Of a stretch of DNA of 64,000 bases, positions 1 through 64,000 are shown one piece after another. The stretch is taken from contig JBGSRW010000009.1 in the NCBI GenBank assembly GCA_041737355.1, positions 5,323 through 69,322 of the forward strand. The letters run 5' to 3'. Origin of the DNA: Patescibacteria group bacterium. Lineage in GTDB: Bacteria > Patescibacteriota > Patescibacteriia > XYB2-FULL-38-15. How positions within the stretch are numbered: position 1 is the stretch's first letter; every line of letters starts with the position of its first letter. The notes beneath the pieces were generated by a model, which ran no database searches, was not told the DNA's origin, and saw only the letters and a program-made list of their open reading frames with translations. The translations under genes and the position numbers were made by a program.

Positions 1-166
1 TGGGCGGCGCTGGCCTTCGCCGTCCTTTCCATTACTTGGCATATCCGCGACGTTGTTGCCTGATCTGCCGGCAGGAGGATTGAAGCCTCATCCCGTATTT
101 TGTTCCAGAGACAGAGTGCGGGATTTTTTTATTTATTCTTTTGTGGTAAAATAATTAAATAAGTTT

Positions 167-634
167 ATGCTGAAAATTAAGCCATACGAGCAGACAGCGG
201 GATTGAGTTCTTGCGGGCCAGTTTCTTTGAAAATGGTATTGGAGTTTTATGGCATAAAAGAAAGCGAAAAAAAATTAGTAAAAATTTGCGGTAGTACCGC
301 GAGGCGCGGTACGGGGGCGGAAGGATTTAGAAAGGCGGCCCGCTACTTCGGTTTTAAAATTTTTATCAAAGAGTTCACCGATTTTTCCGATATTATTTTT
401 TATTTAAAGAAAAAAATCCCCGTTATTGTTGACTGGTTTTCGACTGACGAAGGGCATTATTCCGTGGCCGTCGGCCTGGATCAAAAATACATTTATCTTG
501 CTGATCCGGAGTTTGGAAAAATAAAAAAAATGCCGAAAGATGTTTTTAGGAGAGTCTGGTTTGATTTTTCAGGCCCGTATTTAAAAAGAAAAGAAGACTT
601 GATATTAAGGAGAGTAATAGTTTTTTATAAATAA
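167..634 (+). CDS. Stand-alone papain-like cysteine peptidase domain, C39 (bacteriocin-processing) family-like
   Basis: Motif Q-x7-SSCGPVSLKMVLEFYG with a downstream His (DEGHYSV) matches the C39 Cys/His arrangement; 155 aa, no ABC domains attached. Confidence 0.55.
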   Translation: MLKIKPYEQTAGLSSCGPVSLKMVLEFYGIKESEKKLVKICGSTARRGTGAEGFRKAARYFGFKIFIKEFTDFSDIIFYLKKKIPVIVDWFSTDEGHYSVAVGLDQKYIYLADPEFGKIKKMPKDVFRRVWFDFSGPYLKRKEDLILRRVIVFYK

Positions 635-666
635 AGGGCTTTGCCCTGTAATAATTTAATAAATTT

Positions 667-978
667 ATGGGAAAAAAAGAATTTTTCAAAGGCGCACTGC
701 TTGGAGCCCTGATTGGGACGGTAGCCGCGCTTTTGACAACCACGAAGACGGGCAAGGAACGCCGCGCTGAATTGAAAAAGATGTCAGACGGCTTGTTTGC
801 GAAGTTGCTTAAAGAAGTAGAAAAAATGAAAGTGATGAGTAAGGAAAAATATGAGGATATGGTTGAAAAAGTCGTTTCCGAGTACGGTAAGAAAAGAAAA
901 ATGGCCGAAAAACAGGTTAAAGAAGTGATGGAAGAACTAAAAGGAAAGTGGACGGATATTCAGAAACACATGAAATAA
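667..978 (+). CDS. YtxH-like small membrane-anchored protein
   Basis: N-terminal TM (GALLGALIGTVAALL) followed by a charged coiled-coil tail; typical YtxH/DUF948 architecture. Confidence 0.5.
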   Translation: MGKKEFFKGALLGALIGTVAALLTTTKTGKERRAELKKMSDGLFAKLLKEVEKMKVMSKEKYEDMVEKVVSEYGKKRKMAEKQVKEVMEELKGKWTDIQKHMK

Positions 979-994
979 TTGGCGTAAATTCCAC

Positions 995-1035
995 AAACCC
1001 CGCCAAAATTTCCGGCGGGGTTTGTATTTTTTTTG
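995..1035 (+). terminator. Intrinsic terminator
   Basis: aaaccccgcc...ggcggggttt hairpin followed by a T-run. Confidence 0.7.
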
Positions 1036-1102
1036 TTTTTGTGATAATTTATTCTGTGCGGACGAGGAATCCGTTTTTTTAGATAAAAAGGAGAGTGTGG
1101 GA

Positions 1103-1711
1103 GTGTCGGGGAAAAATATCCTGAAGGGGCAAGACAGCAGGATCGAACGGGAGCTTGCTGCGGCAATCGTCGCGGGCAAGGCGCCTCAGTTCGAAATCCA
1201 GAGCCGCGATTTTCACAACACCGAATGGTCAATGGGCCAAGCGGGCAGCGGAAGAGGCGAAAGCCGCCTGCAAATGACGGTTTCCCTTTTGCTCGACGGC
1301 CAACCCATCATCCATTCGAGAGAACAGGCCGTGAGGTTCGAGAAGAAAGGCATCGCCTACGAAGGACGGATGGGGTCGGTCGACATCATGGAAACCGTCC
1401 TGCGCGAAGCGATCGTCCAGCGTTGGCCGGAAATCGGTCCGGAACTGGCGAAAATAAAGACAACCAGCTATGCCGTTCATGCTCTCGGCGCAGCTGACGG
1501 CGACAGCCGTGATGAGCACCACGTTCAGGTTCATCTGAGGGTTGTCTTCGAGGGTTGCTCGGAACCGTGCTCGATAAGCCGAGAGGGGGTTGATTCAGTG
1601 GGCGTTACCTTTTCCGCCTTGGTAACCGTTTACCACTGGTTCGTCTGGCGGACTCTCAGGCGTCTGCGCGGCGAGGCGCGGAGAAACAAGGCGCCAAGGC
1701 GCATTGAATAA
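1103..1711 (+). CDS. G+C-rich hypothetical protein (island I1), about 202 aa from GTG
   Basis: Long ORF in a sharply G+C-rich segment; AAGGAGA RBS 8 nt before GTG at 1103; leader carries a small hairpin plus T-run (1059-1080); no recognisable domain. Confidence 0.45.
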   Translation: MSGKNILKGQDSRIERELAAAIVAGKAPQFEIQSRDFHNTEWSMGQAGSGRGESRLQMTVSLLLDGQPIIHSREQAVRFEKKGIAYEGRMGSVDIMETVLREAIVQRWPEIGPELAKIKTTSYAVHALGAADGDSRDEHHVQVHLRVVFEGCSEPCSISREGVDSVGVTFSALVTVYHWFVWRTLRRLRGEARRNKAPRRIE

Positions 1712-1724
1712 CGTCTGTCCACAC

Positions 1725-1758
1725 CGGCTTTAGTCTTCCGACTAGCCGGTTTTATTTT
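1725..1758 (+). terminator. Intrinsic terminator
   Basis: ccggctttagtcttccgactagccgg hairpin followed by ttttatttt. Confidence 0.65.
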
Positions 1759-1882
1759 AGATTGACAAAGCAGTCTAAAAGAGTTATGCTCTAAACAGAA
1801 TTTCGAGCCCAATTATGGCTAAAATTAGGCTTATTTTTAAGATTTCTGAATATAATCTCTTCGGCAGATTTTTATTTTTTTT

Positions 1883-3400
1883 ATGAAGATTTCGGATCGG
1901 GCAAAATACAGAATTTTGGAAATAATTCCCGGCGCTCTCGTCTGGACGACTTTTATTTTGGCGATAGTTTTATCTTTTTTGAAACCGATGTGGGTGATGT
2001 ATTTTGTTATAGTTTTTTGTGTTTACTGGCTTTTCAGGGTTTTCTATTTTGTTTTTTATATGGCAATATCCTGGAGACGTTTTCGGGCCGATATAAAAGT
2101 AAATTGGATGGAAAAATTAAAGGAGCTGGACGGTTGGGACAGTTATTATCATCTTGTCGTTCTTCCGACTTCCAAAGAGCCGATTGAAGTTTTACGTTCG
2201 ACCTTTTCAAGCTTGGTTGCCTCCAATTATCCGTCGGAAAAGATGATGGTAATTTTATCCGGCGAAGAAAGGTTAAAAGAAAATTTTTTGAAAAATAAGG
2301 AAATTATTGAAAAAGAATTCGGCGGAAAATTTTTTAAATTGCTCACGACCATGCATCCAGATAATCTTTTTGGAGAAATCAAGGGCAAGGGCGCCAACGC
2401 CTACTGGGCGGGACTCCGCGCCAAGGAGATGATTGACGAACTTCATATTCCTTACGAAAAAATTATCGTTTCTTATTTTGACAGCGATACCTGCGTTCAT
2501 CCGGAGTATTTTTCATGCCTGGCATACAAATACATAACCAATCCAAAGCGAGAAAGAGCCGCCTTTCAGCCGGTCGCTCTTTACAACAACAATATCTGGG
2601 ATTCGATGGCTATCATGCGGGTAGCGGCTTTCGGCACGACTTTTTGGCTCCTGACCGAACTTGCCAAGCCGGACCGGCTTTTCACCTTTTCTTCCCATAG
2701 TATCGCCTTTAAGGCGCTGGTTGACGTGGATTTTTGGCAAAAAGATATTGTGACGGACGATTCGAGAATTTTTTTACAATGCTTCATCCGCTACGGGGGG
2801 GATTTCGAAGTGGTGCCAATGTATATACCCGTGTCCATGGACACGGTCATGGCCAACACTGCCTGGCGAAGTCTCGTAAATCTTTATAAACAGCAGCGCC
2901 GCTGGGCCTGGGGAGTGGAACATTTTCCATACATGGTCTGGCATTTTAAAAAAAGAACATTAAAAACGAATAGCGGAGAAATAAGTGTTCCCAAAATTCC
3001 TTTCTGGAAAAGAATAAAATATCTGTGGAATCTCGGAGAAGGAATGTATTCCTGGGCTACCGCCCCGATTTTGATGTTTATTCTGAGCAAGTTGCCGCTC
3101 TGGGTTGGGAAGGGCAAAATCGGGACAACGGCTTTCTTTCAGATGACACCGCTTGTTCTCCATTGGCTCCTTACCGCGGCCATGATCGGAATGTTTGTTT
3201 CGGCAATTCTCTTTTTGTTTCTTTTGCCGCCAAGACCGAAAACGCAGCATCCTTTTAAATTTATTATTATGCTTTTGCAGTGGGCTCTTCTGCCGGTTTC
3301 CCTTATTTTGTTCGGTTCAATTCCGGCTATCGAAGCGCAAACCAGGCTGATGCTCGGCAAATATTTGGGATTTTGGGTCACGGAAAAGGCCAGAAAATAA
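1883..3400 (+). CDS. Processive family-2 glycosyltransferase (cellulose/chitin synthase-like) with membrane domains
   Basis: N- and C-terminal TM segments; DSD motif; QQRRW (QxxRW) motif. Confidence 0.7.
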   Translation: MKISDRAKYRILEIIPGALVWTTFILAIVLSFLKPMWVMYFVIVFCVYWLFRVFYFVFYMAISWRRFRADIKVNWMEKLKELDGWDSYYHLVVLPTSKEPIEVLRSTFSSLVASNYPSEKMMVILSGEERLKENFLKNKEIIEKEFGGKFFKLLTTMHPDNLFGEIKGKGANAYWAGLRAKEMIDELHIPYEKIIVSYFDSDTCVHPEYFSCLAYKYITNPKRERAAFQPVALYNNNIWDSMAIMRVAAFGTTFWLLTELAKPDRLFTFSSHSIAFKALVDVDFWQKDIVTDDSRIFLQCFIRYGGDFEVVPMYIPVSMDTVMANTAWRSLVNLYKQQRRWAWGVEHFPYMVWHFKKRTLKTNSGEISVPKIPFWKRIKYLWNLGEGMYSWATAPILMFILSKLPLWVGKGKIGTTAFFQMTPLVLHWLLTAAMIGMFVSAILFLFLLPPRPKTQHPFKFIIMLLQWALLPVSLILFGSIPAIEAQTRLMLGKYLGFWVTEKARK

Positions 3401-3431
3401 AAGTTTTTAATTTATATTTTTTTTAATTTCG

Positions 3432-4430
3432 ATGAAAGTCTCGGTTAACCTTGTCACATGGAACGGCAAGAAGTATTTGCCCTTTTGCTTGGATTCATTA
3501 GCCAAACAGACGTTTAGGGATTTTTCTCTCTTTATTTTGGATAACGGTTCGACTGACGGAACGGCAGAGTATCTTAAGAGTTTCCGGTTCCCGGCCATTG
3601 ATTTAAAACTGGCGTTTAATGAAAAAAATATCGGGTTTGCTGCCGGGCACAACCAGGTGTTTCGTTCAACCAAAAGCGATTATGTGCTACTGCTCAACCA
3701 AGACGTGATCCTGGAACCGAATTTTTTGGAGGCTGCAGTGAATTTTATGGATAAAAATCTCGAGATCGGGGCGGTAACGGGGAAATTGTTGCGCTGGGAT
3801 TTCTGTAATAATAAAAAAACTGATATGCTTGATTCGGCGGGCCTCAAAATTTGGAAAAATCATCGGCTTGCCGAACTCGGTGCCGGAGAGAAAGACGGAG
3901 AAAAATGGAACAAACCTTTTGAAGTTTTCGGTGTTTCCGGAGCCGCGGCGGTTTATCGCCGGAGTTCCCTCGAATCGGTCACGGTTTTAGGAGAATACTT
4001 TGATCCCGATTTTTTCAGCTACAAAGAAGATATCGACTTGGCTTACCGTTTGCGGCTTTTCGGGTGGAAGGCATGGTTTCTGCCTGAAGCGAGAGGTTAT
4101 CATGACCGTACGGCGAGAAGCGATGGAGGAAGCGACGCCCAAGCGGTTCGGCGGAGAAAAAATAAATCGTCTTTTGTAAATTATCATTCGTACAAAAACC
4201 ACCTGTTTCTTCTCCTTAAAAACGTTCCAGCCGGGATTTTTTGGCGTTACGGCTGCAGGATTAAATGGTACGAATTCAGAAAATTTATTTACCTTTTATT
4301 TTTTGAAACCAGGACACTTGGAGGCCTGGGGGAATTTTTTGGGAAGTTGGGTAAAATGCTTGTCAAAAGGAAATGGATTATGTCCAATAAAAAAGTAAAT
4401 ACCGGAGAAATTAAAAAATGGCTTGTTTAG
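3432..4430 (+). CDS. Family-2 glycosyltransferase
   Basis: N-terminal GT-A signature (VTWNGKKYL...LDNGSTDGT); DxD-type region. Confidence 0.7.
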   Translation: MKVSVNLVTWNGKKYLPFCLDSLAKQTFRDFSLFILDNGSTDGTAEYLKSFRFPAIDLKLAFNEKNIGFAAGHNQVFRSTKSDYVLLLNQDVILEPNFLEAAVNFMDKNLEIGAVTGKLLRWDFCNNKKTDMLDSAGLKIWKNHRLAELGAGEKDGEKWNKPFEVFGVSGAAAVYRRSSLESVTVLGEYFDPDFFSYKEDIDLAYRLRLFGWKAWFLPEARGYHDRTARSDGGSDAQAVRRRKNKSSFVNYHSYKNHLFLLLKNVPAGIFWRYGCRIKWYEFRKFIYLLFFETRTLGGLGEFFGKLGKMLVKRKWIMSNKKVNTGEIKKWLV

Positions 4431-4439
4431 ATTAATAAT

Positions 4440-5240
4440 ATGGATTTGTCGATAATTATTTTAAACTACAGGGCGCGCGGACTTCTCAAGGAATGCCTTA
4501 AGGGAATAAAAATGGCGCAGCCGAAGATTAATTTTGAAATTATTGTCGTGGATAATGCCTCTGGCGACGGAACGCCGGCCATGATGGAGGAGGGTTTTCC
4601 CGACATCCGTTTTATAGCTTCAGATAAAAATATCGGATACGCCAGGGGAAATAATCTTGGTATCAAGGAGGCGAAGGGCCGTTATGTTATGATTATGAAT
4701 CCGGATATAGTTGTATTCGAGGGGGTTTTTGAAAAATTAGTTGAATTTATGGACGGCCGGCCGGATGTCGGAATTATCGGACCGAAGCTTTTGAATCCGG
4801 ATAAATCTTTGCAGTATTCCTGCTATCGTTTTCCGGATTTTTGGGAGCCGGTTTACCGCCGGACACCGATCGGGAAATTCGGTTTTGCAAAAAAGAAACT
4901 GGATCTTTACTTCATGAAGGATTTTGATCACGCTTCGGTCAGGGAAGTCGATTGGCTTTTGGGTGGATGTTTCCTAATCCGCCGCAAGGCACTGGATGAA
5001 GTCGGGTTGCTCGACGAGAGATATTTTGCTTATTTTGACGATGTTGATTTATGCCGGAGTATGTGGGAGAAAAAATGGAAAGTGGTTTATTATCCTCTCG
5101 TTTCGGTTATTCATTTTCATCGGCGCGAATCGGCCGAGGGAAAATGGTGGAGCGGAATTTTTAAAAAAGTGACAAGAATACACCTCATGAGCTGGCTTAA
5201 ATATTTCGGAAAATGGAGAAAGAGTGAAAAAAATATTTAA
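4440..5240 (+). CDS. Family-2 glycosyltransferase
   Basis: IIILNYR...VDNASGDGT GT-A N-terminus; DDVD motif. Confidence 0.7.
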   Translation: MDLSIIILNYRARGLLKECLKGIKMAQPKINFEIIVVDNASGDGTPAMMEEGFPDIRFIASDKNIGYARGNNLGIKEAKGRYVMIMNPDIVVFEGVFEKLVEFMDGRPDVGIIGPKLLNPDKSLQYSCYRFPDFWEPVYRRTPIGKFGFAKKKLDLYFMKDFDHASVREVDWLLGGCFLIRRKALDEVGLLDERYFAYFDDVDLCRSMWEKKWKVVYYPLVSVIHFHRRESAEGKWWSGIFKKVTRIHLMSWLKYFGKWRKSEKNI

Positions 5241-5263
5241 AATAAATCAGTAGTTTTTTATTT

Positions 5264-7261
5264 ATGAAATTCAGGGGGACAAATTTTTTGGATATTCTTC
5301 ATCCCGAAAGGGCCAAAAAAAGAAGAGTTTTTCTTTTCGTCAGGATTATTTTATATGTTTTTGCTTCGGTCGTGGCGGCAAGTTTGATTTTTTCCGCAAT
5401 TTATTTTTGGACTGTCCGGGACGCTTATAATCTGGCCGATTCGGGAAAGCGCAATCTGGAATTGGCGGTCAGCCGGGCGGAAGCTTTGGATTTTGGCAAT
5501 GCAAACTTTTATTTGTCCGAGGCAAAAAATAATTTTGAAGAGGCCCGGGCCAAGTTTTCCAATCTTAGATTCCTGAAAATTTTTCCCTGGGTTGGCGACC
5601 AATATGGAGCAATAGAAAATTTGATAGAAACCGGCGTTGAAACGTCGTCGGCTTTGCAAGATGTGGTCGGGGTAGTTGGAGACATAGTTAATATCGCCGG
5701 TGAAGCGGAGACGACGCTTGGGGGAGTTCCCGGCATAAATAAAGAAACCAGTTTCGCGGAACTTTCCCCCGAAAAGAAGAGGGAAATCCTTCAAAAATTA
5801 TTTGATTCGGCTCCTCGCCTTGCTTCAGCTGAAATAAAAATAGATCAAGCCCTCGCCTCGCTCAATGAGGTTAAAGAAGGAAGGGTAATCGGCCAAATTT
5901 TTCAAGTCGTGGCTAAAGTGAGGGAAACTCTCCTGAAACTGAAGAACGCGGTTCAAAAAGCCATTCCGGCCGCGGAAATTTTGCCGCAACTCGCCGGCTA
6001 CCCCGAGGGTAAAACCTATCTTTTTCTTCTCCAAAACAGCGACGAAATCAGGCCAACCGGCGGATTTATTGGGACTTACGGAATTGTTAAAGCCAAAGAC
6101 GGAGAAATAAAGACATTTGAAACCGATAACATCTACGCTCTGGACGGCCCGGCGTCTAATTTTTTGAAGATAGACCCCCCGGCTCCGATAAAAAAATATC
6201 TGAAAGTCGGGTCGTGGTTTATGCGCGACTCCAATTGGTCTCCGGATTTTCCGACTTCGGCGGCCAAGGCGGAATGGTTTTACGAAGCCGAGCGCGGAGA
6301 GGAAAAGAAGATTGACGCGGTGGTAGCCGTAACGCCGGCCCTGATTGAAAATATTTTGAGACAAATCGGCAACATAGAAATGGACGGAGCGACTTTTACT
6401 CCAGAAAATCTGATGGATGTTCTCCAATACAAGGTGGAAAAAGAATATTACGAAAAGGGGATTCCTGAATGGCAGCGTAAGGATATAGTCGGAAAATTGG
6501 GAGATAAAATTTTTGAACGATTAGCCAATTTACCGTCGTCGAGATGGTCTGATTTGATAAATGTTGTCAGCGAGGCCCTTGTTCAAAAACACCTTCTTTT
6601 ATGGGGAAAATCCGCGGGGCTGCAGTCGATTATCGCGCGTGAAGGGTGGGATGGAGCGGTCCGCAACACCGACGGAGATTATCTTATAGTCGTGGACGCA
6701 AACCTTGCCAGTTTAAAAACGGACAGCGTAATGGATAAAAAAATATTTTATTCTTTTACAGCCGGGGAGAACGGTGAGGTCCGGGCAAAAGCGGAGATAG
6801 TTTATAAAAACAAAGGCACGTTTACGTGGAAAACTACCCGTTACAGAACTTACACAAGAATATATGTTCCGGCCGGAAGCGTTTTAGTGAAAGGAGCGGG
6901 CATGATGGAAAACGATAAAGTTTCCGATCCGTCGCGCCGGGCAGGCAAAGTTGATGTCGGCGAAGAGCTGGGGAAAACATATTTTGGCGCCTTTATCTCC
7001 ATTGAGCCCGGCGAGGAGAGAACCCTTAGTTTTGAATATGTTTTGCCGGAAAAAATAAAAAATCAGATCCAGGGAGGTTCGTATAAATTGTTTTTCCAAA
7101 AGCAATCGGGCACGACCGGTCACCCCTTGACTTTAAACCTTGATTTTGGTAAAAAGATTAAGCAAGCCGCGCCCGCCGAAGAGTCTAAAGATTGGGGCGA
7201 CGTGGTCTATAAATTACAGACCGACCTAAGAACGGACAAGGAAATAGAAATTAGATTTTAG
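5264..7261 (+). CDS. Large membrane-anchored extracytoplasmic hypothetical protein
   Basis: Single N-terminal TM then a roughly 600-aa soluble region; no confident family call (possibly DUF4012-like). Confidence 0.4.
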   Translation: MKFRGTNFLDILHPERAKKRRVFLFVRIILYVFASVVAASLIFSAIYFWTVRDAYNLADSGKRNLELAVSRAEALDFGNANFYLSEAKNNFEEARAKFSNLRFLKIFPWVGDQYGAIENLIETGVETSSALQDVVGVVGDIVNIAGEAETTLGGVPGINKETSFAELSPEKKREILQKLFDSAPRLASAEIKIDQALASLNEVKEGRVIGQIFQVVAKVRETLLKLKNAVQKAIPAAEILPQLAGYPEGKTYLFLLQNSDEIRPTGGFIGTYGIVKAKDGEIKTFETDNIYALDGPASNFLKIDPPAPIKKYLKVGSWFMRDSNWSPDFPTSAAKAEWFYEAERGEEKKIDAVVAVTPALIENILRQIGNIEMDGATFTPENLMDVLQYKVEKEYYEKGIPEWQRKDIVGKLGDKIFERLANLPSSRWSDLINVVSEALVQKHLLLWGKSAGLQSIIAREGWDGAVRNTDGDYLIVVDANLASLKTDSVMDKKIFYSFTAGENGEVRAKAEIVYKNKGTFTWKTTRYRTYTRIYVPAGSVLVKGAGMMENDKVSDPSRRAGKVDVGEELGKTYFGAFISIEPGEERTLSFEYVLPEKIKNQIQGGSYKLFFQKQSGTTGHPLTLNLDFGKKIKQAAPAEESKDWGDVVYKLQTDLRTDKEIEIRF

Positions 7262-7272
7262 CCAAATAACAT

Positions 7273-8280
7273 ATGTTAAGAAAAAAGATCGGGATCGATC
7301 TTGGCACAACCAACGTCCTAGTGCACGTTCCCAAAAGGGGAATTATTATTAACGAACCTTCAGTGGTTGCGCTTTCTGTTTCCGACCGAAAAATTTTAGC
7401 GGTCGGACATGAGGCGAAGGAAATGCTCGGAAGAACACCAGAAACCATCGTTGCCCGCCGTCCGTTGAAGGACGGAGTAATTGCCGATTACAAGACAACC
7501 GAGACGATGCTCCGCTATTTTATTAACAAAGCTTTGGGGGGCGTCCGGCTTTTTCGTCCGGAAGTAATGGTTGCCGTTCCGGCTGGAATTACTTCAACTG
7601 AAAAAAGAGCCGTAATCGACGCGACGATTGCTGCCGGAGCCAAGGCGGCTTACGTAATTAAAGAACCGGTTGTCGCGGCAATTGGTGCGAATATTCCGAT
7701 TGGCAGCGCTTCCGGTCATATGATTATTGATATCGGCGGGGGAACCTCAGAAATGGCGGTTATTTCTTTGGGCGGGATCGTTTCTTCCGCTTCGGTGAGA
7801 ATCGGCGGGAACAAACTTGATACTGCAATTGCTGAATTTATCCGCCGGAAATACGGTCTGGCAATCGGTGAGCGGACCGCCGAACAAATCAAAATAGAAA
7901 TCGGTTCGGCAATGTATATGGAAGAAAAATTGAAAATGGAGGTTCGGGGACGCGACATGATCAGCGGACTTCCGCGGACAATTCTTGTTACCTCCGACGA
8001 CGTGACCGAGGCGGTAACGAACGAACTTGAGGGAATGATAGCCGCGGTCAAGGAAGTTTTATACAATACTCCGCCCGAACTTTCCGCGGACGTTATTGAT
8101 AAAGGAATAGTTCTTTCCGGCGGTACGGCCCTGCTCCGTAACCTCGATCAGCTGATTGTTCAGGCAACAGGCATTCCGACTTACGTGGCGAATGAGCCGC
8201 TTCTTTGCGTAGCCAAAGGCACGGGTATCGCGCTTGAAAATTTGGAATCTTACAAAAGAAGCATTTTGGCGACAAAATAA
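7273..8280 (+). CDS. mreB: Rod shape-determining actin homologue MreB
   Basis: IGIDLGTTN phosphate-1 motif, DIGGGTSE, full-length actin-fold similarity. Confidence 0.9.
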   Translation: MLRKKIGIDLGTTNVLVHVPKRGIIINEPSVVALSVSDRKILAVGHEAKEMLGRTPETIVARRPLKDGVIADYKTTETMLRYFINKALGGVRLFRPEVMVAVPAGITSTEKRAVIDATIAAGAKAAYVIKEPVVAAIGANIPIGSASGHMIIDIGGGTSEMAVISLGGIVSSASVRIGGNKLDTAIAEFIRRKYGLAIGERTAEQIKIEIGSAMYMEEKLKMEVRGRDMISGLPRTILVTSDDVTEAVTNELEGMIAAVKEVLYNTPPELSADVIDKGIVLSGGTALLRNLDQLIVQATGIPTYVANEPLLCVAKGTGIALENLESYKRSILATK

Positions 8281-8295
8281 GCTAAACAATTTATT

Positions 8296-9429
8296 ATGCT
8301 TATCGGTATTGACGCCTCACGCGCCAATAAATCGGAGAAGACGGGAACCGAATGGTATTCCTACCATTTGATTCAAGAATTAAAAAAAATTGCTGATCTA
8401 AAAGATCGGTTTATTTTATATTCGAGGGAAAAATTGCGGGGGGATCTCGGGAAACTTTCGGAAAATTGGCAGAGCAAAATTCTTTCCTGGCGGCCAAAGA
8501 AATTTTGGACGCAAATAAGATTATCCTGGGAAATGCGCCGCCGGCCGCCGGAAGTTCTTTTTGTCCCGGCACATACTCTTCCCTTTATTCATCCCCAAAA
8601 AACGGTTACAACCTGCCACGACGTAGCTTTTTTGCGTTTGCCACAAGTTTATGACTGGCCAGCCTTGAAATATCATGAATTAGCCTTAAAATTCGCCCTG
8701 CGCCACGCGACTAAAATCATTACCGTTTCGGAATTTACGAAGAGCGAAATTTTGGAATTTTTTAAAATTTCTCCCGAGCGGATCGCAGTCGTGCCGAACG
8801 GTTATGACAGCAGCCGGTATAAAATAATTGACGATAAAGAGGCAATAAAAAAAGTTTTGGAAAAATGCAAAATCAGCCAGCCGTATATTTTATATGTCGG
8901 CCGCTTGGAACTGAAAAAGAATACGCCGGGTTTGTTGGAGGCGTTTAAAATTTTAAAGAAAAATTTAAAGTCCTCGGCTGAAAATTCTCAATTAAAATTG
9001 GTACTGGCCGGCCAGCCGGGATTTGGTTTTGAAAAAGTTGCCAAAGCAATTGTGGACAATGATTTGCACGATCAAATCATTATGCCGGGCTGGGTGGAAC
9101 CGGATGATTTGCCGTATTTGATGAACGGTGCGAACGCTTTCGTCTTTCCATCTTTCTACGAAGGGTTTGGCATTCCGATTTTGGAAGCTATGGCTTCGGG
9201 CACGCCGGTTGTTTGCTCAGGTATTCCGGCGCTCCGCGAGGTAGCAGGGGAGGCGGCCTATTTTGTCGATCCCTACGAACCGAAAAATATTGCCGAAGGC
9301 ATAGAGCGGGTTCTTGGGGATGAACATCTCCGAGAAGATTTGAGAATCCGTGGGTTGGCCAAAGCGCAGGATTTCAGTTGGGATAGATGCGCCAGAGAGA
9401 CGTGGAAAGTATTGGAAAATTTGAGATAG
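8296..9429 (+). CDS. GT-B fold family-4 (group 1) glycosyltransferase
   Basis: C-terminal EGFGIPILEAMASGTPVV motif typical of the GT4 family. Confidence 0.75.
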   Translation: MLIGIDASRANKSEKTGTEWYSYHLIQELKKIADLKDRFILYSREKLRGDLGKLSENWQSKILSWRPKKFWTQIRLSWEMRRRPPEVLFVPAHTLPFIHPQKTVTTCHDVAFLRLPQVYDWPALKYHELALKFALRHATKIITVSEFTKSEILEFFKISPERIAVVPNGYDSSRYKIIDDKEAIKKVLEKCKISQPYILYVGRLELKKNTPGLLEAFKILKKNLKSSAENSQLKLVLAGQPGFGFEKVAKAIVDNDLHDQIIMPGWVEPDDLPYLMNGANAFVFPSFYEGFGIPILEAMASGTPVVCSGIPALREVAGEAAYFVDPYEPKNIAEGIERVLGDEHLREDLRIRGLAKAQDFSWDRCARETWKVLENLR

Positions 9430-9498
9430 AAAAATCGAAGTAAAAGGTAATTTTTTTATTATCTCGCTTAGCGGGATTTTTATTTTTAGAAATAAAAA

Positions 9499-9550
9499 AG
9501 AAGGCCCGTCCGCAAGTAGGATTTAGAGTCCTATTCGCAGGCAGGCCTTT
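9499..9550 (-). terminator. Intrinsic terminator for minus-strand island I2
   Basis: Imperfect 20+ bp hairpin (aaggcc...ggcctt) followed on the minus strand by cttttttatttc. Confidence 0.55.
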
Positions 9551-9601
9551 GGGGAAAAAGAACGGGTGGGTTACGAACCGGTGGGCCCGATTGGCGGGAA
9601 A

Positions 9602-9808
9602 CTACGATGAGAGGTCGTCGGCCGGGTCCTCGAGCTGCCCGCCCGTGGCGAGCAGCCGGACGTGGTCGGCGAAGGTGTCCAGGTCGGCCGCGCGATCGCG
9701 GTCCGGACCGGAACGCCAGACGCCGTCATCCTGGACCATGTCGGCCGGGTCGGCGCCTTCGACCAGCGCTTCGTAGCGCCGGTCCATCTCACTCAGCACG
9801 TTTCTCAC
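9602..9808 (-). CDS. G+C-rich small acidic hypothetical protein (island I2), about 68 aa from GTG
   Basis: GGAGGTG RBS 5 nt before GTG; D/E-rich product VRNVLSEMDRRYEALVEGADPADM...; the ORF track gives a longer 101-aa version from an upstream GTG. Confidence 0.4.
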   Translation of the reverse strand: MRNVLSEMDRRYEALVEGADPADMVQDDGVWRSGPDRDRAADLDTFADHVRLLATGGQLEDPADDLSS

Positions 9809-10171
9809 TTTTCCACCTCCATCCCCTGATGGTCGCACTTCCTCCTTTTGGAATTTGGCGGCCATCCGGCTGGGCAAAATATTTTTGCTCAATCGGTCGG
9901 TCGTCACTTAATAATTTTAATCCTTCTTTCGGGAAAAAAGAAGGGGTTTCAAGACTTGCGTCCATCCACCCCCCCCTGCAGTTCAGTGCGCGCCCCGCGC
10001 TGCGGTTCTCAGAATTTTTTGTTCCTCCTCTTTCTTGCTGTGAGTTGCTGACTTGTCTCATCGCCGGCCTCATCTGCCGGCGTGCGCTTGCGGGGCCTCC
10101 CGCACAAAGTGCGGTACTCCGGTCCTTGGCCGGTTCTAGGCTGTAACCGGATTCCCCAGGTTCGGTGCTTT

Positions 10172-10201
10172 AAATTTATCATATTTTCTTAATTTTGTCA
10201 A
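10172..10201 (-). promoter_or_regulatory. Minus-strand sigma70-type promoter driving island I2 (TTGACAAAA-N14-TGATAAATT)
   Basis: Reverse complement reads cTTGACAAAAttaagaaaatatgaTAAATT; the 18-nt core is near-identical to the promoter at 11565-11593. Confidence 0.55.
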
Positions 10202-10306
10202 GAGTTGTTGACAGAATAAATAAAAATAGCCCTTACAAAAGGGCTTTATTTTATTAAAAGTTTATGCTATGATAACAAAATAATTAATCTTAAATTGTGC
10301 ATAAAT

Positions 10307-11065
10307 ATGCTCGAGAAAGAATTACAAAAATTAGGTCTGTCCGATAAAGAGGCTAAAGTTTATCTGTCCTCAATGGAACTTGGCCCTTCGCCCGTGCAAA
10401 ATATTGCCGGTAAAGCCGGAGTCAATCGGGCTACGACTTACGTGATGATCGAATCTTTAATTGGCAGGGGATTGATGAGCTCTTTTGAAAAAGGAAAGAA
10501 AAGATTTTTTACTTCAGGCTCTCCTGATCATCTTTTGGCCTTGCTCCACAAAGAGGAAGTTGAAATTAAAGAAAAAACCCGACAATTTGAAGAAATTTTG
10601 CCGGAATTGAAAACCCTTTTCGCCGCGGCCGAAGAAAAACCAAGATTAAGATTCTTCGAAGGCGCGGAAGGGTTAAGAGCGATTCAGGATGATATTTTAA
10701 AATCGAAATATGAGAGTTTTGAGGAAGTTGTGGCGCTGGATGAGTTTTACAAAATTTTTCCTCCCGACGACAAAGACCACAGAAAAAAATTGTCGGATAA
10801 GACAAAAGACATGTCTTTCAGGCTTATTTATACGACAGCCAAAGGGAAATCCCTATCCTCAAAAGAGGGAAGAAGAGAAAGGCGCTACATCCCGCCGGAA
10901 AAATTTCCTTTTTCAACCGATTTGGTTATCTATGGGCAAAAGGTAGCAATCGGAGTCTGCAAGGGTAAAATTATTGGAGTTATTATCGAGAGTAAGGAAA
11001 TCAGTGAAACCTTGAGGGCAATTTTCAACCTGGCCTGGGATGCGGCGGAAAAATACCAGAAATAA
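10307..11065 (+). CDS. TrmB-family transcriptional regulator
   Basis: N-terminal wHTH LSDKEAKVYLSSMELGPSPVQNIAGKAGVNRATTYVMIESLIGRGL typical of the TrmB family. Confidence 0.6.
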   Translation: MLEKELQKLGLSDKEAKVYLSSMELGPSPVQNIAGKAGVNRATTYVMIESLIGRGLMSSFEKGKKRFFTSGSPDHLLALLHKEEVEIKEKTRQFEEILPELKTLFAAAEEKPRLRFFEGAEGLRAIQDDILKSKYESFEEVVALDEFYKIFPPDDKDHRKKLSDKTKDMSFRLIYTTAKGKSLSSKEGRRERRYIPPEKFPFSTDLVIYGQKVAIGVCKGKIIGVIIESKEISETLRAIFNLAWDAAEKYQK

Positions 11066-11137
11066 AAAAATAGCCCGGTAATATGGTGCTGCGTCTCTGA
11101 TCTTGTAGCCAAGATGCAGACACCTTATTCCCGGGCT
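11062..11137. terminator. Bidirectional terminator-like hairpin
   Basis: agcccgg ... ccgggct outer stem with an inner hairpin, flanked by an A-run on the left and a T-containing stretch on the right. Confidence 0.5.
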
Positions 11138-11556
11138 TTGCGCCAGGGTTGAAGTCGGCTCGTGCCGGTTTATCTTCCCAGACGCTGGTTCTTCACTTCG
11201 ATCCGATTGGACCGACGACTTCCGCTCGTGCGGCAGGAGAAGGAGAGTCGTTACCCACCTTCACCACAGTTCGCCGTCCGTCGCTTCTGAAACCATCTTG
11301 AACCACTTCCGTGAGCTCCCCAAAACATGACGTTCATACCTCCTTCGCGGAGGACTTATCGGAAAGCAGCAAGCCAAGACCGTTAGGCCTCAAAGCTCTG
11401 CCGCGAAAATCCCGGGGCGATCACGAAATTGTGACCAAGCACCAAAGGATCCTCCTTTCTAGCGGCGTAAGCTTAAAAGCCCGCGAGTCGGTCGAGAAGT
11501 CGAGCTGCCATCCAAAAAAGTCTCCGCAATCTGATGCGGCGGGACACCCCGCCTTT
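11138..11556 (-). ncRNA. Candidate long structured non-coding RNA (island I3)
   Basis: Roughly 470 nt, G+C-rich, minus-strand unit between promoter (11565-11593) and terminator (11062-11137); no minus-strand ORF of 60 aa or more; many local helices; weak, unconvincing resemblance to RNase P CR-I/CR-II strings. Confidence 0.35.
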
Positions 11557-11564
11557 GATGGTTT

Positions 11565-11593
11565 AAATTTATCATATTTCAGAAGTTTTGTCA
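11565..11593 (-). promoter_or_regulatory. Minus-strand promoter driving island I3
   Basis: Reverse complement reads aTTGACAAAActtctgaaatatgaTAAATT; same core as the 10172-10201 promoter. Confidence 0.55.
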
Positions 11594-11632
11594 ATAGTTA
11601 ATAACAAAAGGCGGATTTTTAAAAGAAAAAGT

Positions 11633-12613
11633 ATGTCTTTCAGCGAGATTATCGGCCATAAAAATGTTATAAGTTTTTTAGAAAAAAGCGTGAAAAACGG
11701 TCAAGTTTCCCACGCTTATTTGTTTTATGGCCCGAAACGGCTCGGTAAGGGAACAATCGCGGAAAAATTCGCCGAGATGCTCGTTGGCCAGCCGGTTGCC
11801 GGGCATCCGGATGTTTATTTTATCCGCCGGGAGAAAGATGAAAAAGAGGAGAAAATGATGAGTGAAATAAGTATTGCTCAGATGCGGGAATTGGAGAGAA
11901 AACTTTCCTTAAGCTCCTTTTTAAACTCGTATAAAATTGCTATTATAGAAGAGGCGGAAACTATGAGTATTGAGGCGGCCAACAGTCTTTTGAAGACCCT
12001 GGAAGAGCCGACGCCAAAAACGCTGATTATTCTTTTATCTTCAAGTTTGTCGGCGCTGCCGGCAACGATAGTTTCGCGCTGCCAGACCTTAAAATTTTTG
12101 CCGGTCAGCGAAAAAGAAATTTACCAATATCTGGTCGGCCGGGGAGCGGGAAGGGACGAAGCTCAAAATTTTTCCAAGGCCTCATGGGGAAAACCGGGAG
12201 CGGCCATAAATTTTTGGGAAACAAGAAACGAAAGCGATTCTTCGGCGATGGCCAGCTATCTCGAGGACGTGAAAGGGATAATTGATCTCATGAAAGATGA
12301 TACTTTGGCTGGAAAAATGAAAATTTTTGAAAAATATTTTAATAAAGAAAAAGCTCCGGAAGATCTCACCAACTCTCTGAACAGAATTTTGTCGCTTTGG
12401 ATTTCCGTCTTGCGCGATGCGGCGCTCGTAAAAACAAATTGTTCGGAGATGATTTCCAATCAGATATTTCTTGAGGACATAAAAAAAATAGCCCGAAGGT
12501 TTGACGCGGGGTTTTTCCCCAAACTTTACGGAGAAATAGGCCAGGCGAGCCGTTATTTCCGGGACAATTTCAACCCCCGGTTAGTTTTGGAAAATTTAAT
12601 GTTATCTTTTTAA
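11633..12613 (+). CDS. holB: DNA polymerase III delta-prime subunit
   Basis: AAA+ clamp-loader N-terminus (HAYLFYGPKRLGKGT), SRC motif (SRCQ). Confidence 0.7.
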   Translation: MSFSEIIGHKNVISFLEKSVKNGQVSHAYLFYGPKRLGKGTIAEKFAEMLVGQPVAGHPDVYFIRREKDEKEEKMMSEISIAQMRELERKLSLSSFLNSYKIAIIEEAETMSIEAANSLLKTLEEPTPKTLIILLSSSLSALPATIVSRCQTLKFLPVSEKEIYQYLVGRGAGRDEAQNFSKASWGKPGAAINFWETRNESDSSAMASYLEDVKGIIDLMKDDTLAGKMKIFEKYFNKEKAPEDLTNSLNRILSLWISVLRDAALVKTNCSEMISNQIFLEDIKKIARRFDAGFFPKLYGEIGQASRYFRDNFNPRLVLENLMLSF

Positions 12614-12625
12614 TAATTTAACTTT

Positions 12626-13681
12626 ATGAAAAAAAATCATCTCATCTTATTTCTGGTTGCCGGTATGATCCTGATGGGTCCGGGCTGTATCAGTTTTAGC
12701 GGCGGATCGTCCGGCGGAAACGACGGCGGAGTTTTCAAATCGACCGACAAAGCCGAAAATTGGCAGCAAAAAGTCGCGGTAGCGGCCACAACGCCGTCCA
12801 CCATTGCCAATGTCAATGTCGTGACCATGGTTTTTGATCCCGAGGATTCGCGGACAATTTACCTCGGAACGGCGGAAAACGGCCTGTTTTATACTTTGGA
12901 CGGGGGAGAATCGTGGTTTTCCGGAGGAGCCCTTTCGGCCGGAAAAATAAATTCCATAGGCGTTGACGCAAAGGATAAATGCAATGTTTACGCTTCCATC
13001 GGTAACAAAATTTTTAAGACTTCGGACTGTCTCCGGTCTTGGCAGAATGTCTATGTCGATACTAGGGCCGACCAGGCGGTTACGGCTATCGCGGTTGATT
13101 CCTACAATCCGACAATAGTTTATGCCGGTCTTTCGGGCGGAGATTTTTTGAAATCAACCGACCGGGGGGCAAGCTGGGCGGTAACGAAAAGATTTGAAAA
13201 TCAAATCGCGAAAATTTTGGTAAACTTTTACGATACAAGAATTGTTTATGTCGCAACTTCCGAACGCGGTATCTGGAAATCGACGGACGGGGGAGCGAAC
13301 TGGGCGGATTTGAGCGAAAAATTGAATCAATACGACGGGGCGAGAAGTTTCAAAAATTTGCTGATGGATGTCGCCCAGCGCGACGCCTTGTTCCTCGTTT
13401 CCCGTTACGGAATTTTGAAATCTTCTGACGGGGGAGCGAACTGGCAGCCAATCGGGCTTCTTACGCCGCCCGGCAGCATCGATATTTCCGCTTCAGCGAT
13501 CAATCCGCAAAACGGAAACGAGATTTATTACGGGACAACCTCGACGCTTTATAAAACGGCCGACGGCGGAGCAAGATGGGTGACGAGAAAACTTCCGACA
13601 ACCCGCATCGCGACCTTTTTGACGGTTGATCCGGCGAACGGAGGGACCGTCTATCTCGGAACAACCAAACCAAAGCAATAA
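12626..13681 (+). CDS. BNR/Asp-box repeat beta-propeller lipoprotein (Ycf48/sialidase-like)
   Basis: Signal peptide with a lipobox-like GPGC; repeated S-x-D-G-G-x-x-W Asp-box motifs. Confidence 0.6.
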   Translation: MKKNHLILFLVAGMILMGPGCISFSGGSSGGNDGGVFKSTDKAENWQQKVAVAATTPSTIANVNVVTMVFDPEDSRTIYLGTAENGLFYTLDGGESWFSGGALSAGKINSIGVDAKDKCNVYASIGNKIFKTSDCLRSWQNVYVDTRADQAVTAIAVDSYNPTIVYAGLSGGDFLKSTDRGASWAVTKRFENQIAKILVNFYDTRIVYVATSERGIWKSTDGGANWADLSEKLNQYDGARSFKNLLMDVAQRDALFLVSRYGILKSSDGGANWQPIGLLTPPGSIDISASAINPQNGNEIYYGTTSTLYKTADGGARWVTRKLPTTRIATFLTVDPANGGTVYLGTTKPKQ

Positions 13682-13705
13682 CAAATTATAGATAAAAATA
13701 AAAAT

Positions 13706-14260
13706 ATGAATAGTCTTTTGGAAACACACAAACCTAATTTCGCCAAAGTTTTGGAACACCTCAAAACTGAATTGTCATCTCTCCGGACCGGACGGGCTCA
13801 TCCTTCGATTGTGGAAAATATTATTGTCGAGGCATACGGGGTTAAAACTCCCATCCGCGGTTTGGCCAATATTATAATTTCCGATCCGAAGACCCTGATC
13901 GTTGAGCCGTGGGATAAGAGTGTTATCAAGGATATGGAAAAAGCTATTCAGATGGCCAATATTGGGATCAATCCGGTAAATGAGGGAACAAAGATCCGCC
14001 TTTCCATGCCCCAGATGACCGAGGAAAACCGCAAGGAAATGATAAAAATTATGGGGCAGAAATTGGAACAGTCGCGGATCAGTTTACGGAGCGTTCGGGA
14101 AATGGTTAAGGATGAAATCGCCAAAGCGGAAAAAGATAACAAAATTGCCGAAGATGAAAAGTTCCGGGCGACGGAAGAATTGGAGAAATTCGTTAAAGAA
14201 CAGAACGACGAGATAAAAGCGATTGGCGATAAAAAAGAGCAGGAATTAATGACAATCTAA
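13706..14260 (+). CDS. frr: Ribosome recycling factor
   Basis: Full-length RRF similarity (ELSSLRTGRAHPSIVENI..). Confidence 0.9.
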   Translation: MNSLLETHKPNFAKVLEHLKTELSSLRTGRAHPSIVENIIVEAYGVKTPIRGLANIIISDPKTLIVEPWDKSVIKDMEKAIQMANIGINPVNEGTKIRLSMPQMTEENRKEMIKIMGQKLEQSRISLRSVREMVKDEIAKAEKDNKIAEDEKFRATEELEKFVKEQNDEIKAIGDKKEQELMTI

Positions 14261-14265
14261 TTTTT

Positions 14266-15600
14266 ATGGCGCAAAAAGAAAATCAAAACGAATTGATGGA
14301 AAAAATAGTTTCCTTGTGTAAACGCCGCGGTTTTATTTTTCCCGGTTCGGAAATTTACGGAGGTTTGAGTAATTCCTGGGATTACGGACCGTTGGGCGTT
14401 GAACTTAAAAATAATATCAAACAGGCCTGGTGGAGAAAATTTGTCCATCAGAGAACCGATATGGTCGGGATTGACGCGGCCTTGATTATGAATCCGAAAG
14501 TCTGGGAGGCCTCGGGGCATCTGCAAAATTTTACCGATCCCTTGGTTGAATGCAAAAAATGCCATAACCGTTTCCGGGCCGACAAAATCGAAAGCGACAA
14601 ATGTCCGGATTGCGGCGGCGAGCTTACTTCGGCAAAACAGTTCAATTTGATGTTCAAGACTTTTATCGGATCTTCCGAAGAATCGGCCAACATCGCTTAT
14701 TTCCGTCCGGAAACCGCTCAGGCCATGTTTGTCGATTTCCGATCCGTGCTCGATAGCAGTCGGAAAAGAATTCCTTTTGGCATTGCCCAAGTCGGCAAAG
14801 CTTTCAGGAACGAAATCACACCGGGAAATTTCATTTTCCGGACGCGCGAATTTGAACAGATGGAAATAGAATATTTTATCCGGGAGAAAGAATGGGGAAA
14901 AAGTTTTGAATATTGGCTTAGCGAAATGTACGACTGGATGAAAATGTTGGGATTAAAAAAAGAGCATCTGCACGACCTTGAAGTTCCGGACGGCGAGCGC
15001 GCCCATTACTCCAAGAGAACCATTGATATTGAATATGATTTTCCGTTTGGCAAAGACGAGCTTTACGGCATTGCTTACCGGACGGATTTTGATTTAGGGA
15101 ACCATTCAAAATCAAGCGGCCAGGAATTGGTTTATACCGATCCGGAAAGCAAAGAAAAATTTATTCCCCACGTGATCGAGCCGACTTTCGGTGTTGACCG
15201 TTCGGTACTCGCGGTTTTGACGGAGAGCTACACCGAAGAAGAAGCCCCGACCTCGGAAGAAGGAAAAACCGAGCCGAGAATAGTTTTAAAATTTCCAAAA
15301 TGGCTCGCCCCGGTTAAGGTTGCTATCTTGCCGCTTTCTAAAAAAGAAGAATTATCAAAAGTGGCGCGGCCGCTTTACGAAGAGTTGGTCAAGCATTTCG
15401 TTTGCGAATACGACGAGACCCAGTCGATCGGCAAACGTTACCGCCGCCAAGATGAAATCGGCACGCCGTATTGTGTGACGGTTGATTTTGAAACGCTCGA
15501 AGACAAAGCCGTGACGGTCCGCGACCGCGATACGATGAAACAGGAGAGAATAAAAATTGCCGAGCTGGCCGATTACTTAAAAGAGAAATTAAATTTGTAG
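14266..15600 (+). CDS. glyQS: Glycine--tRNA ligase (alpha2-type GlyRS)
   Basis: N-terminus KRRGFIFPGSEIYGGLSNSWDYGPLGVELKNNIKQAWW matches dimeric GlyRS; class II motifs. Confidence 0.85.
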   Translation: MAQKENQNELMEKIVSLCKRRGFIFPGSEIYGGLSNSWDYGPLGVELKNNIKQAWWRKFVHQRTDMVGIDAALIMNPKVWEASGHLQNFTDPLVECKKCHNRFRADKIESDKCPDCGGELTSAKQFNLMFKTFIGSSEESANIAYFRPETAQAMFVDFRSVLDSSRKRIPFGIAQVGKAFRNEITPGNFIFRTREFEQMEIEYFIREKEWGKSFEYWLSEMYDWMKMLGLKKEHLHDLEVPDGERAHYSKRTIDIEYDFPFGKDELYGIAYRTDFDLGNHSKSSGQELVYTDPESKEKFIPHVIEPTFGVDRSVLAVLTESYTEEEAPTSEEGKTEPRIVLKFPKWLAPVKVAILPLSKKEELSKVARPLYEELVKHFVCEYDETQSIGKRYRRQDEIGTPYCVTVDFETLEDKAVTVRDRDTMKQERIKIAELADYLKEKLNL

Positions 15601-15607
15601 ATTAAAT

Positions 15608-16879
15608 ATGTTTCAAAAAAAAATTTTAAAGAACGGCGTCCGGATGATTACCGCGCCGATCGCCGGAACCGAAGCGGCGACAATTTTGGTTTTGTATAAA
15701 GTCGGTTCGCGCTACGAAACGAAAGAAGTGAACGGCATTTCCCATTTTATAGAACACATGATGTTCAAGGGAACAGCGAAACGTCCGGACACCTTGGCTA
15801 TCTCCCGCGACCTGGACAGCGTCGGAGCCGAATATAATGCTTTTACTTCCCGCGACCATACCGGCTACTACATAAAGATTGAACAGGATAAAATTGAACT
15901 GGCTCTCGACATGCTCTCGGACATGCTTTTCAATTCCAAGTTCGATGAAGAGGAAATCCGGCGCGAGGCGGGAGTAATATCTGAAGAGATAAGGATGTAT
16001 GAAGACAATCCGATAATGTTTATTGACGATCTGTTCGAGCAGACGCTGTTTGGCGATCATCCGCTCGGCTGGAAAATAAGCGGAGACGTGGCAACGGTTA
16101 GAAGCTTCAACCGGAAAAAAATGCTGGAGTACCGAGATGAATATTATCAGCCGAATAATCTTGTTTTGATTCTGGCCGGGAAATTCGGGGAGAAAGATGT
16201 AGCTCTGGCGGAAAAATATTTCGGTTCCTCGGGCGTGAAAGTTGATCCGGCCTTCAATAAATTCGATTTTGGCGGGGGGAAAAACGCCGGATCGAAAATA
16301 AAAATCCAATACAAAGATACCGAACAGGTTCAATTGGCTCTCGGATTTCCGGGGTTTTCTTATTTTGATTCGGAAATTTATGCCCTGCAGCTTTTGGCAA
16401 TAATTTTGGGCGGCTACATGAGTTCCCGGCTTTTTATCTCTATCCGTGAGAAGCGGGGATTGTGCTATTTTATAAAATCTTATGTCAATGTTTACGAAGA
16501 TGTCGGAAATTTAGTTATCCAGTCTGGTCTTGATAAAACAAGAATTACTTCGGCAATCGGGGCGATTTTTGAAGAATTGGATAAAGTATCGCGCGAGGGG
16601 ATTGAAAAGGAAGAACTTGAGCGGGCTAAAGAGTGTATAAAAGGACGTCTGGTTTTGGCTCTTGAGGATTCAAGCCAGGTTGCCGATTGGTTTGCCAAAC
16701 AGGAGCTTTTGACCAAAGAAATTCTTACGCCCGAAGAAAAGTTAAAGAAAATATTCGCTGTCACTGCCGCCGATATCCAAAAAGTCGCCAAGGAAGTAAT
16801 GCAAAAGAAAAAAATGAGCTTGGCTCTGATTGGGCCGTTCAAGGACGAAGCGCCTTTCGCCAAATTTTTAAAAATTTAA
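15608..16879 (+). CDS. M16-family zinc peptidase (insulinase-like)
   Basis: Inverted zinc-binding motif HFIEHMMF (HxxEH) followed by E..EY. Confidence 0.8.
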   Translation: MFQKKILKNGVRMITAPIAGTEAATILVLYKVGSRYETKEVNGISHFIEHMMFKGTAKRPDTLAISRDLDSVGAEYNAFTSRDHTGYYIKIEQDKIELALDMLSDMLFNSKFDEEEIRREAGVISEEIRMYEDNPIMFIDDLFEQTLFGDHPLGWKISGDVATVRSFNRKKMLEYRDEYYQPNNLVLILAGKFGEKDVALAEKYFGSSGVKVDPAFNKFDFGGGKNAGSKIKIQYKDTEQVQLALGFPGFSYFDSEIYALQLLAIILGGYMSSRLFISIREKRGLCYFIKSYVNVYEDVGNLVIQSGLDKTRITSAIGAIFEELDKVSREGIEKEELERAKECIKGRLVLALEDSSQVADWFAKQELLTKEILTPEEKLKKIFAVTAADIQKVAKEVMQKKKMSLALIGPFKDEAPFAKFLKI

Positions 16880-16885
16880 TTTTTT

Positions 16886-17659
16886 ATGAAAAAAAAGATT
16901 TTTGTCGCCAACTGGAAAATGAATCTTTCGGTTTCCGAAGCGGCCGATCTTACCGGGAGTCTCGGGAAAGAGCTCGGGAAGCTTGATTTGGGAAAAGTGG
17001 AAATTGTTCTTTGCCCTTCATTCACTTCGCTTTTTTCTTTGCATGAATTATTGGAAGCGGACAACCCGGCGGATTTAAAATTGGGAGCGCAGGATGTTTT
17101 TAGGGAAGAAAAAGGAGCTTTTACCGGAGAAATATCCCCGAAGATGCTTGAAGATGTCGGCTGCAATTATGTAATTGTCGGCCATTCGGAGCGGAGGGTG
17201 AATTTCGGCGAAACTGACGAAACGGTTAATCAAAAAGTCAAAGCCGTCCTAAAGCACGATATTACCCCGATAATATGCGTCGGAGAAACTTTTGACGAGA
17301 GGCAGAAGGGTCTGAGAGACGTTATAGTCGCGAGACAAACCGGCAAGGCGCTTCACGGCGTCGAGCTTTTTGGCAATAAAAAAGTAATTATTGCCTACGA
17401 ACCGATTTGGGTGATAGGAACGGGCCAGGCGGTCATTCCGGAAGATGCTGATCACTCGCACCGGATCATCCGCGAGGCGCTTCTTGAAATTTTCCCGGTC
17501 GATATCGTCGAAAAACATTTCCGGATCATTTATGGAGGGAGTGTTGACAGTAAAAATATCAAAGATTTTGTTGAACAGGAGGGGATTGACGGAGTTTTGG
17601 TCGGAGGAGCATCGCTTAAAGTCGACGAATTTGTTAAAATGATAAAAGGGATTGTCTAA
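16886..17659 (+). CDS. tpiA: Triosephosphate isomerase
   Basis: FVANWKMN start, AYEPIWAIGTG motif. Confidence 0.9.
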   Translation: MKKKIFVANWKMNLSVSEAADLTGSLGKELGKLDLGKVEIVLCPSFTSLFSLHELLEADNPADLKLGAQDVFREEKGAFTGEISPKMLEDVGCNYVIVGHSERRVNFGETDETVNQKVKAVLKHDITPIICVGETFDERQKGLRDVIVARQTGKALHGVELFGNKKVIIAYEPIWVIGTGQAVIPEDADHSHRIIREALLEIFPVDIVEKHFRIIYGGSVDSKNIKDFVEQEGIDGVLVGGASLKVDEFVKMIKGIV

Positions 17660-17679
17660 AAATTTCAAAAAATAAATTC

Positions 17680-18549
17680 ATGCCGATTGTCCACATAAAA
17701 AATTTAGTCAAAGGAGCCGAGCGCGGCAAATACGGGCTTGGCGCTTTTAATACGCAAAATCTTGAAATCACATTGGGGATTGTCCGCGGCGCGGAGCGTA
17801 TGGAAGCGCCGGTCATAGTCCAGGTGAGCGAGGCAACAATAGATTACGCCGGATTAAAACCGATTACCCATATCGTAGAGACAGTGGCAAAAAATTTAGC
17901 CTTGCGGGCTCCGATGGCGTTGCATTTGGATCACGGCAAGAAATTCCAGTCAATCGTCGAGTGCATTAAAGCCGGTTTTTCCTCGATTATGATGGACGCT
18001 TCGGATTTACCTTTTGATGAAAATGTCGCCCTGACCAGGAAAGCGGTTCAGTATGCCCATAAACACGGCGTTTGGGCCCAAGGGGAATTGGGAAGACTGA
18101 AAGGAATCGAGGATACGGTAAAGGTTGCCGGACGGGACGCTTTCATGACTCACCCCGACGAGGCGGCGGAGTTCGTCAAAAAAACCGGAGTTGATACCCT
18201 GGCTGTTTCTATAGGCAATATCCACGGAATCGTTAAATTAAGAAAAGGGGTCCCCAAACTTGACTTGCAAAGACTGAGGGAAATTTCCCGGAAGGTAGGG
18301 ATTCCGCTCGTTCTGCATGGCGCCTCCGGTATAAAAAAAGACGAAATAGAAAAAGCGATAAAATTAGGAATTAAAATTATCAATATTGATACGGAAATCA
18401 GGCTGGCTTTTACCGAATCCCTGAGAAAGACTTTGGCTGGCGACCGACAGATATACGATCCGCGCAAGGTTTTATCGCCGGCGATAAAAGAAGTTGAAGA
18501 AATTGTTTCCGCAAAGATAAAAATTTTTGGCAGTGAGGGTAAATTTTAA
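17680..18549 (+). CDS. fba: Class II fructose/tagatose-bisphosphate aldolase
   Basis: GAFN.. N-terminus, HLDHG metal-binding motif. Confidence 0.8.
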   Translation: MPIVHIKNLVKGAERGKYGLGAFNTQNLEITLGIVRGAERMEAPVIVQVSEATIDYAGLKPITHIVETVAKNLALRAPMALHLDHGKKFQSIVECIKAGFSSIMMDASDLPFDENVALTRKAVQYAHKHGVWAQGELGRLKGIEDTVKVAGRDAFMTHPDEAAEFVKKTGVDTLAVSIGNIHGIVKLRKGVPKLDLQRLREISRKVGIPLVLHGASGIKKDEIEKAIKLGIKIINIDTEIRLAFTESLRKTLAGDRQIYDPRKVLSPAIKEVEEIVSAKIKIFGSEGKF

Positions 18550-18629
18550 ATAAAAAAATTAAACATTGAAAATTATCCGCCCGAGGCGGGTTCGCCTCTC
18601 GAAGCGGAGGAATTTAAAATTATATATTT

Positions 18630-19415
18630 ATGTCTCCTTACGATATTATTCCGCTAGTGATCATAGTTGTTTCCTTGGCCTTTATTATTTTTATAATTGT
18701 CAGAAAATTTCCTGTTTTGGCGGCAATCGACATCGGGTCGATAAAGAGTGAACAGGAGGCGGCAAAAAAAGAGGAGATTATCGCGTCCCGCCTGGAAAGA
18801 AAAATTACCGGTTTTGGAAATTTTTTATCCAAAGTTTTTTCTCCTCTTGGCGAATTTTTTAAAAATATTTTTAAAAAAGTCCATGGCCGGGCGCGGAGCC
18901 TGGAAGCCGAGTATGTCAAGAAAAAAGACAAGGAAGCGTCATCTCCGGCCGAAATCGAACAAAAAATAAAATCATTGTTTTTTTTGGTTGAAGAACTGGT
19001 CAAAGAAAAAAAGTTTGATGAAGCGGAGCAAAAATGCATAGAAATAATTTCCTTTGATCATAAGAACACCGACGCTTACAAAAAATTAGGATTTATTTAT
19101 CTCGAACAGAAAAATTATAATAATGCCGAAGAAACATTTGCTCATATTCTCAAATTGATTCCCGACGATGTGGAAACCTTGATTGATTTGGGGCTTCTCC
19201 TTAAGCAGCGGGACGAAAAAGAAAAGGCCCTGCAAAGTTTTTCCAGAGCAGTTGAAATTGAACCGACAAATCCCAAAAACCTTGATTTTTTAATTGAGAT
19301 AAGTATAATGGTAGGGAATAAGGGTTTGGCTTCAAAAACGCTCGAAAAGCTGAAGGAAGTCAACCCCGAGAATCAGAAGTTGGAAGAACTGGAGGAAAGA
19401 ATAAAAAATATTTAG
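18630..19415 (+). CDS. TPR-repeat protein with N-terminal TM anchor
   Basis: TM segment then TPR-like repeats (AYKKLGFIYLEQKNYNNAEETF..); the 3' end lies within an 85-bp direct repeat. Confidence 0.6.
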   Translation: MSPYDIIPLVIIVVSLAFIIFIIVRKFPVLAAIDIGSIKSEQEAAKKEEIIASRLERKITGFGNFLSKVFSPLGEFFKNIFKKVHGRARSLEAEYVKKKDKEASSPAEIEQKIKSLFFLVEELVKEKKFDEAEQKCIEIISFDHKNTDAYKKLGFIYLEQKNYNNAEETFAHILKLIPDDVETLIDLGLLLKQRDEKEKALQSFSRAVEIEPTNPKNLDFLIEISIMVGNKGLASKTLEKLKEVNPENQKLEELEERIKNI

Positions 19416-19418
19416 AAA
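19334..19418 (+). repeat. 85-bp direct repeat, copy 1 (3' end of TPR gene); copy 2 at 20350-20434
   Basis: Identical aaaaacgctcgaaaagctgaaggaagtcaaccccgagaatcagaagttggaagaactggaggaaagaataaaaaatatttagaaa at both sites. Confidence 0.85.
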
Positions 19419-19422
19419 TTGT

Positions 19423-19776
19423 ATGGATAAAAATGAAGTAGACAACTATTTAAAGAACAAAACGGTTCTTCACCCTGCCATTTTGAAAGTATGGGAAGAA
19501 CTTTCTGACAGGGGAGCATTAAAAGGACTTTCTGATGATGAGGTTTTGGAGGTTGTGGTCTCCGTTTGTGAGGGGTTGATAAAAAGCAAGGGCGGGAATC
19601 TCGATTATAACGGAGGGAAACCTTTTGATGAATCGGATATTCCTACGGAGTTTTACATGCACGAATCTGACCCGGAAAATTCTGTAAAATTTACAAAAGA
19701 GCAAACCGACCAAGTGAATGAGTATGTAAAGAACCATCCCGACGAGGGGCTTTGGAAAATCGCCTACGACGAGTAA
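19423..19776 (+). CDS. Small acidic hypothetical protein (inside the repeat-bounded insert)
   Basis: 117-aa D/E-rich ORF with no recognisable domain. Confidence 0.4.
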   Translation: MDKNEVDNYLKNKTVLHPAILKVWEELSDRGALKGLSDDEVLEVVVSVCEGLIKSKGGNLDYNGGKPFDESDIPTEFYMHESDPENSVKFTKEQTDQVNEYVKNHPDEGLWKIAYDE

Positions 19777-19965
19777 AGAAGTGTTGAAAGGTATTATTTA
19801 GAGGTTTTAGGGCTATCGCCTCGCTGGCGAAGGATTTATAGGGCAAAGTGGGGCTGGTGGTGTAACGGAGGAGGACTTAGTTCGTCAAAAGGAGTAGAAA
19901 CCACCTGGGCGAGGTATCTGGACGATATACAAGTAAGACGGACAGTTAGCAGCCCTTCCGGACTC

Positions 19966-19994
19966 TTGACAAATTCCTGAAAATGTGGTATAGT
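19966..19994 (+). promoter_or_regulatory. Sigma70-type promoter (TTGACA-17-TATAGT) followed by a roughly 110-nt structured leader
   Basis: cTTGACAaattcctgaaaatgtggTATAGT; the leader contains a long stem gggtaaggatt...aatccttatcc and the hairpin gcgtttcacaagaacgc. Confidence 0.55.
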
Positions 19995-20119
19995 AATTAA
20001 ATATGCGTAAATCTTGTGTCATAATAACTTCTAATAGGGTAAGGATTGGCTCGGCTGAAAGGTCGGTCGCGTTTCACAAGAACGCTCGCAAATCCTTATC
20101 CGATTAGAGGTTTTTTGTT

Positions 20120-20431
20120 ATGAAGCGTGGCTATATAAGGGTATGGAGAAAAATTTTTGACAATCCCCTTTCGAATAAGCCAGCTTATATGTGGCTCTGG
20201 TTGTCGCTTTTGCTTTTAGTAAATCATAAATCAAAAGAGATTATGTGGAACGGCGAAATAATAATAATTAGGGAGGGACAACTTTTAACTGGCAGGAAGG
20301 AATTATCAAGACAAACTGGTATTCCTGAGTCAACTATTGAGGATATTTTAAAAACGCTCGAAAAGCTGAAGGAAGTCAACCCCGAGAATCAGAAGTTGGA
20401 AGAACTGGAGGAAAGAATAAAAAATATTTAG
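20120..20431 (+). CDS. Winged-HTH replication-initiator/replisome-organiser N-terminal-domain-like fragment fused in frame to repeat copy 2
   Basis: Pattern AYMWLWLSLLLLVNHKSKEIMWNGEIIIIREGQLLTGRKELSRQTGIPESTIEDILKTL resembles plasmid/phage Rep or DnaD-type N-terminal wHTH; the last 27 aa are identical to the TPR protein C-terminus. Confidence 0.4.
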   Translation: MKRGYIRVWRKIFDNPLSNKPAYMWLWLSLLLLVNHKSKEIMWNGEIIIIREGQLLTGRKELSRQTGIPESTIEDILKTLEKLKEVNPENQKLEELEERIKNI

Positions 20432-20434
20432 AAA
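20350..20434 (+). repeat. 85-bp direct repeat, copy 2
   Basis: See copy 1 at 19334-19418. Confidence 0.85.
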
Positions 20435-20491
20435 ATGTAAATTTCGGGAAGAAAGATTTTTTGGTTTTTCCCGGCAAAGATTAAGGATTTT

Positions 20492-20567
20492 GCCGTTGTA
20501 GCTCAGCTGGTAGAGCAACTCCATGGTAAGGAGTAGGTCGCCGGTTCAATTCCGGCCAACGGCTCCA
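20492..20567 (+). tRNA. tRNA-Thr (anticodon GGU)
   Basis: Cloverleaf: GCCGTTG acceptor stem, anticodon loop aTGGTaa, GGTTCAATTCC T-arm, CCA encoded. Confidence 0.85.
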
Positions 20568-20619
20568 TTCTATCGTAAAATTGAAAAACTCTGCGTAAAA
20601 GTAGGGGAAGCCAAAGCAT

Positions 20620-20702
20620 GGGCAGGTACCGAAGTAGTCAAACGGGGCAGACTGTAAATCTGCTGGCTTACGCCTTCCAAGGTGCAAATCCTTGCCTGCC
20701 CA
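20620..20702 (+). tRNA. tRNA-Tyr (anticodon GUA)
   Basis: GGGCAGG acceptor stem, anticodon loop cTGTAaa, long variable arm, TGCAAATCC T-loop. Confidence 0.8.
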
Positions 20703-20705
20703 TTT

Positions 20706-20778
20706 GCCAGCGTAGCTCAGTTGGCAGAGCAACGGTTTTGTAAACCGTAGGTCGTCGGTTCAAATCCGACCGCTGGCT
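20706..20778 (+). tRNA. tRNA-Thr (anticodon UGU)
   Basis: GCCAGCG acceptor stem, anticodon loop tTTGTaa, GGTTCAAATCC T-arm. Confidence 0.85.
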
Positions 20779-20803
20779 TTTGAGATTAATACATTAAAAT
20801 TTT

Positions 20804-20959
20804 ATGTCCCAGGAAAATTTAATCAAATTAGAATGTTCGGTCTGTAAACGGGTCAATTATTTTTCGCACAAAAATAAAAAGACATTGAAAAACAGACTGG
20901 AGATGAAGAAACATTGCAAGTGGTGCAAGAAGCACACGCCGCATAAGGAAACTAAATAG
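20804..20959 (+). CDS. rpmG: 50S ribosomal protein L33 (51 aa; below the ORF-track cutoff)
   Basis: Translation MSQENLIKLECSVCKRVNYFSHKNKKTLKNRLEMKKHCKWCKKHTPHKETK carries the L33 CxxC...CxxC zinc-ribbon signature. Confidence 0.8.
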   Translation: MSQENLIKLECSVCKRVNYFSHKNKKTLKNRLEMKKHCKWCKKHTPHKETK

Positions 20960-20997
20960 CAGGGCGCCCGGAAAGGGGCGTAAGGCATTTTTTTAGT

Positions 20998-22551
20998 ATG
21001 TCCGAGCCGGTAAAGCAAGAAATACTCAGGTTCCCGAACCTTATTGTTTTTATAAGCAGTTTTTGCTTAATGGTTTTGGAACTTGTAGCCGGAAGATTAA
21101 TGGCGCCGTATTTAGGCGTCTCTCTTTATACTTGGACAAGTATCATAGGAATAATTTTGGCCGGTATAAGTTTGGGAAATTATCTGGGCGGCAGAGCGGC
21201 TGACGGAAATTTAAGGAAAAAAACCCTGGGTTCGGTTTTTTTGCTCGCCGGAGTAGCTAGCGCTTCGGTTCTTTATCTTGTGCCGACCGTCGGATTGATT
21301 TTGGGAAGAATGAGCATTCCTCTTTCCGCTTCGACTTTTATTTTTTCCCTGGTAATTTTTTTCCCCGCGAGTTTTTTTCTCGGATGCATCTCTCCGATGG
21401 TCGTTAAATTTAATTTAAAAAATCTCGACGAGACAGGCCGGACAGTCGGAAAGATTTACGCATTTGGGTCGCTCGGGAGCATTCTCGGAACTTTCGCCAC
21501 GGGTTTTTTGTTTATCGCTTATCTGGGTACAAAATTTGTTGTTATCGGAGTTGCGGCGATTTTAATTTTGCTCGGGCTTTTGATTATCGGATCCCCGAAA
21601 GCGATGGCCGGGAAAAAAACAAATATAGTTTTGGGTTTAATTTTTTTAGGAAGCTTTTGGATTCCCGGTAATTGCGTCAGGGAGACCAACTATTATTGCA
21701 TCAGCACGAGACCGGTAGTCGCCGATGACAGGTCGCAGGGATTTATTTTGAAGCTGGACCACCTTATTCACAGTTTTGTCTATCCGGGACGGGAGGATAT
21801 TTTGACTTACGATTACGAAAAATTATATAAATTTTTGACCGATTACTGGATTAATAAAAGCGGCCGGGAAGAATTCGGGGCATTATTCCTCGGGGGCGGG
21901 GGATACACGCTGCCCAGATATTTCGACAAATTTTATTCGGGAGGAACTCTGGAGGTAGCTGAAATTGATCCGGAGGTGACAAATTTTAATTTTGACGAGA
22001 TGGGGCTTGATCCGGGGACAAGGATAAAAAGTATTAATAAGGACGCGAGAATTTTTTTGCAGCAATTGCCGTCGGATAGAAAATATGATTTAATTTTCGG
22101 AGACGCCTTTAACGATTTCGCCGTGCCTTATCACCTGACAACGCTTGAATTTGCCGGAGTTATCAAAGATCATCTGGCACCCGGAGGTTTTTACGCCGTA
22201 AATGTCGTAGACAATTATCAGTACGGGAGGTTTGCCAGTTCTCTTATTAAAACCCTGGAAGACGTTTTTCCAAACGTATATCTTGCTCCGATGGCCGCCG
22301 AATGGGAAAAAAACGGGCGCAATACTTTCGTGATATTGGCTGGAGAAGAAAAAATAGATTCCGAAAAATGGAATAAAGTTTTGGAAAAACTTCAGTCCGA
22401 GGGGAAATATAATAATTTGGAAAAAGTCAGCTTTTTGGCTCCCGAAGAAGAGGTTCGGCAATTTTTGGAAGATAAAAAGGCGATTATCCTTACCGATGAT
22501 TATGTCCCGACCGATAATTTGCTGGCGCCGGTTTTTAATAGTTATTACTAA
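20998..22551 (+). CDS. Spermidine synthase-like aminopropyltransferase fused to an N-terminal multi-TM domain
   Basis: N-terminal 6-7 TM helices, then a SpeE-type methyltransferase fold (LFLGGGGYTLPRY, VAEIDPEV, GDAF). Confidence 0.7.
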   Translation: MSEPVKQEILRFPNLIVFISSFCLMVLELVAGRLMAPYLGVSLYTWTSIIGIILAGISLGNYLGGRAADGNLRKKTLGSVFLLAGVASASVLYLVPTVGLILGRMSIPLSASTFIFSLVIFFPASFFLGCISPMVVKFNLKNLDETGRTVGKIYAFGSLGSILGTFATGFLFIAYLGTKFVVIGVAAILILLGLLIIGSPKAMAGKKTNIVLGLIFLGSFWIPGNCVRETNYYCISTRPVVADDRSQGFILKLDHLIHSFVYPGREDILTYDYEKLYKFLTDYWINKSGREEFGALFLGGGGYTLPRYFDKFYSGGTLEVAEIDPEVTNFNFDEMGLDPGTRIKSINKDARIFLQQLPSDRKYDLIFGDAFNDFAVPYHLTTLEFAGVIKDHLAPGGFYAVNVVDNYQYGRFASSLIKTLEDVFPNVYLAPMAAEWEKNGRNTFVILAGEEKIDSEKWNKVLEKLQSEGKYNNLEKVSFLAPEEEVRQFLEDKKAIILTDDYVPTDNLLAPVFNSYY

Positions 22552-22558
22552 TTTTTTA

Positions 22559-22632
22559 GGGGGTGTAGTTCAGTGGTAGAACACTGGTCTCCAAAACCAG
22601 GGATGAGGGTTCGATTCCTTCCGCCCCCGCCA
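22559..22632 (+). tRNA. tRNA-Trp (anticodon CCA)
   Basis: Acceptor stem GGGGGTG/CGCCCCC, anticodon loop cTCCAaa, T-arm GAGGGTTCGATTCCTTC, CCA encoded. Confidence 0.85.
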
Positions 22633-22660
22633 TGAAAATAATAATTTTAGGGTTCTGAAT

Positions 22661-23446
22661 ATGAAAAAAAATTGGTTGATTGCCGCGATAATAGCGTCTT
22701 TACTTTTTCAGGTCGGGGTGGTAAGCGCTGCTACTTCAGGAGAAGCAAAACAAAATTGGCTTGCCGAAAAACAGGCGCGAATTGAGGCCGACGCCGCCTA
22801 CCGTCAAGCGCAGCTTGATTACGCCGCCAATAAGACGTCGGAAAATGAACAAAAAATTGTTGATACGGCTAAAACGGTGCTTGGCGCCGCTCTTGACGAA
22901 GCGGAAGCTTGGCTAAATTGGAAAAAAGCCGAATCGGAAGAAGATACAGCTGTTCCTGAAAATATTAGACAGAATATCGTGAATGACGTTGTAAAAAATC
23001 TTGCTAAAATAGACGGTCTAAGAGAGGAGGTCAGCGGGATCGAAACGAGGCTCGAGGTCGGTACGGTTTTTCTTAAGATACTCGGCGCTTATGTCGAATT
23101 GTTGGTCGATGTTGCCAGAAATACAGGCGCCGCTTGGACATACATTGCATATCAAAGGGCCGGAGTAGCCGCTGATTATGAAACTAAATTGCGTACGGCG
23201 GCGGAAAAGTTGGATAATAATAATGAAATCATCGCCAAGCTGGATATCGTTAAGGCGGAAATCTCCCTAGCTAAAAATAAGATTAATACGGCCGAAGCCT
23301 CTTACGAAAAAGTTTTTTTACCCGGAACGCCTTTGATCAAATTTTCAGAGGGCAACGGCTATTTGAGACAGGCTAGGGAAAACCTTATTAACGCCCATTT
23401 TCAGCTTACGCGCGCTTTTGATTTGATTGTTTTAGAAAACAAATAA
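22661..23446 (+). CDS. Secreted hypothetical protein
   Basis: Signal peptide (LFQVGVVSAATS), Ala/Glu-rich helical product. Confidence 0.4.
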   Translation: MKKNWLIAAIIASLLFQVGVVSAATSGEAKQNWLAEKQARIEADAAYRQAQLDYAANKTSENEQKIVDTAKTVLGAALDEAEAWLNWKKAESEEDTAVPENIRQNIVNDVVKNLAKIDGLREEVSGIETRLEVGTVFLKILGAYVELLVDVARNTGAAWTYIAYQRAGVAADYETKLRTAAEKLDNNNEIIAKLDIVKAEISLAKNKINTAEASYEKVFLPGTPLIKFSEGNGYLRQARENLINAHFQLTRAFDLIVLENK

Positions 23447-23459
23447 GGTAATTTAAAAT

Positions 23460-23708
23460 ATGAAAAAACAAATAATTATTTCAGCAGTTATCATAGTCGC
23501 CGGTCTTATTTTAGCCGGAGCTGGTTGCGGCACTGGGGACGGAGAGAAAATAATTAATGGACAAGAAGAAAAAACAACGGGTACCGAAAAAGAAATAAAA
23601 AAAGACGATATAAACGTTAATTCTGGAGTCACCCAGGAGGAGCTGGACAGACTGAAGGCCGATATTGAAGGTATGGAATACGAAGATTTAAATGGTTTAA
23701 AAAAATAA
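23460..23708 (+). CDS. Small putative lipoprotein
   Basis: Signal peptide ending AGAGCG (lipobox-like). Confidence 0.4.
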   Translation: MKKQIIISAVIIVAGLILAGAGCGTGDGEKIINGQEEKTTGTEKEIKKDDINVNSGVTQEELDRLKADIEGMEYEDLNGLKK

Positions 23709-23754
23709 ACCCGAATCGTTTTAAGGGTTAGAATTTAATAAATTAATTTATTTT

Positions 23755-24411
23755 ATGTCCAAAAAAATTATTTTTTTGCTTTTTGCCGGGGTTTTGGTTC
23801 TGGCCGGCGCCGGCTGCCAGGGGGAGGAAAAGAAACAAACAAACGAAAACAATGAAAACGCCCAGGTTATTAATGGGAATGTGAATGAGAATGCCGGAAA
23901 TGTTAACGCCGAAGAAGAAATCGTCAGTCCGGAAGAGGAAGATACGGTTCCGACGGCTGGCGGCGTCAATTTCACTTCTTATACAAACAAGTCGGTTGGC
24001 TATACGATTGACCGGCCCGAGAAATGGTATTGGCAGCATTCAACCCAGAAGGAAATAGGGGAAGCCATGCCAGGCGTGGAAGATTTATTTGTCACCGATC
24101 CAAACCCGTTGACGCGGCTTGGTTCGGAATATCTTGGCAGGATTGTCATTGAAGTTTCGAGAAAGAGCTTGGATGAATTGGCTGTAAATATTTCCGACCT
24201 CGTCTCGAGCGAAGTGACTGTCGGAGGCGCGGCGGCAAAGAAATTTGAAGGCACTCGCGACAACGAGATGGTCCAAAACCAGAAAGTCATTGCCTATCAT
24301 TTTGAAAAGGATGGCAGAACTTTCAGAATTGTCTACACTAAAATAAAAAGTACCTCGGAAGAAGAAGCGGTTTTTGAGCACCTGGTTTCAAGCTTAAGCT
24401 TTGCCAGATAA
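23755..24411 (+). CDS. Putative lipoprotein, hypothetical
   Basis: Signal peptide with LAGAGC lipobox. Confidence 0.4.
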   Translation: MSKKIIFLLFAGVLVLAGAGCQGEEKKQTNENNENAQVINGNVNENAGNVNAEEEIVSPEEEDTVPTAGGVNFTSYTNKSVGYTIDRPEKWYWQHSTQKEIGEAMPGVEDLFVTDPNPLTRLGSEYLGRIVIEVSRKSLDELAVNISDLVSSEVTVGGAAAKKFEGTRDNEMVQNQKVIAYHFEKDGRTFRIVYTKIKSTSEEEAVFEHLVSSLSFAR

Positions 24412-24424
24412 CTTAATATAAGTT

Positions 24425-24458
24425 AAAAGCCTCCGGAAATTTCCGGAGGCTTTTAGTT
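24425..24458 (+). terminator. Intrinsic terminator
   Basis: aaaagcctccggaaatttccggaggctttt perfect hairpin plus T-run. Confidence 0.8.
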
Positions 24459-24548
24459 ATCCACAAGAGGGCGGTTGACCGCCGCTTGGCTTGGCCGTAT
24501 AATGAAAAGTACGATAAATCATACTTTTCAAATTTAATTATAAAAAAT

Positions 24549-24797
24549 ATGGCACATTTTTCACCGAACGATTTCAAATTTTACGGGCTGACGACCGTAG
24601 GCGAGCGCGGACAGATCGTTATTCCCAAGGAAGTCAGGGATGTAGTGGGCGTTAAGGCGGGGGACAAGTTTTTTATTTTTGCCCATGATGATGAAATAAT
24701 GGCGATGATTAAGCCGGAGAAATTTAATTCCCTGATTAAGGAGATGTCCGGCGTCCTCGAAAAGATAAAAAAAGTCAACAAGACCAAAAGCGTATAA
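24549..24797 (+). CDS. AbrB/MazE/SpoVT-family swapped-hairpin DNA-binding protein
   Basis: GQIVIPKEVRDVVGVKAGDKFFIF motif. Confidence 0.6.
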   Translation: MAHFSPNDFKFYGLTTVGERGQIVIPKEVRDVVGVKAGDKFFIFAHDDEIMAMIKPEKFNSLIKEMSGVLEKIKKVNKTKSV

Positions 24798-24835
24798 AAT
24801 GGTATAATAAAATAATAAAAATAATCGATAAATTT

Positions 24836-26701
24836 ATGAGGGGGATCCTAATTTTTTTCAAATCTTTACTTAAGAAAAAGTCTTTTTGGATTATACTGAT
24901 ATTGCTTCTGGCCGGAGGAGGATATATCGCGGCAAAAACCATGCAGAGCCAGAAGGTTGAATACGTTACCGAAGACGTCAAAATGGGGGATATCAGGCAA
25001 ACAGTTTCGGCGACGGGCACACTTACAAGTTCCGACAAAATAGAATTGAATTTTAAGGTAGCGGGAACGCTTAAGGAGATTCTTGTTTCGGAGGGAGATC
25101 AGGTTTCCTCCGGGCAAATTCTCGCTAAGCTCGACGCAAGAAACGCGGAGATTCAAGTTAAGCAGGCCCAGGCCAATTTGGCTTCCGCCGCCGCTAATTT
25201 GAATAAACTGCTCGCTGGCGCAAGCTTGGAAGACGTTAAAATTTCCCAGGAGTCGGTTAACAACGCGAAGATTGCCTACGAAAATGCCAAGAGGGATTAC
25301 GACGCCCTAGTTGCAAAGCTGAATAAGGACATCGAGACTTACGAAAAAAATATTTCAAACGCGGAAGTCTCCCTTGCGGACAGCCAGAAAAATTTGGCTA
25401 ATGCCGAAGTTACCTACCAACAAAACATTGTTAATGCCAAAAATAACGCCCTGACTTCCATCGAAACCAATTTGCTGACGGGCAATATTATTTTAGACAA
25501 TATCGCCCAAAATTTATCTATTGCCTCGGGGGCCAACGCCGACCAGCAAAAGATTAATCAGGCTGAGACATATAAGATTTTAGCCGTTGGAGAATTAGAA
25601 AAGGCAAAAAACGATCTGGCTTTGGCCAAGACGAGCGGGAAGATGGAAGATGCCTACAATGTTTTGAACGAAACGATTTCTGCCTTGAATAAAATTTTAA
25701 GTTCATTAACTTCCCTGATGGACGCCGTTTCCTCGGCCTCAGCGAGCAATTCTTCACAATTAGTCACTATTGAAACGATAAAAAACAGCGTAAAAGCCGA
25801 CCAGACATCTGTTTCGGCGGCTATATCTTCCGTCCAGTCGTCGCAGCAGTCTCTCTTGAACGCCGAAAACAGCTACCAGACTCAAATTGATACCTATCGG
25901 TCGGCGGTCAACGCGGCGAATAACAACTTGCTTACCGCCCGGACAAACCTTTCCGCCGCCCTAGCGGGCAAGGATGTTCAACTATCGGGAGCCAAAGCCG
26001 CAGTAGATAACGCTCTCGGCGCTTACAATTTGGCCAAGGCCCAATATGGTTACAAAGTGGCCGCGCCTCGTTCCTCGGATGTTTCTTTTTACAGATCGCA
26101 AGTAGCTCAATCCAGTGCCGCTCTTGATCTTGCCAAAAGCCAGCTTGACGAGTATACGCTTCTGGCGCCGACGGATGGAGCGATTACTTTCGTGAACTAT
26201 ACCGTTGGAGAACAGATAAACCAAAGCAAACCGGTCGTTGCCATGCTGGGGAAAAATAAATTTTATACCGAAGTTGATATCCCAGAATCCGACATCGTTA
26301 AAATAAAAGTCGGCAATCCGGTGGCAATTACCCTTGACGCCTACTCCGATGAAGTAAAATTTAATGGCAAGGTGTCCTTGGTTTATCCGGCTGAAACGGT
26401 AGTGCAGGACGTTGTTTATTATAAAGTTAAAGTGGAAATGGAAAATTCCGATTATGAAATTAAGTCCGGCATGACTGCAAACTGCGATATCCTCACCAGT
26501 CATAAGGAAAATGTTTTGCTGATGCCTTACCGGGCCCTTCAGGAAAAAGACGGCCGTAAATTCGTGCGTGTTATTTCAGTCGGCCAGCCGGTTGAAAAGA
26601 CAGTCGAAGTCGGCCTCCGGGGTGATGAGGGAGAAATAGAAATTGTTTCTGGGTTAGCGGCAGGGGAAAAAGTGATTGTTTTTGAAAAAACGGCTAAGTA
26701 G
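24836..26701 (+). CDS. HlyD/MacA-family periplasmic adaptor with very long coiled coil
   Basis: N-terminal TM, biotinyl/lipoyl-like half domains flanking a roughly 350-aa coiled coil, C-terminal beta-barrel region. Confidence 0.7.
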   Translation: MRGILIFFKSLLKKKSFWIILILLLAGGGYIAAKTMQSQKVEYVTEDVKMGDIRQTVSATGTLTSSDKIELNFKVAGTLKEILVSEGDQVSSGQILAKLDARNAEIQVKQAQANLASAAANLNKLLAGASLEDVKISQESVNNAKIAYENAKRDYDALVAKLNKDIETYEKNISNAEVSLADSQKNLANAEVTYQQNIVNAKNNALTSIETNLLTGNIILDNIAQNLSIASGANADQQKINQAETYKILAVGELEKAKNDLALAKTSGKMEDAYNVLNETISALNKILSSLTSLMDAVSSASASNSSQLVTIETIKNSVKADQTSVSAAISSVQSSQQSLLNAENSYQTQIDTYRSAVNAANNNLLTARTNLSAALAGKDVQLSGAKAAVDNALGAYNLAKAQYGYKVAAPRSSDVSFYRSQVAQSSAALDLAKSQLDEYTLLAPTDGAITFVNYTVGEQINQSKPVVAMLGKNKFYTEVDIPESDIVKIKVGNPVAITLDAYSDEVKFNGKVSLVYPAETVVQDVVYYKVKVEMENSDYEIKSGMTANCDILTSHKENVLLMPYRALQEKDGRKFVRVISVGQPVEKTVEVGLRGDEGEIEIVSGLAAGEKVIVFEKTAK

Positions 26702-26709
26702 CAAATATA

Positions 26710-27441
26710 ATGGAAAAGACATTAATAAAGACGGTTCATCTTTGCAAGGATTACGACAACGACGGAGTTATTACCAAGGTTCTGCACCAGGTTGATCTGG
26801 AAATAAAATCCGGAGAATTCGTCGCGATCATGGGTCCGTCGGGTTCCGGAAAGTCGACCCTGATGCATATTTTAGGTTTTTTGGAGCGGCTAAGCTGCGG
26901 CCAATATTTTTTTGACGGCCAAGACAGCAGTAAATTGACGGATGACGAATTGGCTGTGATAAGAAATGAAAAAGTCGGTTTTATTTTTCAGTCTTTTAAT
27001 CTTCTTCCCAAAACTTCGGTTTACGATAATGTCCGGCTGCCTCTTCTTTATGACGATAAAAAAAGAATAAAAAACCACAACGACGCGATCAAGGAAGCTA
27101 TTATGGCGGTCGGCCTTTATCATCGTATAGGTAATCTTTCAAACCAGCTTTCGGGTGGCGAAAAGCAAAGAGTAGCCATTGCCAGAGCCCTTGTTACGAG
27201 GCCGGAAGTCATTTTTGCCGATGAACCGACCGGGAATCTCGATTCAAAGAGCGGCAAACTTGTTATGGAAATTCTTCAGGATTTAAACGAAAAAGGGAAA
27301 ACTATTGTTCTGGTTACTCACGAAAAGTATACCGCCGAACACGCGAGGCGTATTATCAAAGTTGTGGACGGGTCAATCAGTGATGATTTCGAGGTAAAGC
27401 AAAGATTGCTGGCGAAAGAGGAAAATGATCTAATAAAATAG
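26710..27441 (+). CDS. ABC transporter ATP-binding protein (MacB/LolD type)
   Basis: Walker [10 protein letters not shown], signature LSGGEKQR, Walker [12 protein letters not shown]. Confidence 0.9.
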
Positions 27442-27447
27442 AAAAAC

Positions 27448-28689
27448 ATGGATTGGAAATCAACAATCAGAATTGCTTACATCGGCCTTAAAACAAAAAA
27501 ATCCCGAACATTTATGACAATGCTCGGGATAATTATTGGTATCGCCTCGGTGATTATAATTATTTCGGTCGGTTCCGGAGCCCAAAGTCTGATTTTAAAT
27601 CAGGTAAAAAGCATGGGTTCGAATCTGATAGGCGTTATGCCCGGCGCCTCGGAAGAAGCCGGCCCGCCCCCTTCGGCCATGGGGATTGTCGAAACCAGTC
27701 TGAAAGGGGCGGATATGGACTCATTGCTGGAAAACAATAATGTCCCCAACGCCGTTGCCGTGACTTACGAAAATAGGGGCGTAGGAACATTGCAGTGGCG
27801 GGAAAATAAATATGACGGGACTTTTATCGGCACGACGGCAAGTTACCCGGAAGTTCATGATTTCGAAGTCGGAAGAGGCCGTTTCTTCAATAAAGACGAA
27901 GAAAAAGACCTGGCCAGGGTTGTTGTTTTGGGTGCCGATGTTGCGCAAGAATTATTCGGGAACAACGATCCCTTGAATCAGAATATAAAAATTAAGAAAG
28001 AAGAGTTCAGAGTTGTCGGTGTAATCGTAAAAAGGGGAACGGTAACTTTCCAAAATCAAGACAGCCTAGTTTTTATTCCGAGTTCTACGTGCCAGAAGAT
28101 AATGCTGGGGATTGATTACGTTTCTTTGGGCAGGGTCAAAATTGATGTCGAAGAGAATACCAAACAGGCGGTGGAAGATATTAAAAGAGTTTTGCGGGAA
28201 AGGCACAGCCTGGACAAAGATGAGCCGGATGATTTTTCAGTCAGGGCTCAAACGCAGGCTATTGAAATTTTTTCGTCCATAACCGATTCCCTGACTTATT
28301 TTTTGGCGGCCATAGCCGCCATTTCTCTTTTGGTCGGCGGGATCGGTATTATGAATATTATGCTGGTTGCCGTAGTGGAACGAACGAGGGAAGTCGGATT
28401 GCGTAAGGCTCTGGGTGCTAAAAACCGCAATATCTTAAGTCAGTTTTTAGCCGAGTCGGTAGTCGTAACCTTAAGCGGGGGAGTCGTCGGGGTAATTTTC
28501 GGAGTAATATTTTCTTTTCTTGTCTCGGTGGTGGCCAGGCAGCTGGGATATGAGTGGGATTTTGTTATTTCATATGTGGCGATTTTTTTATCCTGCGCCA
28601 TTTCTATTTTGATAGGATTGGTGTTCGGCGTTTATCCGGCGCGGAAAGCCGCGAAACTTAACCCAATCGAGGCATTGCGTTATGAGTAG
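27448..28689 (+). CDS. ABC transporter permease, MacB/FtsX type
   Basis: N-terminal TM, large periplasmic domain, C-terminal FtsX-like 3 TM segments. Confidence 0.8.
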   Translation: MDWKSTIRIAYIGLKTKKSRTFMTMLGIIIGIASVIIIISVGSGAQSLILNQVKSMGSNLIGVMPGASEEAGPPPSAMGIVETSLKGADMDSLLENNNVPNAVAVTYENRGVGTLQWRENKYDGTFIGTTASYPEVHDFEVGRGRFFNKDEEKDLARVVVLGADVAQELFGNNDPLNQNIKIKKEEFRVVGVIVKRGTVTFQNQDSLVFIPSSTCQKIMLGIDYVSLGRVKIDVEENTKQAVEDIKRVLRERHSLDKDEPDDFSVRAQTQAIEIFSSITDSLTYFLAAIAAISLLVGGIGIMNIMLVAVVERTREVGLRKALGAKNRNILSQFLAESVVVTLSGGVVGVIFGVIFSFLVSVVARQLGYEWDFVISYVAIFLSCAISILIGLVFGVYPARKAAKLNPIEALRYE

Positions 28690-29947
28690 ATTGAATTTAA
28701 ATTTTTTGAAGACACCGATAAATATTGCCGTTGCCTCCCTTTGGCGTCACAAAATGAGAGCGATTTTGACAATTCTCGGCATTGCGGTCGGCATTATGGC
28801 CGTTATTGTCGTTCTCTCCGCCGGAAGAGCGATCGAGGATTTTATCGTCGGCCAGATTACAATGTTTGGTACCGATTATGTCGTTGTGGAAATCAAGGTT
28901 CCGGCGACTGAACACGCTTCCGCGGAAAATGCGACAAGCATGGCCCAGGGAGTGCAGGTTACCACCTTGAAAGAGTCTGACGCGGAAGAGTTAAAAAAAA
29001 TTTCTAACGTAAAAAATGTTTATTCCGCGCAGATGGGCCAGGCCATTTTTTCCTATAAAGAGCAGAATAAAATAGGCATGATTTTCGGCGTCACAGCCTC
29101 TTTTGACGAAATTGATCCCGGTGAAATAGCCGAGGGCCGTTTTTTTAATGATGGTGAAGACAAGGGTTTGGCTAAAGTGGTGGTACTCGGCAGTAAGATT
29201 AAAGAGAAGCTTTTTGGGCGGGAAGACGCCGTCGGAAAAAGAGTAAGGATAAAAAAACAAAATTATAAAGTTGTCGGGGTGATGAAGGAGCGGGGCGGAG
29301 CTAGCGTTTTTTCCATGGACGACATGGCTTATCTCCCCCTGCGTACTCTTCAGAAATTAATTTTAGGCATCGACTATATTCAGATGGTTTACGCTCAACT
29401 GGAAGATCCGTCGCTTTCCGCCGTGACAGCCGACGATTTGGCAATGCGCATGAGAGAGCTGCACGATATAGACGATCCTAAAAAAGAGGATTTTTCCGTT
29501 ACTGCCGCCGAGGAAGGCATGGCAATGCTTGGAACGATCACGGGAGCCATTAAGCTTTTGCTCTTTGCTCTCGCCTCCATTTCTTTGGTTGTCGGCGGTG
29601 TCGGTATTATGAATGTTATGTATGTTGCCGTAGCCGAGAGAACCTTTGAGATCGGTCTTAGAAAAGCCATTGGAGCGAAACGCCGTGATATTTTGAGCCA
29701 ATTTTTGGCGGAGGCGATAGCGATTACTTTTTTGGGCGGCGTCGCGGGAATATTTATCGGTACGGGGCTGTCTTACGCCATAAGCCGGATAGCTAATTCC
29801 TTGGGTTATGCATGGAAATTTTATCTCTCACCCCAATATATCCTTTTGGCGGTAGGTGTTTCGGTTATGGTAGGTTTGATTGCCGGTCTTTATCCGGCCA
29901 GGGCGGCGGCTCGCCTGGAGCCGATGGTAGCTCTCCGTAAAGAATAA
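28682..29947 (+). CDS. ABC transporter permease, MacB/FtsX type (second copy)
   Basis: Same architecture as 27448-28689 (paralogous). Confidence 0.8.
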   Translation: MSRLNLNFLKTPINIAVASLWRHKMRAILTILGIAVGIMAVIVVLSAGRAIEDFIVGQITMFGTDYVVVEIKVPATEHASAENATSMAQGVQVTTLKESDAEELKKISNVKNVYSAQMGQAIFSYKEQNKIGMIFGVTASFDEIDPGEIAEGRFFNDGEDKGLAKVVVLGSKIKEKLFGREDAVGKRVRIKKQNYKVVGVMKERGGASVFSMDDMAYLPLRTLQKLILGIDYIQMVYAQLEDPSLSAVTADDLAMRMRELHDIDDPKKEDFSVTAAEEGMAMLGTITGAIKLLLFALASISLVVGGVGIMNVMYVAVAERTFEIGLRKAIGAKRRDILSQFLAEAIAITFLGGVAGIFIGTGLSYAISRIANSLGYAWKFYLSPQYILLAVGVSVMVGLIAGLYPARAAARLEPMVALRKE

Positions 29948-29949
29948 AT

Positions 29950-30417
29950 ATGCTCAATATCGTTATTTTGGCGGTAGGAAAAATTAAAGAAAAATATTTT
30001 GCCGAGGCGGCTGCCGAATATTTTAAAAGGCTTCGCCCTTACGCTAAAATTATTGTTGAAGAAGCGGCGGCGGAGTCGTTCCGCAAAGAATCGGACAGAG
30101 AGAAAGCCAAAAGGGAAGAGGGACTGAGGCTGGCAAAAGCTTTGGAAAAATATTTGGAGAGTGAGATTATTATTCTTGATGAGCGCGGCAAGCAATTTTC
30201 TTCCCCCGCTTTTTCCGGTTTTTTAAATAATGAAAAGCGGAGAATAGTATTTGTTATAGGGGGAGCTCTCGGTTTATCTCCGGAAATTTTGGCCAAACCG
30301 TATCGCAAAATTTCCTTGTCGGAGATGACTTTACCGCACGAAATGGCGAGAGTGTTTTTGCTTGAACAAATTTATCGGGCCGCGACAATCGCGGCCGGAA
30401 AAACGTATCATTATTGA
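29950..30417 (+). CDS. rlmH: 23S rRNA (pseudouridine1915-N3)-methyltransferase
   Basis: SPOUT RlmH family similarity over the full 155 aa. Confidence 0.85.
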   Translation: MLNIVILAVGKIKEKYFAEAAAEYFKRLRPYAKIIVEEAAAESFRKESDREKAKREEGLRLAKALEKYLESEIIILDERGKQFSSPAFSGFLNNEKRRIVFVIGGALGLSPEILAKPYRKISLSEMTLPHEMARVFLLEQIYRAATIAAGKTYHY

Positions 30418-30420
30418 TCT

Positions 30421-31191
30421 ATGGATTTTTTCCAGGCGATTATTTTAGGAATTATCGAAGGCGTAACGGAATTTTTACCGGTTTCTTCAACCGGGCACTT
30501 AATTTTGGCTTCGGATTTGTTGCGTTTACCGGGAACGGAATTTTTGAAAAGTTTTGAAATAGCGATCCAGCTTGGCGCTATCTTGGCGGTCGTTGTCCTC
30601 TATTGGAAATCGTTTTTTTTGGAGTTGGGAGTTTTAAAAAAGGTTATCGTCGCTTTTCTCCCAACCGCCCTTTTAGGTCTTATCTTCTACAAATTAATAA
30701 AGCAATTTCTGCTCGGCAACAGGGATGTCGTTTTGTGGTCGCTTTTTATCGGCGGAATTATTTTGATTATTTTTGAAATTTTTTATAAAGAAAAACCGGG
30801 CGCGGTTGAGGAGTTTTCGGAAATTTCTTACGGGAAGGCCCTGGCGATCGGTTTTTTCCAGTCGGTCGCCATGGTTCCGGGAATTTCAAGGGCGGCAGCC
30901 ACGATCATCGGCGGTCTGGCGCTTGGGCTAAAAAGAAAAACCATAGTTGAATTTTCTTTTATTCTGGCAGTGCCGACCATGGCCGCGGCGACCGGGCTCG
31001 ATCTCGTAAAAAGCGCCGGGGCTTTTTCCGCGGATCAATTCTGGCTGTTGTTGGCTGGGTTTGCCTTCGCGTTTTTTACCGCCATTCTCGCAATAAAATT
31101 TTTACTTTATTTTATAAAAAATAACTCTTTTATTTTTTTTGGCGTCTATCGGATTATTTTGGCCGCTGCCTTCTGGTTTTTGGTTCGTTAA
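30421..31191 (+). CDS. uppP: Undecaprenyl-diphosphatase
   Basis: ILGIIEGVTEFLPVSSTGHLIL BacA motif; multi-TM. Confidence 0.85.
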   Translation: MDFFQAIILGIIEGVTEFLPVSSTGHLILASDLLRLPGTEFLKSFEIAIQLGAILAVVVLYWKSFFLELGVLKKVIVAFLPTALLGLIFYKLIKQFLLGNRDVVLWSLFIGGIILIIFEIFYKEKPGAVEEFSEISYGKALAIGFFQSVAMVPGISRAAATIIGGLALGLKRKTIVEFSFILAVPTMAAATGLDLVKSAGAFSADQFWLLLAGFAFAFFTAILAIKFLLYFIKNNSFIFFGVYRIILAAAFWFLVR

Positions 31192-31214
31192 AGCCGGCCG
31201 GACGTTGTTAAAAT

Positions 31215-32372
31215 ATGCGCATTGGTTTTTTTACCGACTACGCTTATCCCGGCGGTTTCGGAGTGGAAACCGTCATCAGAACTTTTAAGAATTGCCTCGA
31301 AAAAATGGGGCACGAGGTTTTTATTTATGCCCCGGACGACAAGGAAATAAAAAAAGACGAGAAGAACATTTTTCGATTCAAGTCGTTAAAAATCCAAAAG
31401 AACCCGAAAATATTTTTGAGTTTTTCCCGCCTCCCGAAGAATAGAAGTTTTAAGGAGATAATCGATTTTAAATTAGATATTGCCCACGCTCATTCCATTT
31501 TTGCCATGGGGGAGTTGGCCCAAAAGATTTCCAAAGCCCAAAAAATTCCCCTTATATGCACGCACCACACCGATTACCCGGCTTGGATTAAGGATAACCT
31601 GAAAGAAAAATTTATTTTGCCGCGCCTGGTTTTGAACAAGGTAAGAAATTTTTCCAACCAGGCCGATGCCGTTATCGCTCCGTCTTCCAAAATTAAGGTT
31701 TCGATGGAAAAATTCCGTGTCACAAAACCGATTTATGTTTTGTCCAACTGCGTTGACCTTGGCCTTTTTTATAAAGATAAATCCGGTTCCGATAAATTAA
31801 GAAAAAAATACGGAATTTCCCCCGGAGCCAAGGTTCTTATTTTTGTCGGCCGCCTTTCCAAGGAAAAAAATATTCTCTTCCTGCTCGAAGCGATGGGAGA
31901 AATTTTGAAATCGAGAAAAGATACGGTTTTGCTTTTGGTCGGCGAGGGATACCAGCGGGAGGAGCTAACCGGGAAAGCGAGGGAGCTCGGTCTCGGAGAA
32001 AATGTAAAATTTATCGGTTTTATTCCGCACGCGAAAATCGCCCCTTTTTACAATATGTCCGATCTTTTCGTTATGTCTTCTTTGAGCGAAATTATGCCGC
32101 TCGTTATTCTCGAGGCCGAGGCTTGCGGGTTACCAATCGTAGTCTTGGACGATTTGGCATTTCGTGATACAGTATTTGAAGGGGAAAACGGTTTTGTGGT
32201 AAAGGAAAATTCTCCGGTTGTTTTTGCTAAAAGAGTCGAGGAACTCCTGAAAAACGAGGCGTTTTACGGGAAGTTTTCCTCCCGGGCGGAAGAGATTGCC
32301 CGGGGGTTTTCCGAGGAAGCGCAAACCAAAAAATTGCTGGAAATATACGCGAAATTTTTGGGAAGAAAATAA
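31215..32372 (+). CDS. GT4-family glycosyltransferase
   Basis: GT-B fold; C-terminal E..A.GLPIV motif. Confidence 0.75.
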   Translation: MRIGFFTDYAYPGGFGVETVIRTFKNCLEKMGHEVFIYAPDDKEIKKDEKNIFRFKSLKIQKNPKIFLSFSRLPKNRSFKEIIDFKLDIAHAHSIFAMGELAQKISKAQKIPLICTHHTDYPAWIKDNLKEKFILPRLVLNKVRNFSNQADAVIAPSSKIKVSMEKFRVTKPIYVLSNCVDLGLFYKDKSGSDKLRKKYGISPGAKVLIFVGRLSKEKNILFLLEAMGEILKSRKDTVLLLVGEGYQREELTGKARELGLGENVKFIGFIPHAKIAPFYNMSDLFVMSSLSEIMPLVILEAEACGLPIVVLDDLAFRDTVFEGENGFVVKENSPVVFAKRVEELLKNEAFYGKFSSRAEEIARGFSEEAQTKKLLEIYAKFLGRK

Positions 32373-32374
32373 TT

Positions 32375-33109
32375 ATGAAAGTTTCAATTATTGTCCCCGC
32401 CTATAACGAGGAAAAATTGCTGCCACGCTGTTTGAAATCAATTCTGTCGGCCAAGCTGCCGGAGGATTTTGAAGTTATCGTAATAAATAACGCCTCTACC
32501 GACAAGACCGGAGAGATTGCAAGAAGTTTTTCCGGGATCAGGGTGGTTGACGAGCCGAACAAGGGTCTGACCAAAGCCAGGCAGGCCGGTTTTCGGGCTG
32601 CCTCGGGAGATATTCTTGTTTATTTTGACGCCGATACAATCGTCCCGAATCACTGGTTTAAGCTGGCTTTGGAAAAATTCAAGGCCAACCCAAGGCTTGT
32701 CGGCGTTTCCGGGCCATACCATTATGAAGCAATTTCTCCTTTCGCGCGCGCTCTCGAATGGACATACAACTGCGTTATCATGCAAGCCGGGGAATTTGTT
32801 TGGAAATATATTTTGCGTCAGGGAGGCATAATGCTTGTCGGGGGAAATTTTGCCGTGAAAAGGGAGGCCCTCCATTCAATCGGAGGTTTCGACACGGAGC
32901 TGGAATTTTTCGGCGAGGATACGAATCTGACGAGAAGGGTCGCCAAAGTCGGAAATATAGATTTTACCAATCAGCTTTATGTTTATACTTCTCCCCGCCG
33001 TTTTCAGCAGGAAGGGGGAGTGAGACTGGCTACGAAGTACGTTCTTAATTTTTTCGGGGAATGGATTTTTAAAAAACCGGTCAGCAAAACTTACCAAGAC
33101 TTCAGATAG
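32375..33109 (+). CDS. Family-2 glycosyltransferase
   Basis: VSIIVPAYNEE..NNASTDKT; DAD motif. Confidence 0.75.
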   Translation: MKVSIIVPAYNEEKLLPRCLKSILSAKLPEDFEVIVINNASTDKTGEIARSFSGIRVVDEPNKGLTKARQAGFRAASGDILVYFDADTIVPNHWFKLALEKFKANPRLVGVSGPYHYEAISPFARALEWTYNCVIMQAGEFVWKYILRQGGIMLVGGNFAVKREALHSIGGFDTELEFFGEDTNLTRRVAKVGNIDFTNQLYVYTSPRRFQQEGGVRLATKYVLNFFGEWIFKKPVSKTYQDFR

Positions 33110-33117
33110 CGAGGAAA

Positions 33118-34479
33118 ATGAAAACCAAGAAAAAAAACAGCAATCACCAAAAAGCCTGGGTTGTTGCCGTGGACATGGGTTACGGTCATCAGCGGGCTGC
33201 TTTTCCGTTGAAAAAATTGGCTTACGGAGGAAAGATTATCAACGCCAGCAACTATCCGGGAATGCCGAAGAGTGACCGTAGAATATGGCAGGAGAGCAAA
33301 AAATTCTACGAATTCATTTCCCGTTTTCAGCGCATACCGGTAGTCGGGAGAAAAGCTTTCGATATTTTCGACAAATTGCAGGCAATTTTGCCTTTCTATC
33401 CGAAGCGCGATTTGTCCAAGCCGAATCTCCAGTTGAGGGAGGTGGATCATTTAATCAGAAAAAACGGCTGGGGAAAACAATTGATAAGTAAGTTTGAGAA
33501 GAATCCGTTGCCGCTCGTTACGACTTTTCCTATCCCCGCCATGATGGCCGAAATCTGGGATTACAGCGGAGAAATTTATTGCGTTATCTGTGACGCCGAT
33601 ATTTCAAGAACTTGGGTTCCGCCGGATCCGGCCAAGAGCAGAATAAAATATTTTGCCTCGAATTACCGGGTGGTTGAAAGACTGAAACTTTACGGCGTCA
33701 AAACGGAAAATATTTTTTTGACCGGTTTTCCGCTGCCGCCGGAACTTACAGGAGGAAGATTTTTAGAGGTATTGAGAAGCGATTTGGGATACCGGCTGTT
33801 GAATCTCGATCCGATGAAAAAATACATTCCTTCGTACCGCTCAACGATTATTGAAAAACTCGGAGCCCACAAATGCTGTCCGAAAAAACCGAATCATCCG
33901 CTGACCCTGATGTTCGCGGTTGGCGGGGCCGGAGCGCAGCGGGATTTGGGTATGGATATTATCAGAAGTTTGTCCAAAAAAATCAGGTCAAATCAGATCA
34001 GGGTAATTTTGGTGGCCGGCATCCGCAATGAAGTAAACCGGTATTTCAGAAAAAATATAAGGAAAATGGGCCTGGGGAAATATCTGGATAAAAATATCAA
34101 GACTATTTTTTCCGCCGGCCGCGAAGAATATTTCAGAAAATTTAACCGGGCTCTCCGGACAGTCGATATTTTATGGACAAAGCCAAGCGAGCTTTCTTTC
34201 TATACGGCGCTCGGCTTGCCGATTATTATCGCTCCGCCGGTCGGTTCGCAGGAAGATTTTAACCAAAAATGGCTTATGACGATCGGTTCCGGCCTTCCGC
34301 AGGAGGATGCCAAATATACCGGAGAATGGCTTTTTGACTGGCTTGAGTCGGGCTGGTTTGCCGAGGCGGCGATGCAAGGGTTTATGGAGGGCGGAAAGTA
34401 CGGAGTTTATAATATAGAAAAAATAATTAAACACAAGCTTGGAGAAGTAAAAAGGGTAAAAACAGTGCTCCAGTATTAA
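33118..34479 (+). CDS. GT-B fold glycosyltransferase, MurG/MGDG-synthase (GT28)-like
   Basis: N-terminal VAVDMGYGHQRAA and C-terminal LMFAVGGAGAQRDLG resemble GT28 nucleotide-sugar transferases; family assignment tentative. Confidence 0.45.
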   Translation: MKTKKKNSNHQKAWVVAVDMGYGHQRAAFPLKKLAYGGKIINASNYPGMPKSDRRIWQESKKFYEFISRFQRIPVVGRKAFDIFDKLQAILPFYPKRDLSKPNLQLREVDHLIRKNGWGKQLISKFEKNPLPLVTTFPIPAMMAEIWDYSGEIYCVICDADISRTWVPPDPAKSRIKYFASNYRVVERLKLYGVKTENIFLTGFPLPPELTGGRFLEVLRSDLGYRLLNLDPMKKYIPSYRSTIIEKLGAHKCCPKKPNHPLTLMFAVGGAGAQRDLGMDIIRSLSKKIRSNQIRVILVAGIRNEVNRYFRKNIRKMGLGKYLDKNIKTIFSAGREEYFRKFNRALRTVDILWTKPSELSFYTALGLPIIIAPPVGSQEDFNQKWLMTIGSGLPQEDAKYTGEWLFDWLESGWFAEAAMQGFMEGGKYGVYNIEKIIKHKLGEVKRVKTVLQY

Positions 34480-34481
34480 TC

Positions 34482-35477
34482 ATGAATTTTTGGCTAAAAA
34501 AAATCTTAATAGGGTTGGCCGTTTTTGTCGCAGCGGTTGTTTTGTTTTTGGCCGCTCTTTGGCTGCCGTTTTTCAATAAAAAAAAGCCGATGGAATTCGG
34601 GGCAAGCTTCAGTCGGCCGTACGCCGAGTCCCTGGGTCTCGATTGGCAGGCGGCCTACTTGGCGATCCTCGACGATCTCGGCGCAAAATACCTCCGGCTC
34701 GGGTCGGAATGGGATAAAATTGAAGAGAGCGAAGGGAATTACGATTTTTCCGCCCTAGACTGGCAGTTGGCCGAAGCGGAGAAAAGGGGAGTCAAGGTTT
34801 TGCTTGTAGTTGGGAACCGCCAGCCGCGCTGGCCCGAATGCCATACTCCGGCTTGGCTTTCCGATTCCCTTGATGTGGAAATAAAGGAAAGAACGCTTGA
34901 ATTTATAAAAGTCGTGGTCGAAAGATACAAAAATTCTCCGGCCGTGGAAATGTGGCAGGTGGAAAACGAGCCTCTGCTTAATATTTTCGGCAAATGCCCC
35001 AAGGGTGACGTTAGTTTTTTGAAAGAAGAGATAGCGCTGGTAAAAACTCTCGATAGCCGGCCGGTTATGATTACCGACAGTGGAGAGCTTTCTACCTGGA
35101 GCCAGACGGCCCATCTCGGCGATTTTTTCGGCACCTCGGTTTACCGGGTAGTCCATAATCCCTACACCGGATATTTTTATCATTTTTGGGCTCCGGCCTC
35201 TTATCGCCTCAAGGCGAAGCTCGTTGGCCTCTCTCTCGATAAAGCGATAATCTCCGAACTTCAGGCCGAACCCTGGCTTAGCGACGGGGCCGAGTATTCA
35301 GCTCCGGAAGAACAGAAAAGAATGATGAGTCCGGAAAGAATAGAAAAGCAAATCGATTTCGCGACCCGGACCGGGTTTTCCCGCGCTTATGTTTGGGGAG
35401 TTGAATGGTGGTATTGGCTTAAAGAACAGGGCGACGATTCGGTCTGGCAGATTGGGAGAAAAATCTGGCATCCCTAG
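34482..35477 (+). CDS. Membrane-anchored TIM-barrel glycoside hydrolase (GH5/GH113-like)
   Basis: N-terminal TM; VENEP acid/base motif typical of clan GH-A. Confidence 0.45.
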   Translation: MNFWLKKILIGLAVFVAAVVLFLAALWLPFFNKKKPMEFGASFSRPYAESLGLDWQAAYLAILDDLGAKYLRLGSEWDKIEESEGNYDFSALDWQLAEAEKRGVKVLLVVGNRQPRWPECHTPAWLSDSLDVEIKERTLEFIKVVVERYKNSPAVEMWQVENEPLLNIFGKCPKGDVSFLKEEIALVKTLDSRPVMITDSGELSTWSQTAHLGDFFGTSVYRVVHNPYTGYFYHFWAPASYRLKAKLVGLSLDKAIISELQAEPWLSDGAEYSAPEEQKRMMSPERIEKQIDFATRTGFSRAYVWGVEWWYWLKEQGDDSVWQIGRKIWHP

Positions 35478-35554
35478 ATTTCCTTTACATTTAGCTTAAA
35501 TCGTGGTATACTCTATAAAGTTATACACAGCCTAATTTTTAACTATTTCAAACT

Positions 35555-35728
35555 ATGGCCAACGAACCAGTTGTAGCTTATTGCGTAAAATGCAAGGCAA
35601 AAAAGGACATGAAGGACCCCCAGGAAGTGGAAATGAAGGGAAAGGGCGGCGTAGCGCGTCGTGCTATGAAAGGCACATGCCCGGTTTGCGGAACAGGTAT
35701 GTACAGAATTTTGGGCAAAAAGGACTAA
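35555..35728 (+). CDS. Small zinc-ribbon protein (57 aa; below the ORF-track cutoff)
   Basis: MANEPVVAYCVKCKAKKDMKDPQEVEMKGKGGVARRAMKGTCPVCGTGMYRILGKKD has CxxC...CxxCG; followed by a terminator. Confidence 0.5.
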   Translation: MANEPVVAYCVKCKAKKDMKDPQEVEMKGKGGVARRAMKGTCPVCGTGMYRILGKKD

Positions 35729-35748
35729 TTTGGCTTAGAATAAAGGAA

Positions 35749-35785
35749 AAAACGCTGAAAATTTCAAATCTTCAGCGTTTTTTAA
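35749..35785 (+). terminator. Intrinsic terminator
   Basis: aaaacgctgaaaatttcaaatcttcagcgtttttt. Confidence 0.8.
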
Positions 35786-35834
35786 TCTTTAAGATGTACA
35801 ATAGATCCGAAGCTTATAAGTAAAATAAAAATAT

Positions 35835-36284
35835 ATGAAAGTCGGAGAGATAATGCAAAAGGATGTGGTTTCCGTGCCAAAAGGCACGCCTTTCCGCGAG
35901 GTAGCCAAGATTCTAATTGAGAAAAAGGTGAGTGGCGCCCCGGTTATTGATGAAACAGGGAAAATTATTGGGGTGGTTTCGGAAAAAGATCTTTTCCGGG
36001 CGGTATATCCCTCTTATGAGGATTTTTACAAGTCGCCCGAGTCGTATCTTGATTTCGAGGAATTGGAAGCCGAGGCCAAGACGGCCAACCATAAAAAGGT
36101 GGAAGATTTTATGTCCACGAGGCTGATTACCGCTGATCCTGAAACCCCGGTTTTGAAAATCGGCGCATTAATGGTAGCAACCGGTATTCACCGGGTGCCG
36201 GTAGTTCAAAATGGAAAAATAGTCGGCATGGTCGGCCGGGGGGATATTTATCGGGTAATTTTGAAGGAAAGGTTTGATCTTTAG
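35835..36284 (+). CDS. CBS-domain pair protein
   Basis: Two CBS motifs (GAPVIDETGKIIGVVSEKDL ... HRVPVVQNGKIVGMVGRGDI). Confidence 0.75.
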   Translation: MKVGEIMQKDVVSVPKGTPFREVAKILIEKKVSGAPVIDETGKIIGVVSEKDLFRAVYPSYEDFYKSPESYLDFEELEAEAKTANHKKVEDFMSTRLITADPETPVLKIGALMVATGIHRVPVVQNGKIVGMVGRGDIYRVILKERFDL

Positions 36285-36342
36285 GGAAAAATACCTTTCT
36301 TAATCTTACTGTAATTTTTTCTTGGTATAGTTATGGGTGAGA

Positions 36343-36456
36343 GGCAATCTACTGCTAGAAGTCCAGCAAAAGGCAGGACTTGCAATATAAAATTTGCGCA
36401 AAAGTAGTGGATTGTCTCTCGCCAAAAACACGACACGATGAAGTGTCGCGTTTTTT
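36343..36456 (+). ncRNA. Candidate small structured RNA with its own terminator
   Basis: 11-bp long-range stem (gagaggcaatc/gattgtctctc) enclosing hairpins, then the terminator cgacacgatgaagtgtcg plus tttttt; no ORF. Confidence 0.3.
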
Positions 36457-36467
36457 GTTAGAATATC

Positions 36468-36496
36468 TTGACAAAATATTAAAGCCATGATAAGCT
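36468..36496 (+). promoter_or_regulatory. Promoter of cassette 1 (TTGACAAAA-N14-TGaTAAGCT)
   Basis: Near-consensus -35 element and extended -10 element. Confidence 0.55.
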
Positions 36497-36517
36497 GATT
36501 TGTCGTTCGTGGTTTTG

Positions 36518-36577
36518 TTTTGGCGGTTTTATAACCTTCAAAATAAGGCCAGGAATGGTCCTGCCTATGGATGGATG
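36518..36577 (+). repeat. 60-nt conserved leader copy 1 (copy 2 at 37146-37205), ending in the start codon
   Basis: ttttggcggttttataaccttcaaaataaggccaggaatggtcctgcctatggatggATG identical in both copies; contains the hairpin gccaggaatggtcctgc that overlaps an AGGA. Confidence 0.85.
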
Positions 36578-36970
36578 CCCGGTAACCTTTGGGTTGGAAA
36601 GGGAGAGATGGAGAAGGCTACGGAGCTGGAACTTCCGAAGGAGATGACGGTCGGCGGCGTCACCTACGAGGTTGTCTCTTGCCTCAAGGAGGGCGAGGAG
36701 AGCGTCGACGGCGACGTGATGATGGAGCGGGCTTGGGAGATGAAGGCCAACCTCGGCCAGGATGACGGCGAGTTCATCCTCGCCCACCAGGACGAGATCC
36801 CGGTCGCCTTCCGCGACAAGATCGAGTTCGTCTTCCCTAACTGGCGGTCACGAAGGTTTCCCTCCGAGATCGTCATATGCGTCGAATGGGAGGGCGACCA
36901 CTGGGAGGAGAACCAAGGCTGGCTCGAAGACGACTGGTGCGACTTCGTTCGTCTCCTCCGCCGCAAGTAG
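36575..36970 (+). CDS. G+C-rich small acidic Trp-rich hypothetical protein (cassette 1), 131 aa
   Basis: Starts at the third ATG of the conserved leader; MPGNLWVGKGEMEK...EWEGDHWEENQGWLEDDWCDF; no known domain. Confidence 0.45.
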   Translation: MPGNLWVGKGEMEKATELELPKEMTVGGVTYEVVSCLKEGEESVDGDVMMERAWEMKANLGQDDGEFILAHQDEIPVAFRDKIEFVFPNWRSRRFPSEIVICVEWEGDHWEENQGWLEDDWCDFVRLLRRK

Positions 36971-37033
36971 GAACCTTGGTCACTCGGTAACTCGGCCCTC
37001 TCGGGCCGGGTCTCCGGAACCTCGGATCCTCTG

Positions 37034-37087
37034 GACCCTTGTCTCAACTACGTCTAATAAGCGTGTGTTGAGGCGGGGGTCTTTTTT
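37034..37087 (+). terminator. Intrinsic terminator of cassette 1
   Basis: gaccc...gggggtc stem followed by ttttttat. Confidence 0.6.
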
Positions 37088-37095
37088 ATACGGGG

Positions 37096-37124
37096 TTGAC
37101 AAAAATTAAGAATCATGTTAATCT
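37096..37124 (+). promoter_or_regulatory. Promoter of cassette 2 (TTGACAAAA-N14-TGtTAATCT)
   Basis: Same architecture as the 36468-36496 promoter. Confidence 0.55.
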
Positions 37125-37145
37125 ATTCGGTTGATTCCTGCCTTT

Positions 37146-37205
37146 ATTTTGGCGGTTTTATAACCTTCAAAATAAGGCCAGGAATGGTCCTGCCTATGGA
37201 TGGAT
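37146..37205 (+). repeat. 60-nt conserved leader copy 2
   Basis: Identical to 36518-36577. Confidence 0.85.
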
Positions 37206-37839
37206 GTTCGGACAAAGAAAGCTGGGAAAGATGACAAAGCCGTCGCTGGGACAGATTGCCGATCTCCACAATCAGATCGAAGCGGGTCGGGTCACTCGGG
37301 ATAATCTCCAATTTTTTCTGAGGAATCCTGAAGGGTCCGCCCTAATCTTCGGAGATTATCCGACCTTCAGTGTTACCGTCGATTACGACATCTCACTTGA
37401 GAAGATGGCAATGGCTACGGCCTTCGAAGATATCGCAGATGTCGTCGGCCTGGATCAGTTTGAGATGCGGGGGGAAGGTCGCGTCGATCGTGAACTCACC
37501 ATCTGTTCCATCTGCGAAAGCGTGACAACCAAGGTGTTGCTAGCAGAAATTGACAAGCATGGTTTCAGGCCAGCGAAAGTTGAGGATCTCCTGTCTTTTC
37601 TGGGTCAATTTCGTAGATTCCGGATGAAAACAGGAGGAACTCAGGGCGGAGCTTGGCTCGTCGCTCTCGGCTCGTACTGCTCGTGGGCGGCGGGGCATTG
37701 CATCGGATTTCCCAGTCTCCGCGAATGGAGATCCGATAAAGTAAAGCGGAGAAGCTTGTCGCTGGCGCAACCTCACTCGAAGAAGAATTTTTGGCTTCCA
37801 GAGCACTCTTTCTTGGTGGCCCGCAAGGACGCCGTATAG
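37204..37839 (+). CDS. G+C-rich hypothetical protein (cassette 2), 211 aa
   Basis: In frame with the third ATG of the conserved leader; no known domain; C-terminal third is low-complexity, so the true 3' end is uncertain. Confidence 0.4.
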   Translation: MFGQRKLGKMTKPSLGQIADLHNQIEAGRVTRDNLQFFLRNPEGSALIFGDYPTFSVTVDYDISLEKMAMATAFEDIADVVGLDQFEMRGEGRVDRELTICSICESVTTKVLLAEIDKHGFRPAKVEDLLSFLGQFRRFRMKTGGTQGGAWLVALGSYCSWAAGHCIGFPSLREWRSDKVKRRSLSLAQPHSKKNFWLPEHSFLVARKDAV

Positions 37840-37902
37840 TTCGGACTTCATCCTGACGTTTTCGGCGTAAGCCGAGAACGTCGGGCGGGGACGGACTGCT
37901 TG

Positions 37903-37947
37903 ACCCTTGAATTTTGTGCTTCGGCACGAGATTCGGGGTCTTTTTTT
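37903..37947 (+). terminator. Intrinsic terminator of cassette 2
   Basis: gaccc ttgaattttgtgcttcggcacgagattc ggggtc followed by ttttttta. Confidence 0.65.
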
Positions 37948-38026
37948 ATTTCAAACAAATGCCGAAAATTATTTTTTGTGATACAATATATTAGAAATTA
38001 GGATTTATAAATTAGAAATTTTACCC

Positions 38027-39517
38027 ATGCCTTTCTTTAAAGTAAAAAAATTGGATTTTGAAACCGGTGGACGGTGGATTATTGTTTTAAAAGAAAAAGA
38101 AGCCCGGGCCTACGGCATCAGGATGGGCGACAAATTGAAATTGAAATGGGACGGCCGGGAAACGGTTGTCACCGCCAATTTTACCCATACCAAAGTCGCG
38201 GACGGCGAGGTCGGGCTTTTCAAGGAAATCTGGCAGCATTATAAATTTAAACCCGGCGAGATGATTGATATTACGCTCTCGGAACGGCCGGCCTCCATTG
38301 AATCCATTAAGAAAAAACTTCTTGGCGGCGAACTGAATTACCGGGAAATGCACGCGGTCGTTCGCGATATTGCCGATTATGTCCTAGGCGATCTTGAAAT
38401 AACTTATTTTGTCGCCTCGGGCTTTGCCAGAAAATTTTCAAACAGTGAGCTTTATTATCTTACGAAATCAATCGCCGAAACCGGCGATATGCTGCGGCTT
38501 CCCGGCCCGGTTCTTGATAAGCATTCGGTCGGCGGCCTACCGGGTAATCGAACAACCATGCTTGTTGTTCCGATTATTGCGAGTTTAGGTTTCAAGATTC
38601 CCAAAACTTCTTCGCGGGCCATTACTTCGGCGGCCGGCACGGCCGATACAATGGAGGTCTTGGCGCCGGTAACCTTTCCCATGGCAAAAATAAAAGAGAT
38701 AGTTAAAAAAACCGGAGCCTGTCTTGCTTGGGGCGGAGGAACGCGCATCGCTCCGGCCGATGACCGAATAATTAAAGTTTCCTATCCTTTGTCGCTCGAG
38801 CCGTACACAAAAATGATAGTTTCGGTTATGGCGAAAAAAGTCGCCATGGGGGTGAAATATCTTGTCATCGATTTGCCGGTCGGACCGACCGGTAAAATTC
38901 ACCGGGTTGCCGACGCAAAAAAAATAGAAAAGATAATGAAATACCTGGCAAAGCGTTTCGGAATAAAAATAAAAGTGGATATCAATGAAGCGCTAAAACC
39001 AATCGGCCGGGGAATCGGTCCGGCGCTTGAGGCGCGCGATGTTTTGCGCGTCTTGGAACGCAAGGAGCACAGGCCGCTTGATTTGGAAGAAAAATCTTTG
39101 GAGCTGGCCGGCCAACTTTTGGACTTGGCCGGAATTTCCAAGAAGGGCGATGGCTATGATTTAGCTATGGAAGCTCTCCGGAGCGGCAAGGCTTGGAAGA
39201 AAATGCAGGAGATTATCCGGGCCCAGGGAGGAAAGGCCAATCTTGATTCCGAAGAGATCGTTTTGAGCGATAAAATTTTAAAAATCAAAGCGGAAAAAGC
39301 CGGCCAAATCGTAAGTTTCGACAATCTGGCGATCGTGGCAATCTGCCGGATTCTGGGGGCCCCCTCTTGCAAAATCGCGGGAATCTACTTAAATAAGGTG
39401 ATGGGCGACCGGGTGAGGCGCGGCGATACGGTCTTTACGATGTACGGAGAAAGCGCCGACAGGCTCAAATTAGCGGAAAAAGCTTTGGAAAAAAATAAGA
39501 TTTTAACCATAAAATAA
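38027..39517 (+). CDS. Thymidine-phosphorylase-family enzyme, archaeal-type AMP phosphorylase-like
   Basis: About 500 aa with an N-terminal extension (MPFFKVKKLDFETGGRWIIVLKEKEARAYGIRMGDKLKLKW) characteristic of AMP phosphorylase rather than the roughly 440-aa DeoA; glycosyltransferase family 3 core. Confidence 0.7.
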   Translation: MPFFKVKKLDFETGGRWIIVLKEKEARAYGIRMGDKLKLKWDGRETVVTANFTHTKVADGEVGLFKEIWQHYKFKPGEMIDITLSERPASIESIKKKLLGGELNYREMHAVVRDIADYVLGDLEITYFVASGFARKFSNSELYYLTKSIAETGDMLRLPGPVLDKHSVGGLPGNRTTMLVVPIIASLGFKIPKTSSRAITSAAGTADTMEVLAPVTFPMAKIKEIVKKTGACLAWGGGTRIAPADDRIIKVSYPLSLEPYTKMIVSVMAKKVAMGVKYLVIDLPVGPTGKIHRVADAKKIEKIMKYLAKRFGIKIKVDINEALKPIGRGIGPALEARDVLRVLERKEHRPLDLEEKSLELAGQLLDLAGISKKGDGYDLAMEALRSGKAWKKMQEIIRAQGGKANLDSEEIVLSDKILKIKAEKAGQIVSFDNLAIVAICRILGAPSCKIAGIYLNKVMGDRVRRGDTVFTMYGESADRLKLAEKALEKNKILTIK

Positions 39518-39520
39518 AAA

Positions 39521-40231
39521 ATGAGCATATTTAAAAAAATCTTCAAAGGCAACACACTGTATTATCCGGGCTGTCTTTCTAAATTCGCCGCCAAGGAACT
39601 CATGGAAAATTACCGGCGGATTTTGCGCGAAGCCGGTTTTGATTTTATAGAACTCTCCGATCTCGAAGTTTGCTGCGGCTCGCCGGCATTGAAAGCCGGA
39701 TACAACGAAGATTTTAAAAATTTGGCGGAAAAAAATCTGCAGGCTTTCAAGGATCACTCGGTCGGAAAAATCATTACCCATTGCCCGACCTGCAGCATGA
39801 TTTTTAAGAAACATTACCCGGAAGTGCTGGGCGAGAAGTGGGATATTGAAGTTCAGCATATTACCGAGGCGTTGGCCGAGAAAGCTGGCAAACCGGTGAG
39901 CAAAAAAGGCGCGGTTACCTACCATGATCCCTGCCACCTGGGCCGGCATATGGGAGTATACGAGGCGCCGCGGAAAGTTATTGAATCTTTGGGTTACGAA
40001 ATAAAAGAAATGGAGCTTTGCCGGAACCAGAGTTTCTGCTGCGGCGGAGGCGGGGGAGTCCACGCCAACGAATTCGAGCTGGCCGGGAAAATCGCCAAAG
40101 ACCGGATCGCCATGGCGAAAAAAACCGGAGCAAAAGTTTTAGTGACGCCGTGTCCGTTATGTTATTTAAATTTGAAACACAATTCCGAAGGCGAAGATAT
40201 CGAGGTTAAAGAACTGTCTCAACTAATGTAG
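39521..40231 (+). CDS. Cysteine-rich (CCG domain) Fe-S oxidoreductase subunit, LutA/GlcF-like
   Basis: Two CCG-type cysteine clusters (CCGSPAL ... CCGGGGG). Confidence 0.7.
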   Translation: MSIFKKIFKGNTLYYPGCLSKFAAKELMENYRRILREAGFDFIELSDLEVCCGSPALKAGYNEDFKNLAEKNLQAFKDHSVGKIITHCPTCSMIFKKHYPEVLGEKWDIEVQHITEALAEKAGKPVSKKGAVTYHDPCHLGRHMGVYEAPRKVIESLGYEIKEMELCRNQSFCCGGGGGVHANEFELAGKIAKDRIAMAKKTGAKVLVTPCPLCYLNLKHNSEGEDIEVKELSQLM

Positions 40232-40232
40232 T

Positions 40233-41489
40233 ATGCAAAAAGAATTTTTATCTCCGGAAATCAAGAAAAATATTTGGAAAGTGGTTTTTGAATATAAAAT
40301 CAGGCGGAAAAAAACTTTGGCCGATTTGGGTTTGGATTGGGATAAATTCAGAGATGAATTCAGGAAGATGAAAGAGGCGGCTTTCCGAGACATGAAAAGT
40401 TTAAAGAAGCGGGCAATAGAAAATTTAACAAAAAACGGAATCAAGGTTATTGAGGCGCGCGATGGGGCCGAAGCAAGAAAAATAATCGGCGAGCTGGTCG
40501 CGGCCGACAAGACAATCGTCAAATCAAAGACCACGGCGGCCGACGAAATCGGGATTGACGAAATTTTGGGAGAAAGATCGGTGAGCACCGATTTGGGAGA
40601 TTTTATTATGAGTATTTCCGGCGGGCGCGACATGCATCCGGTTTTTCCGTCGTATCATTTATCGCCGGAAGAAATTTCAAAAATTATAAAAAATAAATTC
40701 GGAGCCGACGTAGCCCCCGACGCCAAAAGCATTGCCGCTTTCGCGAGGAAATATCTGCGGAGCAAAATGATCGAAGCTACGGCCGGGATTACCGGGGCGA
40801 ACGTTATTACCGCTGACGGCCGGATTGTTGTTTTGGAAAATGAGGGGAATATTTCTTTGGTTTCAAGATTGCCTGATAAACATATTGTTATTTCCGGCTG
40901 GGAAAAGATAGTTCCAACAGTGGAAGACGCCATGCAGGTCGTGCGGGCCGCCTCCGTTTGGGGAACCGGGCAGGATTGGCCGGTTTATGTTTCAATTATT
41001 TCCGGACCGTCAAAGACCGCCGATATTCAGAATGAACTCGTGATCGGCGCCCAGGGAGCCAAAGAAGTTTATCTGGTAATACTTGACAATGGCCGCGAAA
41101 AAATATTGGAAGACGGTTTTGAGGAATTACTCTACTGCATAAATTGCGGCGCCTGTTTGGATTTTTGTCCGGCTTATCATCAATTGGGCACAAAATACGG
41201 AGACAAATATCTCGGAAGCAAGGGAATAATTTTGTCGGCCTTTATGGTTAACTTGCTCCGCGCCAAAGAGTCTGGTTGCTATTCCTGCACTCTTTGTTCC
41301 GCCTGTTTTGAGAATTGTCCGGCGAAAATCGATCTGCCCGGCATGATGAGAAAAATCAGGAACAAGCTTGATCTCGCCGGCCAGGAAACCGAAGAAAATA
41401 AAAAAATGATTGAAAACATAAGAAAGTTCGGCAATCCTTTCGGCGAAAAAGACAAAGAACGTGCCCCCAACGAACTTTACTGTTGCTAA
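40233..41489 (+). CDS. LUD-domain iron-sulfur protein, LutB-like
   Basis: LUD/DUF162 region plus two 4Fe-4S ferredoxin motifs (CINCGACLDFCP, CTLCSACFENCP). Confidence 0.7.
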   Translation: MQKEFLSPEIKKNIWKVVFEYKIRRKKTLADLGLDWDKFRDEFRKMKEAAFRDMKSLKKRAIENLTKNGIKVIEARDGAEARKIIGELVAADKTIVKSKTTAADEIGIDEILGERSVSTDLGDFIMSISGGRDMHPVFPSYHLSPEEISKIIKNKFGADVAPDAKSIAAFARKYLRSKMIEATAGITGANVITADGRIVVLENEGNISLVSRLPDKHIVISGWEKIVPTVEDAMQVVRAASVWGTGQDWPVYVSIISGPSKTADIQNELVIGAQGAKEVYLVILDNGREKILEDGFEELLYCINCGACLDFCPAYHQLGTKYGDKYLGSKGIILSAFMVNLLRAKESGCYSCTLCSACFENCPAKIDLPGMMRKIRNKLDLAGQETEENKKMIENIRKFGNPFGEKDKERAPNELYCC

Positions 41490-41597
41490 TTTGTATGGGC
41501 AGAAAGACGGCCGTCGGCCGTCTTTTTTAGTTTTATAACAAAGACATAGAGAGAAAAATTTGGTATAATTGAGGAAGCTGGTTTTACTAGGAAAAAT

Positions 41598-44099
41598 ATG
41601 TCTAAAGAAATTGAAAAAGAAAAAGGGTTAGCCGGGCTTTCTTCCGGGGAAGCCGCGGAACGTCTTAAAAAATTCGGGGAGAATGTTGCCGTCAAAAAGA
41701 AAAGAATCAGGCCGATCTTAGCTTTCTTGAGAAAGCTAAACAGCCCGTTGCTTTTGATTTTAATCGCCGCTTCGCTGATTTCTTTTTTGGTCGGCGAACG
41801 CATAAACGCCGCGATTTTGTTTTTGATGATATGTACTTCGGCGATTTTGGAGTTTGTCAATTCCTACAAATCGGAAAAGGCGGTCCAGAAATTGGTATCC
41901 CGCGTTGTCACTACCGCGACGGTTTTTCGCGACGGGAGAAAGAGGGAAATAGCGCTGAAGGAAATTGTTCCCGGAGATCTGATTTTTCTTTCCGCCGGAG
42001 ACGTCGTTCCGGCTGATTGCCGGGTAGAGGAGAGTGACGATTTTTTTGTTAACCAGTCGGCCCTGACCGGCGAAGCCTTTCCGGTTGAAAAAGTTGCCAA
42101 GAGCGATGAGGTGGAGGCGGAAGATTTTTCTCTCCAAAACAGAAATTTGGTTTTCACCGGAACAAGCGTCGTGACCGGTTTTGCCACGGTTTTATCCTTG
42201 AAAACCGGCGCCTCGACGGAATTCGGGAAAATAGCCGGCGACCTTGTGCGGGCCGAACCGGAAACTGATTTTGAAAAAAATATCAAGAAGTTCAGTTTCT
42301 TCATAATGCGGGTCAACATTTTTTTGGTTGGCTTTGTTTTTTTAATAAACGCCATGCTCGGGCGCGGTTGGCTCACTTCTTTTATTTTTGCTATCGCCAT
42401 CGCGATCGGTCTGACTCCGGAACTTCTTCCGGTGATAATCTCCGTTTCTTTGAGCCGCGGTTCGGTGCGGATGGCTAAAAAGGGAGTAATTGTAAAAAAT
42501 CTTTCTTCAATCCAGAATTTCGGGAGCATGAATGTTTTATGCACCGATAAAACCGGGACGCTGACTCAGAATAAAATAATTCTGGTCAAGTATATGGACG
42601 GCCTCGGCAATGTTTCGGAAGATGTTTTGCTCTATGCCTACCTTAACAGTTTTTTCCACACAGGCGTGCAAAATCCTTTGGATAGCGCCGTTTTGGAATA
42701 TAAAAAATTGCATATTGCCCGCTATAAAAAAATAGACGAGATACCTTTCGATTTTGAAAGAAAGAGACAGTCTATGGTTGTCGAGGATGAGGGAAAAAGA
42801 TTTTTGATTACCAAGGGAGCGCCGGAAGAAGTTTTTAAAATTTGCGGTCATTATCAAAAAGAAGGAAAAAATTATATTTTGGACGCGGAATCAAAGAAAG
42901 AAATTAACGAGCAATTTAAAAAATTAAGCCAGGACGGTTTCCGCGTTCTTGCCATGGCCAGAAAAGAAATAAAAAGTACGGCCAAAGTTTATGAGCGGCG
43001 AGAAGAAAAGGAAATGATTTTTTTGGGCTTTGTCGCTTTCCTGGATCCGCCCAAAGATACGGTTACGGAAACGATTAGGGAACTTTTTGATCTCGGTATT
43101 GAGGTAAAAATTCTGACAGGGGACAACGAATTGCTGACGGAGAAAATCTGCCGGGAAATAAAGCTCAAAACTAAAGGGACGATCACCGGCATTGAAATAG
43201 AAAAAATGTCTGATCACGAGTTGCAGAAGGCGGTTCTCGGGACGACGATTTTCGCGAGGATTACTCCGGAACAAAAAGAAAGAATTATTATTAATTTGAA
43301 AAAAGCCGGCAAGGTTGTTGGTTATTTGGGCGACGGGATTAACGACGCGCCGGCCCTAAAAGCTGGCGATATCGGTATTTCCGTCAATAACGCGGTTGAT
43401 GTTGCCAAGGAAACGGCGGATCTTATTTTATTGCGGAAAAGTTTAAGAGTTTTGAAAGACGGCATTATTGAGGGAAGAAAAACTTTTCACAACACGATGA
43501 AATATATCATGATGGGATTGAGTTCCAATTTCGGAAATATGTTTTCCATGATGGGCGCTTCGGCTATTTTGCCGTTTTTGCCGATGCTTCCGACGCAAGT
43601 GCTTTTGAATAATTTTTTATACGACATTTCCCAGCTGTCGCTTACGACCGATGCGGTTGACGATGACGCCATCAAGAAACCGACTGCCTGGAGTCTTCCA
43701 TTCATCAGAAAATATATGCTGACTTTTGGTCTGATCAGTTCGATTTTTGATTTCCTGACTTTTGGTGCGCTCTTTTTTGTATTTCGCTTATCGGAAAGCC
43801 AATTCCAGACCGGGTGGTTTATCGAATCAATCGCCACCCAGGTTTTTGTTATTTACGTTATCCGCACGAAAAAAATACCGTTTATACAAAGCAGCCCGAG
43901 CCGGATGCTTTTCTGGAACACTTTTCTCCTTGTGGCTTTCGCCTGGGCTATTCCGTTTTTATCGATAGGAATATTTTTCCATTTCGCGCCGCTGCCGCTT
44001 ATGGTGCTCGGGGTGATTTTCGGCCTGGTGGTAATTTATCTGATCTTGGTGGAAATAGCCAAAAGAATTTTTTATAAAAAATACGGTTATAATCTGTAA
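41598..44099 (+). CDS. P-type cation-transporting ATPase (Mg2+/Ca2+ type, P2/P3)
   Basis: DKTGTLT phosphorylation motif, TGDN, GDGINDAPAL, 10 TM helices. Confidence 0.85.
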   Translation: MSKEIEKEKGLAGLSSGEAAERLKKFGENVAVKKKRIRPILAFLRKLNSPLLLILIAASLISFLVGERINAAILFLMICTSAILEFVNSYKSEKAVQKLVSRVVTTATVFRDGRKREIALKEIVPGDLIFLSAGDVVPADCRVEESDDFFVNQSALTGEAFPVEKVAKSDEVEAEDFSLQNRNLVFTGTSVVTGFATVLSLKTGASTEFGKIAGDLVRAEPETDFEKNIKKFSFFIMRVNIFLVGFVFLINAMLGRGWLTSFIFAIAIAIGLTPELLPVIISVSLSRGSVRMAKKGVIVKNLSSIQNFGSMNVLCTDKTGTLTQNKIILVKYMDGLGNVSEDVLLYAYLNSFFHTGVQNPLDSAVLEYKKLHIARYKKIDEIPFDFERKRQSMVVEDEGKRFLITKGAPEEVFKICGHYQKEGKNYILDAESKKEINEQFKKLSQDGFRVLAMARKEIKSTAKVYERREEKEMIFLGFVAFLDPPKDTVTETIRELFDLGIEVKILTGDNELLTEKICREIKLKTKGTITGIEIEKMSDHELQKAVLGTTIFARITPEQKERIIINLKKAGKVVGYLGDGINDAPALKAGDIGISVNNAVDVAKETADLILLRKSLRVLKDGIIEGRKTFHNTMKYIMMGLSSNFGNMFSMMGASAILPFLPMLPTQVLLNNFLYDISQLSLTTDAVDDDAIKKPTAWSLPFIRKYMLTFGLISSIFDFLTFGALFFVFRLSESQFQTGWFIESIATQVFVIYVIRTKKIPFIQSSPSRMLFWNTFLLVAFAWAIPFLSIGIFFHFAPLPLMVLGVIFGLVVIYLILVEIAKRIFYKKYGYNL

Positions 44100-44119
44100 T
44101 GAATTTTTCGGAGGAAACA

Positions 44120-44150
44120 AAAAACGAGGCGCTTGCCTCGTTTTTATAAT
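44120..44150. terminator. Bidirectional intrinsic terminator
   Basis: aaaaacgaggcgcttgcctcgttttt. Confidence 0.8.
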
Positions 44151-44166
44151 CTGTTAATTGTCCAAG

Positions 44167-44240
44167 TCGGGGTAGAGGGATTCGCACCCTCGATCTCACG
44201 GTCCCGAACCGTGCGCCTTAGACTACTGGGCCATACCCCG
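44167..44240 (-). tRNA. tRNA-Pro (anticodon CGG)
   Basis: Minus strand: CGGGGTA acceptor stem, anticodon stem CACGG/CCGTG with loop tTCGGGa, T-arm GAGGGTGCGAATCCCTC; D-arm atypical. Confidence 0.7.
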
Positions 44241-44330
44241 TTAATTTAATCATTATTTATTATAAAGCAGATTCTTCTTTACGTAAAGGTTAATTTAGGA
44301 TAAATTAAAGGTACAGTTAATACAGATTTT

Positions 44331-45590
44331 ATGCAAGACCTATTTGACGGAAAATTGAATAAAGACTTGGCAAAAAACGCGCCGCTGGCCGACAGATTAA
44401 GGCCGGAAACACTTGATGAGTTTGAGGGACAGGAAGATTTGATCGGCGCCGGGAAAATGCTCCGCAATCTGATTCAGAATGATGAAATCCCGTCTATGAT
44501 TTTTTGGGGTCCGCCCGGAAGCGGGAAAACTACGCTCGCGCGGATTATTGCCAAGATGACCAAGTCGGAATTTATCCAAATGTCGGCGACCGCTTCGGGT
44601 TTGGCCGATCTGCGGAAAATTGTTTCCGCGGCGCAAAGCGGAAGAAAGTTTAATAGCCGCCGGACAATTTTGTTTATTGACGAAATCCACCGCTGGAACA
44701 AATCCCAACAGGATTCTCTTTTGCCCTACGTGGAAAACGGAACCATTACTTTAATCGGAGCGACCACGGAAAATCCGTCGTTTGAAGTTAATTCCGCCCT
44801 TCTTTCCCGCTCGCGAGTTTTTGTCCTAAAATCTTTGGGCCAGGAAAATATTAAAAATATTTTGAAGCGGGCGATTTCCGATAAAGTCCGCGGTTATGGC
44901 GCCCTTGACGTTCAGGTTGTTGAAAAGACTCTTGACTATCTGGCCGGAGTGGCCAATGGCGATGCCCGAATTGCCTTGAATGCTTTGGAATTCGCGATCA
45001 AGGCCAGTCGTAAGGGCAGCGAAAAAATGGTACAATTAAATCAGGAAACGATCCGCGAAGCCCTGCAGAAAACCCATCTGCTTTACGACAGGGCCGGAGA
45101 AGAACATTTCAATATAATTTCCGCGCTTCATAAATCAATGCGAGGTTCGGATGCTGACGCGGCGCTTTACTGGCTTGGCCGGATGGTTGAGGCGGGGGAG
45201 GATCCGCTCTATGTTGCCCGGCGCTTGGTCCGTTTCGCTTCGGAAGATATTGGCTTGGCCGATCCGCAGGCGCTAGTGCAGGCGACGACGGCTTACACCG
45301 CTTGCCATTATTTAGGAATGCCTGAGTGCAATGTGATTTTAGCACAGGCGGTTGTTTATCTTGCCCGCGCGCCGAAATCAAACGCGCTTTACACGGCTTA
45401 CGGAGAAGTTCAGCACGATCTCCGTGAAACAGAAAATGAACCGGTGCCGTTTCATTTACGCAACGCCCCGACAGATTTGATGAAAGATTTGGGTTATGGA
45501 AAAGGATATAAATATAATCCAAATTACAAGGAGCCGGTTCATCAGGATTATTTTCCGGAAAAATTAAAAGGCAGAAAGTATTTAAAATAA
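44331..45590 (+). CDS. rarA: Replication-associated recombination protein A (AAA+ ATPase)
   Basis: Walker A GPPGSGKTT, full-length MgsA/RarA similarity. Confidence 0.85.
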   Translation: MQDLFDGKLNKDLAKNAPLADRLRPETLDEFEGQEDLIGAGKMLRNLIQNDEIPSMIFWGPPGSGKTTLARIIAKMTKSEFIQMSATASGLADLRKIVSAAQSGRKFNSRRTILFIDEIHRWNKSQQDSLLPYVENGTITLIGATTENPSFEVNSALLSRSRVFVLKSLGQENIKNILKRAISDKVRGYGALDVQVVEKTLDYLAGVANGDARIALNALEFAIKASRKGSEKMVQLNQETIREALQKTHLLYDRAGEEHFNIISALHKSMRGSDADAALYWLGRMVEAGEDPLYVARRLVRFASEDIGLADPQALVQATTAYTACHYLGMPECNVILAQAVVYLARAPKSNALYTAYGEVQHDLRETENEPVPFHLRNAPTDLMKDLGYGKGYKYNPNYKEPVHQDYFPEKLKGRKYLK

Positions 45591-45603
45591 TAAATTTTTC
45601 CAT

Positions 45604-45933
45604 ATGCATGACGAAAAATGGCTGGATACGGTTTCAATTCTGAAAGATAAGTTTCCGATTTTGGAAGAAGGAAAAGAGGATTTACAGGAGGAAGAGGGGA
45701 GAGGTTTCCGCGAATTTGTTGTTTTTAACGGCCCCTTGGGAAAAATGAAAATTGAGCGGACGACCAAAGCTGTGGTGCTTGATAAAAAAACCTTGGGTTC
45801 GAAAAGAATGGGCAGCCAGGCGGCGGTTGAATATGTCTATTCCGATACTGAAAAAAGCCATAAATTTAAAGCTTACAAATGGGGAGAGTCGCAAAATAGC
45901 TGGGTAGAAATAACTCTTGAAGGCGGTTTATGA
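45604..45933 (+). CDS. Hypothetical protein
   Basis: 109-aa ORF between rarA and PBP2, overlapping the PBP2 start by 4 nt. Confidence 0.35.
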   Translation: MHDEKWLDTVSILKDKFPILEEGKEDLQEEEGRGFREFVVFNGPLGKMKIERTTKAVVLDKKTLGSKRMGSQAAVEYVYSDTEKSHKFKAYKWGESQNSWVEITLEGGL

Positions 45934-47789
45934 GAAGATTCTCGCGCAAAAAAAATGTGCGCGCCCTGGAGATGAGAGGGGATGGACGTCTTAAATTTAT
46001 TTTAGGACTTATTTTTATATTTGCCGCTGTTCTTGTCTGGCGGCTTTTTACTTTACAAATTTTGGATAAAGATTTTTATTCGGCTCTGGCCGCCGGGCAG
46101 CACGAAATTTACCAGTCGCTTTTTCCCGAGCGGGGAAAAATTTGGATGAGCGAGATTTCCGGTGACGATAACAAAAAAGAACTTTATCCCTTGGCGACGA
46201 ACCAAGCCCTTTATCTTGTTTATGCCGATACGAGGAAGATAAAAAATCCTGAAGAGGTGGCCAAGCAGTTGTCGGAGATATTCAAAATAGCCGAAGATCA
46301 GGCCAGCGAAGAAAAAAAAGACGAAGCGGCCGATCCGGAAGTTCTGGCCGCGGCCAAAGAAGAGGCGGATAAAGCGGCCAAGGAGAAATTGAAGGGAGAG
46401 CTTTTGGAAAAATTGAAAAAAGAAAACGATCCCTATGAACCGCTCCGGAACAGGGTTACGGAAGAAGAAGTTAAAAAAATTGAAGAATTAAAAATTGAAG
46501 GGATAGGATTTGCGGACGAGGATATCCGTTTCTATCCGGAAAAAAATGTCGGCAGTCATCTTCTGGGATTTCTCGGTTTTAAGGACGATAAAAAAATTGG
46601 TCAGTACGGGCTTGAGGGTTATTTTGACAAGGAGCTCGCCGGAAAGCAGGGTTTTCTCGCTTCGGAAAAAGATGTGGCCGGGCGCTGGATTCCCGTTTCC
46701 GGAAGAAAATGGGACAAGGCGGAGGACGGATCGGATTTGGTTTTGACAATCGACCGCAATATAGAATTTTTTGCCTGCGACGCGTTGCGGAAAGCAGTGG
46801 AAAAACATGGAGCCGACGGAGGATCGGTAATCGTTATGGATCCGAAAACCGGGGCGGTCCTCGCAATGTGTTCTTACCCAGATTTTGATCCGAACGAATA
46901 CTCCAAAGTTAAAGATATCAATGTGTTCAATAATCCGGCTATTTTTTATCAGTACGAACCCGGTTCTATTTTTAAAGCCATTACGATCGCCGCCGCGTTA
47001 GATCTCGGAAAAGTTACGCCGACTACTACATACAACGACGAAGGATTCGTAAAGGTTGACGACCGGACAATCAAAAATTCCGATGAAAAAGCGCACGGCA
47101 TACAGACAATGACCGACGTACTTGACGAATCCCTGAATACCGGAGCCGTTTACGCCGTCCAAAAAATTGGCGCCGAGGCTTTCAAAAAATATGTCGAGGA
47201 TTTTGGGTTTGGCACGGCAACCGGAGTTGGTCTGGATTTTGAAAATAAAGGAAATATAAGTTCTTTAGGGAAAAGGGGCGATATCTGGAGCGCGACCGGT
47301 TCTTTTGGGCAGGGAATTTCCGTGACGCCGATCCAGGTCGTATCGGCTTTTTCCGCCATTGCCAACGGGGGAAAACTGGTTAAGCCTTATATCGTCGACG
47401 AAATAAGGAAAAGCGACGGTGAAGTTGTTAAGACCGGTCAGCAAGTTGTAAGGCAGGTTATTTCTTCCCGCACCGCGACTCTTTTGGGCGGGATGTTGGC
47501 TTCGGTCGTTGAGCACGGTCATGGAAAACGCGCCGGGGTTCCGGGATATTTTGTCGCCGGGAAAACCGGAACGGCTCAAGTCGCGAAAAAAGACGGAAGC
47601 GGCTACGAAAAAGACGTAACCGTCGGTTCTTTCGTCGGGTTCGCACCGGTTGAAGATCCGAAATTCGTGATGCTCGCCAAGATCGATCACCCGCGTGATA
47701 CGATTTGGGCCGAAGCGACCGCCGCGCCGCTCTTTGGCGAAATTGCCAAATTTATGCTAAACTATTTTAAAGTGCCTCCAAGCAGGTAA
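45930..47789 (+). CDS. mrdA: Penicillin-binding protein 2 (peptidoglycan D,D-transpeptidase)
   Basis: N-terminal TM, dimerisation domain, transpeptidase motifs SIFK (SxxK) and KTGT. Confidence 0.8.
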   Translation: MRRFSRKKNVRALEMRGDGRLKFILGLIFIFAAVLVWRLFTLQILDKDFYSALAAGQHEIYQSLFPERGKIWMSEISGDDNKKELYPLATNQALYLVYADTRKIKNPEEVAKQLSEIFKIAEDQASEEKKDEAADPEVLAAAKEEADKAAKEKLKGELLEKLKKENDPYEPLRNRVTEEEVKKIEELKIEGIGFADEDIRFYPEKNVGSHLLGFLGFKDDKKIGQYGLEGYFDKELAGKQGFLASEKDVAGRWIPVSGRKWDKAEDGSDLVLTIDRNIEFFACDALRKAVEKHGADGGSVIVMDPKTGAVLAMCSYPDFDPNEYSKVKDINVFNNPAIFYQYEPGSIFKAITIAAALDLGKVTPTTTYNDEGFVKVDDRTIKNSDEKAHGIQTMTDVLDESLNTGAVYAVQKIGAEAFKKYVEDFGFGTATGVGLDFENKGNISSLGKRGDIWSATGSFGQGISVTPIQVVSAFSAIANGGKLVKPYIVDEIRKSDGEVVKTGQQVVRQVISSRTATLLGGMLASVVEHGHGKRAGVPGYFVAGKTGTAQVAKKDGSGYEKDVTVGSFVGFAPVEDPKFVMLAKIDHPRDTIWAEATAAPLFGEIAKFMLNYFKVPPSR

Positions 47790-47810
47790 TTTGATTGTTA
47801 ATTTGTATTT

Positions 47811-49103
47811 ATGAAAAAAATAGTTCAGAAAATTTTATATGTTCTGTCCCGCGCGGTTTTGAAAAAATACAAGCCGGGCGTGATCGGCATTACGGGAAGT
47901 ATGGGTAAGACCTCGACCAAAGAGGCGGTCTTCGCGGTTTTGTCTTCAAAATTCAAGGTCCGTCAGAATTTAAAAAATTACAACAACGAACTCGGCGTGC
48001 CTCTTTCCGTTCTTGGTTCGGAATCAGGGTACAAATCAATTTTCAAATGGTTGGGAGTAATTTTTCACGGCGTTAAACTTATTCTATTCCGCGACGCCGA
48101 CTACCCGCAAATTTTGGTTTTGGAAATGGGGGCCGATCATCCCGGCGATATAAAATATCTTACGGATTTGGCGCCGTGCAGGGTCGGAGTAGTTACGGGA
48201 ATCGGGCCGGCCCATCTGGAATTTTTTGAAAGTATAGATAAGATTGTCAAAGAAAAAAGAATTATCATAAGCCATCTTGACCAGGAGGGTTTCGCAATAT
48301 TGAACCGCGACGATGAAAAAGTTTACGAAATGAGGGATAAAACCAGAGCCAAGGTTTTGACTTACGGTTTTGACGCGTCTTCGGGAGTCCGGGCCCAGGA
48401 GGACAGCGTAATCGGCGACGGAGTGGAAATAAAAGGTGTCAATTTCAAACTTAGTCATGCCGGAGCGGTTGTCCCGATTTTTATTCCCGGGGTTTTAGGT
48501 AAACAGCATATTTACGCGGCGCTGGCCGGAGCGGCGGCAGGAATTGTTTATGGGATGAATCTTGTCGAGATTGCCGAGAGTTTGAAAAATTATAAAGCGC
48601 CCAAGGGCCGGATGAATCTTGTAGCCGGTATAAAAAGAACATTGATTATCGATGATACCTACAACGCTTCGCCGATTCCGACAAAAGTGGCCCTTGAAGT
48701 ATTACAGTCGATAAAATTGCCGGCCGAGGACGACAAAAAATTCGCTGTGCTCGGCGATATGCTCGAACTCGGGAGTTTCAGCGAGGAGGGGCACAAACAA
48801 GTCGGCCGGGCCGTGACGGAGAATAAGGTTGATTATTTGGTGACGGTCGGCGAACGTTCCCGCGATATTGCCAGGGCGGCGCTCGAGGCGGGAATGAATG
48901 AGGATAGGGTTTCCAATTTCCCGACGCCGGAAGAGGCCGGGCTTTTTGTCCAAAATAAAATGAAGCAGGGAGATATAGTTTTAGCGAAAGGTTCACAAGG
49001 AATGAGGATGGAAAAAGTCGTGAAGGAATTGATGGCCGAACCGCTTATGGCCTCGGAGATGCTCGTCCGCCAGGATCCCGAATGGGCGAGAAAAAGAAAA
49101 TAG
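47811..49103 (+). CDS. murF: UDP-MurNAc-tripeptide--D-Ala-D-Ala ligase
   Basis: Mur ligase P-loop GITGSMGKTSTKE. Confidence 0.8.
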   Translation: MKKIVQKILYVLSRAVLKKYKPGVIGITGSMGKTSTKEAVFAVLSSKFKVRQNLKNYNNELGVPLSVLGSESGYKSIFKWLGVIFHGVKLILFRDADYPQILVLEMGADHPGDIKYLTDLAPCRVGVVTGIGPAHLEFFESIDKIVKEKRIIISHLDQEGFAILNRDDEKVYEMRDKTRAKVLTYGFDASSGVRAQEDSVIGDGVEIKGVNFKLSHAGAVVPIFIPGVLGKQHIYAALAGAAAGIVYGMNLVEIAESLKNYKAPKGRMNLVAGIKRTLIIDDTYNASPIPTKVALEVLQSIKLPAEDDKKFAVLGDMLELGSFSEEGHKQVGRAVTENKVDYLVTVGERSRDIARAALEAGMNEDRVSNFPTPEEAGLFVQNKMKQGDIVLAKGSQGMRMEKVVKELMAEPLMASEMLVRQDPEWARKRK

Positions 49104-49201
49104 TTTTTAATAAGAAAAAAAGTGAGTCGCACGGCTCGCTTTTCTGATATGGTGACAATTTAAAAGTTTTCTGATATACTGAAAATCAGTGAAAAATTCA
49201 C

Positions 49202-49279
49202 GGCCCCATCGTCTAGCCTGATCTAGGACGCCTCCCTCTCACGGAGGAAACTCGGGTTTAAATCCCGATGGGGCTACCA
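49202..49279 (+). tRNA. tRNA-Glu (anticodon CUC)
   Basis: GGCCCCA/TGGGGCT acceptor stem, D-stem GTCT/GGAC, anticodon loop cTCTCac, CCA encoded. Confidence 0.8.
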
Positions 49280-49447
49280 GAATAAATTAGAAATCAATAT
49301 AAAATATAGAAGTAAATTAACCGTGAAAGTAGCAATAGGGATTTAAACCAGGGAAGGGCCGGAAACCGTAAGGTTTCCGCTCGCGGAAATATTAAAACCG
49401 ATTGGTTTTAAAGCGCAGGCCGACGATTCGGCCGAACAGTTTAACTC

Positions 49448-49463
49448 CCCGATGGGGCTACCA
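49448..49463 (+). repeat. Duplicated tRNA-Glu 3' end (cccgatggggctacca), 168 bp downstream of the intact tRNA
   Basis: Exact 16-nt copy of 49264-49279 (T-stem 3' strand, acceptor 3' strand and CCA); the intervening 168 nt is G+C-rich with 4 clean hairpins. Confidence 0.7.
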
Positions 49464-49827
49464 ATATATACAACTTTCCAAAATTTTCCCGATTTTATCG
49501 TGGGCGGCCAATAAGGCCGCCCATTGTATTTTCAGCCAAATCTCAGTTTTTCTCGAAAGCAGGGTTTTTTGTCCCGCGCCCGGCGCCGTACCGCTGTTCT
49601 TATTTGCGAAGATGAAGTTAATTGTGTCAAAAATATAAAATATAATGTCAAAAATGGTACTATGCTCATTTCCTAAAATATGCTATATTATATCCATAAT
49701 CTGCCTTATATTTTTTATTTATACCCCCCCCATTGGCGAGTTTATCTCTGGCGGAAAAAGTAATGTTCGTTTGGATTTGGAAAAGTAATATTTTAAATTA
49801 GCTGTTAAATCAGGATAAGTTAAAAAT

Positions 49828-51285
49828 ATGGAAAACAACAAAACCAAACAGTTCACTGTAACAGCTAGAAAAAAAGAAAGCGCCAGACGTAAACTTGCCG
49901 TGACCGCCAAGGAAAAGGAGAGTGCCCGGCTTAAACTTGCCGTGACCGCCAAAGAAAAAGAAAGCGTCAGAAGTAAACTAGCAACAGTTGCCAAGCAACT
50001 TGCCGTGACCGCCAAAGAGGCGGAAAGCGTTAGACGCAAGTTAGCGGTGACCGCCAAGGAAAAGGAGGGCGTAAGGAACAAGCTGGTAATAACTGCAAAA
50101 AAACTCGCCACTACCGCCAAAGAAGCGGAAAGCGTCAGACGTAAACTCGCCGTGACCGCCAAAGAAAAAGAAAGTATAAGAAGCAAGCTGGCAATGGTCG
50201 CCAGACAACTTGCGACTACAGCCAAGGAAAGGGAAGACGCTAGACGCAGCTTAGTGGTGACTGCAAAAAATCTAAAGATAAAAGCCAAACAGCTCGCCAA
50301 GACTGCTGAGGAAAAAGAATATGTCAGGGGTAAATTAGAGGTGACAGCAAAGCAACTAGCAACTACAGCGGAAGAAAAAGAGGAAGTAAGAAGTAGATTA
50401 GCGGTAGTTGCCAAGAAGCTCGCCGCAACTGCCAAGGAAAAGGAAAACGTCAGACAAAAGTTAGCTGTAATCGCGAAGCAGCTGAAAGATAAAGCCATAC
50501 AACTCGCCGTGACCGCCAAGGAAATGGAATTGGCAAACAAAGAATTGAGGTCATTAGATTTGGCGAAAGATGAATTTGTTTCCATTGCTTCGCATCAGCT
50601 CCGCACGCCTCTTACTGCCCTAAAAGGATATGCAGGCATGCTTCTTGATGGAGATGCCGGACCAATAAACGATAAACAGCGCGAGTATCTTGTGGAAATG
50701 AAAAATGCCAATGACCGGATGATTGGTCTTATCACGGCGCTTCTTAACGTCTCAAGGGTTGATCTGGGTGTGTTCATCGTTGAACCAGAACGGCTAAGTC
50801 TTAAAAAGGTAGCAGAAGACGCGTTGAAAGATCTTGGCATGAAAATTGAGGGGAAAAAATTGCAGGTAGAGATGAATTTTGAAAACAATATTCCTCTAAT
50901 TAATGCGGATTTAAACATTGTTCGGATGATTTTTCAGAATTTGTTTACAAACGCGGTAAAATACACGCCAGCGGGAGGAAAAATTAATATCAATATAAAA
51001 AAGGACGGCCCTAATGTTCTTATCTCAGTCGCGGATACGGGTTATGGAATTCCCAGTAATGTGCAGCCAAAGATTTTTACAAAAATGTTTCGGGCCGATA
51101 ATGCGCGGATAAAGGATCCGGACGGTACCGGTCTTGGATTATATATTATAAAATCAACACTTGAAAAAACGGGTGGAAAAGTTTGGTTTGAATCGGTAGA
51201 AAATAAAGGGTCGACATTTTACGTTACTCTTCCGCTCGAGGGCATGAAGAAAAAAGAAGGAACAAAAAGATTAGAATTAAAATAA
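49828..51285 (+). CDS. Cytoplasmic sensor histidine kinase with N-terminal hendecad-repeat coiled coil
   Basis: About 230 aa of 11/21-residue repeats (KLAVTAKEKESVRR..) then a HisKA H-box (SHQLRTPLTAL) and HATPase_c (DTGYGIP, GTGLGLYI). Confidence 0.8.
   Translation: MENNKTKQFTVTARKKESARRKLAVTAKEKESARLKLAVTAKEKESVRSKLATVAKQLAVTAKEAESVRRKLAVTAKEKEGVRNKLVITAKKLATTAKEAESVRRKLAVTAKEKESIRSKLAMVARQLATTAKEREDARRSLVVTAKNLKIKAKQLAKTAEEKEYVRGKLEVTAKQLATTAEEKEEVRSRLAVVAKKLAATAKEKENVRQKLAVIAKQLKDKAIQLAVTAKEMELANKELRSLDLAKDEFVSIASHQLRTPLTALKGYAGMLLDGDAGPINDKQREYLVEMKNANDRMIGLITALLNVSRVDLGVFIVEPERLSLKKVAEDALKDLGMKIEGKKLQVEMNFENNIPLINADLNIVRMIFQNLFTNAVKYTPAGGKININIKKDGPNVLISVADTGYGIPSNVQPKIFTKMFRADNARIKDPDGTGLGLYIIKSTLEKTGGKVWFESVENKGSTFYVTLPLEGMKKKEGTKRLELK
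49870..50540 (+). repeat. Tandem 33/42/63-bp coding repeats
   Basis: Repeated ...cttgccgtgaccgccaaggaaaaggag... units encoding the hendecad repeats. Confidence 0.8.
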
Positions 51286-51291
51286 ATTTTT

Positions 51292-51675
51292 ATGGACACG
51301 CCGCGACAAAAAATTTTAATTATCGAGGATGAATTATCTATCCTGAATGGTATCTCGGATAAGTTTACGCATGAAGGTTTTTTAGTAACAAAAGCAGTCG
51401 ATGGTCAAGACGGTTTGGATAAGGCGCTCAAGGAGCATCCGGATTTTATTATAGTTGACAATCTGATGCCCGATACCGACGGTTTTTATTTTTTAGAGAA
51501 TCTTCGCAAGGACGAATGGGGAAAAAATTCTTTGGTTATTATGTGGAGTAATTCCCACGACTCCAGTACAATTGCTCGGGCAAAAAAAATAGGAATCATA
51601 GATTTTATGATCAAGAGTGAGTGGGAATACCGGGATGTGGTAAAAAAAGTGAGGGAATATATTGATGCTAAGTAA
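51292..51675 (+). CDS. Single-domain response regulator (receiver only)
   Basis: CheY-like receiver fold; acidic pocket and phospho-acceptor Asp in IIVDNLMPDTDG. Confidence 0.75.
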   Translation: MDTPRQKILIIEDELSILNGISDKFTHEGFLVTKAVDGQDGLDKALKEHPDFIIVDNLMPDTDGFYFLENLRKDEWGKNSLVIMWSNSHDSSTIARAKKIGIIDFMIKSEWEYRDVVKKVREYIDAK

Positions 51676-51701
51676 TTTTTTATAGAATATTATAAAATAA
51701 T

Positions 51702-52109
51702 ATGCCCACGTTACAAAAGAAAGTCCATGTTTTGATCATTGATGACGACGAGGTTATGCGTCGCCTTTATGGAAGTTTAGTTGCAAAGATTGGTTATGAA
51801 GTAATCTATTCCCCGGACTCTATTCAGGGAAGAGAATTGGCCCGGCGTTTTCAGCCAGATCTTATTTTGATGGATCTGGAGATGCCATTGGAGGATGGGC
51901 TGAAAGCCTCCAGCAGATTAAGAGAAGAAAAGGAAACCGCCCATATCCCTATTGCTTTGCTTACTAATACCGATTTATCGATTGAAGCGGAAAAATGGAT
52001 GAAAAAAATTTCAATAGAAGATTATATTCAAAAAGGCGTTAGTAACGAGGAATTCACCAAACGAATTAAAAATATTATTGAGAAGAAGCAAGCTTCGGCC
52101 AATGCCTGA
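51702..52109 (+). CDS. Single-domain response regulator (receiver only)
   Basis: LIIDDDE...ILMDLEMPLEDG receiver motifs. Confidence 0.75.
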   Translation: MPTLQKKVHVLIIDDDEVMRRLYGSLVAKIGYEVIYSPDSIQGRELARRFQPDLILMDLEMPLEDGLKASSRLREEKETAHIPIALLTNTDLSIEAEKWMKKISIEDYIQKGVSNEEFTKRIKNIIEKKQASANA

Positions 52110-52149
52110 TTTCGCTACGGTGTAGGGCAATACTAAATAAAATTTTATT

Positions 52150-52875
52150 ATGTTTCATACAATCTGGCACGATTTTCTTTACACTCCGCTTTTGAATATT
52201 CTGATTTGGCTTTATAACGTCCCGGCCTTTGAAAATTTGGGCGTGGCGATTATTTATCTGACTATCGCGATCCGCATCGTTCTTCTCCCGTTTACCATTG
52301 TTTCCGAGCGGAGTAAAATTCTTTACGAAAAGTTAGAACAGAAAATAAAAAAAATAGAACAAGATTTTAAAAACGATCCTATTCAAAAGAAAGACATAAT
52401 CCGCAAGGTAATGAGAGAGCACCGGGTTAGTCCTTGGGCAAAAGTCATGGTGCTCGCGGTGCAGGCCCTTATTTTGGTGCTCTTGTACCAGGTTTTTATC
52501 GGCGGAATTAACGGCAAGCTTGGGGATCTCTATTCGTGGGTTGATCATCCCGATTTTATCAATACTAATTTTTTGGGATTTGATCTTGGTATCAGGAGTT
52601 TATTTTGGAGCGGTCTGGTGGGAGCGGTTCTTTTTCTCGAGATCTTTATTGATTATCGTAGCCGGCCGAGCGGTCTCGCTAAATCGGAGGTTGCCTACAT
52701 GATTTTTTTTCCGGCCGCCTGTTTTTTCCTTCTCTGGATCTTGCCTATGGCCAAATCGATCTTTATCCTGACCTCGCTGATTTTTTCGATGATAGTTATT
52801 GTGATTAGGCAAAGAATAAAAATCAGAATAAAAGTTGAAGACAACGCGATTAAGATCGAAAGAGTAAAGGCATAA
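52150..52875 (+). CDS. yidC: Membrane protein insertase, short YidC/Oxa1 family
   Basis: LYTPLLNIL...G.AIIYLTIAIRIVLLPF..S conserved TM2 region; 5 TM helices. Confidence 0.65.
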   Translation: MFHTIWHDFLYTPLLNILIWLYNVPAFENLGVAIIYLTIAIRIVLLPFTIVSERSKILYEKLEQKIKKIEQDFKNDPIQKKDIIRKVMREHRVSPWAKVMVLAVQALILVLLYQVFIGGINGKLGDLYSWVDHPDFINTNFLGFDLGIRSLFWSGLVGAVLFLEIFIDYRSRPSGLAKSEVAYMIFFPAACFFLLWILPMAKSIFILTSLIFSMIVIVIRQRIKIRIKVEDNAIKIERVKA

Positions 52876-52935
52876 AGAATAATAAGTAAAGTTTCCAAAC
52901 CGGCTGAAAAGCCGGTTTTTTGTTAGTATAAAAGG

Positions 52936-52964
52936 TTGACAAATTTTTTAGTTTTTGTTATAAA
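52936..52964 (+). promoter_or_regulatory. Promoter (TTGACAAA-17-TATAAA) that initiates at the tRNA-like element
   Basis: gTTGACAaattttttagtttttgttaTAAAAAc; predicted start site about 6-8 nt before 52980. Confidence 0.5.
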
Positions 52965-52979
52965 AACAACATGTAGACG

Positions 52980-53134
52980 GGGGCTGTAGCTCAAAGTCTG
53001 AAACAGCGTTTGGTAATGGCTTAGGTCATGACCAGCGCCGTAGACGAAGCAGAGCATTTGGGGGAAGGCGCGTGAGAGTAACTACTGGCGCCCGAACCAG
53101 AAGGTTGGAGGTTCAAGCCCTCCCAGCCCCGCCA
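52980..53134 (+). ncRNA. 155-nt tRNA-like element: perfect 7-bp acceptor stem, canonical T-arm and CCA, with about 80 extra structured nt where the D and anticodon arms should be
   Basis: 5' GGGGCTG pairs with 3' CAGCCCC-G-CCA; T-arm GGAGGTTCAAGCCCTCC; the interior contains hairpins (gctgt..acagc, ggtcatgacc, ctgg..ccag) but no standard cloverleaf. Confidence 0.5.
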
Positions 53135-53759
53135 GGTCTTAACAGCGAAGGGTTTTGCCCCGCTTTTGGCTAGAGCACCGCGAGGAGAAAGCGGAGTGTC
53201 GATGCCAAAAGAAAAGATGCTGGCGGGTTAAGCCGCTGGGGAGAGAGTCCGCTCCCGCTGTTAAGACCTCCTTCTCGGTTGCGGTTAAAAAGCGGAAGAC
53301 CTCCGCTCGGCCGCAACCAGATGGCTCGTGGCTAAGCCCAAGGGGGCTAAAATGGGCCGGTGGGTTTTTCTCGAGCCACCGAGAGAACCCCGGAAGCTTC
53401 CGCGAGCCAAGCTCGCGTTAGCATAAAGTTGCGATCGGTGAAAGCCTTGCACTGGCTACGGTTCTGGCTACCGTGCCGATCGCGACCTGCACTGTTCCTG
53501 GGGGCGGAGCTCGCCCCACATCCCTCCGATTGGGCCAGAACAGTGCAGTCTTCCAAGCCCGGCGGCGGTTCTTTTCGCTGAACCGTGAGATCGCCGCCGG
53601 GCTCCACTAAACGTACTTCCAAGTGCGGAAACCCCGCGCGAGGAAGTCGTGATGTGTGTGTTGGATTGGCCTCCCCCACACGCTTGCCGGACGAACGACA
53701 GTTGGTCGAAAGACCGATAAGTAGCCGAAAGGTGAATGTTGTTTCGTCCGGCATTTTTT
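53135..53759 (+). ncRNA. Candidate large ornate structured non-coding RNA, about 620 nt, co-transcribed immediately 3' of the tRNA-like element
   Basis: G+C-rich; no credible ORF in either strand; many long-range helices with perfect reverse complements (ggtcttaacagcg/cgctgttaagacc, gttgcgg/ccgcaac, gcgatcgg/ccgatcgc, ctgcactgttc/gaacagtgcag, cccggcggcg/cgccgccggg, ccggacgaa/ttcgtccgg), ending in a U-run. Confidence 0.5.
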
Positions 53760-53843
53760 GTCTCTGACCTTGACAAAATCACCTTTTAGAGTTAGTATTA
53801 GCCATAGGGTAGATTTAACTTTTGAATCTAAATAAAACAAAAT

Positions 53844-54428
53844 ATGGCAGATTCCTTAGACAAAATCATGTATTCCTTTGTCGTGGAGGACGTCTTAAAG
53901 GGCTTTTTCATTACTGTCCCGCCGGGTTATGTTGCCTGCGTTTACGACTTGGGCAGGGGAGTTCTGAAAAAAGTTCTGCACCCCGGATTACATCTTAAAA
54001 TTCCGTTCTGGCAGAGAGCTAAATTATTCAATACCCAAACCCTGGAATACAATATCAGTAAAGAATTTAACATTGAAAATATCAGAGCCTTGGGCGACGG
54101 TCCGATCGGCGCGGTAACGCTCGACAGCAAAAATATCGCGATCGAGGGGACGATTCTTTTACGGCTCGATATGGAGCAGATTCCTTACATCTGGCAAAAT
54201 ATCGGCGAGGATTTTGTGGAAAAAATTATCCGGCCGACAATCCGAAGCCGTCTCCGCATGATTGCCTCGCTTTACTCGGGCCAGGACATCGTCTCTCTTC
54301 AGAGAAACCAAATTGAGGTGGCGATTACTAATGAACTGGACAGAATTTTCCATCCGCGGGGAATCCACGTAGAAAATGTACTTCTCTCGGAAATCGGACA
54401 TCAGTTTGTCAAAAGCGGAAACGCATAA
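53844..54428 (+). CDS. SPFH/band-7 (prohibitin-like) domain protein
   Basis: Band-7 core similarity (GLHLKIPFWQRA...TLDSKNIAIEGTILLRL). Confidence 0.6.
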   Translation: MADSLDKIMYSFVVEDVLKGFFITVPPGYVACVYDLGRGVLKKVLHPGLHLKIPFWQRAKLFNTQTLEYNISKEFNIENIRALGDGPIGAVTLDSKNIAIEGTILLRLDMEQIPYIWQNIGEDFVEKIIRPTIRSRLRMIASLYSGQDIVSLQRNQIEVAITNELDRIFHPRGIHVENVLLSEIGHQFVKSGNA

Positions 54429-54483
54429 TCAATAAAAATAAACACGGACCCTTGACCGGGGTCCGTGTTTTGCTATACTGAAG

Positions 54484-54510
54484 TTAGCACTCTTGACACG
54501 AGATTGCTAA
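54484..54510 (+). promoter_or_regulatory. CIRCE operator (HrcA-binding inverted repeat) overlapping the hrcA promoter
   Basis: TTAGCACTC-N9-GATTGCTAA (consensus TTAGCACTC-N9-GAGTGCTAA, 1 mismatch); embedded TTGACA at 54494 and TAAAAT at 54517. Confidence 0.85.
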
Positions 54511-54530
54511 CTGGTGTAAAATAGTTTAAT

Positions 54531-55223
54531 ATGGAAAAACGAAAGGAAAAACTGCTCCTATCAATCATCAGCGAATACATAAAAAATGCCGCGCCGGTGG
54601 CCTCAAAAATGTTGGCTGGGCGGGGCGGTTTTAAGTTAAGTTCGGCAACATTACGGAACGAAATGGCGGAGCTTGAGGAGGAAGGCATGATTTTCCAGCC
54701 GCATACCTCAGCCGGCCGTATTCCGACCGAAGCGGGATTTAATTTTTATCTTGCCAATCTCCCGGAGAAAAATCTGGAAATCGACGGCAAAGAAAAAAAA
54801 GAACTGGAACGGGCAGCGCGGGCCGATGAATTTCCTGAAAAAAGTCTGGCCAAAGTTTTGGCCGAACTTTCGGAAGAAGCAGTGATTCTCGCTTTCGGAA
54901 AAAACGACGTTTATTATACCGGGCTTTCCAACCTTTTTGCCAAACCGGAGTTTCATGATCAAAATTTGGTTTATCGGATTGGTGAAGTGGTTGATCATCT
55001 GGATGAAATAATCAGCGAGATTTTTGAAGAAACCAAAGAAGAGATAAAAATTTTAATCGGCAAGAAAAATCCTTTCAGTGAAAGTTGCGGAGCGGTTGTT
55101 TCAAGATATCGCGGAAAAAATAAAAAAAACGGCCTTGTCGCGGTGCTCGGTCCGATCAGAATGGACTACGGGAAAAATATCGCCTTGGTCCACGAGGTTA
55201 AGAATTTGTTAAATAAAATATAA
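54531..55223 (+). CDS. hrcA: Heat-inducible transcription repressor HrcA (short form)
   Basis: N-terminal wHTH LLLSIISEYIKNAAPVASKML, HrcA family similarity; 230 aa (shorter than the typical roughly 340 aa). Confidence 0.8.
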   Translation: MEKRKEKLLLSIISEYIKNAAPVASKMLAGRGGFKLSSATLRNEMAELEEEGMIFQPHTSAGRIPTEAGFNFYLANLPEKNLEIDGKEKKELERAARADEFPEKSLAKVLAELSEEAVILAFGKNDVYYTGLSNLFAKPEFHDQNLVYRIGEVVDHLDEIISEIFEETKEEIKILIGKKNPFSESCGAVVSRYRGKNKKNGLVAVLGPIRMDYGKNIALVHEVKNLLNKI

Positions 55224-55225
55224 CT

Positions 55226-55711
55226 ATGGCAGACGATAAGCAAAAAACTGAAGAAAAAAATGAAGAGGCGCAGACGGAACTGGAAGCGTGTAAAAAACAA
55301 GCCGAGGAATATTTAAACGGCTGGAAGCGGGCCAAGGCGGATTATCTTAATTTAAAAAAGGAGAGCGAAACAGCGAGCGCGGAATTGGCGCAATTTGTGG
55401 CGGGCGGAATGATGTTAAAATTTTTGCCGGTTTACGACGGCCTCAAAAAAGCCTGCGCGATGGAAACGAGCGGAGATAAATGGGCAGAAGGAATTTTAAA
55501 TATCAAAAAGCAATTTGAAGATGTTTTTAAGAAATTAGGCGTGGAAGAAATTAAAACCGTGGGAGAAAAATTTAATCCGGAATTTCATGAAGCAATCAGC
55601 CGGCAGAAAAAAGACGGCGTGGAGTCGGATATCATAATTGGAGAAGTTGGCGGAGGATATATGATGAATGGAAAAACAATCATCGCGGCCAAAGTAATTG
55701 TTAGTGAATAA
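55226..55711 (+). CDS. grpE: Nucleotide exchange factor GrpE
   Basis: Coiled-coil N-terminus, GrpE C-terminal beta-domain. Confidence 0.85.
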   Translation: MADDKQKTEEKNEEAQTELEACKKQAEEYLNGWKRAKADYLNLKKESETASAELAQFVAGGMMLKFLPVYDGLKKACAMETSGDKWAEGILNIKKQFEDVFKKLGVEEIKTVGEKFNPEFHEAISRQKKDGVESDIIIGEVGGGYMMNGKTIIAAKVIVSE

Positions 55712-55738
55712 AAATTTAAATATTAATTTATAAAATTT

Positions 55739-56152
55739 ATGCCAATTATAAGATTCAATCCCTGGGAACAATTTGGAGAATTAGACAGATTTTTTGACGA
55801 GAACGCGCCCGGTTTTGTCCCGGCGTTAGACATTTATCAAACCAAAGACGCGGTCATCGTGGAAACCCCGCTTGCCGGAATTGATCCGGAAGATGTGGAG
55901 ATTTCCATTGAAAACGATGTCTTAACCGTCGACGGAAAAACCGAACGGCAAAGCGAAGTTGATGAAAAGAATTTTTACCGTAAAGAAGTCCGCTACGGAA
56001 GTTTTCATCGTTCGGTCCGTTTGCCCGTCGCGGTCGTCGGAAACAAAGCCGAAGCCAAATCGGAAAATGGAATGTTGAAAATCACCATCCCCAAAGCGCC
56101 GGAAGCAAAGAGCAAGGCGATAAAAGTTAAAGTGGTGAAGGGGAAGAAATAA
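55739..56152 (+). CDS. Hsp20/alpha-crystallin family small heat-shock protein
   Basis: Alpha-crystallin domain (DIYQTKDAVIVETPLAGIDPEDVEI...GMLKITIPK). Confidence 0.85.
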   Translation: MPIIRFNPWEQFGELDRFFDENAPGFVPALDIYQTKDAVIVETPLAGIDPEDVEISIENDVLTVDGKTERQSEVDEKNFYRKEVRYGSFHRSVRLPVAVVGNKAEAKSENGMLKITIPKAPEAKSKAIKVKVVKGKK

Positions 56153-56218
56153 GAAATAAAAAAACGCGCCACCGATAAGGATCTCGAATGACGCGTGATG
56201 AGCAAGGAAGGCGTCTCG

Positions 56219-56572
56219 CTAGAAGTAACCCACACTAGCCCGTACGAGCGTGTACAAGTCTGCCTCCGGGCAGGGGTTTACGATTTCGTTCTCGGGCGGA
56301 TCCTTGGCAATACGCTTGAGAAAAACGACGTTGCAGTCTGCGTCCGCAATTTCCATCTTCCAAGAGGACGGCGTGAAACGCGCCACCCCCGACGGTTCCA
56401 ACGCGCGACTCCAACGACGCCAAGAAATCATGAACGCTTCGTCGGGTTCTACCCAACGCGCGGGTCTGCGTAGGAGATTGCCAACGACGTTTTGGCCGTC
56501 GCTGCGGTGCTCAATTATGATCCACCCGCCCAGATCCATGCGCCGAAGTCGGTCAACGTCATTCTTGTTCAT
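56219..56572 (-). CDS. G+C-rich hypothetical protein (island I6), 117 aa, inserted antisense inside the heat-shock operon
   Basis: Strong RBS GGGAGG 7 nt before ATG; upstream minus-strand promoter TTGACT-17-TTAGAT (alternative -10 TATTAG at 15-nt spacing) with an extended-10 TG; no known domain. Confidence 0.45.
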   Translation of the reverse strand: MNKNDVDRLRRMDLGGWIIIEHRSDGQNVVGNLLRRPARWVEPDEAFMISWRRWSRALEPSGVARFTPSSWKMEIADADCNVVFLKRIAKDPPENEIVNPCPEADLYTLVRASVGYF

Positions 56573-56714
56573 GTCGCTACCTCCCTCTTTCTGTTTGCGA
56601 CGCGTTAATCTAATATCATTTAATCAAAAAAGTCAAGAGTAATTGTTTATAGATAGATTGTTCCGTGCATGCGGCGCGGAACAGAAATTTACAAATAATT
56701 AAGTATAAAAAATT

Positions 56715-58616
56715 ATGCCAAAAATTTTAGGTATAGATCTCGGAACAACTAATTCCTGCATGTCCGTTATCCAAGGTGGCGAGCCGAAAGTGTTGGAAAA
56801 TAAAGAGGGCGCGAGAACCACGCCTTCGGTTGTCGCTGTGACAAAAAGCGGTGAGAGAATGGTCGGACAGATTGCCAAGAGGCAGTCAGTGACCAATCCG
56901 GAAAACACGCTTTATTCAATTAAGCGTTTAATCGGTAGGCGATATGACGACGCCGAAGTTGGCCGCGACATGAAAGTTCTGCCTTTTAAAATTGTTCAGT
57001 CGGGAGTCGGCGTGAAAATAAAAATGTCCGACAAAGAATATTCTCCGCAGGAAATTTCCGCCATGGTCCTCCAAAAAATGAAAGCCGACGCGGAAGAAAA
57101 ATTGGGAGAAAAAATTGAAGAAGCGGTAATTACCGTCCCGGCTTATTTTGACGACGCCCAACGTCAGGCGACCAAAGAAGCCGGAGAAATCGCGGGGCTC
57201 AAAGTGCGCCGGATTATCAACGAGCCGACCGCCGCGGCCTTGGCTTATGGATTAGACAAAAAGAAAGGCCAGCAAATTGTTGTTTACGATTTGGGCGGCG
57301 GAACTTTTGACGTTTCAGTTTTGGATATTGGTCAGGACACGGTTGAAGTTAAATCAACAAACGGCGATACTCATTTGGGCGGCGACGATTTTGACCAGAG
57401 AATAATCCATTGGATTTTGGATGAATTCAGAAAAGATCAGGGGATTGATTTGTCAAAAGATAATCTGGCCTTGCAGAGAATCAAGGAAGCGGCGGAAAAA
57501 GCAAAAATAGAATTATCAACCGCCATGGAATCGGAAATCAACCAGCCGTTTATCACTTCCGATTCTTCGGGGCCGAAACATTTGGTAATGAAAATGACGC
57601 GGGCGAAATTGGAAGAGTTGGTCGGAGATTTGGTCCAAGCGACTTTGGAGCCGTGCAAGAAAGCATTGGCTGACGCGAAGATGGATATTAAAGATATTGA
57701 AGAAGTGGTAATGGTCGGCGGAATGACGAGAATGCCGTTGGTTCTGCAGACCGTGGAAAACTTTTTTAGAAAGAAACCAAACCTGTCGGTAAATCCGGAC
57801 GAAGTTGTGGCAATCGGCGCGGCAGTTCAGGCGGGCGTTCTTCAGGGAGAGGTGCGAGATATTTTATTGCTCGACGTAACGCCGTTAACTTTAGGTCTTG
57901 AAACCCTGGGCGGAGTAATGACTCCATTAATTAACCGCAATACAACAATCCCGACTTCCAAATCTCAGGTTTTTTCAACCGCGGCTGACGGACAGACATC
58001 GGTTGAAATTCATGTTCTGCAAGGCGAACGGCCGATGGCTCCCGATAACAAGACTTTGGGGCGGTTTATTCTTTCGGGAATTCCGACGGCGCCGCGCGGC
58101 GTTCCTCAGGTTGAAGTGACTTTTGATATTGATGCGAACGGGATTTTGAATGTTAAAGCAAAAGACAAGGCAACCAACAAAGAACAATCAATTACCATTA
58201 CCGCGTCAACTGGTTTGTCAAAAGATGAAATAGAAAGAATGAAAAAGGAAGCCGATCTGCACGCCGAAGAAGACAAGAAACGCAAAGAATTGATTGATTT
58301 GAAAAATACCGCCGAAACAATTGTTTACACCACGGAAAAAATGCTGAAAGACGCGGGAGATAAAGTTAAGGCCGAAGATAAAAAAGCGATTGAAGAAAAA
58401 ATTGAAGCGTTAAAAAAAGTGAAGGACGGAGAAGATAAAGAAGCTATCAAAAAAGCGGCGGACGATTTAGCGCAGACGGCGCAGAAAGTCGGCGCGGCGA
58501 TGTACCAGCAGCAGCCGCCGCAGGGCGGTCCGGCAGCCGGAGCAGGCGGAACCGAGCCGGAGAAAAAAGATGATAAAAAGAAAACAGTGGAAGGCGAATA
58601 CGAAGAAGTAAAATAA
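56715..58616 (+). CDS. dnaK: Chaperone DnaK (Hsp70)
   Basis: [18 protein letters not shown], full-length Hsp70 similarity. Confidence 0.95.
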
Positions 58617-58617
58617 A

Positions 58618-59697
58618 ATGGCAAAAGATTATTACAATGTTTTAGGCGTTTCAAAAGGAGCGAGCCAGGACGAAATAAAAAAGGCCTTCCGTGAATTGGC
58701 GCACAAATATCATCCCGACAAACAGGGCGGCAGCGCGGATAAGTTCAAAGAAATCAACGAGGCCTATCAGGTTTTGTCCAATCCCGAAAAACGCCAGCAA
58801 TACGATCAATTCGGAACCACCTTTGAACAGGCCCAAGGCCAGGGTGGTTTTTCCGGTTTTGACGGCTTCCGCGATTTTTCCGGATTTGCCAACGGTTTTG
58901 ATATGGGGGATCTTGGCGATATGTTCGGTTTTGGAGATATCTTTGGCGGCGGACGAAAAGCCAAGGGGCGGGCCGGACGCGGCCGCGATATTGAAGTGGA
59001 AATGGAAATAGATTTCCGCGAAGCGGTTTTCGGCGCGGAAAAAGTTTTGGATTTATACAAACCGAGCGCCTGCAAAAACTGCGGCGGCAGCGGAGCCGAT
59101 CCAAAAAGCAAAATTTCAACCTGCGCGAAATGCGGCGGCGCCGGCCGGGTTCAGGTTGTCCAGCGGACTTTTTTGGGGAACATCCAGTCGGTTTCAACCT
59201 GCCCGGATTGCGGCGGCGAAGGGAAAAAGGCGGAGCGGGAATGTCCGAACTGCCACGGCAACGGAGTTATAAGCGATTCCAAAAAGCTCAAGATAAAAAT
59301 TCCGGCGGGAGTTGATAACGGCCAAACCATCAAAATATCCGGCGAAGGGGAGGCCGGTAAACGCGGCGGCAGGGCGGGGGATTTATTTGTTACCTTCAGA
59401 GTCAGGCCGGACCGCGAACTCCGTCGCAAGGATAACGACATTTTAACCATTTTGGAATTAAGTTTTTCCCAAGCCGCGCTTGGCGAAAAAATCGAGATAG
59501 AAACCCTGGATGGAAAAATAAAATTAACCGTTCCGGCCGGAACGCAATCGGGACAAATTTTCCGGCTGAAGGGAAGAGGGGTTCCGCAGCTTGGCGGCTA
59601 CGGAAGAGGGGACCATCTCGTGGAAATAAAAGTTTTGACGCCGGCCAATCTCACAAGGCGCCAGAAGGAATTGCTCGAAGAGTTAGCCCGCGAGTAG
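58618..59697 (+). CDS. dnaJ: Chaperone DnaJ (Hsp40), type I
   Basis: J-domain with HPD (YHPDKQ), G/F region, four CxxCxGxG zinc motifs, C-terminal domains. Confidence 0.9.
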
Positions 59698-59743
59698 TTT
59701 TTGTGATATAATTAAATAATATTCACATAAACTCTTTTGTTTT

Positions 59744-60289
59744 ATGCAATTTCTCCAATCAATCGACTGGGCGATGCCGACTTGGGATCTTTTTATCGTA
59801 ATATTTTTCGTGATCGCCGCTTTTCTTTACGGGCTTTCGCTCGGACGGGACAGGGTCATTGTAATTTTGGTTTCAATCTACATGGCTCTTGCGGTCATTA
59901 ATACCGCGCCGTATCTTAACGACTGGTCGGGAAAGGATATCAACGTCAATTTGGGGCCGAATTTCGCTTTCAAGGTAACTTTATTTTTGGGAGTTTTTAT
60001 CGCCCTGTTTTTTCTTCTTTCAAGAAGCGCTCTCTCGCGGGCCTTTGGATCGTCGGGCGGCGGGGGAAGCTGGTGGCAGGTAATTCTTTTCAGTTTTCTG
60101 CATATTGGTCTTATGATCAGCGTGGTGATGTCTTTTCTGCCTACTGAAACGGCTGAACATTTATTGCCGCTAACGAGGCAAATTTTTACGAGCGAGCTCG
60201 GTAAATTTCTTTGGATTACAACGCCGATCGCGGCTATGGTTTTGTTCAAAGGCGGAAGCAACCGCGGCCGGCCGCCGCTTGTTGAGTAA
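59744..60289 (+). CDS. CvpA-family membrane protein
   Basis: Four TM helices with a CvpA-like N-terminus (WDLFIVIFFVIAAFLYGLSLG). Confidence 0.45.
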   Translation: MQFLQSIDWAMPTWDLFIVIFFVIAAFLYGLSLGRDRVIVILVSIYMALAVINTAPYLNDWSGKDINVNLGPNFAFKVTLFLGVFIALFFLLSRSALSRAFGSSGGGGSWWQVILFSFLHIGLMISVVMSFLPTETAEHLLPLTRQIFTSELGKFLWITTPIAAMVLFKGGSNRGRPPLVE

Positions 60290-60305
60290 TTTTAAATAGT
60301 TATTA

Positions 60306-60337
60306 CAAAAAACCGAGCCCGGGAAAGGGCTCGGTTT
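60306..60337. terminator. Bidirectional intrinsic terminator
   Basis: aaaaaccgagcccgggaaagggctcggtttt. Confidence 0.8.
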
Positions 60338-60354
60338 TAATTTCATTAATTTAT

Positions 60355-61005
60355 TTACGGTTGCGGTACAGCCGGACGTTCAGGAGTTATTGTCAGGCGG
60401 ATTTCTTTTGCTTCGAACTGGGCAGTCATCTTTATGTTCGCGTCAGAGGTGACGGAAATAATGTCGCCAGCTTTCAAATCGGACAATTTCAATTCCTCCG
60501 TGGTAAATGCCTGCGGCGGCGCGGGAGGAGTTTCGTTGGGCGCTAAATTTCCCGTGCTTTGTCTATATTTTTCAAATTCAGCGGCAAATTCGTCCGGCGC
60601 TTTATTGGTTTGTTTTAGGATTTTTGTGTTTTCGCTTACCGTGATTGTTCTTTCCTCAGGCGCCTGTTCGGCCAGAGGATTGGCGACTGTCGGATCTGCT
60701 TTTATAGTAATTTTATTTTGGGCAACTGCCGATATTTTTCCGGAGATGGTAAAAATTTCTTCCGGTTCGGGGCGTAGCAAGCCGGATTTTTCAAGTTTGG
60801 CGCGGGCGGCATCAAAGCCGGCCTGGTAAGAATTATTTTGATTTCCGCCGAGAAGGCTAAGGACGGGGTAGTTTGCGTTGTTAGAGTTGATAGAGTAACC
60901 AGCATAGAAGGCGGCCAAAAGAATTATAAATAGGCCAAGTGCGATAATGAGGATTTTTAAAAACGCTGCAGTTTTTTTGGGCCTGGGTGTTAGCTCTTGT
61001 TCCAT
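60355..61005 (-). CDS. Membrane-anchored secreted hypothetical protein
   Basis: N-terminal TM (LKILIIALGLFIILLAAFYAG), Pro/Ala-rich C-terminus. Confidence 0.4.
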   Translation of the reverse strand: MEQELTPRPKKTAAFLKILIIALGLFIILLAAFYAGYSINSNNANYPVLSLLGGNQNNSYQAGFDAARAKLEKSGLLRPEPEEIFTISGKISAVAQNKITIKADPTVANPLAEQAPEERTITVSENTKILKQTNKAPDEFAAEFEKYRQSTGNLAPNETPPAPPQAFTTEELKLSDLKAGDIISVTSDANIKMTAQFEAKEIRLTITPERPAVPQP

Positions 61006-61069
61006 AAATTTTAAGGTTAGTTTAATAATTTTGTGGAAAGATTATTTAATTATACCACTCTATTCTCCC

Positions 61070-61098
61070 TTGACAAAATGGCTAAAACGGATTTAAGT
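61070..61098 (+). promoter_or_regulatory. Promoter of island I7 (TTGACAAAA-17-TTAAGT) followed by a leader hairpin with U-run
   Basis: cccTTGACAaaatggctaaaacggatTTAAGT; leader hairpin cttgtctcggagtgagacagg then tttttgtt at 61108-61136. Confidence 0.45.
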
Positions 61099-61179
61099 AT
61101 ATGGAGGCTTGTCTCGGAGTGAGACAGGTTTTTGTTCGAAAGCAGCTTCTCGGCCAAAAGCCGGGAAGGGAGGGAAAAA

Positions 61180-63603
61180 ATGAGGCTGTTCGTTCTTTTC
61201 ATTCTGGTACTTGGGGCGACCCAGGCATCGGAGGCCTTGGCGAGCGAGAGCTCACCTATTGGCGAAGCAGGGCAGGCCTACGAGGTCAGGCCCCGCGACC
61301 GGCTCGAGCGGGTGGCGGCGCATTTCGGCGTGACGATCGGAGAAATCATCTCCGCCAATCCGCCGCGCGCTTTCATCCGCGAATGCGTTGGCCAGCGCGA
61401 ACTTACGCTCCGTAACGGCGAGACGATCACTGTCTGCCGGCGGGTTCATTACGGACTTATCGCCGGAAAGACGCTCATCATCCCGGTTCCACGCTTGATT
61501 GTCGAATCGGAAAATGTCCGACTTGACGCGGAAAACACGGCTCTTGAGGCCGAACGCGACCAGGCCGAGAGAGAGAGCGATTTGTTGAAGCAAGAGCGCG
61601 ACGCTTTGCGCGCCGAACGCGATGAACTGAAGCGGACGGCCGAAGCAGCGCTTCGCGAGAAGGCCGAGATCCAGGGCCGCTACGACGAGCTGAAGCAAGC
61701 TTCTGCCGTGAGGCCGGAAAATAATGTGAACTCTCCGGCCGAAAGCAAGAGTTCCGCGCCTTCCGCGATGTATAATCGCGAGGCGTTCTTCTTCGTCATT
61801 CTGGCGATCATGGGATGCTCCCTGATTGTCATCGCACACAGGCATTTTACCCGTCCCGGATTGAAACTGAAGCGATCGGTCGAAGAACTCCGGCGCGAAC
61901 GGGCGAATTTTGAAATCGTGCGTTCCGCCTTGGCGGAAGAAGGCAAGGAACTTGCCGAGCGGCGGCGCCGGCTCGACGCCGAGGATCTGGAAATTCGCAC
62001 GCAGAGGTCGACGCTTGAGCGCGACCAGGAGAGTTTGCGGACTCAGCGCGATGAACTCGGCAAGTGGGAAGAGAGCTTGAAGGCAAGGGCAGCCGCCCCT
62101 GTGTCCGAGAAGCCGAAGACAGTCACTGCAATCGGCGTCCCGCCGATTTTCTCGCCCGTTCCGACTGGCGCGGAAAAAGCCAAGACCGAAGCGGGACTGC
62201 TGCAGGTCATGGTTGCCCGCGGGCGCCAACTCCTCGAAGAGGATTTCCGGACGCTTGCCGGACGCGAAGCAGCTTGCACGGCCCGTGAAAAGGCCATTGA
62301 GCGTCGGGTTGCGGCGCTTGATTCATTGCGGCAGGCCCTTGAAGACCGGGAGAAGAACCTTACCACAAAAGAACACGGGGTCGAAGAGTTGCGCAGGACC
62401 TTCAGCAGCGGGAAAGCCCGTTGCGACCTAACGGACATCGCCCAAACTGAACGGGAAGAGAATCTCGTTAAGGGTTTTGCCGATTTGACGGCTCAGAGAG
62501 ACCGTTTGGACAAGGAATTCGGCCAAAGGCAAATTGACCTTGACCGGCGTGCCACAGAGATCGACGGCAAGGTCCGGATGTACGACGAGGACATCGCTCC
62601 GGCGATCAAAAAGGCCCGGGAAGACCTCGCCGCCCGTGAGGCCGCTTTCGCCGAACGGGAGCGTGGGCTTGCGGAAACGGAAAGAAGCAACACGGCCCGT
62701 GCCGAAAAGCTTAGCGAAGACGAGCGCGCTTACGAACGCCGGATGCAGGAACTGAAGCAGACAGGCGACGACCTCGATCTGCGCGCTGAAAAGTTGGGCG
62801 AAGGCGAGCAGAAACTCAGCGAAGAACAGCTTGAGCTGAAGAACAACCGCGACGCCTTTGCCAACGAAGTCGACGCGGCTAAGGGTATTCTTACCCGGGC
62901 CAAGCGCAAGAAGGAAATCGTCGCCACGCTCGAAGAACGCGAAGCCGAAGTCGCTCGGCGCGAACGAGAATGTGAAGCGCGCGAAGGCACGCTTCAGTCC
63001 TGGTCGGAGCGGCTTAGCGAACGGGAACGAAAGGTTGTTCTTGCCGAGCTTCCGACAAGTGGGATACCCCACAGGCCGACACTGGCGCCGGCGTTTCCGC
63101 CTCTTCCGTTGCCCGGAGATATTACCCCTGGCACAAGCGCCGACGACGACAATCCTACGGTCACTTTCCAACCGCCGACGGACGAGGAAATTGATCCGAG
63201 GGCCGCGACCCACATTGAAATGAACCCCGGCCCGGCAATGGTAGTTGATTCTGTTGATATTGAGGGCGAAAGGGTAATCGGAACTTCCGAAGAACCGTCC
63301 GCCCCCGCAGCGGACTTGACGGTGCCGGACGGCTCGCTAACCTGCCGGCGCGAGGAGGACGGTCAGGAAGTTGATCTTGCCTCCGCTGAAGCACATATCG
63401 GAATCTGCCGGTCGCCGGCCGGAGCAGAGTCACCGCTCCGCGAAACCGGACCGCACATTCCGGTAGCGGCAGAGCCAATGCTGCACTCGGAAAGTTCTTT
63501 TTGGTGCAGCCTCTGCAAACGGGATATCCCTATGGATGACATGGATGCCCACCAGAAGCTGCATCAAGAGCAGGAAAACCACGGCCCGCTTGGCCAGGGA
63601 TAA
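61180..63603 (+). CDS. G+C-rich LysM-domain, membrane-spanning, long coiled-coil protein with C-terminal C2H2-type zinc-finger-like motif (island I7)
   Basis: RBS GGGAGGG; signal peptide; LysM (YEVRPRDRLERVAAHFGVTIGEIISANP); TM (FFFVILAIMGCSLIVIAH); about 400 aa of E/R/A-rich coiled coil; Pro-rich spacer; CSLCKRDIPMDDMDAHQKLH (C-x2-C-x12-H-x3-H). Confidence 0.5.
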   Translation: MRLFVLFILVLGATQASEALASESSPIGEAGQAYEVRPRDRLERVAAHFGVTIGEIISANPPRAFIRECVGQRELTLRNGETITVCRRVHYGLIAGKTLIIPVPRLIVESENVRLDAENTALEAERDQAERESDLLKQERDALRAERDELKRTAEAALREKAEIQGRYDELKQASAVRPENNVNSPAESKSSAPSAMYNREAFFFVILAIMGCSLIVIAHRHFTRPGLKLKRSVEELRRERANFEIVRSALAEEGKELAERRRRLDAEDLEIRTQRSTLERDQESLRTQRDELGKWEESLKARAAAPVSEKPKTVTAIGVPPIFSPVPTGAEKAKTEAGLLQVMVARGRQLLEEDFRTLAGREAACTAREKAIERRVAALDSLRQALEDREKNLTTKEHGVEELRRTFSSGKARCDLTDIAQTEREENLVKGFADLTAQRDRLDKEFGQRQIDLDRRATEIDGKVRMYDEDIAPAIKKAREDLAAREAAFAERERGLAETERSNTARAEKLSEDERAYERRMQELKQTGDDLDLRAEKLGEGEQKLSEEQLELKNNRDAFANEVDAAKGILTRAKRKKEIVATLEEREAEVARRERECEAREGTLQSWSERLSERERKVVLAELPTSGIPHRPTLAPAFPPLPLPGDITPGTSADDDNPTVTFQPPTDEEIDPRAATHIEMNPGPAMVVDSVDIEGERVIGTSEEPSAPAADLTVPDGSLTCRREEDGQEVDLASAEAHIGICRSPAGAESPLRETGPHIPVAAEPMLHSESSFWCSLCKRDIPMDDMDAHQKLHQEQENHGPLGQG

Positions 63604-63627
63604 GTGAAAAGCAGGAGGAAGCACAAT

Positions 63628-63662
63628 GCCGGACAATAAGCTTATTGTCCGGCGTTTTTTTA
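63628..63662 (+). terminator. Intrinsic terminator
   Basis: gccggacaataagcttattgtccggc followed by gtttttttt. Confidence 0.8.
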
Positions 63663-63864
63663 TTTTGCCTTTATGCCGTAGGCGGAAAAGTGGGAAGTAT
63701 ATTGTGAGCGAGCGGTAGCGAGCGAACTCTGCTCAAATGAGAATTCTAAAGGAGGATACTCCTTTAGTCGGAGGGCGGAATATAATAATCATCCGCCTGA
63801 CGATACTTTTTGTACTAATTTTTTTATGCTATACTATATTAATATCAAAACATTTCGCTTTATG

Positions 63865-64000
63865 AATATGCGAATGCGATTTTTTCTTATTTGTCTGGCC
63901 GTAATTCTTTTTAGTACGGCCGGTGGTTTAGGTTTGCGTTTTGCCTTGGCTGCCTGGCAGGAACCGACCGCGGCTCCGCCGGACAATAATGTTCCCGGAC
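63865..64000 (+). CDS. Secreted hypothetical protein (5' partial, runs off the window)
   Basis: MNMRMRFFLICLAVILFSTAGG signal peptide; G+C-rich from about 63900. Confidence 0.35.

Follow-up and report, generated by a model that had tools for sequence, protein, structure and literature searches.

Tandem lectin-fold genes related to DGR targets in a Patescibacteria genome, with a leader hairpin probably conserved across the gene family

It is very probable both that two tandem genes in a 64,000-nt stretch of Patescibacteria DNA (the whole stretch analysed, hereafter the window) encode C-type-lectin-fold proteins of the type hypermutated as targets of diversity-generating retroelements (DGRs), and that the 60-nt sequence they have in common belongs to a 5′UTR conserved in their gene family. 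The fuller account, in which these are tandem lectin-fold paralogues of DGR-target type, each equipped with the family's non-coding modules, we consider likely. The leader is apparently an undescribed element: a conserved RNA hairpin at the start of the mRNA, without a match in Rfam.

Results

Organization of the locus

An earlier, sequence-only reading of this DNA described two head-to-tail units, each with a promoter, a G+C-rich ORF and a terminator, and the sequence bears this out. The G+C content is 0.60–0.62 in ORF1 and ∼0.53 in ORF2, compared with 0.455 for the window. The reported ORFs of 131 and 211 aa are present, both in frame with the third ATG of the leader, and both terminators consist of a hairpin followed by a U-run. 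The elements of the two cassettes, with the basis of each assignment, are:

36468–36496 (+): cassette 1 promoter; −35 TTGACA at 36468–36473, 17-nt spacer, TG at 36488–36489, −10 TAAGCT at 36491–36496 (read from the sequence)
36504–36557 (+): cassette 1 leader hairpin P1; long stem with the apical mini-hairpin GGTT-TTAT-AACC (MFE fold, covariation, covariance model)
36518–36577 (+): 60-nt repeat, copy 1; end of the 5′ arm, apex, 3′ arm, P2 and ATGGATGGATG (exact repeat search)
36547–36565 (+): alternative hairpin P2, GGCCAGGA-ATGG-TCCTGCC (read from the sequence)
36567–36577 (+): ATGGATGGATG, with three ATGs (36567, 36571, 36575) in three frames and no Shine-Dalgarno (SD) sequence; probably non-coding leader
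36608–36970 (+): probable ORF1 CDS, 120 aa (family homology; the longest mechanical ORF is 36500–36970)
36969–37030 (+): cassette 1 3′UTR; long imperfect hairpin from the stop codon, both arms made of CTYGG repeats (fold)
37033–37088 (+): cassette 1 intrinsic terminator; long stem and U-run (fold)
37096–37124 (+): cassette 2 promoter; −35 TTGACA at 37096–37101, 17-nt spacer, TG, −10 TAATCT at 37119–37124 (read from the sequence)
37134–37185 (+): cassette 2 leader hairpin P1 (fold, covariation, covariance model)
37147–37206 (+): 60-nt repeat, copy 2; includes P2 (37176–37194) and the ATG triplet (37196–37206) (exact repeat search)
37231–37839 (+): ORF2 CDS, 202 aa; N-terminal helical region, then a C-type-lectin/FGE-like domain (homology, model)
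37837–37898 (+): cassette 2 3′UTR; long hairpin from the ORF2 stop codon (fold)
37902–37947 (+): cassette 2 intrinsic terminator (fold and terminator scan)

The 60-mer is present in two exact copies, with none expected in shuffled sequence; the identity reported earlier thus stands, and only its second interval, given as 37146–37205, was one base off. At 92% identity the repeat spans 77 nt, the promoter-like stretches of the two cassettes are 72% identical, and the flanks of the 60 nt are only 72–76% identical between the copies. No direct repeats were found at the cassette edges within the window.

Both promoters have a perfect TTGACA and a TG one base ahead of the −10 element. A generic promoter scan of the window called neither of them, the −10 elements matching at only 3/6 positions. 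The same arrangement (TTGACAAA...TGnTAnnnT) precedes the leader by a conserved distance in loci L007, L008, L076, L110, L171, L178, L179 and L180.

Identity of the encoded proteins

On the evidence of homology and structural models, both ORFs are C-type-lectin-like domains of a large Patescibacteria superfamily that has no Pfam model. ORF2 aligns with the verified DGR target P0174 of locus L007 (E=1e-12 over 165 aa) and with the target of L110 (E=2e-11). Its structure model matches FGE/CLec folds as well as TvpA (Treponema denticola) and Mtd (Bordetella phage BPP-1), both structurally solved DGR variable proteins. DGR targets in general carry the variable region on a C-terminal C-type-lectin-like (or Ig-like) fold, and both ORFs have such a C-terminal domain. 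In its C-terminal third ORF2 is divergent and the model has low confidence; no close homologue was found, and the family-B profile matches ORF2 weakly. The relation became plain only when the nearest members were compared with it pairwise.

ORF1 consists of a C-type-lectin-like domain of family A, without the helical region found N-terminally in its family; its last ∼45 codons are the counterpart of the hypervariable (VR-like) region there. ORF1 has eight word-indexed homologues, and a profile search returned 1128 clusters (50% identity), 118 of them at E≤1e-30, some with two to four tandem domains. The model of the ORF1-family domain is of high confidence and the conserved core is retained in ORF1. 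In family A the hypervariable C-terminus has an adenine-poor scaffold, with codons mostly of NNC form; in the final 48 codons of ORF1, ∼14 of those at variable columns are non-NNC. The tie between ORF1 and the verified targets is only indirect: it runs through UTR modules and an N-terminal region shared by its family, together with a weak profile–profile match (E=7e-4, probability 26%).

No significant match to either ORF was found in Pfam, NCBIfam, PADLOC or PHROGs, nor to the homologues P0005 and P0174 in the first three of these or to P0005 in PHROGs; a PDB sequence search also gave no match. The acidic, Trp-rich makeup of ORF1, likened in the earlier reading to immunity or DNA-mimic proteins by composition only, coincides with the conserved Trp scaffold and the Asp/Glu-rich positions of the family's variable region, and we read it as a reflection of that scaffold; with no match in PADLOC, Pfam or NCBIfam, a link of the cargoes to immunity, anti-defence or DNA-mimic proteins is not supported.

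ORF1 and ORF2 show no similarity to each other by BLASTP (E=5.6), and the ORF1-family profile likewise does not detect ORF2. What links them is fold and family context only. To call the two proteins unrelated is correct at the level of pairwise similarity, but both are C-type-lectin-fold members of one superfamily. Chimeric proteins, such as P0168, also occur.

Relationship to DGRs

Relatives of ORF2 are verified DGR targets. At L007 the order is target, TR, Avd (on the opposite strand) and RT; VR and TR are 85% identical and 19 of the 20 mismatches fall at TR adenines. At L110 the order is target, TR and RT (detected as a nearby RT motif), and all 13 VR/TR mismatches are at TR adenines. A DGR-type RT remnant is found at L003. 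No family-A member was seen adjoining an intact TR/RT; the DGR link of this family consists of N-terminal region and UTR homology, the fold, the codon pattern and the one RT remnant.

In the window, permissive blastn with the 3′ ends of both ORFs detected no template repeat, a six-frame motif scan detected no RT, and there is no Avd. The TRs of L007 and L110 match neither the window nor the other loci. Since TR and RT are missing from the 64 kb, we infer that the two window genes, as DGR targets, are orphans or remote and possibly in decay; the VR-like part of ORF1 and the last third of ORF2 may both be decaying.

The DGR targets known from CPR genomes (Wu et al. 2018, PMC5758913; DGR clade 2, Roux et al. 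2021, PMC8144416) provide the closest comparison. They too are small, without Pfam or transmembrane domains, and have a C-terminal C-type-lectin fold with a hypervariable end; the adenine-specific VR/TR mismatches of the relatives are of the same kind. The window genes differ in the lack of TR, RT and Avd within 64 kb, and ORF1 differs further in its N-terminal truncation and drifted VR-like codons. The two surveys report targets without recognisable domains (PMC5758913, PMC8144416); in a limited check of this literature, no conserved promoter-proximal leader and no 3′UTR modules were found described for CPR DGR targets.

Hairpins at the 3′ ends

The 3′UTRs of both cassettes are predicted to fold strongly (z=−8.4 for the whole 3′UTR of cassette 1, z=−9.5 for cassette 2) and their relatives are found at other loci. 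The region 36632–37087 is ∼72% identical to L006, the region 37822–37947 is 81% identical to the 3′UTR of L173 (where the ORF is different), and the cassette 2 terminator is 84% identical to that of L003. Hairpins that start at the stop codon were seen in 11 loci, two of which (L007 and L110) carry verified DGR targets. In both cassettes, too, the hairpin starts at the stop codon; an IMH, which in DGR targets ends the VR ahead of an inverted repeat, can be defined only with a TR.

An inverted repeat immediately 3′ of the variable region also forms the DGR target-site hairpin/cruciform (Guo et al. 2011, PMC3240598). The characterised examples have GC-rich stems of 7–10 bp and GRNA tetraloops (PMC3240598), whereas the hairpins of the two cassettes are ∼60 nt long and imperfect, with UCUC or GUAA loops. 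The 3′UTR hairpins match the position of the DGR target-site hairpin; a role in retrohoming is only putative.

Structure of the leader

P1 is predicted to start a few nucleotides downstream of the inferred transcript start. In cassette 1 its MFE fold has z=−3.7 and it matches the covariance model at 64.4 bits; the cassette 2 copy scores 67.2 bits, and the model finds exactly two leader copies in the window.

The small hairpin of the sequence-only reading (GGCCAGGA/TCCTGCC at 36547–36565, here P2) is present, and a counterpart (GCUGG-GAAA-CCAGC) is found at other loci. Because the 5′ half of P2 also forms the base of the 3′ arm of P1, only one of these pairings can exist at a time. In 6/7 leaders tested P1 is favoured over the P2 state by about 7–10 kcal/mol, and it is transcribed first; at L180 the MFE structure is the P2 state. 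Gating of translation through the AGGA of the small hairpin, as proposed earlier, finds no support, since the much more stable long hairpin competes with it. When the lower 5′ arm is blocked, P2 forms in 6/7 leaders tested, window copy 2 among them; window copy 1 adopts a different, weaker pairing instead.

One segment (B) is complementary both to the 5′ arm (A) and to a downstream segment (C). Segment B reads CCAGGAA/CTAGGAA in the window and L007, versus CTGGGAA elsewhere, and A and C are changed to match. At L007 segment C repeats ∼14 nt of the 5′ arm. The alternative P2 pairing exists and co-varies, but is the less stable state by the margin given above in 6/7 leaders, where a riboswitch or attenuator would be expected to have exclusive pairings of comparable stability; no conserved internal loop or junction resembling a ligand pocket was found in the leaders. 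The 5′ arm and the post-P2 segment are so alike that MAFFT misaligned the window leaders with that of L007; the alignment was used for that likeness only.

Both window copies are of the L007 leader type (AGGAATGG); other family-A genes have a GCTGG-GAAA-CCRGC type with two further hairpins. In most family members the following hairpin pairs a CCUC-like with a GGAG-like strand. The apex bears a palindromic insert of 40–120 nt in 8/16 leaders.

Upstream of cassette 1, a hairpin RNA at 36336–36455 has nine contiguous bases (15/18 overall) complementary to segment C. A role for it as a dedicated antisense regulator of the leader is not supported, since it is absent upstream of leaders at other loci.

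Conservation and covariation of the leader

The leader is present in at least 15 other loci, in other genomes and in metagenomes, always upstream of the lectin-fold superfamily: every leader cargo with a readable ORF is a superfamily member. Conservation this far outside the locus speaks against the mere local duplication that the earlier reading had named as its own refutation, and the earlier suggestion of a cis-acting RNA common to two genes gains support, the leader being a non-coding module conserved beyond the locus in front of differing cargoes.

Complementarity of the arms is 15–18/18 in the 14 loci with the 3′-arm pattern and in the two window copies, compared with at most 14 in chance matches from viral contigs and at most 15 in those from other scans. 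The L008 leader, whose 3′ arm is a variant, was included manually. In the covariation set of 16 leaders, 93.8% of cells are paired against 83.9±1.2 in shuffles, a percentage that is inflated because arm complementarity was one of the grounds for accepting leaders from the pattern search; loci found through their proteins are free of this bias. Both sides are changed in eight P1 pairs, and the covariation score of 0.337 (versus 0.155) is reached by 0/500 shuffles; slid pairing registers are at most 62% paired. The covariance model recovered L002, a locus outside its training set, at 43.9 bits.

G-U pairs are numerous (three P1 positions are G-U in 7–14 of 16 sequences), and the model scores the sense strand above the antisense strand in every locus; both features point to an element that acts at the RNA level. 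In its strand, its position between promoter and start, and its compensatory changes, the leader has the properties of a structured cis-acting 5′UTR element, in what is a small sample.

Searches against Rfam 15 gave no match to the window leader at E≤10 and none to the leaders of seven leader-bearing loci at the gathering threshold; across the whole window, the region and the seven related loci they returned tRNAs only. A scan of a genome collection with a loose pattern yielded three real leaders among the 120 matches listed, the rest being mostly chance; a narrower pattern in metagenomes gave 10 matches, six of them real leaders. Two scans of viral contigs returned chance matches only.

L001 and L179 represent an orthologous, gyrB-flanked locus in which flanks and terminator are common and the cargo is different. 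By such comparisons, the UTR modules are evidently recombined with differing cargoes.

Start codons

The sequence-only reading placed the start codon within the leader, at the third ATG, from which the AGGA hairpin would gate swappable immunity, anti-defence or DNA-mimic cargo. Both ORFs are indeed in frame with this ATG, the 60-nt identity stops exactly at its G, and the NCBI annotation of ORF1 (P0001) reads through the leader. The homologues tell otherwise: those of ORF2 start MSKPTFDQ or MNPTFEQ, aligned to Met10 of ORF2, which homology thus places at ATG 37231, where the NCBI annotation (P0010) also begins. For ORF1, nucleotide homology to the family starts at 36613, just past ATG 36608, and 36608 is probably its start. 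The three leader ATGs lie in three frames with no SD ahead of them and are probably not start codons; at other loci the hairpin is followed by 50–110 nt of further UTR and then a strong SD. ORF1 and ORF2 themselves have a weak SD, and the family's distal UTR hairpins are missing from both. With cargo of C-type-lectin DGR-target type and no matches to defence systems, the original proposal as a whole is extremely improbable. A deliberate three-frame start from the three ATGs was also considered, and was rejected in view of the homology-supported starts and the missing SD.

Discussion

The explanation we prefer is that the window holds two tandem, separately transcribed paralogous genes from a superfamily whose members serve as DGR variable-protein genes. 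Each would comprise a strong −35/extended −10 promoter, a 5′UTR led by P1 with P2 as its alternative, a hairpin at the stop codon and an intrinsic terminator. Perfect identity over 60 nt beside diverged flanks makes a recent copy or gene conversion between neighbours the most likely source of the identity, presumably atop functional constraint. Cassette 1 has the appearance of a family-A gene in which the 5′ part has been replaced by the neighbour's leader type, with loss of the N-terminal helical region and the distal UTR.

We lean, narrowly, towards a cis-regulatory role for the leader at the RNA level. As to mechanism, the position of P1 near the mRNA 5′ end would accord best with an effect on mRNA stability or processing, through 5′-end protection or an RNase III-type site; this is offered tentatively. 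Bacterial mRNAs are known to carry stabilising or processing hairpins at their 5′ ends, among them the stem-loop in the ompA 5′UTR and the leaders of pnp and rnc, which RNase III cleaves. The likeness lies in a long stable stem that precedes the ribosome-binding site and sits near the 5′ end predicted for the mRNA; inserts at the apex lengthen the stem of the leader rather than abolish it. There is no sequence relationship to these examples, and the window leader differs in its conserved P2, in its restriction to one superfamily and in being known from sequence alone. Competition between P2 and the base of P1 could provide a switch, and the leader might be a common regulatory handle for all variable-protein paralogues. 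It is even conceivable, if unlikely, that the leader defines a new two-state class of cis-acting RNA through which a shared trans-acting factor co-regulates the paralogues, and which together with the 3′ hairpin makes a portable expression-and-targeting cassette that takes up recombined lectin cargoes.

The same facts invite other readings. The hairpin might act as DNA, either as a cruciform or recombination site at the 5′ edge of an exchangeable cassette or as a landing site of small-palindrome type, its conservation then reflecting cassette mobility. Leader-bearing genes do sit in unrelated housekeeping contexts, and the differing cargoes behind the 5′ and 3′ modules, the cargo swap at the gyrB-flanked locus, the palindromic apex inserts and chimeric proteins such as P0168 would all be in keeping with exchange. 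Yet the pairing leans on G-U pairs, which are A-C mismatches on the opposite strand, the sense strand outscores the antisense throughout, and the hairpin always lies a fixed short distance past a promoter and upstream of the SD; there is no associated recombinase, and in the window the cassettes are not bordered by direct repeats. A site acting as DNA is thus very unlikely. A little less so, though still distinctly unlikely, is a switch that responds to a ligand or factor (a riboswitch, an attenuator, or a protein- or sRNA-binding element), with the lower stem of P1 (A:B) and P2 (B:C) as alternatives controlling translation or read-through. The dual complementarity of B with matched changes in A and C, the formation of P2 once the lower 5′ arm is blocked, the repeated segment at L007, the CCUC-like/GGAG-like hairpin that comes next in most family members and the complementarity of the 36336–36455 hairpin RNA to segment C all speak for such a switch. 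They have to be set against the greater stability and earlier formation of P1 and against an apex that takes large inserts in place of any pocket-like conserved loop or junction; the neighbouring hairpin RNA is missing upstream of leaders elsewhere and its 9-nt match is only marginally unlikely by chance, and the window copies lack downstream hairpins or a strong SD on which to act.

A third possibility is that nothing beyond local duplication or gene conversion is at work, the two genes being decaying, pseudogene-like relics whose leader has no present function at this locus. The 60/60 identity includes the apex, which varies freely between genomes, and is bounded by flanks at 72–76%; both genes are without the distal UTR and a strong SD; ORF1 has lost the N-terminal region and its VR-like region has drifted from NNC codons; ORF2 is without a close homologue and has a poorly modelled C-terminal third; and no DGR machinery lies nearby. 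On the other hand both ORFs are intact, ORF1 retaining the family core behind a high-confidence family model, as are promoters, 3′ hairpins and terminators, and the leader family is clearly conserved elsewhere. The P1 5′ arms of the two copies differ at four positions with pairing retained and a comparable stem kept (three Watson-Crick pairs become G-U and the single mismatch is moved), which suggests selection on the stem. We judge the relic interpretation unlikely, and prefer that of tandem paralogues with the family's non-coding modules.

DGR targets of the CPR are numerous and largely uncharacterised. The superfamily described here, without a Pfam model and comprising more than 1100 clusters at 50% identity, includes verified DGR targets as well as many copies with no retroelement nearby. 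Should the leader be only an mRNA-stabilising stem, the result would be a modest improvement in annotation. A covarying 5′UTR hairpin that is specific to the superfamily and absent from Rfam would be a first hint of how expression of hypervariable proteins is controlled, while the 3′UTR hairpins, at the position of DGR target recognition, are several times larger than those characterised. Leader and 3′ hairpin together could serve to tag orphan or remote DGR targets that RT-centred methods miss.

Two tandem cassettes, each behind a copy of one leader

Two head-to-tail units, cassettes 1 and 2, lie between a CBS-domain gene and a thymidine-phosphorylase-like gene; each comprises a promoter, a leader, an open reading frame (ORF1 and ORF2), a 3′UTR and a terminator.

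Features of the locus
35835-36284: CBS-domain gene, upstream neighbour
36504-36557 and 37134-37185: long leader hairpin, P1
36518-36577 and 37147-37206: shared 60-nt leader
36969-37030 and 37837-37898: 3′UTR hairpins of cassettes 1 and 2
38027-39517: thymidine-phosphorylase-like gene, downstream neighbour

The 60-mer (TTTTGGCGG...ATGGATGGATG) occurs exactly twice in the window, against a chance expectation of 0: the identity noted in the sequence-only reading stands, with its second interval corrected by one base. Over 77 nt the copies are 92% alike, and identity between the promoter-like stretches is 72%. Both promoters carry a perfect TTGACA and a spacer of 17 nt, with a TG one base 5′ of the −10 (TAAGCT or TAATCT). 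A generic promoter scan did not call them because the −10 fits just three of six positions; the same architecture, at unchanged spacing to the leader, was found again in eight other loci. G+C content is 0.60–0.62 in ORF1 and ~0.53 in ORF2 (window, 0.455).

The gap from the CBS gene to cassette 1 holds a long, near-perfect 21-bp hairpin with an intrinsic terminator (36336-36455, + strand; MFE −62.9, z = −10.3), present as a single copy in the window. Between its inner loop (36362-36379) and the leader segment 36558-36575 / 37187-37204, 15 of 18 positions are complementary, nine of them contiguous. No counterpart was found upstream of leaders at other loci.

That the leader includes the start codon, as had been proposed, was not borne out. 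Its three ATGs (36567, 36571 and 36575) lie in three different frames and lack a Shine-Dalgarno sequence; nucleotide homology of ORF1 to its protein family (family A) starts only at 36613, five bases past an ATG at 36608; and at all other loci a further stretch of UTR and a strong AGGAG separate the leader hairpin from the start codon. For these reasons the NCBI model P0001, which reads ORF1 through the leader, is probably too long. ATG 36608 lies 3′ of GGAAAGGGAGAG, and short family-A members starting at this point exist (P0006 and others). In ORF2, MTKPSLGQ aligns with the homologue starts MSKPTFDQ and MNPTFEQ; the start is therefore ATG 37231, also the NCBI start (P0010).

The leader is a conserved hairpin, probably an RNA element

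The small hairpin that the sequence-only reading had singled out is not the main structure: the dominant fold is the long hairpin P1. Four positions of its 5′ arm differ between the window copies; the partner strand is TCAAAATAAGGCCAGGAA, and the predicted cap is GGTT-TTAT-AACC. P1 is found in the equivalent position upstream of family-A genes (L001, L002, L003, L005 and L006) and of genes of family B, to which ORF2 is related (L007 and L008). Pattern scans added leaders from genomes (L076, L110 and L169, among the matches listed) and metagenomes (L171, L173, L176, L178, L179 and L180). In every readable case among the matches listed, the cargo belongs to the same protein superfamily. The earlier proposal of a fixed module before different cargo, or of a cis-regulatory RNA shared by two genes, is borne out in this respect: the module is non-coding and is a shared cis-acting RNA.

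Leaders with the 3′-arm pattern show arm complementarity at 15–18 of 18 positions, compared with at most 14 in viral chance matches and at most 15 in other scans. Pattern-derived leaders were taken in partly by this complementarity; protein-derived loci, free of such selection, gave 16–18 of 18. Across an alignment of 16 leaders, with the apex trimmed wherever an insert sits there, 93.8% of cells are paired (shuffled, 83.9±1.2; 0/500 shuffles as high), both sides have changed in eight stem pairs and the covariation score is 0.337 (shuffled, 0.155; 0/500); slid registers reach at most 62% pairing. Covariation is strong in the apical mini-helix (GGTT/AACC, CTGT/ACAG, GGC/GCC). The stem could in principle act as a DNA cruciform; the many G-U pairs and covariance-model scores that are higher in sense than in antisense at every locus point to an RNA element instead.

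The covariance model finds only the two copies within the 64 kb (67 and 64 bits; next-best match 12 bits) and recovered L002, left out of model building, at 43.9 bits; it has no match in L004 or L009–L011. The leader matches no Rfam family, and a limited literature check of surveys and reviews of diversity-generating retroelements (DGRs) revealed no mention of a conserved leader of target genes; it appears to be undescribed so far.

In eight of the 16 loci the apex carries differing small palindromic (MITE-like) inserts of 40–120 nt, of repeat types present elsewhere in the same contigs too. The apex is either a favoured insertion site or a place where inserts are merely tolerated.

Apex inserts in the leader hairpin
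L001: 4775-4890
L003: 1858-1965
L006: ~170-240
L007: 2645-2670
L008: ~225-305
Also L169, L173 and L176

The lower 3′ arm of P1 (GGCYRGGAA) can instead pair with the segment just 3′ of it, forming a small hairpin, P2: GGCCAGGA-ATGG-TCCTGCC in the window, GCUGG-GAAA-CCAGC at most loci. Where the common middle segment deviates, in the window and L007, both partner segments deviate to match; in L007 ~14 nt of the 5′ arm are repeated in the downstream segment. With the lower 5′ arm blocked in folding, P2 formed in six of seven leaders tested, window copy 1 adopting another, weaker pairing. These matching partners, and the folding with the arm blocked, make a P1/P2 switch possible. In six of the seven, full P1 is favoured by 7–10 kcal/mol; the exception is L180, whose MFE structure is itself the P2 state.

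The cargo is related to DGR variable proteins

Neither ORF matched Pfam, PHROGs, NCBIfam, PADLOC or PDB sequences, and ORF2 at first sight (initial homologue search) was an orphan. Among the hits of the family-A search, some fused proteins carry a second domain resembling ORF2, and a search with this domain yielded family B, a second Patescibacteria family. ORF2 matches its closest members, P0174 (E = 1e-12, 165 residues) and P0167 (E = 4e-13), and the leader-bearing gene of L110 (E = 2e-11). Its predicted structure (pLDDT 73, last third weak) matches FGE/C-type-lectin folds, TvpA (5.2) and Mtd (4.6). Direct comparison of ORF1 with ORF2 detects no sequence similarity; they share a fold class, and their families have N-terminal features in common and occur fused or chimeric.

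Unusual domain arrangements occur among relatives (P0011, P0012, P0013, P0015, P0040 and P0083, from a representative search): some have two to four tandem lectin-fold domains in one ORF, each ending ...LRRK, and others fuse family A to another type of domain. In the chimera P0168 (L009), a family-B body carries the family-A motif LPTEMTVGG.

Two relatives sit in complete DGRs. In L007 (GCA_038064745.1) the 3′ end of the family-B gene P0174 recurs downstream as a 131-nt repeat (85% identity); of 20 mismatches, 19 lie at adenines of this downstream copy. After the repeat come an accessory gene (Avd), encoded on the opposite strand, and a reverse transcriptase (RT). In L110 (Parcubacteria Gr01-1014_13) a repeat of 137 nt belongs to the leader-bearing gene; all 13 mismatches fall at template adenines, and an RT motif is present. 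L003 retains a DGR-type RT remnant (GNLTSQ..AN...YADD) close downstream of a family-A gene. Over the last 48 codons of family A, at least three residues occur in about half of the columns; variable columns are predominantly NNC (third base C, 66%), and invariant ones are TGG, CTC and CGN, with adenine nearly absent. This would be the pattern expected of adenine mutagenesis of AAC codons, though it is not proof on its own.

A conserved non-coding stretch, GATACTYGGTAC...ATATTAGGGARATYAAGT...CCCGGAGAG, lies just 5′ of the template repeat (TR) in both complete DGRs (L007 3600-3715; L110 1510-1613) and probably belongs to the DGR RNA; Rfam has no match to it, and the window does not contain it.

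The 64 kb contain neither a TR-like repeat nor an RT, and no other member of the families. In the variable-type columns of ORF1, some 14 codons have A, G or T as third base (GAG, GAA, CAA and ATA among them); NNC templates could not yield these by adenine mutagenesis. We conclude that ORF1 and ORF2 are homologues of DGR targets, at present orphan or remote ones, and they may be drifting.

3′ ends and mosaic structure

From each stop codon on, a hairpin of ~60 nt with arms of CTYGG repeats precedes the terminator (whole 3′UTR: z = −8.4 in cassette 1, −9.5 in cassette 2). A stop-codon hairpin occurs in eleven loci, both verified DGR targets among them; its size and conservation appear undescribed so far. 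This 3′ hairpin may be a target-site element, and the evidence argues for a role of the 5′ leader in expression rather than retrohoming. In two family-A genes (L003 2524-2553; L006 804-822) a short extra hairpin that holds the stop codon is inserted after CGCAAGT, with CAAGT duplicated beyond it; the arrangement is like that of a small insertion with target-site duplication at the junction of variable repeat and 3′UTR.

The cassettes are mosaic. The cassette 2 3′UTR shares 81% identity with its L173 counterpart, where the ORF is different; cassette 1 ORF and 3′UTR are ~72% identical to L006; and over 49 nt the leader shares 86–88% identity with L179. L001 and L179 are orthologous loci, each flanked by gyrB; their terminators are 97% identical over 62 nt, and their cargo gives no blastn alignment. 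Both carry the leader, and across L001 3901-7031 (L179 on the reverse strand) the flanks are 79–83% identical; the cargo ORFs have either been replaced or diverged very fast inside a fixed frame.

Both leaders in the window belong to the L007 type; other family-A genes have a GAAA-loop type and two more hairpins. From this we infer that recombination or gene conversion with its neighbour may have given cassette 1 its leader, at the cost of the N-terminal region. Such a transfer would explain why the apex, freely variable between genomes, is identical in the window copies.

Other G+C-rich elements in the window

1022-1711 (+): G+C-rich ORF, 229 aa
~9480-10200 (−): G+C-rich island, up to 67%
52936-53760 (+): promoter (TTGACAAAT), then a 152-nt tRNA-like element
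53132-53752: 621-nt G+C-rich stretch directly 3′ of that element, terminator at its end
61132-63603 (+): G+C-rich ORF, 823 aa

The two ORFs have no significant Pfam match and fall outside families A and B (hmmsearch of the six-frame translation). The tRNA-like element scores 38 bits with Rfam tRNA and is not called by ARAGORN. The 621-nt stretch folds much better than shuffles (MFE −313.6 kcal/mol, z = −10.3). At E≤1 nothing in Rfam matches it, and it is a candidate for a large structured RNA. The promoter of the island (TTGACAAAATTAAGAAAATATGATAAAT) is nearly identical to those of the cassettes; the other parts are a leader of ~350 nt, which folds at a z of only −2.0, a G+C-rich ORF of ~70 codons and a terminator. 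Rfam gave no match to the island, and its sequence is unlike that of the cassettes.

Proposed role

The immunity, anti-defence or effector cargo first suggested was wrong: the ORFs are relatives of CPR DGR variable proteins, a known kind of system, and probably orphaned members of it. The leader before them would act post-transcriptionally, at the RNA level; it is most likely a control element in the form of a hairpin near the 5′ end of the mRNA that governs stability or processing, and P1 and P2 may alternate in it.

What the first reader, a model, noticed from the sequence alone, without database searches (positions are those of the whole stretch)
52936..53759. tRNA-like element fused to a roughly 620-nt ornate structured RNA downstream of yidC
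Seen in the sequence: a promoter (TTGACA-17-TATAAA) fires directly into a 155-nt element that has a perfect 7-bp tRNA acceptor stem, a canonical T-arm (GGAGG-TTCAAGC-CCTCC), a discriminator and an encoded CCA. About 80 nt of extra hairpins sit where the D and anticodon arms would be, so it is not a standard cloverleaf. Immediately after the CCA comes roughly 620 nt of G+C-rich sequence with no credible ORF on either strand and at least six perfect long-range reverse-complement pairs of 7-13 nt. It ends in a closing helix (ccggacgaa/ttcgtccgg) plus a U-run. Inference: RNase P or RNase Z processing at the tRNA-like element would define the 5' end of the large RNA (the MALAT1/mascRNA logic in reverse). 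Established knowledge: large ornate bacterial RNAs such as GOLLD and ROOL are frequently tRNA-adjacent. The size (155 nt before the CCA) argues against a canonical tmRNA. I could not match RNase P, tmRNA, SRP, 6S or group I/II consensus strings by eye.
Basis: partly seen in the sequence, partly recalled or inferred. Interest (0 to 1): 0.8.

Follow-up and report, generated by a model that had tools for sequence, protein, structure and literature searches.

The report
tRNA-headed modular RNA gene in Falkowbacteria
Between two housekeeping genes, one small group of ultra-small groundwater bacteria carries a separately transcribed, heavily folded, non-coding RNA of about 780 bases that starts with a crippled tRNA and matches no catalogued RNA family; it is real, but its job is unknown.

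Summary
Window 52936-53759 is a self-contained transcription unit: TTGACA-17-TATAAA promoter, a 155-nt tRNA-like element (Rfam tRNA 38.2 bits) and 620 nt of 58-63% G+C RNA. The 620 nt fold far better than shuffles (z = -14) and end in a hairpin plus U-run. No ORF in it has a homologue or a Pfam domain. Beyond the tRNA hit, no Rfam 15 family matches, even at E <= 10.

Related loci add four points.
- The unit is an insertion. Most relatives have yidC and the SPFH gene 27-200 nt apart. Only one Ca. Falkowbacteria-like subclade (18 loci) carries 680-1820 nt here, always with this promoter type and a terminator.
- The content is a mosaic of separately closed helical domains, and no domain is universal.
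- Several helices keep pairing through compensatory changes.
- The tRNA part descends from a normal-sized tRNA-like gene. Its acceptor, D and T arms are kept, while the anticodon arm varies freely and takes hairpin insertions, so it does not decode.

Best reading: a new, lineage-restricted, modular structured RNA whose tRNA-derived head serves as an RNase P handle, stabiliser or scaffold. The resemblance to GOLLD/ROOL is by analogy only. Function is unknown.

The parts
52897..52918 (+). Intrinsic terminator of yidC (left boundary of the inserted unit)
   Evidence: 9-bp stem followed by a T-run. Every homologous locus has a yidC terminator before the unit.
52936..52964 (+). Promoter of the RNA unit: TTGACA, 17 nt, TATAAA. 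The predicted start is about 52971, which leaves a leader of about 9 nt.
   Evidence: Read from the sequence. The same TTGACA-17-TATAAA(G) arrangement precedes the unit in L001-L004, L007, L010-L012, L118 and L119.
52980..53134 (+). tRNA-derived, non-decoding cloverleaf with encoded CCA. Acceptor 52980-86 / 53124-30, D stem 52989-92 / 53052-55, anticodon stem 53057-61 / 53097-101, T arm 53107-23, discriminator G53131, CCA 53132-34.
   Evidence: Rfam tRNA 38.2 bits. The MFE is a cloverleaf. ARAGORN is silent. Homologues score 40-62 bits.
52993..53051 (+). Expanded D loop: a stacked hairpin of about 50 nt inserted where a normal D loop has 8-11 nt. The canonical D-loop G18-G19 is replaced.
   Evidence: The closest relative L118 has a normal D loop, AGCGGGA. 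No homologue of this insertion was found.
53062..53096 (+). 35-nt 'anticodon loop' containing a GGCGC/GCGCC hairpin. No 7-nt loop and no anticodon are present.
   Evidence: L012 and L119 carry unrelated 30-nt hairpin insertions at the same place.
53135..53268 (+). Domain A: a multi-helix junction closed by a 13-bp helix (53135-47 / 53256-68) that starts directly after the CCA.
   Evidence: Shared with L001, L007 and L012. 98.8% of cells are paired. 6 pairs have changes on both sides, against 2.7 +/- 1.0 in shuffles and 0-1 in slid controls.
53273..53321 (+). Hairpin B (10-bp plus 6-bp stems, loop AAGACC)
   Evidence: Partly shared with L007 and L008.
53323..53391 (+). Domain C: two hairpins (53323-58 and 53362-91)
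   Evidence: Shared with L007 and L004.
53392..53554 (+). D-E-F junction domain, closed by GGAAG/CUUCC (53392-95 / 53551-54). It holds hairpin D (53396-53422), hairpin E (53428-86) and hairpin F (53487-53548).
   Evidence: D is found in 14 of 18 units, with covariation. Helix F has changes on both sides in L008 and L004. The closing helix covaries as CAAAG/CUUUG in L004 (read).
53556..53603 (+). Hairpin G (15-bp GC-rich stem)
   Evidence: (I2). Shared with L003, L008, L011 and L012. L012 has the compensatory GGUGGCGG/CCGCCACC.
53611..53653 (+). Hairpin H with a conserved 3' tail (GUACUUCC..GGAAGUCGUGAU), the most conserved module
   Evidence: 85-95% identical in 10 units. G-C to A-U covariation in L008. 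The covariance model finds exactly one copy per unit and none elsewhere in 517 kb.
53654..53683 (+). Hairpin I
   Evidence: Only L011 has a similar hairpin.
53685..53759 (+). Domain J: a three-way junction with two GAAA-capped hairpins, closed by UGCCGGACGAA/UUCGUCCGGCA, then six U. It acts as the intrinsic terminator.
   Evidence: (I5). 85-89% identical in L001, L010, L118 and L121. Other units use a different terminator hairpin at this position.
53770..53798 (+). Promoter of the SPFH/Band 7 gene (right boundary)
   Evidence: The same promoter follows the yidC terminator directly in the unoccupied site of L006.

Best explanation
The region is a stand-alone gene for a non-coding RNA. It was inserted between yidC and the SPFH gene in one subclade of Ca. 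Falkowbacteria-like Patescibacteria.

Shown:
- A near-consensus promoter and an intrinsic terminator bracket about 780 nt.
- The first 155 nt are a tRNA gene derivative. It keeps the acceptor stem, D stem, T arm and CCA but has lost the anticodon loop, and it has taken hairpin insertions in the D and anticodon loops.
- The remaining 620 nt are a chain of separately closed helical domains (A, B, C, D-E-F, G, H, I, J), capped largely by UUCG and GNRA loops.
- Base pairing in these domains is maintained by compensatory substitutions.
- Across relatives the domains behave as cassettes: they are present, absent, duplicated or replaced.

Inferred mechanism:
- The transcript is made at a high level.
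- RNase P recognises the acceptor/T-arm minihelix and removes the leader of about 9 nt at G52980.
- The tRNA fold, with its CCA stacked directly on the 13-bp closing helix of domain A, then protects the 5' end and/or recruits tRNA-binding factors.
- It may or may not be cut away from the body.
- The body acts as a stable, modular scaffold, either as a ribonucleoprotein or as RNA only, rather than as a base-pairing regulator or a ribozyme with a fixed core.

Its cellular role is not known.
For: Transcription unit:
- Promoter and terminator are in place, and both are conserved in all 18 occupied loci.

Structure:
- z = -14.3, and the + strand folds better than the - strand.
- Perfect inverted repeats of 11-14 nt.
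- Covariation in domain A: 6 pairs with changes on both sides, 0 of 500 shuffles reach this, slid controls give 0-1.
- Covariation also in D, H and F.
- Hairpin loops across the units are dominated by UUCG, GAAA and GCAA.

Non-coding:
- The longest ORF has only itself as a match among 5.8 billion proteins.
- Four ORFs have no Pfam hit.
- Single-base gaps occur in the alignments.

tRNA origin:
- Rfam tRNA hits of 38-62 bits in 10 units.
- The anticodon arm ranges from a 4-bp stem with a 7-nt loop to a 6-bp stem, or carries insertions of about 30 nt, while the acceptor, D and T arms stay intact.
- The junction acceptor-N-CCA/CUA-GGUCUU is conserved.

Insertion and mosaicism:
- yidC-SPFH gaps are 27-334 nt in about 70 relatives and 680-1820 nt in the subclade.
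- Module table.
- H occurs once per unit and nowhere else in 517 kb.

Not a known family: Rfam at E <= 10 on four versions of the unit and at gathering thresholds on 17 loci.
Against: - There is no expression or end-mapping data, so RNase P cleavage, the fate of the tRNA-like part and transcript abundance are all inferred.
- No domain is universal. The window and L008 lack domain X, which 12 of 18 units have, and L005 has X alone. This is unusual for an RNA with a single conserved function and also fits relaxed constraint.
- The distribution is very narrow.
- The window's own D-loop and anticodon-loop insertions have no homologue, so their structure rests on one sequence (z = -2.5 for the tRNA-like part).
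- The covariation evidence comes from only 4-7 closely related sequences per module.
Confidence: 0.55

Rival explanations
1. The transcript is a tRNA-punctuated polycistronic precursor. Each closed domain (A, D-E-F, G, H, J and so on) would be an independent small RNA, released by RNase P or RNase Z at the tRNA-like element and by other endonucleases between domains. This would resemble tRNA-snoRNA dicistrons or mitochondrial tRNA punctuation.
For: - The domains are individually closed by their own helices and are joined by short A-rich linkers.
- They occur in different combinations and orders in different genomes.
- In L007, L012 and L119 the tRNA-like element lies in the middle of the transcript, and L003 has two in tandem.
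Against: - There is only one tRNA-like element per unit in most cases, and none in 8 of 18 units, so most domain boundaries have no punctuation mark.
- The CCA abuts a stable helix with no single-stranded trailer.
- A covarying closing helix (53392-95 / 53551-54) ties D, E and F into one larger fold.
Confidence: 0.2
2. The region is a decaying leftover. A tRNA gene, or a cargo of a mobile element or phage consisting of a tRNA plus a large RNA, landed between yidC and the SPFH gene. It is now eroding by deletions and insertions and has no present function for the cell.
For: - The site is empty in most relatives.
- Content is a mosaic with no universal core.
- G+C is far above the host's, and the same window has other G+C-rich islands that look foreign.
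- Two relatives carry stop-reading anticodons, UCA in L003 and UUA in L118, as phage suppressor tRNAs do.
- GOLLD/ROOL are phage-borne and lie next to tRNAs (PMC12286853).
Against: - The promoter and terminator are retained in all 18 units.
- Helices are maintained by compensatory changes.
- Stable tetraloops are enriched.
- There are no phage or mobile-element genes nearby, no flanking repeats, and no match in phage records, plasmid records or IMG/VR.
Confidence: 0.15
3. It is a functional tRNA gene interrupted by introns, as described for group I introns in Patescibacteria tRNA genes, and the downstream RNA is unrelated.
For: - Insertions sit in the anticodon loop in the window, L012 and L119.
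- Patescibacteria do carry group I introns in tRNA anticodon loops (PMC13011429).
Against: - The insertions are 30-56 nt, too short for a group I intron.
- No Intron_gpI match even at E <= 10.
- Removing the hairpin leaves no 7-nt loop with U33.
- One insertion is in the D loop.
- Anticodon-arm lengths differ among relatives.
Confidence: 0.03
4. It is a divergent member of a known RNA family (RNase P RNA, tmRNA, SRP RNA, 6S, GOLLD, ROOL, OLE, HEARO) that Rfam models fail to recognise.
For: - Size and ornateness are comparable.
- tRNA adjacency resembles GOLLD/ROOL.
Against: - Apart from the tRNA hit on the tRNA-like element, no family scores at E <= 10 on four different versions of the unit, apart from chance-level hits.
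- ARAGORN finds no tmRNA.
- The acceptor has G3-C70, not the G3-U70 of tmRNA.
- An essential RNA would not be missing from sister genomes at this site, nor lack a constant core.
Confidence: 0.04
5. It is a protein-coding region, for example the 135-aa ORF on the - strand at 53347-53754.
For: ORFs of 73-135 aa exist on both strands, and a gene caller did call the 135-aa ORF in public data.
Against: - The only match among 5.8 billion proteins is the ORF itself.
- No Pfam hit.
- Homologous DNA differs by single-base gaps and whole-module gains and losses.
- Long ORFs are expected by chance at 60% G+C.
Confidence: 0.01

Closest known systems
GOLLD RNA (and ROOL RNA)
   Same: - Large (over 600 nt), highly structured bacterial non-coding RNA of unknown function.
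- Lies next to, or is covalently linked with, tRNAs.
- GOLLD has a variable, modular 5' region, and tRNAs sometimes sit in its linker (PMC12286853).
   Different: - No match to either Rfam model even at E <= 10.
- No phage context and no phage or IMG/VR homologues.
- No universally conserved half.
- The linked tRNA is non-decoding and carries insertions.
- Found in Patescibacteria.
tRNA-linked processed RNAs: E. coli rtT RNA (downstream of tyrT), the 3'ETS-leuZ sponge, MALAT1-mascRNA, plant tRNA-snoRNA dicistrons (from my own knowledge)
   Same: A tRNA or tRNA-like fold is co-transcribed with another functional RNA, so tRNA-processing enzymes could define an RNA end.
   Different: - Here the tRNA part is itself defective in decoding.
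- It sits at the 5' end of the transcript.
- It is fused without a spacer to a 13-bp helix.
- The partner RNA is 620 nt and multi-domain.
- No sequence relation exists to any of these RNAs.
tRNA-like domains inside larger RNAs: tmRNA TLD, bacterial Y RNA YrlA, viral 3' TLS (from my own knowledge)
   Same: Acceptor and T-arm mimicry is kept while the anticodon arm is replaced by other structure. The tRNA-like module probably acts as a protein or enzyme handle.
   Different: - A standard 5'/3' acceptor with D and anticodon stems is still present.
- No tag ORF, no G3-U70, and no neighbouring Ro/Rsr gene.
- Insertions lie in the loops rather than replacing the arm.
Group I introns in Patescibacteria tRNA genes (PMC13011429)
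   Same: Same phylum, and the tRNA genes are disrupted within the anticodon loop.
   Different: - Insertions of 30-56 nt without a group I core (no Rfam hit).
- Also present in the D loop.
- No plausible mature anticodon loop remains.

Membership tests
tRNA (RF00005) | Score at or above Rfam's gathering threshold, with a 7-bp acceptor stem, T arm and T loop | tested here: met
   38.2 bits against a threshold of 29. Acceptor 52980-86 / 53124-30. T arm GGAGG-UUCAAGC-CCUCC.
tRNA (RF00005) | 7-nt anticodon loop with U33 and a readable anticodon | tested here: not met
   The loop is 35 nt and contains an internal hairpin. ARAGORN makes no call.
tRNA (RF00005) | D loop of 8-11 nt carrying G18-G19 for the elbow contact | tested here: not met
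   The D loop is 59 nt (52993-53051), with a stacked hairpin in place of the GG.
tmRNA | Detected by ARAGORN or Rfam, with G3-U70, a tag reading frame and pseudoknots between the acceptor strands | tested here: not met
   No tmRNA call and no Rfam hit. The pair is G3-C70. Only 117 nt lie between the acceptor strands.
GOLLD / ROOL | Match to the family covariance model (conserved core) | tested here: not met
   No hit at E <= 10 on the window region or on L002, L004 and L005.
GOLLD / ROOL | Phage or prophage context near tRNA islands | tested here: not met
   Neighbours are yidC, an SPFH gene, hrcA, grpE and dnaK. No match in phage records or IMG/VR. A tRNA-like element is adjacent, but there is no tRNA island.
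RNase P RNA (bacterial A/B) | Conserved regions CR-I to CR-V, the P4 pseudoknot, and a model match | tested here: not met
   No RNaseP_bact hit at E <= 10. There is only a chance-level 10.2-bit RNaseP_arch hit in L004.
Group I intron-containing tRNA | Catalytic core of about 200 nt or more recognised by Intron_gpI, and exons that join to a normal tRNA | tested here: not met
   The insertions are 35 and about 50 nt, with no Intron_gpI hit.
Dispersed palindromic repeats / MITEs (REP, BIME, Correia-type) | Many copies scattered through the genome | tested here: not met
   No second copy of any module in the 64-kb window or in the flanks of the loci. The model for module H finds one copy per unit in 517 kb. 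Whole genomes were not searched.
Protein-coding gene | Conserved reading frame with homologues | tested here: not met

The most novel reading that the evidence does not exclude
The locus may encode a fast-evolving 'display' RNA. A tRNA scaffold and other stable helices would present exchangeable hairpins that mimic loops of the translation machinery and act as decoys or sponges in some conflict, for example against an RNA-targeting toxin or modifying enzyme, or against a phage factor.

Hints:
- Unrelated hairpins have been inserted at the same spot (the anticodon loop) in the window, L012 and L119.
- L012 (in the tRNA scaffold) and L003 (in another hairpin) both display GCGG-AUUAGAUAC-CCGC. 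This is identical to what I recall as the 790 loop of 16S rRNA helix 24; the 13-base core matches the E. coli 16S sequence fetched.
- L122 and L123 display a T-arm copy inside domain X.
- Cassette turnover between close relatives looks like diversifying selection.
Probability: 0.07. Interest if true: 0.85.

Novelty: new variant of a known kind. Interest (0 to 1): 0.58.

Why it matters
Patescibacteria have tiny genomes and few known regulatory RNAs. A strongly promoted RNA of 0.4-1.5 kb that they maintain and keep remodelling is therefore unlikely to be trivial.

The locus would add a large structured RNA class outside the Firmicutes and phage world of GOLLD, ROOL and OLE. It is also a natural example of a tRNA used as a scaffold for inserted hairpins, the trick used in the laboratory to stabilise recombinant RNAs.

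It offers a small, tractable system of about 20 natural variants with domains swapped in and out. That system can be used to ask how large RNAs evolve by modules.

If the RNA proves non-functional, it still warns that extreme folding z-scores and G+C islands in AT-rich genomes can mark decaying RNA cargo.

Tried and rejected
- **Rfam.** Gathering mode on the window and 17 loci, and E <= 10 mode on four versions of the unit.
- **ARAGORN, including tmRNA mode.** It is silent on the window element and calls odd tRNAs in relatives.
- **Phage or plasmid origin.** A 15-mer scan of IMG/VR gave 30 hits, none of which extends beyond the 15-mer. BLAST against phage and plasmid records found nothing.
- **Coding rival.** Rejected by a protein search and Pfam.
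- **rRNA-fragment or rRNA-mimic idea.** I compared all units with E. coli 16S, 23S and 5S. There were 41 shared 10-mers against 45 +/- 7 in shuffles, and 13-mers arise in about half of the shuffles. The 790-loop identity is therefore not statistically supported and is kept only as an observation.
- **Domain X of relatives as a cobalamin riboswitch, RNase P, SRP or tmRNA.** These were motif resemblances seen by eye, with no model support.
- **Dispersed-repeat or MITE idea.** Rejected, because each module is single copy.
- **Literature.** I found no description of this RNA.
- **Wider distribution.** The distribution outside the yidC-SPFH site is therefore unknown.
Full report
**1. What is at the coordinates**

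The window comes from a Ca. Falkowbacteria-like member of the Patescibacteria (CPR). This rests on the record titles of the closest syntenic loci.

- yidC ends at 52875 and has its own terminator at 52897-52918.
- A promoter follows: TTGACA (52936-41), 17 nt, TATAAA (52959-64). The scanner did not list it because it requires T at the last position of the -10.
- From about 52971 a leader of roughly 9 nt runs into a 155-nt element (52980-53134). Rfam aligns this element end to end with the tRNA model at 38.2 bits, against a threshold of 29.
- Its acceptor stem (7 bp), D stem, anticodon stem and T arm with the UUCAAGC loop are all in place. The discriminator is G53131 and CCA is encoded at 53132-34.
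- The D loop is 59 nt and the 'anticodon loop' is 35 nt, and each folds into an extra hairpin. ARAGORN does not call it.
- The next 620 nt are 58-63% G+C in a genome of about 42%.
- They fold to -314.6 kcal/mol, against -240 +/- 5 for shuffles (z = -14.3). The + strand folds better than the - strand.
- They contain perfect inverted repeats of 11-14 nt and end in UGCCGGACGAA...UUCGUCCGGCA plus six U (53685-53759).
- A separate promoter (53770-98) then drives the SPFH/Band 7 gene.

The one correction is that the tRNA-like element is a cloverleaf with two expanded loops.

**2. It is not coding and not a catalogued RNA**

- The longest ORF (135 aa, - strand) matches only itself among 5.8 billion proteins.
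- Four ORFs on both strands have no Pfam domain.
- Homologous DNA differs by single-base gaps.
- Rfam 15 returns nothing but tRNA. This held at gathering thresholds on the window and 17 related loci and at E <= 10 on four versions of the unit.
- There is no RNase P, tmRNA, SRP, 6S, GOLLD, ROOL, OLE, HEARO or group I/II intron hit.
- No match exists in phage records, plasmid records or IMG/VR.

**3. Related loci: an insertion restricted to one subclade**

I anchored searches on YidC and on the very conserved SPFH protein and collected more than 90 syntenic loci.

- In about 70 of them, from many Patescibacteria, yidC and the SPFH gene are 27-334 nt apart.
- Some close relatives also have the site empty: L006, L014, L023 and L127. 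In L006 the yidC terminator is followed directly by the SPFH promoter.
- Only the subclade around the window has 680-1820 nt here (18 distinct loci). In these loci SPFH is mostly at least 95% identical and YidC about 75-90%.
- In nearly all the occupied loci where both ends could be read, the insert has the same layout. A TTGACA-17-TATAAA(G) promoter comes first, then G+C-rich non-coding sequence, then a hairpin with a U-run of one of two types. In L008 the -35 reads TTGACG instead.

**4. The content is a mosaic of closed domains**

All-against-all comparison shows shared blocks at 75-95% identity, in different combinations.

| Module | Units carrying it (of 18) |
|---|---|
| tRNA-like element | 10 |
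| Domain A | 4 |
| Hairpin D | 14 |
| Hairpin H | 10 |
| Domain X (about 230 nt) | 12, duplicated in L004 |
| Terminator type J | 5 (window, L001, L010, L118, L121) |
| Second terminator type | 8 |

- The window and L008 lack domain X, and L005 has only X. No block is universal.
- A covariance model of H finds exactly one copy per unit and nothing else in 517 kb, which includes the rest of the window. The blocks are therefore not dispersed repeats.

**5. The helices are under selection**

- Domain A (window, L001, L007, L012): 98.8% of cells are paired. Six pairs have changes on both sides, against 2.7 +/- 1.0 in shuffles (0 of 500 reach six) and 0-1 when partners are slid.
- Hairpin D: CGCGAGC/GCUCGCG becomes CGCGAAC/GUUCGCG in L010 and CGCGAGU/ACUCGCG in L008.
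- Hairpin H: G-C becomes A-U in L008.
- Helix F: U-A becomes C-G and G-C becomes A-U in L008, and A-U becomes G-C in L004.
- The 4-5-bp helix that closes D, E and F over about 160 nt reads GGAAG/CUUCC in the window and CAAAG/CUUUG in L004 (read).
- Hairpin loops across all units are dominated by UUCG (13), GAAA (9) and GCAA (6).

These samples are small and closely related, but the signal is consistent across modules.

**6. History of the tRNA-like head**

Relatives carry normal-sized versions that score 53-62 bits.

- L118, the closest by YidC at 90%, shares the window's 3' acceptor strand, discriminator and CCA and has a near-identical T arm. It has a normal D loop, and its anticodon arm is two nucleotides short, with loop UUUUAAG.
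- L003 has two in tandem. One has a 6-bp anticodon stem and anticodon UCA, and the other has a 6-nt loop.
- L008 has a regular CUC loop, L007 a 6-nt loop and L125 an 8-nt loop.
- L012 and L119 have unrelated 30-nt hairpins inserted in the loop.

The acceptor, D and T arms are thus conserved while the anticodon arm drifts and accepts insertions, so the element is not used for decoding. The window version is the most derived, with two insertions and a score of 38 bits.

In six units the 3' end (discriminator plus CCA, CUA or CC) is fused without a spacer to a helix that begins GGUCUU. In the window the A of the CCA is already the first base of a 14-nt perfect inverted repeat.

Three of the six genuine tRNA genes in the window encode CCA and three do not. 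Both maturation routes should therefore exist in this organism (inference).

**7. How it most likely works**

Shown:
- It is a separately promoted and terminated RNA gene.
- It has a tRNA-derived, non-decoding head.
- It has a multi-domain body with selected helices.
- Its domains turn over as cassettes.

Inferred:
- RNase P, which needs only the acceptor/T-arm minihelix (established knowledge), trims the leader at G52980.
- The tRNA fold stabilises the 5' end and may recruit tRNA-binding proteins.
- The spacer-free junction with domain A favours coaxial stacking and retention. It does not exclude cleavage at 53131-53135.
- The body's modularity, stable tetraloops and lack of a fixed core fit a scaffold or sequestering role better than a ribozyme or a trans-acting antisense RNA.

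My confidence estimates:

| Claim | Probability |
|---|---|
| Real structured non-coding RNA | about 0.9 |
| tRNA-derived and non-decoding | about 0.85 |
| 5' trimming by RNase P | about 0.6 |
| Physical separation of head and body | about 0.4 |
| Any specific cellular role | low |

**8. Rivals**

- A tRNA-punctuated cluster of independent small RNAs is the main alternative. It is supported by the closed domains and by tRNA-like elements lying mid-transcript in relatives. It is weakened by the absence of punctuation at most boundaries and by the D-E-F closing helix.
- A decaying cargo of foreign origin fits several facts: the empty sites, the mosaicism, the G+C excess, other foreign-looking G+C islands in the window and the stop-reading anticodons in L003 and L118. 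It fits poorly with the conserved promoter and terminator and with the compensatory changes.
- An intron-containing tRNA, a hidden member of a known family, and a protein-coding region are each contradicted by direct tests.

**9. Comparison with known systems**

The closest analogy is GOLLD. It is large, lies next to tRNAs, has a variable modular 5' region and sometimes has tRNAs in its linker (PMC12286853). Membership fails on the model match and on the phage context.

Other analogies are tRNA-linked processed RNAs (rtT, 3'ETS-leuZ, MALAT1-mascRNA) and tRNA-like domains within larger RNAs (tmRNA, YrlA, viral TLS). These comparisons rest on my own knowledge and are mechanistic only.

I rate the finding a new variant of a known kind, namely large structured bacterial RNAs associated with tRNAs. 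Its unusual traits are the tRNA used as an insertion-bearing scaffold and the cassette-like evolution.

**10. Verdict**

The feature is real and uncatalogued, narrowly distributed, and of unknown function. Interest is about 0.58. The most novel reading not excluded is a fast-evolving display or decoy RNA (section 7 of the evidence does not bear on it). I give it about 7%, because the rRNA-loop identity that suggested it is not significant against shuffles.

Noticed in passing
L012 2271-2283 (unit position 395-407, inside the tRNA-like anticodon arm) and L003 7768-7780 (unit position 1127-1139): Both loci carry the hairpin GCGG-AUUAGAUAC-CCGC. Its 13-base core, GGAUUAGAUACCC, equals E. coli 16S rRNA positions 785-797, which I recall as the universal '790 loop' of helix 24. 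It is displayed once in the tRNA scaffold and once in a hairpin of domain X. A 13-mer match to rRNA arises in about half of the shuffles, so the identity is unproven.
   Followed up: partly
L003 6908-6982 and L118 1098-1170: The tRNA-like elements in these homologous units have well-formed 7-nt loops with stop-reading anticodons: UCA (ARAGORN 'SeC') and UUA (ARAGORN 'tRNA-Stop'). Their anticodon stems are abnormal, at 6 bp and 4 bp. They could be suppressor-type tRNAs of phage origin, or simply drift.
   Followed up: partly
Relatives only, for example L004 7432-7690, L010, L001, L002 and L005 (absent from the window): An uncatalogued domain 'X' of about 230 nt is present in 12 of 18 units and duplicated in L004. 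It contains the motifs ..CAGGnGGAACCYUGC.., ..GGGGCGGCACAAUCGG.., ..CGGUUCCGGGCC.. and ..GCCUGCKGUGUCGC. Rfam has no match at E <= 10. L122 and L123 carry a T-arm-like hairpin (CCGGGUUCGAUUCCCGG) inside it.
   Followed up: partly
window 56219-56572 (- strand): A G+C-rich island (0.57) lies between the small heat-shock protein gene and dnaK. It holds a 117-aa ORF with a Shine-Dalgarno-like GGAGG upstream. The ORF has no Pfam domain. It was called as a gene on the matching Logan contig. It looks like a foreign insertion in the heat-shock cluster.
   Followed up: partly
window 9600-9810 (- strand) and 1200-1600: These are further short G+C-rich islands (0.58-0.61) in the 42% G+C genome. The first appears to hold a small ORF preceded by GGAGG. 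Neither was analysed.
   Followed up: no
window 61132-63603 (+ strand): A 2.4-kb block of 60% G+C encodes an 823-aa protein rich in coiled-coil and charged repeats. Pfam gives only a sub-threshold LysM hit. Long antisense ORFs lie opposite it. It is compositionally foreign to the genome.
   Followed up: partly
window 49828-51285 (+ strand): This histidine-kinase-like ORF has an N-terminal half built of many imperfect repeats (..LAVTAKEKESxRxK..). A 288-aa antisense ORF mirrors the repeats.
   Followed up: no
window 53392-53401: GGAAGCUUCC is a perfect 10-nt palindrome at the 5' edge of hairpin D. AAGCUU is kept in most units. It could pair in cis (GGAAG with CUUCC at 53550-54) or mediate dimerisation. 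This was not tested.
   Followed up: no
L001 7410-7800, L004 8060-8190, L007 3770-3900, L011 1680-1790: In several relatives, further short inverted-repeat elements lie between the RNA terminator and the SPFH promoter, for example TTGACCCCGTAGTAGAATTTC ... GAAATTTCACTACGGGG. The window lacks them.
   Followed up: no
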